A stretch of DNA of 3,402 nucleotides from a virus (taxonomy: Duplodnaviria > Heunggongvirae > Uroviricota > Caudoviricetes), in the IMG/VR virus record IMGVR_UViG_2778261300_000007. One strand, written 5' to 3'. The notes under the pieces were generated by a model. That model worked only from the letters and a program-made list of their open reading frames with translations. It had not been told where the DNA came from and did no database searches. Both the position numbers and the translations under genes were made by a program. Positions within the stretch are counted from its first letter, which is position 1, and each line of letters opens with the position of its first letter. Positions 1 to 3,402 of the stretch are shown one piece after another.

Positions 1-1143
1 CTATGCTGTTTTGATATCTACGATAATCCAGTCTTTACCACGATCATCATTGTATCGGTCGGTCATTTTTCTGGATTTATGGCCTAACAACTTTTGCGTA
101 TCCAGACCCTGTTCCCGATATAACCGTTCTGACAGAGATCGCTGCTCATGAAATGTGGGCGCAGTTCCTTGCTCCCATTTTATGCCACATTTTTCCCTGG
201 CCTTTTTAAAAGCCGTTGTCAGAGTATTTGCAGAAACCTGGTCTCCTCTGTTTGCTTGAGAGGTAGTGTGACGGTAATGGACCAGATATTTACTAACAAC
301 AGCATCCCTGCACTGAGATATAACTTCACGAAGGGTAATATTCAGAGCATCGCATTTCAGGTTAAGCGGAATAGCAAGTTTTGAACCGGTTTTTTCCTGA
401 GTAATGTGCAACATGTCGTCCCAGATATCAGAGAATTTCAAATTGCAGATATCACCTAAACGTTGTCCAGTAACAAGAGCAAGTAGCATGCCGCATTTTA
501 AATAGGGCTGCCGTCTGCTTACGCTTTCAAATATTGCCTGCCATTCGGGCAGTGACAATCTTTGGCGGTTTACTCGATTTCGCGGTTGTTTTGTTGCCTG
601 CGCTGGGTTAAATCCTGGCGGAACATGTCCTGCGTGTTGTGCTTCTTTGAAGACGTCGATCAACACCATTCTCACGACTTGCGCCATCCTGTTATGACCT
701 TCAGCCTTTACAGCATCAATTATTTCGGCAATATCAAGTGCGGTAATATCCTTGAGGTGTTGCATTCCACAATGCTCACGGAAAAGACGAATGGGTTTGC
801 CTTTTTGCCGATAGGAGTTGGGTCTTAGTTCATTATGTTGCAGCCTGTCCTCCTGGATAGAAATATATTTATCAAGCCATTCTGTCACCGTAATGTCTGA
901 GCGCCTGCCTTTCATTCTTTCCAGACGCTCATTGACGCTTAATATTTGTCTGGTACGTTGTTCAGCAATAATGGTATTTGCTTCAGTAGCAACTTGTTTT
1001 GCTTCATTCTCATCAGTTCCTAAGCTATGAAAACGACCGGATAGTGGATGTTTGTATTGCCAATATACCTTTCCGGTTCGCTTATCTAATTTGCAATATA
1101 AATTGGGTATAGAGATTTTGTGAGATCGGGGTCTAGCAGCCAT
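1..1143 (-). CDS. int: Site-specific tyrosine recombinase, lambda-family phage integrase (380 aa, complete)
   Basis: Full ORF with ATG at 1143..1141 and stop at 3..1. Conserved lambda-Int-like catalytic motifs are present: TGQRLGD (Arg), HEQRSLSERLY (His-x-x-Arg), LLGHKS (His) and DRYNDDRGKDW (Tyr nucleophile), closely paralleling lambda Int TGQRVGD / HELRSLSARLY / LLGHKS / SQYRDDRGREW as recalled. The start overlaps the xis 3' end by 11 bp, the classic xis-int arrangement. Confidence 0.9.
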   Translation of the reverse strand: MAARPRSHKISIPNLYCKLDKRTGKVYWQYKHPLSGRFHSLGTDENEAKQVATEANTIIAEQRTRQILSVNERLERMKGRRSDITVTEWLDKYISIQEDRLQHNELRPNSYRQKGKPIRLFREHCGMQHLKDITALDIAEIIDAVKAEGHNRMAQVVRMVLIDVFKEAQHAGHVPPGFNPAQATKQPRNRVNRQRLSLPEWQAIFESVSRRQPYLKCGMLLALVTGQRLGDICNLKFSDIWDDMLHITQEKTGSKLAIPLNLKCDALNITLREVISQCRDAVVSKYLVHYRHTTSQANRGDQVSANTLTTAFKKAREKCGIKWEQGTAPTFHEQRSLSERLYREQGLDTQKLLGHKSRKMTDRYNDDRGKDWIIVDIKTA

Positions 1144-1369
1144 CAGCGATTATCCGTTGGAGTTTTGGGTTTGCGTTTATTGGGAGTTGCGGTTCTGCAA
1201 GCGTTCCTACAAAACGGGAATTTCGGTCAATCATCCAGTAGCGACCAACTTTTATAGCGGGTGGGGCCATCATTTTCCCTTGCGCGTATTTTTTCAGAAC
1301 TCGCTCACTTGGTGCTAAGTCCCCAAATTCTTCTTTAGCCCAGTCCTGTAAAGTGATTAGTCGAGACAT
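1133..1369 (-). CDS. xis: Excisionase / recombination directionality factor (78 aa)
   Basis: Immediately upstream of and overlapping int. The N-terminus MSRLITLQDWAKEE... and PPAIKVGRYWMI parallel lambda Xis MYLTLQEWNARQ... and PPPVKDGREYLF (winged-helix Xis fold). A strong SD (GAGGAGG, complement of 1374..1380) lies 4 nt upstream of the ATG at 1369..1367. Confidence 0.8.
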   Translation of the reverse strand: MSRLITLQDWAKEEFGDLAPSERVLKKYAQGKMMAPPAIKVGRYWMIDRNSRFVGTLAEPQLPINANPKLQRIIADGC

Positions 1370-1442
1370 TTGTCCTCCTCTTAGCTGCTGAGGGAGTTTG
1401 TGACCGATATATCTGACATGATATTAAGCTCATGGCAGGTAC

Positions 1443-1465
1443 ATCTCTTGACTGGTCATAGAGAT
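1443..1465. promoter_or_regulatory. 23-bp imperfect palindrome (ATCTCTTGAC-TG-GTCAtAGAGAT) in the intergenic region upstream of xis; candidate protein-binding (operator-like) site
   Basis: Read directly: 1443..1452 ATCTCTTGAC is the reverse complement of 1455..1465 GTCA(T)AGAGAT apart from one extra T. It lies in the 139-bp gap between the 79-aa gene stop and the xis start. No flanking T-tract on either strand, so it is unlikely to be a terminator. Confidence 0.3.
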
Positions 1466-1508
1466 AAATTTAATGCTGAGAAATGCAGTATTGAATTTAT
1501 CAATTTTT

Positions 1509-1748
1509 CTATTTCCTGCGTATGGCACGTAACTTCTTAATGTGTTCTGCCGTTTCGATCTCTTCTGCTATCCGATCTGCATCAGCTTTATTCACAGGTT
1601 CAAAGTCATGATTAAAGCGGAACATGCTGGCGATACATGTTCTGCCTTTTCGGATGTAGTGAACTTTGTTGTGGGTAGAACGCAGGATTTTGCAGGGAGT
1701 GCCGTGGTGGTCGACGTACCAGGTGTTAGGAAAAATGATTCTGAACAT
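1509..1748 (-). CDS. Hypothetical small phage protein (79 aa), family not assigned
   Basis: ORF with a good SD (GAGGTG, 5-nt spacer) upstream of the ATG at 1748..1746. Co-oriented with int/xis and with the upstream TraR-like gene, 47 bp gap. Basic C-terminus (KKLRAIRRK). No recognisable catalytic motif; family assignment would need an HMM search. Confidence 0.55.
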   Translation of the reverse strand: MFRIIFPNTWYVDHHGTPCKILRSTHNKVHYIRKGRTCIASMFRFNHDFEPVNKADADRIAEEIETAEHIKKLRAIRRK

Positions 1749-1795
1749 TTTTACACCTCAGTTGGACGATGTTGAAATTTGCTGCTTTGAGGCCA

Positions 1796-2014
1796 TCACA
1801 GTCCCCATTGTTTGTTCTTAAGTTCGATCTCCTCCTGGCAACTTGCACAAGTCCGACAACCCTGAACGGCCAGGCGTCTTCGTTCATCTATCGGATCGCC
1901 ACACTCACAACAATGAGTGGCAGATATAGCCTGGTGGTTCAGGCGGCGCATTTTTATTGCTGTGTTGCGCTGTAATTCTTCAATTCCTGATGCTGAATCA
2001 ATGATGTCTGCCAT
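1796..2014 (-). CDS. TraR/DksA-family C4-type zinc-finger protein (72 aa), phage TraR-like RNA polymerase-binding regulator
   Basis: Four-Cys motif CECGDPIDERRRLAVQGCRTCASCQ matches the TraR/DksA zinc finger (compare F-plasmid TraR CEACGNPIPEARRK...CVECQ as recalled). Size (~72 aa) and position in a phage early-left operon are as in lambdoid TraR homologues. AGGGA lies upstream of the ATG at 2014..2012. Confidence 0.85.
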   Translation of the reverse strand: MADIIDSASGIEELQRNTAIKMRRLNHQAISATHCCECGDPIDERRRLAVQGCRTCASCQEEIELKNKQWGL

Positions 2015-2063
2015 CTTTCATTAATCCCTGAATTGTTGGTTAATACGCTTGAGGGTGAATGCG

Positions 2064-2090
2064 AATAATAAAAAAGGAGCCTGTAGCTCC
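2064..2090 (-). terminator. Candidate rho-independent terminator (minus-strand sense) between the 71-aa gene and the TraR-like gene
   Basis: On the minus strand: GGAGC-TACAG-GCTCC (5-bp GC-rich stem, 5-nt loop; plus 2076..2090) followed immediately by TTTTTTATTATT (complement of 2064..2075). The stem is short, so strength is uncertain. Confidence 0.4.
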
Positions 2091-2112
2091 ATGATGATTT
2101 TGTTTTTCATGC

Positions 2113-2328
2113 TCACCGTTCCTTAAAGACGCCGTTTAACATGCCGATCGCCAGGCTTAAATGAGTCGGTGTGAATCCCATCAGCGTTACCGTTTCGCGG
2201 TGCTTCTTCAGTACGCTACGGCAAATATCATCGACGTTTTTATCCGGGAACTGCTGTCTGGCTTTTTTGATTTCAGAATTAGCCTGACGGGCAATACTGC
2301 GAAGGGCGTTTTCTTGCTGATGTGTCAT
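2113..2328 (-). CDS. Hypothetical protein (71 aa from ATG at 2328; the ORF track gives a 93-aa version from the ATG at 2394)
   Basis: Open frame ending at the TGA at 2115..2113. The internal ATG at 2328..2326 overlaps (ATGA) the stop of the candidate 27-aa micro-ORF and has a weak GGGA upstream. The longer start at 2394 has no SD, and its extension (MHFSGSGLHILCAYACRHGTCS) is Cys-rich and atypical. Start choice is unresolved. No recognisable family motif. Confidence 0.5.
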   Translation of the reverse strand: MTHQQENALRSIARQANSEIKKARQQFPDKNVDDICRSVLKKHRETVTLMGFTPTHLSLAIGMLNGVFKER

Positions 2329-2408
2329 TGAACAAGTCCCATGTCGGCAAGCATAAGCACACAGAATATGAAGCCCGCTGCCAGAAAAATGCATTCAGTG
2401 GTTGTCAT
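2325..2408 (-). CDS. Candidate 27-aa hydrophobic micro-protein (MTTTECIFLAAGFIFCVLMLADMGLVQ), not in the ORF track
   Basis: Reverse-complement translation of 2408..2325. The ATG (2408..2406) overlaps the TGA stop of the 74-aa ORF (2407..2405) as ATGA, and its TGA stop (2327..2325) overlaps the ATG of the 71-aa ORF as ATGA. It exactly fills the 77-nt gap and has a purine-rich stretch (GAGAGAGACCAGG) upstream. The hydrophobic core suggests a single short membrane helix. Confidence 0.3.
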   Translation of the reverse strand: MTTTECIFLAAGFIFCVLMLADMGLVQ

Positions 2409-2629
2409 ACCTGGTCTCTCTCATCTGCTTCTGCTTTCGCCACCATCATTTCCAGCTTTTGTGAAAGGGATGCGGCTAACGTATGAAATTCTTCGTCTGT
2501 TTCTACTGGTAGACCTCTAAATCGTGCACAGGCTCTGGCGAAGATCGCAGAAATCAAAGCTAAGTTTGGGCTGAAAGGAGCAAGTGTATGACGGGCAAAG
2601 AGGCAATTATTTATTACCTGGGGACGCAT
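2405..2629 (-). CDS. Doubtful 74-aa ORF (hypothetical); may instead be non-coding divergent control region
   Basis: ORF present in the track, but there is no SD upstream of the ATG at 2629 and the first 14 codons are antisense to the well-supported plus-strand Cro-like ORF. The only in-frame alternative start (TTG) also lacks an SD. The C-terminal part is protein-like and its stop is ATGA-coupled to the micro-ORF, so it is not excluded. Confidence 0.2.
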   Translation of the reverse strand: MRPQVINNCLFARHTLAPFSPNLALISAIFARACARFRGLPVETDEEFHTLAASLSQKLEMMVAKAEADERDQV

Positions 2630-2761
2630 AAGAGTTTCTGTGCGCAGGACGTTGCTGCGGCAACAGGTGTGACAGTAACCTGCATAAATCAGGCAGCAGC
2701 TAAAATGGCGCGTGCAGGAATCCTGGTCATTGATGGTAAGGTCTGGCGAACGTTTGTTTAA
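2588..2761 (+). CDS. Small Cro-like helix-turn-helix DNA-binding protein (57 aa), not in the ORF track
   Basis: ATG at 2588 preceded by a strong SD (AAGGAG at 2575..2580, 7-nt spacer); stop TAA at 2759..2761. The translation MTGKEAIIYYLGTHKSFCAQDVAAATGVTVTCINQAAAKMARAGILVIDGKVWRTFV has HTH plus beta-hairpin spacing like lambda Cro ([30 protein letters not shown] as recalled, versus ATGVTVTCINQAAAKMARAGILVIDGKVW). It is divergent from the leftward small-gene operon. Confidence 0.5.
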   Translation: MTGKEAIIYYLGTHKSFCAQDVAAATGVTVTCINQAAAKMARAGILVIDGKVWRTFV

Positions 2762-2907
2762 CGGTTAGCTACTCAGGATGATAGGGCGCGGCAAGTGAGT
2801 ATGAAGCGGATTTTCAGGAATGCCATCAGAGTTTGGAAATAAAGTGGGTTTTCTAGTGGCAAGAGACTTGATAATATTTAGTTCTTTGAAGCCAAGGAGA
2901 TAGGGTT

Positions 2908-3402
2908 ATGAGAAAATTTATTTTAGCCTTTGTCATAAGTGCCTCGTTTACAGCAAATGCTGGTGTAGAGAAGTTAGGGCCGTGGATAACAAAGTCTGAG
3001 ATAAATAAAATGACTGACCAGACTGACTTTGTGGCTCTTAATTTATCACCAGATTCATATAACAAAGCAGGTACTGATCGTGCAACTTCACTGGTGTTGC
3101 GTTGTAGTGATAACAAAACAGATGCCTATTTATCATTCAATGATTATATGGGTTCGGACAACCCAAGAATTACAGTGCGGTTAGATGGCGGAAAGCCGGT
3201 CAAGAGTGTTTGGGGTGGTGGGGAAGGCGGCGATTCTGCATTTGCTCCACAACCAATACAATTTATAAAGACCTTGGCTAAGCATAAAAAAGCTATTTTT
3301 GGGTTTGAACCTTATGGATCAACTATGCAAGTAGTTGAGTTTGACTTGTCTGAGATTGATAAGGTTGTGGAAAAAATTTCACAGTCTTGCAATTGGAAAT
3401 GA
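2908..3402 (+). CDS. Exported (periplasmic/secreted) protein of unknown function with N-terminal signal peptide (164 aa)
   Basis: Strong SD (AAGGAG at 2895..2900, 7-nt spacer) before the ATG at 2908; stop TGA at 3400..3402. The N-terminus MRKFILAFVISASFTANA-G has a basic n-region, hydrophobic core and A-x-A signal-peptidase I site. The mature part has exactly two Cys (possible disulfide) and a Gly-rich loop (VWGGGEGGD). No catalytic motif recognised. Confidence 0.75.
   Translation: MRKFILAFVISASFTANAGVEKLGPWITKSEINKMTDQTDFVALNLSPDSYNKAGTDRATSLVLRCSDNKTDAYLSFNDYMGSDNPRITVRLDGGKPVKSVWGGGEGGDSAFAPQPIQFIKTLAKHKKAIFGFEPYGSTMQVVEFDLSEIDKVVEKISQSCNWK

Follow-up and report, generated by a model that had tools for sequence, protein, structure and literature searches.

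The window analysed here, a stretch of 3,402 nt of viral DNA, raises the question why an integrase and an excisionase gene are followed, in less than 3 kb, by what looked like a divergent Cro-like regulator. The first-pass annotation had taken this for a very compact lambdoid layout. The following features were identified:

1..1143, minus strand: tyrosine integrase of phage-21 type (icd-integrating), 380 aa, intact; Pfam Arm-DNA-bind_1 (1.7e-28) and Phage_integrase (1.1e-23)
1133..1369, minus strand: excisionase xis, 78 aa, intact; Pfam Exc (6.7e-06), phrog_629 excisionase (5.4e-36)
1509..1748, minus strand: DUF4222 protein, 79 aa; Pfam DUF4222 (1.4e-19), annotated in phage 4A7, phage 21 and RefSeq prophages
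1796..2014, minus strand: TraR/DksA-type C4 zinc-finger protein, 72 aa; Pfam zf-dskA_traR (1.2e-08), phrog_54 (5.4e-25)
2021..2110, minus strand: small ORF of about 29–30 codons; phage 4A7 gp38, phage 21 gp39 'putative secreted protein'
2113..2328, minus strand: λ orf61 homologue, 71 aa; phrog_303 (1.3e-35)
2405..2511, minus strand: 3' remnant of a λ orf63/DUF1382 homologue, 35 codons and stop; DUF1382 match, intact protein in N1420
2508–2511, no strand: very probable deletion junction; 4-nt microhomology GGTA, present in both parental sequences
2508..2591, plus strand: 3' stump of replication gene P, last 27 codons and stop; 99.9% to the end of the EC21Z-014 'replication protein P'
2588..2761, plus strand: ren, short 57-aa allele; phrog_7054 (4.6e-41 over 57/57), phrog_142 'Ren-like exclusion protein' (1.2e-19)
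2908..3402, plus strand: exported 164-aa VasI-like protein with signal peptide ('TagO' in RefSeq); Pfam VasI (5.3e-06), phrog_1848 (2.7e-70)

Family matches confirmed int (1–1143, minus strand), xis and the same-strand small genes that follow them, as well as the rightward gene for an exported protein. Numerous phages and prophages carry annotated copies of the window genes, which rules out chance ORFs. The left part of the window (1–2511) aligned to many E. coli prophages with 99.3–99.5% identity, and among the matches listed these alignments end at 2511. Phages 4A7, 1W, 3W and 21 align here as well, phage 21 with 98.3% identity, and the nearest relative shows 13 mismatches in 2511 nt. The integrase differs by one amino acid from that of the E. 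coli N1420 prophage and also matches the phage 21 'tyrosine integrase', and the excisionase is identical to the N1420 protein. The int and xis genes overlap by 11 nt; a λ-type integrase with an arm-binding domain and an overlapping excisionase gene are what is expected of a lambdoid leftward arm. The order int, xis, DUF4222, TraR, small ORF, orf61 and orf63 3' end is syntenic with phage 21 and Bievrevirus 4A7-type icd prophages such as N1420 (98–99.5%). The one difference is an extra 333-nt gene between DUF4222 and TraR in phage 21, which is absent from the window. The small ORF at 2021..2110 had no family match in Pfam or PHROG. For the TraR-like protein TIGR02419 (5.8e-14) stayed under the model cutoff, and NCBIfam otherwise added nothing. 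The phage 21 annotation of the orf61 homologue cites BLASTp similarity to λ orf61. Judged by homology, the small genes on the left form the usual set that phage 21 and λ have from the b-region to orf61/orf63, and they are not satellite-specific accessories.

The surroundings of the window are known from a single contig, Logan SRR29736265_6 (5,152 bp, reported in 4 samples), which was retrieved by an exact-protein look-up with a chimeric 74-aa ORF described below. It holds the window exactly, flanked on one side by the icd 3' end and integrase arm-type sites and on the other by a HEPN gene pair. The 174-nt flank matches the spacer between icd and int in N1420 without a difference and includes the TTCCCCAAAA sequences that the phage 21 annotation gives as arm repeats. 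The phage 21/4A7-type icd prophages have the same icd 3' end and arm-type sites beside int. Near-identity and synteny with their int–orf63 region, together with these flanking elements, mark the left block as phage-21 type.

The right part of the window (2508–3402) belongs to other relatives. It is 99.6–99.9% identical to the P-3' end/ren/TagO region, with 8 E. coli genomes among the matches listed, and 97% identical to phage IdasGreatGrand. The right-block alignments begin at 2508, and the nearest relative has 1 mismatch in 895 nt. The prophages with the order P–short ren–'TagO'–HEPN (EC21Z-014, STEC409 and 2017-02-1CC, together with phage IdasGreatGrand; 97–99.9% over this part) have the 57-aa ren allele and the 164-aa exported protein in common with the window. 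Unlike the window, they retain full-length P and everything upstream of it, and they are located next to ybhC, tRNA-Arg (intD) and torI/dsdC with other integrases. The P stump of the window translates as GRPLNRAQALAKIAEIKAKFGLKGASV up to its stop codon; an in-frame stop precedes it and it has no in-frame upstream start codon. The exported protein scored 26.7 bits against the Pfam VasI cutoff of 26.5. It is annotated as WP_001224618.1 in prophages at three other attachment sites and is a nin-region moron.

Between the P stump and the exported-protein gene lies the 57-aa ORF that had been read as a divergent Cro-like regulator. Over Ren residues 1–55 it is 91% identical to the intact 97-aa Ren of N1420 and 85% identical to phage 21 Ren. 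Its ATGA overlaps the stop codon of P, the same position that ren has in intact phages including λ. In contrast to λ Ren (96–97 aa, where full length would be about 96 aa), the ORF ends after 57 aa. The degenerate 3' half of ren continues to about 2856, followed by the TagO-like moron. PGAP labels this region 'protein ren, frameshifted; internal stop', a ren pseudogene. The short allele is common to viable phages and not specific to the window, and forms its own PHROG, phrog_7054.

A Cro identity was not supported. BLASTP gave no alignment of the ORF to phage 21 Cro or e14 YmfT, and Pfam gave no HTH/Cro match. A cro gene is the first gene of the pR operon and diverges from cI across tripartite operators, whereas this ORF directly follows the P stop and has no cI gene upstream. 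Between the divergent genes we found neither operator-like repeats nor CII boxes. A consensus promoter scan of the window returned 6 candidates compared to 6.2 in shuffled controls, the terminator and promoter scans revealed nothing informative in the intergenic regions, and an Rfam scan of the window found no known RNAs. On homology and position, the small helix-turn-helix-looking ORF is the front part of Ren rather than Cro. The proviso made at the outset, that the Cro-like ORF might prove spurious, thus came true in spirit: the ORF is real, yet it is not Cro. Likewise, the supposed non-lambda regulatory architecture dissolves, the 'regulator' being a Ren fragment directly after a 27-codon stump of P.

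How the two blocks came together was analyzed at single-base level, with the window aligned to phage 4A7 and to E. coli EC21Z-014 together. The parent switches at GGTA (2508–2511), and homology to 4A7 ends at 2511. In a simulation on the N1420 prophage the probability of a microhomology of at least 4 nt by chance was 0.017, and the four shared nucleotides are only modest evidence for a mechanism. The junction is internal to two genes, the orf63/DUF1382 homologue and P. Compared to the intact 63-aa N1420 protein, the orf63 remnant has lost its start codon, ribosome binding site and first 28 codons, and runs on as the chimeric 74-aa ORF (2405–2629) into the antisense of P'/ren. The Pfam DUF1382 match covers only residues 30–71 of this ORF, corresponding to profile positions 19–60 of 60, and positions 1–18 are absent.

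In intact relatives the two breakpoints are separated by 6,146–7,523 bp that hold the full early-left, immunity and replication modules. The phage 21/4A7-type prophages continue here with orf60a, exo, bet, gam, kil, a cI-type repressor, cro, cII, O and P codons 1–206, all of which are missing from the window. The phage 21 annotation places cIII, N, pL/OL, pR/OR, nutL/nutR and ori in the same interval; cIII, N and ori are likewise absent from the window element. Indeed, no immunity region (cI-type repressor, cro, OL/OR, pL/pR) was found in the window or on the Logan contig, and the replication module, made up of O with its ori iterons and P, is reduced to the final 27 codons of P. In order and orientation the blocks lie exactly as they would after a simple deletion inside one prophage, without inversion or foreign sequence. 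We conclude that the window very probably bears the scar of an internal deletion in a lambdoid prophage of the phage-21/4A7 type that sits at icd. The short distance noted at first is real, but it is the product of the junction at 2508–2511, and the gene at its end is ren. The exact parent and the size of the deletion are derived from mosaics, as no database genome joins an icd-type left arm with a TagO-type right arm. No single parent with both arms was found; of the right-arm genomes, the three closest that were inspected carry different integrases and have their prophages at other attachment sites.

Among the alternatives, a chimera of assembly or library preparation, in which pieces from different places in one lambdoid prophage, or from two of them, were falsely joined and the junction exists in no cell, fares best, and we still regard it as improbable. 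The junction was found on one short contig only. None of 5,426 complete E. coli genomes has a locus covering at least 80% of the window, and consequently the two blocks are not adjacent in any of them. An exact 24-mer spanning the junction had 0 matches in GTDB species-representative genomes, 0 in IMG/VR viral contigs and 0 in JGI metagenome contigs. In addition, the contig ends 1.5 kb beyond the TagO-like gene, at the point where the sequence diverges from its relatives, which makes it probable that the strain harbours several lambdoid prophages with repeats in common. However, the parents share only 4 nt at the join, which is far too short for a false de Bruijn or overlap join; from the way assemblers work, reads should therefore span the junction. 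The same contig was moreover reported from 4 samples, and its order and orientation are exactly what an internal deletion would give.

A naturally compact and functional mobile element, PICI-like or e14-like and regulated by a small divergent winged-helix protein, is less likely still. It would account for the intact int and xis, and the 57-aa protein is indeed weakly similar to a MarR-family winged-helix PHROG (phrog_1687, 2.1e-08). Also, in e14, which likewise occupies icd, int and cro lie no more than about 3.5 kb apart. Against it, the junction leaves non-functional stumps of orf63 and P, both halves are more than 99% identical to full-size lambdoid phages and prophages, and the 57-aa ORF is Ren by sequence, in the place after P that Ren occupies in viable phages and intact prophages; it lacks Cro/YmfT similarity and operator repeats. 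PICIs are characterized by an Stl- or AlpA-type regulator, a primase/rep gene with ori, capsid-redirection or packaging genes, a size of about 10–15 kb and no structural genes. These hallmarks are absent from the window and from the 5.2-kb contig, the content of which is that of a truncated full-size phage, and a PICI or satellite assignment is not supported. Membership of e14 was rejected, since IntE and the window integrase share only 60% identity and lit, ymfH–J, cohE (ymfK) and croE (ymfT) are all absent. The element shares with e14 the attachment site icd, whereas e14 retains repressor and cro (ymfK, ymfT), both of which it lacks. In the literature we found nothing that treats phage 21, icd and e14 together. 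The earlier suggestion of a reduced or mosaic element hence holds as far as a cryptic prophage that lost its recombination, immunity and replication modules is concerned, but not for e14, a PICI or non-lambda regulation.

In viable phages mosaic joints fall at gene or module boundaries and the full gene set is kept. Recombination of two phages at a module boundary, yielding a viable mosaic phage instead of a deletion, is the least likely reading: lambdoid phages are highly mosaic, the best matches of the left and right blocks lie in different prophages and the P-ren-TagO module occurs in prophages at several attachment sites, but here the join cuts into two genes, the element lacks cI, cro, N, O, ori and the greater part of P, and by what is known of λ biology such a product cannot replicate as a phage.

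If the window is a deletion scar, one illegitimate recombination at GGTA would have fused the leftward operon, at codon 29 of its orf63/DUF1382 homologue, with the rightward operon, at codon 207 of its gene P, and 6.1–7.5 kb carrying the recombination, immunity and replication genes would have been lost. The deletion appears recent and private, its recent date following from the intact remaining genes and the few mismatches to the nearest relatives (13/2511 and 1/895 nt). The element would be left without repressor, early promoters, antiterminator, replication origin and initiators, and should therefore be incapable of induction, replication or immunity. The intact int and xis would be severed from pL, and CII would no longer be encoded; for these reasons the prophage is probably trapped in the chromosome, cryptic and harmless. 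Functions lethal to an induced host are kil and the O/P-driven in situ replication. The deletion would take out exactly these host-killing functions, which fits selection of a survivor lineage. Expression as morons is still conceivable for self-contained genes that were left in place, such as those for the VasI-like exported protein and for the HEPN pair downstream of it.

The main value of the analysis is a correction: the apparent compact regulatory architecture is the scar of one deletion. The locus would be a clean and very recent case of a functional lambdoid prophage turned cryptic in one step, with lethal and self-propagating functions lost and integration genes and morons retained. The process is already well known. 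The K-12 cryptic lambdoid prophages (e14, DLP12, Rac, Qin) are defective and have lost essential modules by deletion (PMC6379469). They are old, fixed and heavily decayed, whereas the window element shows a single clean deletion and less than 1% divergence from intact relatives. It is an ordinary defective prophage and brings no new biology beyond this process.

There is a slim chance that the deletion derivative acts as a helper-dependent, satellite-like element. It keeps int and xis beside the arm sites, and possibly cos and late genes, but would itself carry neither an immunity nor a replication module. Excision, replication after recombinational rescue, or packaging could be provided by a lambdoid phage that is co-resident or superinfecting. 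Such a phage could also recombine with the element and spread the TagO-like/HEPN moron cassette. If true, the locus would be a snapshot of satellite-like dependency arising by a single deletion. PADLOC defence models matched no protein of the window; outside of it, the HEPN protein gave a weak match to PDC-M28A (1.8e-07).

The window is bounded by the stop codon of int at one end and the stop codon of a gene for a 164-aa exported protein at the other. The six-frame ORF list and the family scans revealed a row of leftward genes followed by two rightward ORFs:

1–1143, minus strand, int, 380 aa (Arm-DNA-bind_1, 1.7e-28; Phage_integrase, 1.1e-23)
1133–1369, minus strand, xis (phrog_629, 5.4e-36)
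1509–1748, minus strand, DUF4222 protein (Pfam, 1.4e-19)
1796–2014, minus strand, TraR/DksA zinc-finger protein (Pfam, 1.2e-08)
2021–2110, minus strand, 30-aa ORF annotated in phages 4A7 and 21
2113–2328, minus strand, orf61 homologue, 71 aa (phrog_303, 1.3e-35)
2588–2761, plus strand, 57-aa ORF, Ren by similarity
2908–3402, plus strand, VasI-like exported protein, 164 aa

The gene content described in the first-pass annotation was roughly borne out by this list, and the genes are real. No Rfam family was found in the window.

Megablast with the entire window as query, run on 5,426 complete E. coli genomes, produced matches in 3,854 of them and no place with at least 80% coverage. The best 20 E. 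coli alignments all span 1–2511 at 99.3–99.5% identity, and all end at 2511. The phage collection showed the same pattern (4A7, 1W, 3W, Perceval and others), with phage 21 at 98.3% identity. Searched alone, the remainder aligned over 2508–3402 at 99.6–99.9% identity in eight listed E. coli genomes; this query was at least 80% covered in 81 E. coli genomes and is 97% identical to the viable phage IdasGreatGrand. Features annotated under the right-block match are “replication protein P”, “protein ren” and “type VI secretion system-associated protein TagO”. The left arm is that of icd-integrating lambdoid prophages of the phage-21/4A7 group, and the right arm that of a widespread P–ren57–TagO–HEPN module. 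Phage 21 differs in an extra 333-nt gene between the DUF4222 and TraR genes (L007, 10726–11058), which is missing from the window (at about 1749–1795) and from 4A7/N1420-type prophages; the two kinds of left arm differ here by a small mosaic indel. The b-region of phage 21 and of 4A7-type phages carries, just upstream of the icd'-attP-int region, the sitABCD operon for an iron/manganese ABC transporter (4A7, L001, 3358–6807; phage 21, 3357–6806). This cargo operon would sit just past the left end of the window if the source strain has it.

The junction was located by a base-by-base comparison of the window with phage 4A7, representing the left parent type, and E. coli EC21Z-014, representing the right. 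The left parent is matched up to 2511 and the right parent from 2508 onward, with the four bases GGTA in common. When breakpoints were drawn at random in the intact N1420 prophage, the simulated joints showed an ambiguity of at least 4 nt with a probability of 0.017, which gives modest support to microhomology-mediated illegitimate recombination as the origin of the junction. On the minus strand, the breakpoint falls in the λ orf63/DUF1382 homologue, of which 35 C-terminal codons are left; residues 30–71 of the junction ORF correspond to positions 19–60 of the 60-position Pfam DUF1382 profile. The ORF runs on into antisense P'/ren sequence, giving a 74-aa chimera whose ATG is not preceded by a Shine-Dalgarno sequence. 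On the plus strand, the breakpoint falls in gene P, leaving the last 27 codons (GRPLNRAQALAKIAEIKAKFGLKGASV, followed by the stop codon) with an in-frame stop before them.

The intact relatives that we examined were phage 4A7, the N1420 prophage at icd, phage 21, EC21Z-014, 2017-02-1CC and STEC409. The distance from breakpoint to breakpoint, measured in N1420, EC21Z-014 and 2017-02-1CC, is 6,146–7,523 bp. In the relatives this interval holds orf60a/DUF1317, exo, bet, gam, kil, a cI-type repressor gene, cro, cII, O and codons 1–206 of P, to which the phage 21 annotation adds cIII, ea10, ral, N with nutL, pL/OL, OR, nutR and the ori iterons in O. The flanking genes keep the order and direction that a simple internal deletion would leave; neither an inversion nor foreign DNA is present.

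The junction-spanning 24-mer is absent from GTDB species-representative genomes, IMG/VR and JGI metagenome contigs. A single Logan contig, SRR29736265_6 (5,152 bp), is on record for the 74-aa chimeric ORF; it has been reported from four samples and includes the window at 100% identity. Its int-side flank of 174 nt comprises the 3' end of icd, a terminator and the TTCCCCAAAA arm-site region, and is identical to the sequence beside int in N1420 and phage 21. The other flank (1,576 nt) carries a HEPN-domain gene and its partner and shows one mismatch to EC21Z-014 in 1,547 nt; the last 29 nt diverge. Since a 4-nt overlap is too short for a false assembly join, we infer that reads must span the junction. 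A short contig would be expected if the strain holds several lambdoid prophages sharing nin and icd repeats.

The 57-aa ORF had been taken for a Cro-like regulator. This call was wrong, and the ORF is Ren. It shares 91% identity with residues 1–55 of the intact 97-aa Ren of N1420 and 85% with phage 21 Ren, and matches phrog_7054 over 57 of 57 positions (4.6e-41) and phrog_142, “Ren-like exclusion protein” (1.2e-19). Its start codon overlaps the stop codon of P, exactly the arrangement of ren. BLASTP against phage 21 Cro and YmfT, the Cro of e14, gave no alignment. The window contains no operator-like repeats, and no CII boxes were matched against 1.0 expected by chance. The resemblance of the ORF to a small regulator is explained by a weaker match to a MarR-type winged-helix PHROG (2.1e-08). 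The DNA past codon 55 is a degenerate 3' half of ren, labeled “frameshifted; internal stop” by PGAP. This short allele is common to many prophages and one viable phage and is therefore older than the deletion.

The N-terminal Ren allele (2588–2856 region, plus strand) occurs often enough to form a PHROG by itself, phrog_7054, and IdasGreatGrand retains it as an open ORF, although PGAP treats it as a pseudogene. This N-terminal, winged-helix-like half of Ren may be able to function on its own.

A PICI-like island had also been proposed, and no PICI hallmark was seen in the window or the 5.2-kb contig. The suggested e14-like identity was rejected, since the integrase is only 60% identical to IntE and lit, ymfH–J, ymfK and ymfT of e14 are missing. 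Only the reading as a reduced or cryptic prophage holds. The element is similar in kind to the K-12 cryptic prophages, which are defective via deletion, but much younger and cleaner. The genes that remain are intact, and their products differ from those of N1420 by 0–2 amino acids; the nearest relatives show 13 mismatches in 2,511 nt of the left arm and one in 895 nt of the right arm; hence, the deletion is recent. It is apparently private to one lineage. The phenomenon is ordinary and already understood, and this one private deletion allele is the only new item.

Judged from λ biology, the element would lack repressor, operators, pL/pR, N, O, P and ori, and should neither be induced nor replicate nor confer superinfection immunity. 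CII activates the λ int promoter pI. In the window, int and xis are intact yet would be severed from pL, and CII would no longer be encoded; therefore, excision should be rare. The outcome would be a stably locked-in cryptic prophage. The lost interval would include exactly the host-killing functions, kil and O/P-dependent in situ replication, consistent with selection of a lineage escaping prophage-mediated death, a general route to “grounded” or cryptic prophages (review, PMC6379469). Expression of self-contained morons may persist; the gene for the VasI-like exported protein has a strong AAGGAG ribosome binding site at about 2894.

Two small features lie in the leftward operon. A strongly hydrophobic 27-codon ORF (2325–2408, minus strand; MTTTECIFLAAGFIFCVLMLADMGLVQ) exactly spans the space separating the orf63 and orf61 homologues; its start lies in an ATGA overlap, and its stop adjoins the next ATG. 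It is absent from the annotation of 4A7, phage 21 and the RefSeq records examined, and could encode a small membrane peptide of the λ b-region/early-left operon that has escaped annotation. A terminator-like element was flagged on the plus strand at 1463–1501, antisense to the operon, within the 139 nt that separate xis from the DUF4222 gene. It consists of a 16-bp AT-rich inverted repeat and a T-run after it; the window has six such terminator-like matches, only slightly above the shuffled expectation of 3.1.

The VasI/TagO–HEPN cassette lies directly 3' of the degenerate ren half, where the nin region begins (window 2908–3402, plus strand; Logan contig L004, 316–1112; L002, 9401–11156). The 164-aa Sec-signal protein comes first, followed by the HEPN-domain gene, which overlaps a 133-aa partner. 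The HEPN protein shows a weak PADLOC match to PDC-M28A. The cassette was seen at four attachment sites of lambdoid prophages (icd, next to ybhC, tRNA-Arg and torI/dsdC) and in a viable phage. The 164-aa protein barely clears the Pfam VasI cutoff and is named “T6SS-associated protein TagO” in RefSeq; a T6SS-accessory-like exported protein is a curious phage moron.

Follow-up and report, generated by a model that had tools for sequence, protein, structure and literature searches.

An intact orf73-type gene of the TraR branch carried in a defective lambdoid prophage

A 72-codon reading frame on the minus strand of a phage-derived DNA raises the questions of which protein it encodes, how that protein would act, and whether the copy found here is still connected to the signals that express it. 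The window, i.e., the whole stretch of DNA that was analysed, spans 3,402 nucleotides. A preliminary description made from the letters alone had read the frame as a TraR/DksA-type zinc-finger protein encoded in a leftward early operon. The present analysis identifies it as a lambdoid prophage orf73 gene, whose product belongs to the TraR branch of the DksA/TraR family and which has become an intact passenger in a defective element; this reading is given a probability of about 0.93.

Family assignment and relation to lambda Orf73

The frame runs intact from ATG to stop over 72 codons, exactly at positions 1796 to 2014 of the minus strand (MADIIDSASGIEELQRNTAIKMRRLNHQAISATHCCECGDPIDERRRLAVQGCRTCASCQEEIELKNKQWGL), in agreement with the size of about 72 amino acids given in the preliminary description. 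The gene and the parts of it discussed below are as follows.

1796 to 2014, minus strand: orf73-type gene, encoding a 72-aa C4 zinc-finger protein of the TraR family (stop codon included)
1991 to 2008, minus strand: DxxDxA motif, codons 3 to 8 (D3-I-I-D6-S-A8), at the tip of the N-terminal helix
1838 to 1912, minus strand: zinc site C35-x-x-C38-(17)-C56-x-x-C59, codons 35 to 59, from the alignment with TraR
1874 to 1879, minus strand: codons of R46-R47, equivalents of TraR R48/R49 in the alignment
1805 to 1846, minus strand: C-terminal helix, codons 57 to 70, a helix of the model (TraR-C element, which contacts the beta lobe-Si1)

The TraR/DksA-type identity holds in the profile search that the preliminary description had named as its refutation test. 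Against Pfam PF01258 (zf-dskA_traR), the protein scores 35.2 bits, above the gathering score of 24.9, with residues 33 to 64 covering profile positions 4 to 35 of 36. The match to phrog_54 ("DksA-like zinc-finger protein") extends over residues 1 to 70, with an E value of 5e-25. The score against NCBIfam TIGR02419 (C4_traR_proteo, [quoted passage not shown]) is 52.4 bits and lies below the cut-off of 59.7; lambda Orf73 (54.7 bits) is also below it, whereas F TraR passes with 80.5 bits. This cut-off excludes the whole Orf73 subgroup, because the validated lambda Orf73 itself misses it, and the sub-threshold score was for the same reason rejected as an argument against membership.

Residues 1 to 69 align end to end with residues 1 to 71 of TraR (5w1s/6n57), and a profile built from 49 homologues matches TraR with an E value of 2e-9. 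Conservation was counted among 49 homologues of 58 to 89% identity. Cysteines C35, C38, C56, and C59 align with C37, C40, C58, and C61 of TraR in a CxxC-17-CxxC spacing, which is compatible with a C4 finger. The four-cysteine signature that had been noticed in the letters thus fits the C4 ligands, but the protein contains six cysteines in total, C36 and C53 being extra, as they are in lambda Orf73. C35, C38, and C56 occur in all 49 homologues and C59 in 46; C53 is present in 48 of the 49 members of this subgroup and C36 in only 13. In the DxxDxA motif, D6 and A8 are invariant (49/49) and D3 is found in 47 sequences. The arginine pair is similarly conserved (R46 in 48/49 and R47 in 47/49). The segment E44-x-x-R47-L48 is the counterpart of E46/R49/K50 in TraR, with a leucine in place of the lysine, as in lambda Orf73. 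In the C-terminal helix, E64 (49/49) and K68 are invariant among the homologues, and position 70 is tryptophan in the allele of the window (codon at 1805 to 1807) and arginine in 46 of the 49.

The precedent of lambda Orf73, which the preliminary description had named, proved correct. In lambda, Orf73 is a 73-codon reading frame between ea22 and orf61, at 30392 to 30613 on the minus strand, that is missing from the NC_001416 annotation. The protein of the window is identical to it at 64 of 71 residues (90%). Both genes have the same start context, the same upstream hairpin, and the same upstream genes, orf61 and orf63, and both proteins have the six cysteines, the DxxDxA motif, and E44-x-x-R47-L48. 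The protein analysed here is one residue shorter (72 versus 73 aa), the final K73 being absent. Of the eight positions that differ, six lie in the C-terminal helix, which touches beta Si1. The differences comprise E10G, V49A, and a diverged C terminus (EEIELKNKQWGL versus EDLELISKQRGSK). At the DNA level, the two loci are about 98% identical from orf61 through approximately codon 61 of orf73 and then diverge (near alignment column 611). Despite this break in the DNA, the C terminus of the protein is still like that of lambda, with the pattern E-[ED]-[IL]-E-L-x-x-K-Q-x-G, and a Citrobacter homologue has nearly the same C terminus as the protein of the window. The orf73-type gene and lambda orf73 are effectively one gene.

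The gene is a common Escherichia allele of phage lambda orf73 and is already known. An identical 72-aa protein is found on at least 1,000 public contigs and is named [quoted passage not shown] in the databases; the DNA of the locus is present in 3,355 of 5,426 complete E. coli genomes (about 62%).

Among characterised proteins, TraR of the F plasmid (5W1S and 6N57) is the best structural match. It shares the length class, the three-element architecture, the C4 spacing, the DxxDxA motif, and the R48/R49 equivalents, but it is only about 32% identical, it is encoded in a tra operon rather than carried by a phage, and its K50 is the residue replaced by leucine here. The score against the corresponding NCBIfam equivalog, NF010268, is 28 bits versus a cut-off of 108. 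E. coli YbiI (2KGO) is the best single-sequence match in the PDB over the zinc-finger segment (E = 1e-5); the match is limited to residues 30 to 67, the score of 43.3 bits is below the equivalog cut-off of 96, and ybiI is a chromosomal rather than a prophage gene. E. coli DksA (1TJL, 5VSW, and 7KHI) has the zinc-finger domain family, the secondary-channel binding mode, and the acidic tip in common with the protein, but it has 151 residues, a coiled-coil N-terminal half, and a need for ppGpp as a cofactor. The 72 residues encoded here amount to the C-terminal half of DksA without the coiled-coil half, and the DksA structures align with the model described below over their C-terminal half only (target TM of 0.27 to 0.30). 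Because the equivalog cut-offs are missed by wide margins, the protein is not an orthologue of plasmid TraR, YbiI, or DksA, and filing it under any of these three equivalogs was rejected.

Other phage proteins of the family, namely, P2 Orf82, VHML Orf8, VP882 Orf61, and Xenorhabdus Gp34, all bind RNA polymerase (RNAP) and inhibit rrnB P1; their identity to TraR is 32 to 49%, and lambda Orf73 is more potent than they are (PMC9239242). The protein of the window belongs to the Orf73 subgroup and not to theirs.

The defective prophage around the gene

The genes on either side of orf73, and the junction that interrupts them, are as follows.

1 to 1143, minus strand: int, phage 21-type tyrosine integrase gene (Pfam Arm-DNA-bind_1 and Phage_integrase)
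1133 to 1369, minus strand: xis, excisionase gene (Pfam Exc, phrog_629)
1509 to 1748, minus strand: DUF4222 gene, 79 aa, downstream of the orf73-type gene (Pfam PF13973, E = 1.4e-19)
2113 to 2394, minus strand: upstream gene, full-length Orf61 homologue, a reading frame of 93 aa (phrog_303, E = 7e-43; alignment to lambda)
2405 to 2629, minus strand: chimeric reading frame of 74 aa, whose C-terminal 35 or so residues are Orf63 (DUF1382)
2508 to 2511: deletion junction, a 4-bp microhomology GGTA common to orf63 and gene P, from a three-way comparison with intact prophages
2508 to 2591, plus strand: last 84 nt of replication gene P, whose stop codon TGA (2589 to 2591) overlaps the start of ren

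The small hypothetical gene and the xis-int pair that had been noted as neighbours of the frame are all present on the minus strand, the former being the DUF4222 gene. The int and xis genes are 98.7% identical to those of phage 21; the downstream module, which in lambda consists of ea22 and ea8.5, is here DUF4222 with a phage 21-type xis-int. The 139-nt gap between DUF4222 and xis contains an inverted repeat (1463 to 1501) with a 16-pair stem, mostly A/T, which the terminator scan assigns to the plus strand. The window is an exact substring of Logan contig SRR29736265_6, which was seen in four samples and was retrieved, with the junction described below, by an exact-protein look-up of the chimeric reading frame. 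The 174 contig bases to the left of position 1 belong to the 3' end of icd and the attL region and are all identical to E. coli N1420, showing that the element occupies the phage 21/e14 attachment site.

In intact relatives, the leftward order is repressor region-kil-gam-bet-exo-DUF1317 (orf60a)-DUF1382 (orf63)-orf61-TraR-like gene-DUF4222-xis-int, beside icd, and a prophage integrated at the lambda att site has the same gene order as these icd-integrated relatives. Prophage homologues from Enterobacter and Citrobacter, with 65 to 75% identity, also lie between recombination genes and DUF4222-xis-int. The occupation of the same slot in E. coli, Enterobacter, and Citrobacter indicates that the position is conserved across genera and on both lambda-like and P22-like backbones. 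For the Orf61 homologue, the RefSeq and Logan gene calls start at 2328 and give a product of 71 aa. In lambda, one additional A in a run of A residues divides the same frame into the annotated orf61, of 61 aa, and a second, unannotated frame of 60 aa; that lambda Orf61 is truncated has been noted before (PMC8614690).

The similarity of the window to the intact arrangement ends at 2511, and from 2508 on the sequence matches at 99.9% the region of E. coli EC21Z-014 annotated as "replication protein P / protein ren / TagO." The left and right alignments share the four bases GGTA at the junction, as is typical for deletions that arise by illegitimate recombination. Against an intact prophage in which both flanks are present, the deletion amounts to about 6.5 kb and takes in exo, bet, gam, kil, the repressor/cro region together with the early promoters, O, and most of P. 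The losses in the window also include orf60a and the 5' part of orf63. The remaining 3' part of orf63 forms the end of the chimeric reading frame, in which the Pfam DUF1382 match is limited to residues 30 to 71 and the N-terminal part is, according to the junction mapping, the antisense strand of P and ren. The junction was not found in 5,426 complete E. coli genomes or in 50,697 phage records. A 34-nt junction sequence also had no match in a one-genome-per-species collection, which is uninformative for a strain-level deletion. An assembly chimera is an unlikely cause of the junction, as the two sides share only 4 bp and the contig was seen in four samples.

The element is thus a defective icd-integrated prophage without early promoters and immunity region. 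The placement in a "leftward early operon" is true of the intact relatives, but in this copy the early control region upstream has been deleted; the term describes the ancestry of the gene and not its present wiring.

On the far side of the junction, the ren homologue (2588 to 2761, plus strand) encodes only 57 aa and matches phrog_7054; a match to the Ren-like phrog_142 spans its first half. In the 99.9%-identical prophage, RefSeq lists ren as "frameshifted; internal stop." It is followed by a gene at 2908 to 3402 on the plus strand for a 164-aa protein with a signal-peptide-like N terminus (MRKFILAFVISASFTANA). This protein scores 26.7 bits against Pfam VasI (threshold, 26.5 bits), matches phrog_1848, and is named "type VI secretion system-associated protein TagO" by PGAP. 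The TagO-like gene resembles a moron that was inserted into the nin region behind ren, and on both the Logan contig and E. coli EC21Z-014 it is followed by a HEPN-domain gene and hypothetical genes.

Expression of the stranded copy

In contrast to lambda orf73, the copy described here is cut off from the early promoter, and one further element lies between orf61 and the start codon.

2066 to 2090, minus strand: terminator-like hairpin GGAGCT-ACA-GGCTCC followed by a T-run, from a pattern scan, 52 nt upstream of the orf73-type start

An identical hairpin and T-run are found in lambda at 30663 to 30689. A literature search yielded no coordinates for the lambda terminator tL3. The lambda fragment carried by pKD46 (31088 to 33241) presumably includes tL3, a terminator that would then lie upstream of the hairpin site. 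The candidate assignment of the hairpin (2076 to 2090) to tL3 was set aside, and it matches instead the terminator t2 predicted in PMC4195576. In that work, Bloch et al. predicted the hairpin to be a terminator, and the lambda orf73, ea22, and ea8.5 transcripts downstream of it were lower. The same study placed a predicted sigma-70 promoter, p1, immediately before orf73, where it overlaps t2, and in phage 24B the orf73 and ea22 transcripts were above those of the upstream genes after induction with H2O2 (PMC4195576). The hairpin is also spanned by a GTG-initiated reading frame of 31 codons (2021 to 2116, minus strand), which ends just before the orf73-type start, has an equivalent in lambda, and gave no family match in Pfam, PHROG, or NCBIfam.

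Both p1 hexamers are present in the window, with TCATCA at 2092 to 2097 as the -35 element and TATTAT at 2065 to 2070 as the -10 element on the minus strand. Their 21-nt spacer is poor for sigma-70. A scan for sites with 16- to 18-nt spacing retrieved 6 promoter-like sites in the window, against an expectation of 6.2 in shuffled sequence, and none on the minus strand between the hairpin and the orf73-type ATG. Since the count is at the level of chance and no site falls between the hairpin and the start, no promoter is claimed.

The orf73-type gene in the remnant is detached from the leftward early promoter. Its protein can be made only if a local promoter or transcription reading in from outside the element serves it, and it may not be made at all. 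Because the operon control region is gone, statements on expression at the time of induction do not carry over to this copy, and as the deletion at 2508 to 2511 removed the early control region, induction cannot drive it in the usual way. For the intact phage, the role in induction or lysogeny proposed in the preliminary description is matched in part: lambda Orf73 has been described as acting in lytic growth once the prophage is induced, whereas a role in lysogeny is disputed (PMC9239242 and PMC8614690).

The possibility that the gene is now a silent relic, with a reading frame that is intact only because the deletion is recent, which is not transcribed, serves neither host nor phage, and will decay, stands at about even odds. 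The upstream part of the leftward operon has been replaced at 2508 to 2511 by the opposite-strand 3' end of P, the hairpin lies close to the start while the antiterminator gene N normally resides in the deleted stretch, and the promoter scan gave only the chance-level count reported above. On the other hand, the protein is identical to the allele found on at least 1,000 contigs and is therefore undamaged, and p1, with both of its hexamers retained, together with the raised orf73/ea22 transcripts of 24B (PMC4195576), points to a possible local source of transcription. In any case, silence would concern expression in one element and not what the gene encodes. The opposite possibility, that the stranded allele is still expressed, for example from the predicted p1 over t2, and has been retained by the host to slow rRNA transcription independently of ppGpp, which would make it a domesticated phage regulator whose properties W70 or C53 may have altered, is improbable.

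RNA polymerase binding, coding constraint, and significance

An AlphaFold2 model built on the 49-homologue alignment has a pLDDT of 77.9, with low confidence for the first six residues, and presents helices at residues 8 to 27, 44 to 49, and 57 to 70. TraR is divided into an N-terminal helix (residues 2 to 27), a globular domain (28 to 57), and a C-terminal helix (58 to 73) (PMC6970531), and the predicted helices match this division. The best PDB match of the model in Foldseek is 6n57_M, TraR on RNAP (probability of 1.00, TM of 0.55, and rmsd of 5 Å), followed by 5w1s_M, YbiI, and DksA. A moderate TM would be expected when a model of the free protein is compared with a bound structure; for lambda Orf73, an rmsd of 4 Å has been reported (PMC8614690).

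The mechanism is known from TraR and lambda Orf73. In cryo-electron microscopy of TraR on RNAP, the N-terminal helix has its tip beside the Mg2+ of the active site, the globular domain rests on the beta' rim helices and on Si3, and the C-terminal helix lies on the beta lobe-Si1 (PMC6970531), with R48 and R49 contacting the rim helices and beta' Si3 (PMC9239242 and PMC6970531). Gopalkrishnan et al. showed that purified lambda Orf73 binds in the RNAP secondary channel and competes with DksA (PMC9239242). It inhibits rRNA and ribosomal protein promoters without ppGpp, with a 50% inhibitory concentration of about 50 nM at rrnB P1 and inhibition also of rpsT P2, and its D3N and D6N variants are defective in vitro (PMC9239242). 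Lambda Orf73 complements a dksA-null strain, slows host growth, and increases phage yield 3- to 4-fold after induction, with a larger burst size (PMC9239242). Unlike TraR, it activates the promoters tested, three host promoters, weakly if at all, for which the authors tentatively blame the two extra cysteines (PMC9239242).

The same mechanism is assigned to the protein of the window because every residue class singled out in PMC9239242 and PMC6970531 is present in it. The 72 residues would form two helices, one at each end, with a small Zn(Cys)4 globular domain between them. The N-terminal helix would enter the secondary channel of E. coli RNAP and bring the D3/D6 tip beside the active site, the globular domain would seat on the beta' rim helices, and the last helix would touch the beta lobe-Si1. 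Binding is predicted to alter the conformation of RNAP in such a way that promoters with short-lived open complexes, i.e., those for rRNA and ribosomal proteins, are inhibited in the absence of ppGpp, and during lytic growth this would turn host resources over to the phage. Like TraR and Orf73, its homologues, the protein would act alone, with no requirement for ppGpp. RNAP binding and effects on promoters can be expected with high confidence from the 90% identity to the lambda protein on which they were tested.

A main target other than RNAP is very unlikely. Earlier work, as cited in PMC9239242 and PMC8614690, connected lambda orf73 and the genes around it with an inhibited initiation of host replication and with an effect in favour of lysogeny. 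Nevertheless, lambda Orf73 occupies the DksA site of RNAP and needs D3 and D6 for its effects, the effect on replication is indirect according to the authors of PMC9239242, and TraR and DksA work without binding DNA (PMC9239242). In addition, all RNAP-contact motifs are conserved in the protein considered here.

The length of the frame alone is no proof of a gene because the window contains 35 reading frames of at least 30 aa, and the coding evidence therefore comes from comparison. In a library of 1.84 billion proteins, 544 cluster representatives are related to the protein at an E value of 1e-3 or below. Comparison of the gene with its Citrobacter and Enterobacter homologues gives pS of 0.75 to 0.84, which is near saturation, and pN of 0.16 to 0.21. 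This pattern is that of a translated, constrained gene and points to strong purifying selection. A chance reading frame or annotation artefact, with the true feature on the opposite strand, deserves hardly any credence: short frames are indeed frequent in the window, and one of 68 aa overlaps the gene on the plus strand (1769 to 1975), but the PF01258 and phrog_54 matches exceed curated thresholds, the substitution pattern shows constraint, there are 544 homologue clusters, the lambda frame is expressed according to ribosome profiling cited in PMC9239242 and PMC8614690, and an Rfam scan of the whole window found no RNA family at an E value of 1 or below.

The family, its mechanism, and its lambda representative have already been characterised experimentally, and this exact protein is already named in the databases. 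The locus serves as a clean positive control, in which a 72-aa regulator was correctly recognised from raw sequence. It also illustrates that gene order alone can mislead, as the apparent early operon has lost its control region. The unusual twist is that an intact orf73-type gene is stranded in a prophage remnant without its normal promoter.

Follow-up and report, generated by a model that had tools for sequence, protein, structure and literature searches.

The question raised by this locus was whether a very short open reading frame that fills the gap between two early genes of lambdoid phages is a gene in its own right. The window, that is, the whole stretch of DNA that was analysed, comprised 3,402 nucleotides of the Caudoviricetes record IMGVR_UViG_2778261300_000007. 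An initial annotation of this window had pointed to a 27-codon frame on the minus strand with an ATGA overlap at either end, and both the ORF listing and the sequence agreed with it. The frame (hereafter, the micro-ORF) occupied positions 2325..2408 of the minus strand, consisted of 27 codons and a stop, started with ATG and encoded the product MTTTECIFLAAGFIFCVLMLADMGLVQ. At its 5' junction (2405..2408, minus strand), where the stop of orf63 met the start of the micro-ORF, the ATG at 2408-2406 shared bases with the upstream-frame TGA at 2407-2405. At its 3' junction (2325..2328, minus strand), the TGA of the micro-ORF at 2327-2325 shared bases with the ATG at 2328-2326 that starts the 71-aa orf61 gene.

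Such an arrangement had been called unlikely by chance. When the 76-nt interior of the micro-ORF was subjected to mononucleotide shuffling, 29% of the shuffled sequences were open in the same frame. Multiplying this value by terms of about 0.25 x 0.25 x 1/3 (for the A before TGA, the A after ATG and the phase), which were a rough assumption of our own, gave a joint chance of an open interior, both overlaps and the correct phase of about 0.6% per gap. Thus, the arrangement was uncommon, as had been claimed, but the estimate by itself was not decisive and it was the comparative evidence that decided.

The window as a remnant of a lambdoid prophage

[quoted passage not shown] Transcription of this region starts early, from pL, and several studies have addressed how it affects the choice between lysis and lysogeny (PMC8614690, PMC6213356, PMC4195576). 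Read on its minus strand, the window corresponded to the left end of an icd-integrating lambdoid prophage of the phage 21 type. On this strand we found the genes for the integrase (1-1143) and the excisionase (1133-1369), a DUF4222 gene (1509-1748) and, as the next member of the operon after orf61, a homologue of orf73 (1796..2014) that encoded a TraR/DksA zinc-finger protein (Pfam zf-dskA_traR, E=1e-8; PMC9239242). A 31-codon ORF homologous to lambda orf2313 (2021..2116, minus strand; PMC8614690) began with a GTG that overlapped the orf61 stop as GTGA. The orf61-type gene of 71 codons (phrog_303) itself was located at 2113..2328 of the minus strand. An intrinsic-terminator-like hairpin was present at 2076..2090 on the same strand, and its position matched that of t2, a terminator predicted in the exo-xis literature to separate orf61 from orf73 (PMC4195576).

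Upstream of the micro-ORF, only a 3' fragment of orf63 was retained (2405..2511, minus strand), which comprised the last 34-35 codons and the stop. The initial annotation had treated a 74-aa ORF (2405..2629) as the upstream gene, and this assignment had to be abandoned: the DUF1382 domain of orf63 was recognised in residues 30-71 of this ORF (Pfam, E=4e-11), and only 2405-2511 corresponded to the 3' end of orf63. The alignment of the window to two of the collected loci (L001 and L002) began at 2511, and the homology to the window ended at this position in all related phages and prophages. The right part of the window carried on its plus strand, from 2508 onwards, the 3' end of the replication gene P, then ren, and then a gene for a VasI/TagO-like lipoprotein; the matches to this part were annotated as replication protein P, protein ren and TagO. 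Accordingly, the left matches reached 2511 and the right ones started at 2508, so that the interior of orf63 was joined at 2508..2511 to the 3' end of P and ren. The 74-aa ORF was a chimera of the orf63 tail and antisense P/ren sequence.

Since the homology broke at 2511 and P/ren began at 2508, the window was a deletion derivative of a prophage. The 5' end of orf63, exo, bet, gam, kil, cIII, N, pL, cI, cro, O and most of P were absent from it. The deletion junction was found in none of the complete E. coli genomes, and none of them covered at least 80% of the window. A consensus scan for promoters upstream of the micro-ORF returned one weak promoter-like site, which was no more than shuffled sequence yields. 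The prophage of the window was thus decayed, its pL having been lost by the deletion at 2508-2511, and because of this loss the copy of the micro-ORF in the window was probably silent.

Distribution of the micro-ORF and its absence from annotation

The 312 bases around the micro-ORF were found with 92-100% identity in 181 phage records, including lambda, 434, 21, 933W, VT2-Sakai and Phi24B. A tblastn search with the peptide returned 176 phage records, 138 of which encoded it without any change, so the frame was conserved in related prophages when checked in the way that had been proposed for it. The identical peptide was encoded in lambda, 933W, Phi24B, 434 and 21. Since this part of the window corresponds to the lambda exo-xis region, the micro-ORF is present in lambda as well, where its counterpart lies at complement(30925..31008) of NC_001416. 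The 76-nt interior was also present in 3140 of the 5426 complete E. coli genomes. A separate scan of genome contigs returned mostly lambda DNA that contaminated unrelated assemblies.

The micro-ORF was absent from every curated or RefSeq annotation that we inspected. Among the 3140 genomes that carried the match, 40 RefSeq rows were sampled and none of the 40 had an annotated feature over it, and the curated record of phage 21 did not annotate it either. The nr and UniRef databases did contain a 27-aa 'hypothetical protein' identical to the micro-ORF product on 981 contigs, reflecting occasional automated calls. Among the papers of the literature collection that was searched, none contained the peptide sequence. 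The only additional small ORFs that a review (PMC8614690) names in the exo-xis block are orf2313 (31 aa) and orf2311 (7 aa), both of which it attributes to the ribosome profiling of Liu et al. 2013, with orf2313 reported as translated. Because no other extra genes were named there, the micro-ORF has apparently gone unreported. It resembled these two in being a tiny ORF that abuts its neighbours in the same conserved block, but it was a third, separate ORF.

The same DNA has instead been annotated in another frame. In lambda, 'orf61' is a 61-aa ORF (31024..30839) whose ATG lies 16 nt 5' of the micro-ORF ATG. It crosses the micro-ORF out of frame and continues over codons 1-29 of the 71-aa gene, until one additional A in a run of A (7 A, compared with 6 A elsewhere) ends it prematurely. 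The lambda Orf61 has been described as looking truncated and unstructured (PMC8614690). The overlapping orf61 annotation would mask the micro-ORF in lambda. In Phi24B and 933W, the corresponding genes (vb_24B_7c and L0070, respectively) are annotated with 93 aa and start 14 nt past the micro-ORF ATG, whereas RefSeq/PGAP and the curators of phage 21 chose the start that yields 71 aa. The annotated genes thus span the whole micro-ORF in lambda and, apart from the initial 14 nt, also in Phi24B and 933W; they are read in another frame and yield another product, and the evolutionary signal described below favours the micro-ORF together with a 71-aa Orf61 over proteins of 61 or 93 aa.

Conservation of the junctions and signals for translation

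The locus was compared across 222 loci collected from IMG/VR, phage records and genomes. The 5' ATGA was intact in 219 of them, behind either orf63 or a gene for a Dam methylase. The TGA of the micro-ORF was intact in all 222, and the overlapping orf61 start was ATG in 212 and GTG in 10 of them, the latter owing to a polymorphism at nt 81 of the micro-ORF. Conservation of both overlaps, which had been put forward as a check on the micro-ORF, was therefore observed. The exceptions to an intact frame were recombinants, deletions or one error-rich assembly.

In PhiR30_1 and 18 other loci, the Dam methylase gene (Pfam E=2e-56) took the place of orf63, its stop overlapped the micro-ORF start as ATGA, and the homology with the orf63-type phages started exactly at the micro-ORF ATG. 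A strong Shine-Dalgarno sequence, GGGAGG, was found in these loci 4 nt 5' of that ATG (-10.3 kcal/mol). The genomes of lambdoid phages are mosaics whose module boundaries typically coincide with gene boundaries. With a breakpoint exactly at its ATG, the micro-ORF was treated by this mosaicism as a gene. Counter-examples were seen in 2 of the 222 loci. One of them was a natural recombinant (L007, Escherichia sp. E1V33), in which the TGA of a DndB-family gene overlapped the ATG of the 93-aa frame and the micro-ORF was cut to 17 codons, and in the other (L230) the junction fell inside the micro-ORF. Moreover, a common orf61 variant (P0044-type, 344 member sequences) lay 7 nt behind a 250-aa gene without any micro-ORF, so the peptide was dispensable for orf61 expression. 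Since the 71-aa gene occurred both with and without it, the micro-ORF was a separable module.

In the orf63 context, only weak pairing with the anti-Shine-Dalgarno sequence was predicted, at -5.6 kcal/mol for the micro-ORF and -3.9 kcal/mol for the 71-aa gene, compared with -12.0 kcal/mol for xis; the Shine-Dalgarno sequence of the 71-aa orf61 was the weakest in the operon. As in coupled operons, the overlaps with both neighbours were conserved and the micro-ORF's own ribosome-binding sites were weak. These weak sites together with the 4-nt overlaps suggested coupling by termination and reinitiation, in which the micro-ORF may be linked to orf63 upstream and to the 71-aa orf61 downstream. Ribosomes that finish orf63 (in some phages, the Dam methylase gene) would reinitiate at the micro-ORF ATG, and those that finish the micro-ORF would reinitiate at the orf61 start. 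Both the start and the stop of the micro-ORF were tied to its neighbours by the 4-nt overlaps, and a module boundary fell exactly at its start codon. The GTGA overlap of the 71-aa gene with the 31-codon ORF continued this chain further down the operon.

Two other ways of reading the junction were considered and rejected. Programmed frameshifting of ribosomes from orf63 into the frame of the micro-ORF was set aside for several reasons: no more than 4 codons of this frame were open ahead of the ATG, a slippery heptamer was not visible there, and the junction also worked behind the Dam methylase. An RNA element was also rejected, since the region folded worse than shuffled sequences (z-score of +1.6) and had no Rfam match on either strand. 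Neither an antisense RNA nor an RNA family was found at the site.

The substitution pattern and what it says about the alternatives

For the analysis of selection, each distinct substitution among the 222 loci was counted once. The interior of the micro-ORF (210 usable loci, 89 haplotypes) contained 23 distinct substitutions, of which 14 were synonymous and 9 non-synonymous in the micro-ORF frame and 15 fell at codon position 3. The expected synonymous fraction was 0.23 (binomial p=1.3e-4), and it remained at or below 0.28 for a transition bias of up to 8. Among the variants present in at least two haplotypes, the ratio of synonymous to non-synonymous changes was 10 : 2 (p=2e-5). If the frame of orf63 was extended over the interior, the ratio dropped to 5 : 18, which was at chance level. 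A permutation that preserved the type of each substitution and moved it to sites with the same base gave p=3e-4 and 1e-4 for the micro-ORF frame, compared with p of about 0.9 for the other two frames (overall range for the other frames 0.5-0.9). All the amino-acid variants of the peptide were rare, and the common polymorphisms (nt 9, 12, 33, 45, 72 and 81) were silent in the micro-ORF frame. As the family was very shallow, with every copy having at least about 90% DNA identity, the selection test rested on these approximately 23 events, which were not fully independent of each other. Judged from these substitutions, selection was shown to purify the amino-acid sequence of the micro-ORF and not just its openness.

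A second, wider extraction (201 loci, 114 haplotypes) allowed a comparison with the other genes of the operon. In this set, the ratio of synonymous to non-synonymous changes was 14 : 7 for the micro-ORF (p=3.6e-5), 25 : 24 for the 71-aa gene (p=7e-6), 33 : 29 for orf73 (p=1e-7) and 11 : 24 for orf63 (p=0.1). The signal of the micro-ORF was thus comparable to those of the 71-aa gene and orf73 and was above that of orf63, whose product has an NMR structure. Over the two extractions, the synonymous share expected for the micro-ORF was 23-24%. The product of orf73 is a biochemically validated homologue of TraR (PMC9239242). For the 31-codon ORF downstream, the ratio was 9 : 17 (p=0.046), which amounted to a weak signal and almost no coding signature, in contrast to the clear one of the micro-ORF. 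The density of substitutions was alike in all five genes (0.22-0.29 events per nt), and therefore there was no sign of dual coding or of a double constraint over the overlap.

Taken with the junctions, this pattern led us to regard the micro-ORF as a genuine gene of 27 codons that annotation has missed and that belongs to the early leftward (pL) exo-xis operon of lambdoid phages, a reading to which we assign a probability of roughly 0.72. That it is both translated and selected is likewise probable on the comparative evidence.

The alternative that survived best was that the micro-ORF is translated merely as a relay between orf63 and a poorly initiating orf61 and that its peptide has no function. 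The near invariance of both 4-nt overlaps, the low predicted strength of the orf61 Shine-Dalgarno sequence and the organisation of the operon as a chain of abutting small ORFs, including the one that begins with GTGA at the orf61 stop, would all agree with it. However, a pure relay needs only an open frame and would therefore not give an excess of synonymous changes at third positions, nor does it explain why amino-acid changes were rare. The next ORF of the operon, with 31 codons, might itself be a relay and was almost devoid of a coding signature in the same data, and orf61 can be expressed behind another gene where the micro-ORF is missing. We thus considered a functionless relay unlikely.

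It was more improbable that this DNA encodes the N-terminus of a longer Orf61, either of 93 aa from the ATG at 2394 or from an upstream ATG as in lambda, and that the 27-codon frame is accidental. The 93-aa form is the one given for Phi24B and 933W in their original GenBank records and used in the exo-xis literature, the lambda orf61 starts still further upstream, between 125 and 1695 members of database clusters are called as 93 aa, and in the recombinant L007 the DndB-family gene is joined by ATGA to exactly the 93-aa frame. On the other hand, the substitutions over the overlap were at chance level in the 93-aa frame (5 synonymous : 18 non-synonymous, and 1 : 11 for variants in at least two haplotypes; p=0.58-0.95), and the majority of them fell at its codon position 1. 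The polymorphism at nt 12 (T/G/A/C) switched a stop codon on and off in the long frame, just 5' of the long-frame ATG, and no Shine-Dalgarno sequence preceded the ATG at 2394. Residues 1-23 of the 93-aa protein form no consistent part of the published three-helix fold (PMC8614690), and the over-expressed protein was insoluble. In addition, orf61 variants with other N-termini (MTIEHNN..., MTLKEES...) all began at the same aligned Met, the one also chosen by PGAP and in the curated annotation of phage 21, and the start of the 71-aa protein was thereby fixed. The 71-aa reading of the downstream gene, which the initial annotation had adopted over the 93-aa one, was upheld on all these grounds.

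Least probable, if only by a little, was a chance open frame in a conserved, untranslated spacer whose conservation reflects recent common ancestry: the copies were all very alike in DNA, no distant homologue was found, the orf63 context offered no strong Shine-Dalgarno sequence and a random interior is open 29% of the time, but the three-base periodicity (15 of 21-23 events at position 3), a substitution density equal to that of neighbouring genes, so that the region was not frozen, and the mosaic breakpoint exactly at the ATG all contradicted it.

The predicted product and its possible role

The peptide encoded by the micro-ORF was strongly hydrophobic, with a GRAVY of 1.62 and a Kyte-Doolittle mean that reached its highest value, 2.42, over the 21 residues C6-V26. 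Without an alignment as input, AlphaFold2 predicted one helix of 20 residues (residues 3-22, pLDDT 84), and the earlier expectation of a single hydrophobic helix was thus confirmed at the level of prediction. The peptide contained no Lys, Arg or His, and its sole charges were Glu5 and Asp22, which flanked an uninterrupted hydrophobic core (C6-A21) of only 16 residues. G12-x3-C16 formed a small-residue face of the helix. There were no flanking basic residues that could fix the topology by the positive-inside rule, so the topology was unpredictable. In the preferred reading, the product would be one hydrophobic helix of about 20 residues between Glu5 and Asp22 that inserts into the inner membrane. 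On the basis of the structural model and the hydropathy, membrane insertion as a small helix seemed somewhat better than an even chance.

Searches of Pfam, PHROGs, NCBIfam and PADLOC with the peptide yielded nothing significant, and it showed no homology to a known toxin or membrane-peptide family. A HMMER search for distant homologues with a 31-aa version against 1.84 billion representative proteins gave near-identical copies and rare fusion or deletion variants only.

Judged by analogy, the peptide most likely assists or modulates, as a small helix, a membrane protein or its partners from the operon, rather than acting as a pore-forming toxin. E. coli has several single-pass inner-membrane proteins that act as accessory helices, such as KdpF (29 aa), AcrZ and MgtS. 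The micro-ORF product shares with them a length of less than 50 aa, one predicted hydrophobic helix and few or no charges. KdpF also lacks basic residues, and proteins of this kind are routinely missed by annotation pipelines. Since it has no positive charges, the peptide would be nearer to accessory helices such as KdpF than to type I toxins. Unlike KdpF, AcrZ and MgtS, to which it has no sequence homology, the peptide is encoded by a phage and embedded in an early operon through stop/start overlaps.

The initial annotation had suggested a toxin or an inhibitor of cell division, and by the same analogies we found this doubtful. The peptide is small and hydrophobic like the type I toxins Hok, TisB, IbsC, ShoB and DinQ, and the pL early operon that holds the micro-ORF also carries kil, the gene of one of the lambdoid division inhibitors (Kil, DicB). 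However, it showed no homology to any of these proteins. Typical type I toxins carry basic residues, which the peptide lacks, and the micro-ORF has neither an antisense RNA gene nor a structured RNA nor a promoter of its own. Kil and DicB, for their part, are not transmembrane peptides. The lower expression of degP and htpX after infection with an exo-xis deletion mutant (PMC10789677) was considered as support for a membrane-active product and set aside, since Orf73, the TraR homologue, activates a sigmaE-dependent promoter (PMC9239242) and could explain the effect.

The 71-aa partner provided no usable functional clue for the peptide. AlphaFold2 modelled it as a three-helix bundle (pLDDT 87; helices 3-26, 32-49 and 54-64), and a Foldseek comparison of this model with the PDB gave nothing with E<1. 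The name ZapA that PGAP assigns to this protein was rejected: its Pfam match was below threshold (E=0.028), and it had no NCBIfam match and no Foldseek match. A homeodomain-like fold was not recovered. The homologue search showed that the 71-aa family is confined to lambdoid prophages of E. coli. Its most divergent matches were an error-rich assembly (L108), a copy with an IS insertion (L109) and prophage remnants (L231), and a codon-degenerate DNA search returned no diverged copies.

Consequences for published work on orf61

Several published constructs change the micro-ORF along with the annotated orf61. The primer used to construct the lambda 'orf61 frameshift' plasmid, CTTCATATTCTGTGTG*TTATGCTTGCCGACAT, lacks one C (PMC4195576, Table 1). 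This C is the first base of codon 18 of the micro-ORF, so that in the mutant the peptide is shortened and altered in sequence and its coupled stop is lost. The 71-aa gene of lambda was already frameshifted. In the orf61 deletion phages, the annotated orf61 was replaced (PMC6213356), and most or all of the micro-ORF was consequently lost. The phenotypes ascribed to orf61 include delayed development and altered lysogenisation. Since the annotated orf61 of lambda reads the micro-ORF out of frame, these phenotypes may be attributable, partly or wholly, to the micro-ORF peptide.

A more specific possibility, which we regard as speculative, is that some of the lambda orf61 phenotypes stem from the peptide and not from 'Orf61', and that the peptide serves as a membrane-inserted early effector on a component of the host envelope or division machinery, biasing the choice between lysis and lysogeny. 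If so, lambda and the Shiga-toxin phages would possess a functional gene that had not been recognised before.

If the micro-ORF is a gene, the reference annotations of lambda (orf61) and of Phi24B and 933W (the 93-aa Orf61) are wrong at this place, and the mutants published as orf61 deletions or frameshifts have to be regarded as double mutants. Few genomes have been investigated as intensively as those of lambda and the Shiga-toxin phages, and their exo-xis region is actively studied with regard to lysis-lysogeny and toxin release. The micro-ORF joins the small hydrophobic proteins of phages and prophages that annotation has missed, and it draws interest from lying unannotated inside these very genomes and from complicating the interpretation of a body of orf61 work. 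It also illustrates clearly how pipelines can skip a small hydrophobic gene that is conserved. The same reading would mean that structural and expression work on the 93-aa protein was done with a wrong N-terminus. The published insolubility of over-produced Orf61 may fit such an N-terminus, in which the DNA of a hydrophobic ORF is read in another frame.

Annotation of orf61 and its neighbours

The orf61 of the lambda reference genome (NC_001416 30839..31024; 688-873 in the extracted lambda locus L003) was equivalent to window 2240-2424. It started at an upstream ATG in the frame of the 71-aa gene (window 2113-2328, minus strand) and crossed the micro-ORF, the 27-codon hydrophobic frame at 2325-2408 on the same strand, out of frame. 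The A-run of the 71-aa gene contained 6 A in 202/220 loci and one additional A (7 A) in lambda, and because of this insertion the true 71-aa gene was truncated in lambda. The reference orf61 appeared to combine an annotation artefact with a strain mutation.

Lambda DNA with the 7-A allele was also present in loci L010-L023 and others, extracted from assemblies labelled as Shewanella, Bradyrhizobium, Paenibacillus, Kitasatospora and more, and likewise in a "Campylobacter phage" record. We infer that the lambda sequence in these assemblies and in this record was almost certainly contamination.

Many RefSeq records labelled the 71-aa protein as "cell division protein ZapA". The match of this protein to the Pfam ZapA family was below threshold (E=0.028), and its confident three-helix model had no PDB neighbour with an E value below 1. 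The ZapA name looks unfounded.

The stop of the 71-aa gene was overlapped by the GTG start (GTGA) of a 31-codon ORF (window 2021-2116, minus strand). This ORF is homologous to lambda orf2313, for which a review cites translation in ribosome profiling (PMC8614690). The substitutions in the 31-codon ORF (9 synonymous versus 17 non-synonymous) made a coding-like pattern barely evident, and a terminator-like hairpin was located within its span (2076-2090, minus strand).

Mosaic replacement of orf63

The gene usually located upstream of the micro-ORF, orf63 (DUF1382), was replaced in phage PhiR30_1 by a gene for a Dam N6-adenine methyltransferase (L004 647-1204), and the same exchange was found in 18 further loci. 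In these methylase-type loci, the mosaic breakpoint was exactly the ATG of the micro-ORF, and the 3' end of the PhiR30_1-type methylase gene contained a strong Shine-Dalgarno sequence. In Escherichia sp. E1V33 (L007), orf63 was replaced by a DndB-family gene (371-1438, Pfam E=1.9e-46). Since the stop of this gene overlapped the ATG of the 93-aa frame (1435-1716), the longer reading of Orf61, this recombinant may really produce the long Orf61 together with a mere 17-codon remnant of the micro-ORF.

Envelope-stress genes and the exo-xis region

In cells infected by Phi24B lacking the exo-xis region, expression of degP (-3.0 log2), htpX (-2.4) and heat-shock genes was lower than with the wild-type phage (PMC10789677, Table 4). 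This decrease was compatible with a membrane-perturbing exo-xis product; the TraR homologue Orf73 could explain it equally well.

Deletion junction and the genes to its right

At window 2508-2511, the interior of orf63 was fused to the 3' end of the replication gene P, with approximately 4 nt common to both sides. The deletion had removed the entire block of immunity, recombination and replication functions along with pL, and this junction was not found in any complete E. coli genome of our collection. To its right was a ren-like gene (2588-2761, plus strand; phrog_7054). Its product was only 57 aa long and matched phrog_142, a Ren-like exclusion family, over residues 1-55 of that family. Behind ren, in a moron position, was a gene for a lipoprotein-like product of 164 aa (2908-3402, plus strand; Pfam VasI, E=5e-6; phrog_1848), labelled by PGAP as "type VI secretion system-associated protein TagO".

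What the first reader, a model, noticed from the sequence alone, without database searches (positions are those of the whole stretch)
2405..2761. Competing gene models: plus-strand Cro-like ORF versus minus-strand 74-aa ORF; probable divergent control region
The 57-aa plus-strand ORF (2588..2761) has a near-ideal SD and a Cro-like HTH/beta-hairpin signature, yet is absent from the ORF track. Its first 42 nt are antisense to the 5' end of the track's 74-aa minus ORF, which has no SD. If the Cro-like gene is real, 2409..2587 is most simply a ~180-bp divergent promoter/operator region between a rightward regulator and the leftward small-gene operon. I could not pick out confident -35/-10 hexamers or repeated operator half-sites by eye.
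Basis: partly seen in the sequence, partly recalled or inferred. Interest (0 to 1): 0.5.

Follow-up and report, generated by a model that had tools for sequence, protein, structure and literature searches.

The report
Truncated ren gene beside prophage deletion scar
The plus-strand 57-codon ORF is the well-known lambdoid phage gene ren (a short, truncated allele with a winged-helix fold), and the supposed control region upstream of it is a deletion scar joining the tail ends of two phage genes, so this is an ordinary decayed prophage.

Summary
A 57-aa plus-strand ORF (2588-2761) with an AAAGGAG Shine-Dalgarno 7 nt upstream overlaps by 42 nt the start of a 74-aa minus-strand ORF (2405-2629) that has no SD. 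The plus ORF is real coding sequence with a winged-helix fold, but it is ren, not cro. It is 85% identical to lambda Ren residues 1-55, sits directly after replication gene P with an ATGA stop/start overlap, and is cut short by a TAA at codon 58, followed by a decayed ren 3' remnant. The "180-bp divergent control region" does not exist. Positions 2405-2511 are the last 34-35 codons of the exo-xis gene orf63 (DUF1382, minus strand). Positions 2508-2591 are the last 27 codons of P (plus strand). The two are joined at a 4-bp microhomology (GGTA, 2508-2511). In intact relatives 6.6-7.5 kb lie between these points: exo, bet, gam, kil, cI, cro, cII, O and most of P. The 74-aa ORF is therefore a chimera of a shadow ORF antisense to P/ren and the orf63 C-terminus. 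Substitution patterns favour the plus frame. This is ordinary prophage decay and an already known gene.

The parts
2588..2761 (+). ren, short allele: 57 codons plus a TAA stop. It encodes the N-terminal winged-helix part of lambdoid protein Ren.
   Evidence: The ORF is listed. It is 85% identical to lambda Ren residues 1-55, E 2e-34. It matches PHROG 7054 over 57/57 positions at 4.6e-41 and PHROG 142 (Ren-like) at 1.2e-19. RefSeq annotates the identical sequence as 'protein ren', a pseudogene that is frameshifted with an internal stop. Of 51 variable sites in codons 1-55, 31 fall at third positions of this frame, binomial P 5e-5. The AF2 model has pLDDT 81.7 and H-b-H-H-b-b topology.
2574..2580 (+). 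Shine-Dalgarno AAAGGAG for ren, 7 nt before the ATG. It is embedded in the last codons of P.
   Evidence: Read from the sequence. It is conserved in all P-ren relatives aligned.
2508..2591 (+). The 3' terminal 27 codons plus stop of replication gene P (GRPLNRAQALAKIAEIKAKFGLKGASV*). The stop TGA overlaps the ren ATG as ATGA at 2588-2591.
   Evidence: Translation is. It is identical to the end of the 233-aa P of E. coli EC21Z-014. The lambda P/ren coordinates show the same 4-nt overlap.
2508..2511 (.). Deletion joint. The 4-bp microhomology GGTA is shared by both parental sequences.
   Evidence: The three-way alignment of the window, phage 4A7 (left parent type) and EC21Z-014 (right parent type) is. 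The megablast match ends at 2511 for the left arm and starts at 2508 for the right arm.
2405..2511 (-). The 3' part of exo-xis gene orf63 (DUF1382 family): the last 34-35 codons plus stop. Its own start and about 29 N-terminal codons are deleted.
   Evidence: Pfam DUF1382 scores 43.2 bits (cut-off 27) over profile positions 19-60 of 60. PHROG 292 matches positions 18-63 of 63. It is 80% identical to lambda Orf63 residues 19-63. The intact 63-aa gene is seen in phage 4A7 and E. coli N1420. Lambda orf63 is annotated as a DUF1382 family protein.
2405..2629 (-). The 74-aa ORF of the gene track. It is a chimera. Residues 1-40 come from a shadow ORF antisense to ren and P. Residues 41-74 are the Orf63 C-terminus.
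   Evidence: In the intact prophage the same ATG opens a 93-aa ORF antisense to P. That antisense frame carries a stop in 3 of 12 relatives, and its ATG is GTG in 3. It has no SD.
2762..2832 (+). Decayed 3' remnant of ren, following the TAA. It has many substitutions and a 1-nt deletion between 2815 and 2816.
   Evidence: The alignment with full-length ren genes gives 65-67% identity here against 87-93% for codons 1-55. The PGAP pseudogene span is equivalent to 2588-2856.
2908..3402 (+). 164-aa VasI/TagO-like protein gene with a signal-peptide-like N-terminus. It always follows the short ren allele.
   Evidence: Pfam VasI scores 26.7 bits (cut-off 26.5). PHROG 1848 scores 2.7e-70. RefSeq names it 'type VI secretion system-associated protein TagO'. 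The order P, ren57, 146 nt, 164-aa gene is seen in all contexts read.
1..2394 (-). Left arm of the prophage, 99% identical to phage 21/4A7-type elements integrated at icd. It holds integrase (1-1143), excisionase (1133-1369), DUF4222 (1509-1748), TraR/DksA-like Orf73 (1796-2014) and an orf61-position gene (2113-2328/2394).

Best explanation
The window is the int-proximal end of a lambdoid prophage integrated at icd. The prophage has lost an internal segment of about 6.6-7.5 kb by illegitimate recombination at a 4-bp microhomology (GGTA, 2508-2511). The deletion runs from inside the leftward gene orf63 (DUF1382) to near the end of the rightward replication gene P. It removes orf60a, exo, bet, gam, kil, the cI/cro immunity region with pL and pR, cII, O and about 88% of P.

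The plus-strand 57-aa ORF is ren, the gene that follows P in the pR operon. Its SD lies in the last codons of P, and its ATG overlaps the P stop (ATGA), so in intact phages it is translated by coupling to P.

This allele is a short form. A TAC->TAA change ends it after codon 57, and the rest of ren (2762-2832) has decayed. What remains is just the winged-helix domain.

The minus-strand 74-aa ORF is not an ancestral gene. The deletion fused, in frame, the first 40 codons of a shadow ORF antisense to P/ren to the last 34 codons of orf63.

Shown here: the identities of the pieces, the joint, the coding frame and the fold.
Inferred: because pL, pR, N and the repressor are gone, neither ORF has its normal promoter. 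Both are probably weakly expressed or silent, and the prophage is locked in as a defective remnant.
For: - Left arm 1-2511 is 99.3-99.5% identical to phage 21/4A7-type phages and prophages, and the match stops at 2511.
- Right arm 2508-3402 is 99.9% identical to 'replication protein P | protein ren | TagO' of E. coli prophages.
- The three-way alignment shows the switch of parent at GGTA.
- The two points lie 6,607 bp apart in EC21Z-014 and about 7.5 kb apart in the icd-integrated intact prophage of N1420.
- The window translates to the P C-terminus.
- Ren identity is shown.
- Orf63 identity is shown.
- Codon-position test: 31 of 51 variable sites fall at plus-frame third positions (P 5e-5), against 13 at minus-frame third positions (P 0.91). 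pN/pS is 0.13-0.31.
- The antisense ORF is interrupted or lacks its ATG in several relatives.
- The model is a winged helix, and the fold matches are MarR, ArsR, IclR, CRP and Zalpha domains.
- The scans give no support for promoters or operators in 2395-2600, and there is no Rfam match.
- The junction is present in an assembled contig found in 4 sequencing runs.
Against: - The joint was found only in short (5.2 kb) Logan contigs. It is absent from 5,426 complete E. coli genomes, the GTDB representative genomes, IMG/VR and JGI metagenomes. I could not inspect reads.
- There are no expression data, so 'silent' is an inference.
- Whether the 57-aa Ren fragment keeps a function is open. PGAP calls the identical sequence a pseudogene. 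Other 57-aa alleles are annotated as 'MarR family transcriptional regulator', and all keep the same length.
- In the 76-nt P tail, third positions of P and of the antisense frame coincide. There the codon-position test cannot separate the two frames.
Confidence: 0.9

Rival explanations
1. One reading: the 57-aa protein is a Cro-like repressor, and 2409-2587 is a divergent promoter/operator region between it and the leftward small-gene operon.
For: - The protein has an HTH plus a beta-hairpin.
- The ORF has a good SD.
Against: - Sequence family is Ren, not Cro.
- The top 50 PDB fold matches hold no Cro.
- Both halves of the 'control region' are coding remnants of orf63 and P.
- No promoter-like site or operator-like repeat is found there.
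- In intact relatives the true cI-cro pair lies 2.5 kb upstream of ren, and ren is never adjacent to a divergent gene.
Confidence: 0.02
2. The junction is not biological. The contig is an assembly or library chimera of two separate regions of one intact prophage.
For: The joint is found in no complete genome and in none of the other collections searched. The contig is short and ends in repeats.
Against: The same contig is recorded for 4 samples. The overlap at the joint is only 4 bp. By inference from how k-mer assemblers work, unitig assembly cannot bridge 4 bp unless reads carry the joint. A clean microhomology joint that removes a contiguous block is the usual signature of a real deletion (established knowledge).
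Confidence: 0.06
3. The 74-aa minus-strand ORF is a genuinely expressed new fusion protein: the Orf63 C-terminal helix with a novel N-terminus. The gene track is then right for this strand.
For: The ORF is open, and Prodigal-type calling picks it. Its C-terminal 34 residues are a conserved Orf63 segment.
Against: - It has no SD.
- Its normal promoter pL is deleted.
- Its N-terminal 40 codons are antisense to strongly constrained P/ren sequence and are not conserved as an ORF in relatives.
- The fusion exists only in this deletion lineage.
Confidence: 0.07
4. The 57-aa form is a maintained, functional mini-Ren rather than a pseudogene fragment.
For: - Several alleles 82-91% identical all keep exactly 57 codons and the same TFV* end.
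- One allele is listed in 460 blocks of the collection.
- pN/pS is 0.13-0.31 among short alleles.
- The ORF folds as a complete winged-helix domain at pLDDT 82.
- A dedicated PHROG of length 57 exists.
Against: - The stop codon, the remnant and the tagO module are almost invariant (1-7% variable), while codons 1-55 are 23% variable. The allelic diversity is therefore best explained by recombination with full-length ren alleles, and the low pN/pS need not reflect selection on the short form.
- PGAP flags the identical sequence as a pseudogene.
- The full-length C-terminal half is highly conserved in intact ren genes, which suggests it matters.
Confidence: 0.25

Closest known systems
Bacteriophage lambda ren (Ren-like exclusion protein, 96 aa, lambda 40280-40570)
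   Same: It is 85% identical over residues 1-55. It holds the same position immediately after P, with the same ATGA stop/start overlap and an SD inside P.
   Different: It ends at codon 57 through a TAA, and the C-terminal 39-40 codons survive only as a decayed, frameshifted remnant. It is followed by a VasI/TagO-like gene instead of ninA/ninB. In this window it is also cut off from pR by the deletion.
Lambda orf63 (DUF1382) of the exo-xis region
   Same: The minus-strand 2405-2511 segment encodes the C-terminal 34-35 residues at 80% identity or better. The gene order orf63, orf61-position gene, orf73 (TraR-like), xis, int is kept.
   Different: The N-terminal 29 residues and the start codon are deleted. 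They are replaced by 40 codons of antisense P/ren sequence.
Lambda Cro / Cro-CI type HTH repressors
   Same: It is a small protein with a helix-turn-helix followed by a beta-hairpin.
   Different: There is no sequence-family hit. The fold matches are winged-helix proteins and not Cro. The genomic position is after P, not divergent from a repressor gene, and there are no operators.
Defective lambdoid prophages of E. coli with internal deletions (such as DLP12, Rac, Qin; from general knowledge)
   Same: It is an integrated lambdoid element that has lost its immunity, recombination and replication genes while keeping int-xis and the nin/Q/lysis side.
   Different: The specific joint (orf63::P at GGTA) was seen only in one contig family.

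Membership tests
Ren (lambda ren; PHROG 142; PGAP 'protein ren') | Significant sequence similarity to lambda Ren | tested here: met
   BLASTP gives 47/55 identical, E 2e-34. PHROG 142 scores E 1.2e-19. The homologue list is dominated by 'protein ren'.
Ren (lambda ren; PHROG 142; PGAP 'protein ren') | Located directly downstream of replication gene P, with the start overlapping the P stop | tested here: met
   ATGA lies at 2588-2591, and the P C-terminus is translated from 2508-2591. The layout is the same in lambda and in prophages.
Ren (lambda ren; PHROG 142; PGAP 'protein ren') | Full length of about 96-100 aa, including the conserved C-terminal half (YYRFATREEREGK...) | tested here: not met
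   A TAA stop lies at 2759-2761. Downstream identity is 65-67%, with a 1-nt deletion. PGAP notes 'frameshifted; internal stop'.
Ren (lambda ren; PHROG 142; PGAP 'protein ren') | Protects the phage from Rex exclusion; interacts with Rex proteins | not testable with these tools
   This is a functional property known from the literature. A two-hybrid interaction of Rex proteins with O and Ren is mentioned in 10.1101/2021.04.19.439022.
Cro (lambda Cro, P22 Cro, HTH_3 Cro/C1 type) | Match to Cro or Cro/C1-type HTH sequence models | tested here: not met
   No Cro or HTH_3 family appears in the Pfam scan at E<=1. The best HTH hit is HTH_Crp_2, E 0.16.
Cro (lambda Cro, P22 Cro, HTH_3 Cro/C1 type) | Gene divergent from a repressor gene, with repeated operators in between | tested here: not met
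   No operator-like repeats are found in 2395-2600. The upstream DNA is coding remnant. In intact relatives the repressor/cro pair lies elsewhere.
Cro (lambda Cro, P22 Cro, HTH_3 Cro/C1 type) | Cro fold | tested here: not met
   The top 50 Foldseek PDB matches are winged-helix domains, and no Cro entry is listed. Only the top 50 of 1,828 matches were visible.
Winged-helix (MarR/ArsR-like wHTH) DNA-binding domains | H1-b1-H2-H3-b2-b3 topology, with structural matches to wHTH proteins | tested here: met
   The AF2 model has pLDDT 81.7, with H3-13, a bridge at residue 17, H19-26, H30-42, E46-49 and E52-55. Foldseek gives TM 0.73-0.87 to Zalpha, AntR, CadC, MarR, IclR, CRP and AspA. PHROG 1687 'MarR family' scores E 2.1e-8.
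Winged-helix (MarR/ArsR-like wHTH) DNA-binding domains | MarR-type dimerisation helices flanking the wHTH | tested here: not met
   The protein is only 57 aa, so it holds the wHTH core alone.
Orf63 / DUF1382 | Pfam DUF1382 match above the gathering score | tested here: met
   It scores 43.2 bits against a cut-off of 27, but only over profile positions 19-60 of 60.
Orf63 / DUF1382 | Complete 63-aa protein with its own start | tested here: not met
   The N-terminal 29 residues of the 63-aa protein of phage 4A7 and lambda are absent. Homology stops at the joint.
Zalpha (Z-DNA/Z-RNA binding winged helix) | Conserved Asn-Tyr in the recognition helix and Trp in the wing | tested here: inconclusive
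   These are the best fold matches. This speaks against membership.

The most novel reading that the evidence does not exclude
The 57-aa stand-alone winged-helix fragment of Ren, always linked to the VasI/TagO-like gene, could be a selected, functional 'mini-Ren'. It might still act on Rex-type exclusion, on replication proteins or on nucleic acid, and so not be a dead gene. The module ren57-tagO would then be a widespread accessory cassette of E. coli lambdoid prophages.
Probability: 0.2. Interest if true: 0.3.

Novelty: already known. Interest (0 to 1): 0.08.

Why it matters
It matters mainly for annotation.

- A gene caller picked a chimeric ORF created by a deletion and missed the conserved ren ORF on the other strand.
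- A good Shine-Dalgarno in front of a small HTH ORF was read as a regulator with its own control region. In fact it is the translational-coupling signal at the end of gene P.
- Recognising the deletion joint shows that this prophage has lost its immunity, recombination and replication functions. It is therefore a defective remnant and not an inducible phage.

No new biology is implied.

Tried and rejected
- Cro/CI family membership was rejected. The Pfam, NCBIfam, PHROG and PADLOC-independent scans gave Ren and MarR-type hits only.
- A divergent promoter/operator was rejected. The promoter/terminator scan and the repeat search were at chance level.
- A structured RNA in the region was rejected, with no Rfam match at E<=1.
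- A solved structure of a Ren relative was sought. A profile search of PDB sequences gave only chance-level hits, E>=0.25.
- I searched for the joint elsewhere, in E. coli complete genomes, GTDB representative genomes, IMG/VR and JGI metagenomes. None was found.
- I tried the codon-position test on the 42-nt overlap alone. It has too few variable sites (10) to decide by itself: 6 at plus-frame third positions, 3 at minus-frame third positions.
- The same test on the P tail is uninformative, because third positions of P and of the antisense frame coincide.
- pN/pS among short ren alleles as evidence of selection on the short form was rejected as confounded by mosaic recombination.
- A full-length Ren structure model, made to see what the short form lacks, had low confidence (pLDDT 66.6, C-terminal half 49-62), so no conclusion was drawn.
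- The Zalpha reading of the fold hits was rejected, because the key Tyr position is Ala.

Full report
**Observation.** The window has a 57-aa ORF on the plus strand (2588-2761) and a 74-aa ORF on the minus strand (2405-2629). They overlap over 2588-2629, which is 42 nt. AAAGGAG lies at 2574-2580, 7 nt before the plus-strand ATG. The 20 nt before the minus-strand ATG have no SD-like run. The window lies, at 100% identity, inside a 5,152-bp Logan contig (SRR29736265_6). The public gene calls on that contig include the 74-aa ORF and omit the 57-aa ORF. So the observation, including the 'competing gene models', is confirmed.

**What the two arms are.** Megablast against phage records and 5,426 complete E. 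coli genomes splits the window in two.
- Positions 1-2511 match phage 21/4A7-type phages and icd-integrated prophages at 99.3-99.5%. The match stops at 2511 in every record.
- Positions 2508-3402 match a different part of lambdoid prophages at up to 99.9%. That part is annotated 'replication protein P | protein ren | type VI secretion system-associated protein TagO'.
- No record holds both parts in one place.

A three-way alignment shows the window following the left parent up to ...TTTCTACTGGTA and the right parent from GGTAGACCTCTAAATCG... The two parents share only GGTA (2508-2511).

In E. coli EC21Z-014 the two points are 6,607 bp apart. In the intact icd-integrated prophage of E. coli N1420 they are about 7.5 kb apart. 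The DNA between them holds orf60a (DUF1317), exo, bet, gam, kil, accessory genes, the cI-like repressor, the cro-like gene, a cII-position gene, O and most of P. The simplest reading is a deletion by illegitimate recombination at a 4-bp microhomology.

**The 'control region' 2409-2587.**
- *Left half.* On the minus strand, 2405-2511 encodes the C-terminal 34-35 residues of Orf63. Pfam DUF1382 scores 43.2 bits (cut-off 27) over profile positions 19-60 of 60. PHROG 292 covers positions 18-63 of 63. Identity to lambda Orf63 residues 19-63 is 80%, and lambda orf63 is annotated as DUF1382. The intact 63-aa protein is present in phage 4A7.
- *Right half.* On the plus strand, 2508-2591 translates to GRPLNRAQALAKIAEIKAKFGLKGASV*, the exact C-terminus of the 233-aa P protein.

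There is therefore no intergenic DNA here. A consensus scan of 2300-2950 found one promoter-like site, on the minus strand at 2805->2778 and outside the proposed region. That is at the level expected by chance. It found no terminator. The only repeat in 2395-2600 is a 71%-complementary 17-nt inverted pair that straddles the joint. Rfam gave nothing.

**The 57-aa ORF is ren.**
- It matches PHROG 7054 end to end (57/57, E 4.6e-41), PHROG 142 'Ren-like exclusion protein' (E 1.2e-19) and, more weakly, a MarR-type phage regulator family (E 2.1e-8).
- It is 85% identical to lambda Ren residues 1-55.
- Its database relatives are 'protein ren' of 96-100 aa, plus many 57-aa alleles.
- As in lambda (P 39582-40283, ren 40280-40570), its ATG overlaps the P stop codon (ATGA, 2588-2591).

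The 'near-ideal SD' is thus the coupling signal inside the last codons of P. It is conserved in all aligned relatives.

**The short allele.** Compared with full-length genes, the window has ACG TTT GTT TAA where they have ACG GTG TAT TAC. After this stop the ren reading frame survives only as a remnant (2762-2832). The remnant is 65-67% identical to full-length genes, against 87-93% for codons 1-55, and it has a 1-nt deletion between 2815 and 2816. RefSeq annotates the identical sequence as a ren pseudogene, 'frameshifted; internal stop'. Other 57-aa alleles are named 'MarR family transcriptional regulator'.

**Which strand codes in the overlap?** Thirteen homologous sequences were compared.
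- Ren codons 1-55 have 51 variable sites. Of these, 31 fall at third positions of the plus frame (binomial P 5e-5) and 13 at third positions of the minus frame (P 0.91).
- Within the 42-nt overlap alone the counts are 6 against 3, too few to decide.
- In the P tail, third positions of P and of the antisense frame coincide, so the test cannot discriminate there.
- The antisense frame has an in-frame stop in 3 of 12 relatives, and its ATG is GTG in 3. The ren frame is open in all.
- In the intact prophage the same antisense ATG opens a 93-aa shadow ORF running through P.

The 74-aa ORF is therefore a chimera. Residues 1-40 come from that shadow ORF, and residues 41-74 are the Orf63 C-terminus. 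The deletion fused them in frame.

**Fold.** An AlphaFold2 model of the 57-aa protein, built on 22 aligned relatives, has mean pLDDT 81.7. It shows the winged-helix order helix, bridge, helix, helix, beta-hairpin.
- Foldseek against the PDB returns winged-helix domains: Zalpha, AntR and CadC (ArsR type), MarR, IclR, CRP and AspA. TM-scores are 0.73-0.87 at E about 1e-2. No Cro appears among the 50 matches shown.
- The viral structure library gives the same picture.
- A weak local alignment to lambda Cro helix 3 plus hairpin exists (Cro sequence from memory). By sequence family, genomic position and fold neighbours, though, the protein is not Cro.
- The Zalpha resemblance fails at the key tyrosine, which is Ala38 here.
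- A model of full-length Ren was of low confidence in its C-terminal half. It says nothing firm about what the short form lacks.

**The short allele and its neighbour.** In every context read, the 57-aa allele is followed after 146 nt by the same 164-aa VasI/TagO-like gene. Among carriers of the short allele:
- ren codons 1-57 are 23% variable;
- the remnant, the spacer and tagO are 1-7% variable.

This points to a recently spread module whose left boundary lies near ren codon 56, with upstream diversity imported by recombination with other ren alleles. The low pN/pS of 0.13-0.31 confirms that the plus frame is coding. It does not prove selection on the short form. Whether ren57 is functional stays open; I put it at about 0.2-0.25.

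**How it works.**
- *Shown.* Ren is the gene after P, and its start is coupled to the P stop.
- *Established knowledge.* In lambda it is transcribed from pR with O and P (10.1101/2021.04.19.439022). It lets the phage escape Rex exclusion (my recollection of Toothman and Herskowitz 1980, not checked here). The same preprint reports two-hybrid interactions of Rex proteins with O and Ren.
- *Inferred for this window.* The deletion removed pL, pR, N, the repressor and the replication genes. The ren fragment and the orf63 remnant have therefore lost their normal promoters. Neither is likely to be expressed much, and the prophage can no longer be induced or replicate. It is a locked-in remnant that keeps int-xis on one side and the nin/Q side on the other.

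**Caveat on the joint.** It was found only in this Logan contig, which is recorded for 4 samples. It was not found in complete E. coli genomes, GTDB representatives, IMG/VR or JGI metagenomes. A 4-bp overlap cannot by itself mislead a k-mer assembler (inference), so I rate an artefact at about 0.06.

**Verdict.** The plus ORF is real and carries an HTH. It is not Cro, and there is no control region. The feature is an already known gene, ren in a common truncated allele, next to a deletion scar in a decaying lambdoid prophage. Interest is low.

Noticed in passing
window 2325-2408 (-): A 27-aa strongly hydrophobic ORF (MTTTECIFLAAGFIFCVLMLADMGLVQ). Its ATG overlaps the orf63 stop codon (ATGA at 2405-2408). 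It lies inside the 5' extension of the 93-aa ORF 2113-2394, which other annotations start later, giving 71 aa. It may be a small membrane peptide of the exo-xis region. It is conserved in phage 4A7.
   Followed up: partly
window 2423-2434: A TCTGCT tandem unit inside the orf63 C-terminus. The window and phage 4A7 have 2 units, and E. coli EC21Z-014 has 4. This in-frame 12-bp length variation changes the acidic Glu/Ala tail.
   Followed up: no
window 2753-3402; loci L002, L013-L020: The ren stop, the decayed ren remnant, the 146-nt spacer and the VasI/TagO-like 164-aa gene form a nearly invariant module (1-7% variable sites). It sits next to a highly variable ren N-terminal half (23%). This marks a sharp recombination boundary near ren codon 56. 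A T6SS-accessory-like secreted protein carried as a moron in lambdoid prophages may deserve its own look.
   Followed up: partly
model of window 2588-2758: The best PDB fold matches of the Ren winged helix are Zalpha (Z-DNA/Z-RNA binding) domains, at TM 0.76-0.80 and 23% identity. Asn34 and Trp53 line up with Zalpha Asn and Trp, but the essential Tyr position is Ala38.
   Followed up: partly
protein P0095 (ENA contig, 573 bp): A 75-aa predicted protein that begins as Ren (residues 1-27) and continues as the shadow ORF antisense to P. This suggests an inversion-type junction or an assembly artefact in another sample.
   Followed up: no
L004 (reverse complement) 1-174, just outside window position 1: The contig continues beyond the integrase stop into a phage-borne icd 3' end (...EGAKLLKCSEFGDAIIKNM*). 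This fits integration at icd as in phage 21/e14-type elements.
   Followed up: partly
window 2805-2778 (-): The only sigma-70-like consensus match in 2300-2950 (TTCATA-16-TATCAT) lies in the ren remnant and points leftward toward the 74-aa ORF. The count equals the chance expectation.
   Followed up: no

Follow-up and report, generated by a model that had tools for sequence, protein, structure and literature searches.

The question raised by this locus is whether the gene for a small exported protein, with which the analysed stretch of Caudoviricetes DNA (3,402 nucleotides, record IMGVR_UViG_2778261300_000007; hereafter the window) ends, is transcribed from a promoter of its own. Morons are additions to phage genomes that stand out by a deviant G+C content, carry their own promoter and terminator, and are expressed from repressed prophages (PMC3594210). 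The motif TGATAATAT, located shortly before the start codon, is proposed here to be the functional sigma-70 extended -10 promoter of such a moron cassette, a reading to which the sequence evidence gives a probability of roughly 70%.

Most of the window belongs to another part of the phage genome. From position 1 to about 2511 it is the leftward int-xis-early-left block of a lambdoid prophage of the phage-21 type. This block shares 98-99% identity with phage 21, 4A7 and related records and includes, in addition to the integrase and excisionase genes, a DUF4222 gene, a TraR/DksA-like gene and further small genes. A terminator-like hairpin (GGAGCTACAGGCTCC followed by a T-run) is found on the minus strand of this block at 2076-2090, within the early-left operon and downstream of a 93-codon leftward gene (2113..2394). 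The block ends at a deletion junction, as phage matches to int-xis-early-left stop at 2511 and matches to prophages with P, ren and the exported-protein gene begin at 2508; the annotation of P in a related E. coli locus (L001, strain EC21Z-014) terminates at the equivalent of position 2591. Because the early-left genes abut this remnant of P, the immunity and replication region has been lost, namely pL, cI, pR, cro, cII, O and most of P. No co-directional phage promoter is left upstream of the exported-protein gene in the window, and the early-left genes run antisense to the plus strand left of 2508. The window is thus a deleted prophage of the DLP12 kind, in which pR is missing upstream of this gene. 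Its exact junction occurs in none of 5,426 complete E. coli genomes and in none of the examined loci; two of these loci (L015 and L019) contain deletions that resemble the junction and are not identical to it.

The open reading frame directly upstream, which a sequence-only reading had taken for a Cro-like gene, is in fact a truncated Ren that follows the 3' fragment of P. Its product is 85% identical to residues 1-55 of lambda Ren, DNA homology to lambda ren is lost between 2832 and 2856, and RefSeq labels the equivalent position of L001 as "protein ren, frameshifted; internal stop". Truncation of ren is tied to insertion of the cargo gene. Phage IdasGreatGrand, which is viable, carries this truncated ren ahead of the cargo gene (L003, 3809-3982), and Ren is therefore dispensable. 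The window sequence AAAGTGGGTTTTCTAG (2844-2856) resembles the 3' half, GCGGGTTTTGTCG, of the terminator found upstream of the element in relatives (L060, 2925-2946) and is also similar to the 3' end of lambda ren, AAACGGGTATTGGCG; only the GGGTTTT half of that terminator persists beside the ren remnant in the window lineage. It may be speculated that short microhomology mediated the transfer of the cassette into ren. The coordinates of all features are collected in Table 1.

Table 1. Features of the window and parts of the shared expression module, with positions in window coordinates.
Feature	Position	Strand	Remarks
Integrase	1..1143	-	phage-21-type int
Excisionase	1133..1369	-	
Chimeric ORF spanning the junction	2405..2629	-	
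Deletion junction, early-left genes / P fragment	~2508-2511		flanking interval 2505-2515
3' fragment of lambdoid replication gene P	2508..2591	+	last 84 nt
ren pseudogene	2588..2856	+	open part 2588..2761, 57 codons
Putative weak -35-like TTTTCT	2849..2854	+	3/6 matches; 17-nt spacer
Extended -10	2869..2877	+	TG 2869-2870; free base a2871; hexamer TAATAT 2872..2877
Predicted transcription start	2883..2885	+	6-8 nt past -10; usual sigma-70 geometry; leader ~23-25 nt
Ribosome-binding region AAGGAGATAGGGTT	2894..2907	+	SD AAGGAG 2894..2899
Moron cargo gene	2908..3402	+	ORF, 164 aa, low G+C; VasI/TagO-like, IalB-like predicted fold
Module part 1			intrinsic terminator, T tract overlapping TTGTCG -35
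Module part 2			spacer, ~17 nt
Module part 3			extended -10 TGnTAnnnT
Module part 4			leader, ~20 nt, ending GGGGATAGGGAT-ATG

On the single sequence, the element is present as had been described, with 30 nt from T2877 to the ATG at 2908. Its TG, at -15/-14, lies exactly one base before the hexamer, as in extended -10 promoters, and the hexamer TAATAT agrees with the -10 consensus at four of six positions, including the critical T-12, A-11 and T-7. An alternative hexamer, GATAAT, is present at 2870..2875. The -35 had rightly been called weak, since TTTTCT, with half of its bases matching, is the best candidate; it stands where relatives have TTGTCG overlapping the T tract of the upstream terminator. 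The three positions at the ideal distance for the predicted start are T, C and T, that is, without a purine. Before the start codon, AAGGAGATAGGGTT matches the GGGGATAGGGAT block that immediately precedes the ATG in relatives and in other morons.

As a motif, however, the element does not stand out from its own sequence background. A sigma-70 position weight matrix, self-built from textbook frequencies, ranks the TGATAATAT site as the best plus-strand site in 2762..2900 and only 29th of 6,732 positions window-wide; when the intergenic segment is shuffled, 1,090 of 2,000 versions (55%) score as high. The pattern TGNTANNNT occurs six times in the window (expectation 8.1 +/- 2.9), and a two-hexamer promoter scan of the window did not list the site. 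Taken alone, the motif is not above chance, and it acquires significance only from its conservation in relatives. A search of the whole window against Rfam (E <= 1) gave no match, indicating that no known riboswitch or small RNA lies in the leader. Neither 2815-2870 nor the leader (2878-2940) folded better than shuffled sequences (z -0.04 and -0.97), which argues that the window lineage has neither an upstream terminator nor an obvious leader structure. In a rival reading, TGATAATAT is a chance match in A+T-rich DNA and the gene depends wholly on read-through from pR, available in intact phages, so that it would be silent in the deleted prophage. Both the chance-level score of the single sequence and the lack of a terminator between ren and the gene in the window lineage, by which read-through from upstream is physically possible, speak for this reading; it is nevertheless judged unlikely, for reasons that come from the relatives.

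Relatives of the 164-aa protein were found at 81, 79, 74, 68, 60 and 55% identity in IMG/VR prophage contigs and in a protein collection, and derive from E. coli, Salmonella, Citrobacter, Enterobacter, Klebsiella, Pantoea and Serratia. A scan for the protein in one genome per GTDB species returned pattern matches and no confirmed relative, so that all relatives come from IMG/VR, the protein collection and E. coli genomes. Since the upstream genes differ between relatives, so do the 5' flanks, which are not related to each other. Of 15 lineage representatives, 12 nevertheless have exactly one TGNTANNNT within the 120 nt before the ATG, and its end is invariably 30-37 nt from the start codon; these counts are not independent events, the relatives being homologous. 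The variants are TGcTAGGAT, TGaTAGGAT, TGtTAGGAT, TGcTACTCT and TGcTAACAT. The exceptions are two lineages at 68% identity that read GGGTAGGAT, in which G-14 is retained and the T is shifted by one base, and one lineage (L059) whose upstream region is unrelated and in which the motif is absent.

An unanchored MAFFT alignment places TGATAATAT of the window on the elements of the relatives. Across eight lineages, 14 of the 87 ungapped upstream columns are invariant, and these include G2870, T2872, A2873 and T2877, that is, four of the five specified motif positions (p ~0.002 by a hypergeometric estimate). G-14 is invariant, and 9 of 11 lineages have T-15. Pairwise identities are close to the random level, ~0.2-0.35, at the -13 base, in the spacer between -35 and -10 and over most of the leader; these values come from an alignment anchored on the motif, which is circular for the motif columns and therefore informative for the flanks only. 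In several lineages, the distance from a -35-like TTGTCG or TTGTCC to the -10 is held at 16-17 nt with a changing spacer sequence, and in the window lineage the part comprising TTGTCG and the terminator has been lost and the spacing is 1-2 nt shorter. Among approximately 43 close copies of the E. coli type, the stretch from -35 to -10 is invariant, but with eight polymorphic sites in 160 nt this invariance is not significant (estimated p ~0.2), and polymorphism is too sparse for a selection test. A chance match leaves unexplained why the TG, T-12, A-11 and T-7 are fixed, at a constant distance from the ATG, while flanks, spacers and leaders diverge. A sigma-70 extended -10 promoter, by contrast, would be expected to leave just this pattern.

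The same comparison decides the register of the hexamer. The fixed positions are those of the TAATAT register, which is therefore preferred over GATAAT, whose relatives' counterpart lacks the last T. A plain -10 at GATAAT without the TG extension, or alternatively a sigma-54 promoter (TGGCAA-N5-TTGAT at 2857..2872), would account for transcription in another way, and the two are together considered highly improbable. GATAAT matches TATAAT at five of six positions, yet in relatives this register reads GCTAGG, GATAGG, GCTACT or GCTAAC, with loss of the essential last T, and in the window its best -35 lies at a 15-nt spacer and its matrix score is 1.7 vs 6.1. TGGCAA-N5-TTGA resembles the sigma-54 consensus TGGCAC-N5-TTGC; the sequence at 2857-2872 is TGGCAA-GAGAC-TTGAT, with GA instead of GC at -12, and it is missing in all other lineages, on which grounds the candidate was rejected. 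What had been tentatively proposed from the window by itself, a promoter with an extended -10, a weak -35 and expression independent of the upstream gene, is supported by conservation in relatives in the TAATAT register, and the GATAAT register offered alongside it is not retained. Two further candidates were discarded: a Fur box in GATAATATTTAGTTCTTTG, which by our own count has approximately 10 of 19 matches and is absent from relatives, and a minus-strand -10, TATTAT (complement of 2871-2876), for which the complement in relatives (TCCTAT and others) is not -10-like.

Conservation of TGnTAnnnT could also reflect something other than a constitutive sigma-70 promoter. The element may be read by sigma-S, or a regulator may bind a TAGGAT core, and expression would then be conditional; little credence is given to this account. 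C at -13 is the base favoured by sigma-S, and many relatives read TGCTAnnnT with a C at this position, but the window has an A there, and no column of the block is less conserved than -13 (pairwise identity 0.25). The retention of TAGGAT in several lineages goes beyond the needs of a plain -10 and would suit a regulator; against this, the central three bases of the hexamer vary across the module (CGA, ATC, ACC, GGA, CTC, TCA and others, with ATA in the window), and no dyad symmetry conserved across lineages was detected by eye. Since sigma-S and sigma-70 share nearly one -10, recognition by sigma-S would refine the explanation favoured here, an extended -10 promoter, more than compete with it.

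The surroundings of the element correspond to those of a self-contained transcription unit. In relatives, an intrinsic terminator whose T tract overlaps the -35 lies directly before the element (for example ACCCGCTTAACTGCGGGTTTT, -13.7 kcal/mol, z -3.4), with a different terminator in the same place in Salmonella (-19 kcal/mol, z -3.3), and a second terminator lies just past the stop codon. A strong terminator directly upstream of the element is a further feature that a chance match leaves unexplained. For the window lineage, the downstream terminator is seen in L001 (6912-6933), where a 9-bp stem and a T-run (-12.2 kcal/mol, z -2.7) begin 17 nt past the stop codon, which corresponds to 17-38 nt outside the window end. 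G+C content is 33-42% over 2800-3400, save for one 100-nt peak, vs 45-53% over 2300-2800. At the same site, lambda has only ren-tR2-ninB and the K-12 prophage DLP12 has emrE. The arrangement of truncated ren followed by the cargo gene is present in only 79 of 5,426 E. coli genomes and in 1 of 50,697 phage records. Most relatives are situated between the tail-assembly-chaperone region and the tape-measure gene, the slot that gene 15 takes in HK97; the term "moron" was introduced for that element (PMC3594210). Between the cargo gene and ybcN/ninE, E. coli EC21Z-014 has a HEPN-domain gene and a hypothetical gene that overlaps it (L001, 7360-8156); the two may form a defence or toxin-antitoxin pair within this cargo hotspot.

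The block that precedes the cargo gene in relatives is not confined to this gene family. The succession of terminator/TTGTCG, ~17 nt, TGnTAnnnT, ~20 nt and GGGGATAGGnnATG also occurs ahead of unrelated genes; one locus (L061) has, directly after its VasI-like cassette, a second module at 3551-3613 with TGcTAATCT before a gene for a 193-aa protein. A scan of IMG/VR for GGGGATAGGGATATG yielded at least 119 non-redundant sites. Among the matches listed, 85 of 119 sites have TGnTAnnnT 25-40 nt before an ATG, with a mode of 31 nt, and these 85 represent at least 16 different 9-mers in which the central three bases vary freely. The cargo at GGGGATAGGGATATG sites falls into at least 43 BLAST clusters, some of them chance, and at least about 30 unrelated families with the module, for the most part exported proteins or lipoproteins. 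In the matches listed, 62 of the 83 module-bearing genes encode a signal peptide by a crude criterion and 19 of 83 a lipobox; a terminator-like hairpin lies within 110 nt downstream in 62 of 83, and the next gene is an ORF of at least 500 codons in 27 of 83. This recurrence ahead of unrelated cargo genes is likewise left unexplained by a chance match. Loci with the module (GGGTTTTGTCGTT ... TGnTAnnnT ... GGGGATAGGGATATG) include L061 (3538-4191), L065 (2668-2925) and the IMG/VR loci L094-L317, and in Enterobacterales prophages the module is sometimes stacked in tandem and often stands before the tape-measure gene.

Since the module is reused with different cargo, the block is probably regulatory and neither coding nor gene-specific. 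On balance, TGaTAATAT ... AAGGAGATAGGGTTATG in the window seems to represent, in diverged form, a portable moron expression module that would combine a standard promoter and ribosome-binding site with a homology patch for swapping cargo. The promoter/RBS part would serve lysogen-expressed surface or periplasmic proteins, and the homology patch would allow cargo genes to be exchanged between phages. Literature searches on the module or on morons at the tape-measure slot, in an incomplete library, found only a general moron review (PMC3594210), and no paper on the cargo gene was found there.

Together, these observations suggest how the gene could be expressed. The cassette would be a self-contained unit of promoter, gene and terminator, inserted after truncated ren in the early-right (nin) region of a lambdoid prophage. 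RNA polymerase holoenzyme would bind through the TG and T-12, A-11 and T-7, and with recognition of these bases the poor -35 would matter little. Transcription would start near 2883-2885 and yield a short monocistronic mRNA with a leader of ~24 nt, from which the 164-aa exported protein would be translated by way of the SD AAGGAG, and it would terminate at the hairpin and T-run just beyond the window. Having its own promoter, the gene could be expressed from a repressed prophage, and also from the deleted prophage of the window, which lacks pR, cI, O and most of P; in intact relatives, such as phage IdasGreatGrand, read-through from pR would add to its expression during lytic growth. Promoter activity, the start site, the sigma factor and expression in the lysogen are inferred from the sequence elements, their conservation and the architecture of the cassette.

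The cargo protein carries a Sec-type signal peptide, MRKFILAFVISASFTANA. Over its C-terminal two thirds only, it matches the Pfam family VasI (PF11319) with 26.7 bits, just above the cut-off of 26.5. It belongs to PHROG 1848, a group without an assigned function; neither this protein nor the ren-derived one has a match in NCBIfam, and a profile search against PDB sequences gave no match. Its AlphaFold2 model (pLDDT 85.9) has as best PDB match 3DTD, the Bartonella protein IalB (TM ~0.6, E 2e-4). RefSeq names the protein TagO. There are no type VI secretion system (T6SS) genes near the cargo gene, and the inspected copies all lie in prophage replication/nin or tail modules, so that the RefSeq name should not be taken as a function and is probably misleading. 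Literature on TagO in connection with prophages, as far as it was found, dealt with genuine T6SS tagO genes only.

If the promoter is active, the gene is a lysogenic-conversion gene, and a periplasmic IalB/VasI-like protein would be made while the prophage is silent, even from a decayed prophage that is incapable of growth. This is the normal logic of a moron, and the finding confirms the pattern and overturns nothing: the element is of an ordinary kind within a known class of moron promoters, and what mild novelty there is lies in the shared expression module. The analysis also corrects the annotation, in that the ORF upstream encodes Ren instead of Cro and the cargo gene is that of a prophage moron instead of a T6SS, fixes the register of the promoter and predicts a start site. 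Furthermore, the signature TGnTAnnnT, ~20 nt, GGGGATAGGGAT-ATG could help to recognise cargo genes of Enterobacterales prophages that are expressed in lysogens.

Several known systems offer points of comparison. The cargo protein resembles VasI/TagO, an accessory protein of the T6SS, in its weak Pfam match and its RefSeq name, and differs from it in lacking a T6SS cluster; in its predicted fold, the invasion-associated protein IalB of Bartonella (3DTD) is nearest. Extended -10 (TGn-TATAAT) promoters of sigma-70 are found in E. coli and its phages, as in the lambda pRE/galP1 type, and a survey by Mitchell et al. in 2003 reportedly touches on them. The element shares with this class a TG one base before a hexamer that keeps T-12, A-11 and T-7, a poor -35 and a distance of ~30 nt to the start codon; its hexamer is TAATAT, with TAGGAT, TACTCT or TAATCT in relatives, where the class has TATAAT.

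At the level of the prophage, the window resembles DLP12 of E. coli K-12, which has the order intD-xisD-exoD'-peaD-renD-emrE: both have int and xis, a deletion that fuses early-left remnants to a fragment of P, a ren pseudogene and a foreign cargo gene of low G+C. The cargo of DLP12 is emrE and not a VasI-like gene, and the integrase of the window is of the phage-21 type, other than that of DLP12. At the level of the cassette, the counterpart is gene 15 of HK97, on which Juhala et al. are said to have defined the phage moron in 2000. HK97 gene 15 was rejected both as a homologue and as a carrier of the module, which is missing from its upstream sequence. Unlike gp15, a 62-aa membrane protein, the cargo described here is a 164-aa predicted periplasmic IalB/VasI-like protein, and the window copy lies in the ren/nin region and not in the HK97 gene-15 slot. 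Like that moron, however, it is a single extra gene of deviant G+C content, with its own putative promoter and an intrinsic terminator, placed between conserved genes.

Follow-up and report, generated by a model that had tools for sequence, protein, structure and literature searches.

A mobile prophage gene for a predicted exported VasI-like protein, with a possible role in superinfection exclusion

The last gene of the prophage fragment analysed here (a stretch of 3,402 nucleotides, referred to below as the window) encodes a predicted periplasmic protein that belongs to the VasI domain family, in a shortened branch specific to phages. The gene is carried as a moron, an independent unit found at different places in different phages. 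This identity, together with the moron status, is very probably correct. The function is more tentative. The whole explanation preferred here, in which the protein protects the lysogen from superinfecting phages, is given a rough probability of 0.35.

Some of this was already known, namely the family, the PHROG, the RefSeq name and the occurrence of VasI-family proteins as phage cargo; a prophage of Citrobacter rodentium is a recorded example (PMC6456863). Three points are new: the RefSeq label "TagO" is not earned by this protein, the gene is a moron that moves between slots and has a conserved promoter-like element and a terminator, and a connection to an anti-phage fold, reported not long ago, can be put to the test. 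The features on which the analysis rests are collected in Table 1.

Table 1. Features of the VasI-like gene and the DNA in front of it, in window positions.
Feature	Position	Strand	Basis or remark
Deletion junction (GGTA microhomology 2508-2511) and last ~80 bases of replication gene P	2508..2591	+	homology breakpoints, all related loci
ren pseudogene	2588..2841	+	57-aa ORF 2588-2761, then frameshifted remainder; PHROG 142 Ren-like, E 1.2e-19
Weak -35, TTTTCT	2849-2854	+	accompanies the candidate extended -10
Candidate extended -10, TGaTAATAT	2869..2877	+	12-sequence upstream alignment
Shine-Dalgarno sequence, AAGGAG	2894-2899	+	8 nt 5' of the ATG, read from the sequence
VasI-like ORF	2908..3402	+	ATG start, 164 aa, TGA at 3400-3402
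Sec-type (signal peptidase I) signal peptide, residues 1-18	2908..2961	+	inspection and pattern conservation
Predicted mature periplasmic domain, 146 aa, ~16.1 kDa, pI 5.9	2962..3399	+	modelled beta-sandwich with two helices, IalB/VasI-like fold
Stretch matching Pfam VasI (PF11319), residues 56-163	3073..3396	+	26.7 bits
Cys66 codon, first of the invariant Cys pair (putative disulfide)	3103..3105	+	invariant in alignment
Gly-rich loop, W102-GGGEGGD-109	3211..3234	+	W102 and E106 invariant; G107/G108 nearly so
Cys161 codon, second Cys, in the C-terminal C-x-W motif	3388..3390	+	invariant in alignment

The original prediction, made from the letters of the window, described an exported protein with its own strong ribosome-binding site, and a good Shine-Dalgarno sequence does stand at the right distance before the start codon. 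When the upstream regions of related genes are compared, a purine-rich block (GGGGATAGGG or AGGAGATAGGG) is kept 5' of the ATG across differing phage contexts. Pairwise comparison of the reading frame with homologues of 55-81% identity gives dN/dS ratios of 0.07-0.16, which indicates purifying selection. A public assembly collection has this exact protein indexed in 10,040 blocks. The protein is carried by 84 of 5426 complete E. coli genomes and is also encoded by a plaque-forming carrier, Escherichia phage IdasGreatGrand. Carriers include E. coli from humans, pigs, cattle and poultry, isolates from soil, sludge and frog, and a phage from swamp mud. Given the selection on the frame, the conservation among homologues and the 10,040 indexed blocks, this is a real, selected and common gene. 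An 87-aa open reading frame that overlaps it on the minus strand (2853..3116) was set aside as spurious because conservation under purifying selection belongs to the plus-strand frame.

The N-terminal 18 residues (MRKFILAFVISASFTANA, followed by GVEK) have the layout of a signal peptide cleaved by signal peptidase I. By inspection they comprise a basic n-region, a hydrophobic core of 12-13 residues and A-x-A at positions -3/-1, with no lipobox cysteine; cleavage is predicted between ANA and GV. The same three-part pattern, with small residues at -3/-1, can be found in 24 of 24 aligned sequences (the window protein and 23 homologues), while the residues themselves drift freely. In the structural model described below, residues 1-17 have pLDDT values below 50. 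The "textbook" Sec signal peptide of the original prediction is thus present, and its pattern is kept by the aligned homologues. The product is predicted to be exported by Sec to the periplasm as a soluble protein of about 16 kDa.

A lipoprotein reading of the window protein was considered and rejected because its signal peptide has no cysteine. Several homologues (P0007, P0008, P0013, P0015 and P0016) do carry a cysteine in the hydrophobic region, at residues 11-14, in settings that resemble a loose lipobox (LFSC, FLSC, LLGC). For this reason a subset of the VasI-like phage proteins might be lipid-anchored.

The mature domain was studied with an alignment of the 24 sequences, in which the homologues are 54-81% identical to the window protein. 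Two mature-domain cysteines and a Gly-rich loop had been pointed out at the start, and both are present. C66 and C161 are invariant across the 24 sequences, and the loop is largely conserved, in a block where model confidence is low. The two cysteines align with both cysteines of VasI from E. coli EDL933's type VI secretion system (T6SS), the C161 region falling on its C-H-W. They probably form a disulfide made by DsbA.

Structure prediction and a fold search had been proposed as a check on the original prediction. The AlphaFold2 model built from the 24-sequence alignment (pLDDT 77.8, pTM 0.74) is a beta-sandwich consisting of seven strands, a helix, two further strands and a C-terminal helix. 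Its top match in the PDB is 3dtd, the invasion-associated locus B protein IalB, at 9% identity. IalB differs in being encoded by an alphaproteobacterial chromosomal gene, and the window protein has no Pfam match to its family (PF06776) at E<=0.1. A sequence search of the PDB found no relative of the window protein. A Foldseek search of the model against viral models (BFVD) returned uncharacterised phage proteins only. Among these fold relatives are D9IC73 of phage RB16, D5JF58 of phage KP15 and V9LYR6 of Vibrio phage VH7D, all from T4-like phages. Because those phages are virulent, lysogenic conversion cannot be the role of the proteins there.

The original prediction recognised no family, and in this it did not hold. 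The protein passes the Pfam VasI model (PF11319, formerly DUF3121) marginally, with 26.7 bits against a gathering cut-off of 26.5, and most close homologues have a precomputed PF11319 match. It also matches PHROG 1848, whose function is not assigned in PHROG, from end to end (E 2.7e-70), and RefSeq names the identical protein "T6SS-associated protein TagO". The family is large: when a profile built from its close members is searched, 3825 of 1.8 billion cluster representatives match at E<=1e-3, and in most of them the domain forms the C-terminal part of a protein of about 200 residues.

Membership in the VasI domain family is not the same as being the T6SS protein. The window protein reaches 14.4 bits with TIGR03360, NCBIfam's equivalog model for VasI, well below the cut-off of 124.2, whereas in the same test the VasI of EDL933 T6SS-2, encoded between tssH and tssA, scores 257.4 bits. 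The two proteins share 18% identity. Phage homologues from P2-like and Brucella phages are intermediate, at 76 and 47.5 bits. Likenesses to the VasI/TagO group (PF11319, TIGR03360; VCA0118 and the vasI product of E. coli T6SS-2) include the Pfam domain, export (predicted for the window protein), both cysteines, and a beta-rich domain that ends in a helix with the C-x-W motif. T6SS VasI proteins are 227-247 residues long, however, whereas the window protein has 164 and is without the N-terminal 60-80 or so. The T6SS gene lies between tssH/vasH and tssA, whereas the window gene is a stand-alone prophage unit: in more than 90 loci examined there was no tss gene within 6 kb, and the context was always a prophage.

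Because of the sub-threshold equivalog score, the low identity and the intermediate phage homologues, the window protein is classified as a divergent, shortened, phage-specific branch of the family. The name "TagO" overstates the relationship, and the protein is not an orthologue of the T6SS component.

The surroundings of the gene in the window are not those in which it normally occurs. Positions 1-2511 are homologous to E. coli prophages and hold genes for an integrase, an excisionase, a DUF4222 protein, a TraR/DksA zinc finger protein, a PHROG 303 protein and a DUF1382 protein. Positions 2508-3402 match E. coli prophages separately, and in intact prophages, such as locus L002, the two arms lie 6.6 kb apart. 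Homology on the integrase side stops at 2511, inside a DUF1382 gene truncated at its 5' end; homology to P, ren and the VasI-like gene begins at 2508. Since the arms are so far apart in intact prophages, the window is read as a prophage from which about 6.6 kb has been deleted, with the loss of exo, bet, gam, kil, the immunity region, O and most of P. A 74-aa open reading frame spans the junction on the minus strand (2405..2629), and its N-terminal 29 residues are antisense P sequence. The window itself is bounded by two stop codons, that of the integrase on the minus strand (1-3) and that of the VasI-like gene (3400-3402).

The exact junction was absent from 5426 complete E. coli genomes, the GTDB species representatives and IMG/VR, and none of the 5426 complete genomes covers 80% or more of the window. 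Other deletion derivatives are known (L017, L011 and L021).

The right arm in intact prophages consists of the end of replication gene P, a frameshifted ren and then the VasI-like gene. The original prediction placed the gene next to the regulatory and integration module. The adjacency to int and xis in the window is real, but it was created by the deletion, which joins position ~2511 to the end of P; the native slot opens the nin region, following O-P-ren. RefSeq annotates the same ren DNA as "protein ren; frameshifted; internal stop". The lesion is common to all E. coli loci with the VasI-like gene, so frameshift and moron seem to travel together.

What follows the gene varies. Some prophages have a two-gene cassette just downstream (L002 9088-9884; L011 6960-7756), coding for a HEPN-domain protein (PHROG 5737) and a 133-aa partner, and others have different small genes at the same position. 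The interval between ren and nin therefore looks like a variable cargo hotspot, possibly one that holds defence or toxin-antitoxin genes.

An instructive comparison can be found in the cryptic prophage DLP12 of E. coli K-12. The slot after ren is the one that emrE occupies there, in the order intD-xisD-exoD'-peaD'-renD-emrE-ybcK. In both cases the cargo lies right after ren and before ybcN-ninE-ybcO-rusA-ylcG-quuD-nmpC-essD-rrrD (genes found downstream in L002), and DLP12 too is deleted between the integrase side and the end of P. They differ in their cargo, which is an exported VasI-like protein in the window and a multidrug transporter in DLP12, and in their integrase, which in the window is of the lambda type with an Arm-binding domain rather than IntD.

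Evidence for the gene being a moron is provided by its own signals, its composition and its distribution. The 100 nt 5' of the gene were aligned from 12 phage contexts with unrelated backbones. T2872, A2873 and T2877 are invariant in the 12 regions. The TG one base before the hexamer, with G2870, is nearly invariant and makes the element an extended -10. The -10 hexamer of the window is TAATAT (2872-2877), and TGnTAGGAT stands at the same place in other phages. A generic promoter and terminator scan of 2400-3402 called no upstream promoter, the candidate -10 included, and no terminator. The stop codon is directly followed, in nearly all related contexts examined, by a GC-rich hairpin and a run of T (in the lambdoid prophage L002 its energy is -12.2 kcal/mol, z -2.3); this position is beyond the end of the window. 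Because the window ends at the stop codon, the terminator of its own copy has been cut off. Across five contexts the gene has 39-45% GC against 44-56% in the flanks, a drop of 5-14 points.

The distribution is patchy and wide. The gene was found in 84 E. coli genomes as against 3854 that share the left arm. Its carriers are temperate phages of Enterobacterales, and at least three or four distinct insertion slots are occupied, the distant homologues in them being 55-81% identical. It comes after O-P-ren in lambdoid phages of E. coli, whose immunity regions are of several different kinds. In siphophages of the Klebsiella, Enterobacter, Serratia and Pantoea types the tape-measure gene follows it immediately. 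Brucella phage BiPBO1 has it directly downstream of the repressor gene, on the same strand. Finally, P2-like prophages have a longer version at their end, beside a zinc-ribbon gene. One such version (L004 4235-5465) has 297 residues with a long N-terminal extension; it follows the zinc-ribbon gene and is near a hok-like (MokW) gene.

Neighbours in the tape-measure slot are genes for Ant (antirepressor), Arc-like and KilA-N proteins and for small lipoproteins. Two of these contexts (L056 6591-6977; L084 5521-5901) have small lipoprotein genes with the lipobox LAGC, and one such lipoprotein weakly matches the Cor superinfection-exclusion family (PHROG 1119, E 6e-5), which points to a cluster of envelope morons. 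A near-identical hairpin, AACCCGCTTAACTGCGGGTTTT, can also be found some 60-100 nt 5' of the gene in six otherwise different phages (L003, L047, L056, L067, L080 and L084). It probably terminates the unit in front, but could instead be a recombination linker that aids movement of the cassette.

Thus the moron proposed at the outset stands: a conserved -10-like element, a terminator in the relatives, deviant GC and mobility between slots all argue for it. In the window the reading frame is intact and 100% identical to that of the plaque-forming phage, within a prophage lacking immunity, replication and recombination genes.

On function, a comparison with a known anti-phage protein is useful. 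SDIC4B, from Serratia Defence Island Candidate 4, is exported, is described as having a "VasI-like fold" and alone lowers the plating of several phages ~10-200-fold (bioRxiv 10.1101/2024.01.28.577318); SDIC4 is now a DefenseFinder subtype (PMC13639185). Its sequence was taken from the plasmid table in the supplement of the preprint and belongs to Pfam PF27224. Like the window protein, SDIC4B has a signal peptide and a single beta-rich domain of ~135-145 residues with one early and one C-terminal cysteine. AlphaFold2 models of the two show the same order of secondary-structure elements (pLDDT 80 for the SDIC4B family model) and share 3dtd as the top PDB match. Neither gene belongs to a T6SS cluster; both lie in Enterobacterales DNA that is mobile or variable.

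A sequence link between the two was sought with deep profiles in both directions and rejected, with hhalign probabilities of 0.4-1.2% and HMMER E values of at least 0.06. The link therefore is one of predicted fold and of architecture only, an argument by analogy. SDIC4B belongs to LptG-YjiA defence islands of the chromosome, which also carry SDIC4A and often BrxR; the window gene, in contrast, is solitary and phage-borne, and neither SDIC4A nor BrxR was seen as a neighbour among the loci examined. Anti-phage activity is known for SDIC4B only, and its own mechanism is not established.

By analogy, exclusion of superinfecting phages at the level of the envelope is the best inference on function, at the probability given at the beginning. 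The gene would be transcribed from its own promoter in a repressed (here defective) prophage. Its product would be exported by Sec, oxidised to a single disulfide, and act as a stoichiometric periplasmic binding protein rather than an enzyme. It would hinder superinfecting phages after adsorption. The target might be the step at which tail tip, tape measure or DNA conduit crosses the periplasm, or a periplasmic host factor needed for that step. The exclusion proteins gp15 of HK97 and Ltp of phage TP-J34 work in this way, and the plating phenotype reported for SDIC4B, likewise a single exported protein, would be in keeping with it.

HK97 gp15, the archetypal exclusion moron, is located in the chaperone/tape-measure slot (PMC3594210), the same slot as many of the VasI-like homologues. 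With gp15, Cor, Llp and SieA the window gene shares the organisation of a moron, and the products of all of these act at the envelope, as the window protein is predicted to do. The proteins themselves differ. gp15 is a small YebO-like protein of the inner membrane, and Cor and Llp are lipoproteins, whereas the window protein is a predicted soluble periplasmic beta-sandwich related to none of them in sequence or fold; an exclusion phenotype is known for those proteins only. The PADLOC defence models gave no match to the window protein. Two further points count against exclusion. The fold relatives in virulent T4-like phages are found where protection of a lysogen would not apply. VCA0118 of V. 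cholerae, the sole experimentally studied true member of the family, has a phenotype related to T6SS and not to phages (PMC3166118).

That phenotype is the starting point for another explanation, in which the protein is an accessory or modulator of T6SS. An extra VasI/TagO could boost killing by the lysogen's T6SS, or the protein could be a periplasmic decoy or shield against an incoming one. VCA0118 is exported, is dispensable for secretion of Hcp and VgrG, and yet is needed for killing of amoebae and for part of the killing of E. coli (PMC3166118), so an auxiliary periplasmic role does exist in the VasI family. The shared Pfam domain, the cysteine pair and C-terminal C-x-W in common with E. 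coli T6SS-2 VasI, the presence of T6SS-2 with vasI in many E. coli strains and the intermediate equivalog scores of the P2-like and Brucella phage homologues fit such a role. The window protein itself, however, falls far short of the equivalog cut-off (14.4 against 257 bits for genuine E. coli VasI), shares 18% identity with that protein and lacks its N-terminal part, and no tss gene is nearby at any of the more than 90 loci. The function of TagO is moreover still given as unknown in a 2026 review (PMC13584744). On balance a T6SS role is unlikely. VCA0118 has also been discussed as a possible adhesin (PMC3166118), and this would suit an IalB-like factor for host interaction or virulence, which would alter the envelope of the lysogen for adhesion, invasion or survival in an animal host and have nothing to do with phages or T6SS. 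Lom and Bor of lambda are precedents for host-interaction factors encoded by morons (PMC3594210), Bor being present in L092, and E. coli from humans, pigs, cattle and poultry are among the carriers. So too, however, are the soil, sludge and frog isolates and the swamp-mud phage. The resemblance to IalB, at 9% identity and with no Pfam match, leads to a protein whose own mechanism is undefined, and the window protein is predicted to be soluble and periplasmic, without an anchor at the outer surface. This explanation is quite improbable.

The virulent fold relatives in RB16, KP15 and VH7D, which weigh against exclusion, would be at home in an explanation where the protein helps the lytic cycle. 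Expressed by read-through from pR or a late promoter, it could affect the timing of lysis, protect progeny from adsorbing to debris or remodel the envelope. Both main contexts do lie in lytic operons that depend on antitermination (the nin region after P-ren and the tail operon before the tape measure). The conserved promoter-like element and terminator argue instead for independent expression; most relatives manage without the gene, as the count of 84 carriers against 3854 genomes with the same left arm indicates; and the gene has stayed whole in a prophage whose deletion has put an end to lytic growth. A lytic role is about as improbable as the IalB-like one. The probability that remains beyond exclusion and these three alternatives belongs to a function not yet imagined.

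Exclusion, if it is the function, may extend beyond this one gene. The phage-borne VasI-like proteins would then form a large, unrecognised class of single-gene periplasmic superinfection-exclusion factors. One ancient envelope-binding fold would have been put to use in T6SS firing by VasI, in SDIC4B islands and in prophage morons, acting in each case on penetration of the periplasm that is contractile or driven by a tape measure. This wider proposal is doubtful, being considerably less probable than exclusion by the window protein itself.

The exact protein is widespread, with entries in thousands of indexed assemblies, and databases call it "hypothetical" or, misleadingly, a type VI secretion component. 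Establishing its role would correct the TagO annotation, and PHROG 1848 and many VasI-like cargo genes of phages would gain a function. Should it prove inert against phages, it would be an ordinary uncharacterised moron. If exclusion is its function, a soluble periplasmic protein would join a field dominated by membrane proteins and lipoproteins, and the result could illuminate what VasI/TagO does in T6SS. Were the shared-fold class also real, it would open a shared mechanistic route to understanding how the periplasm is crossed by phage tails and by T6SS spikes.
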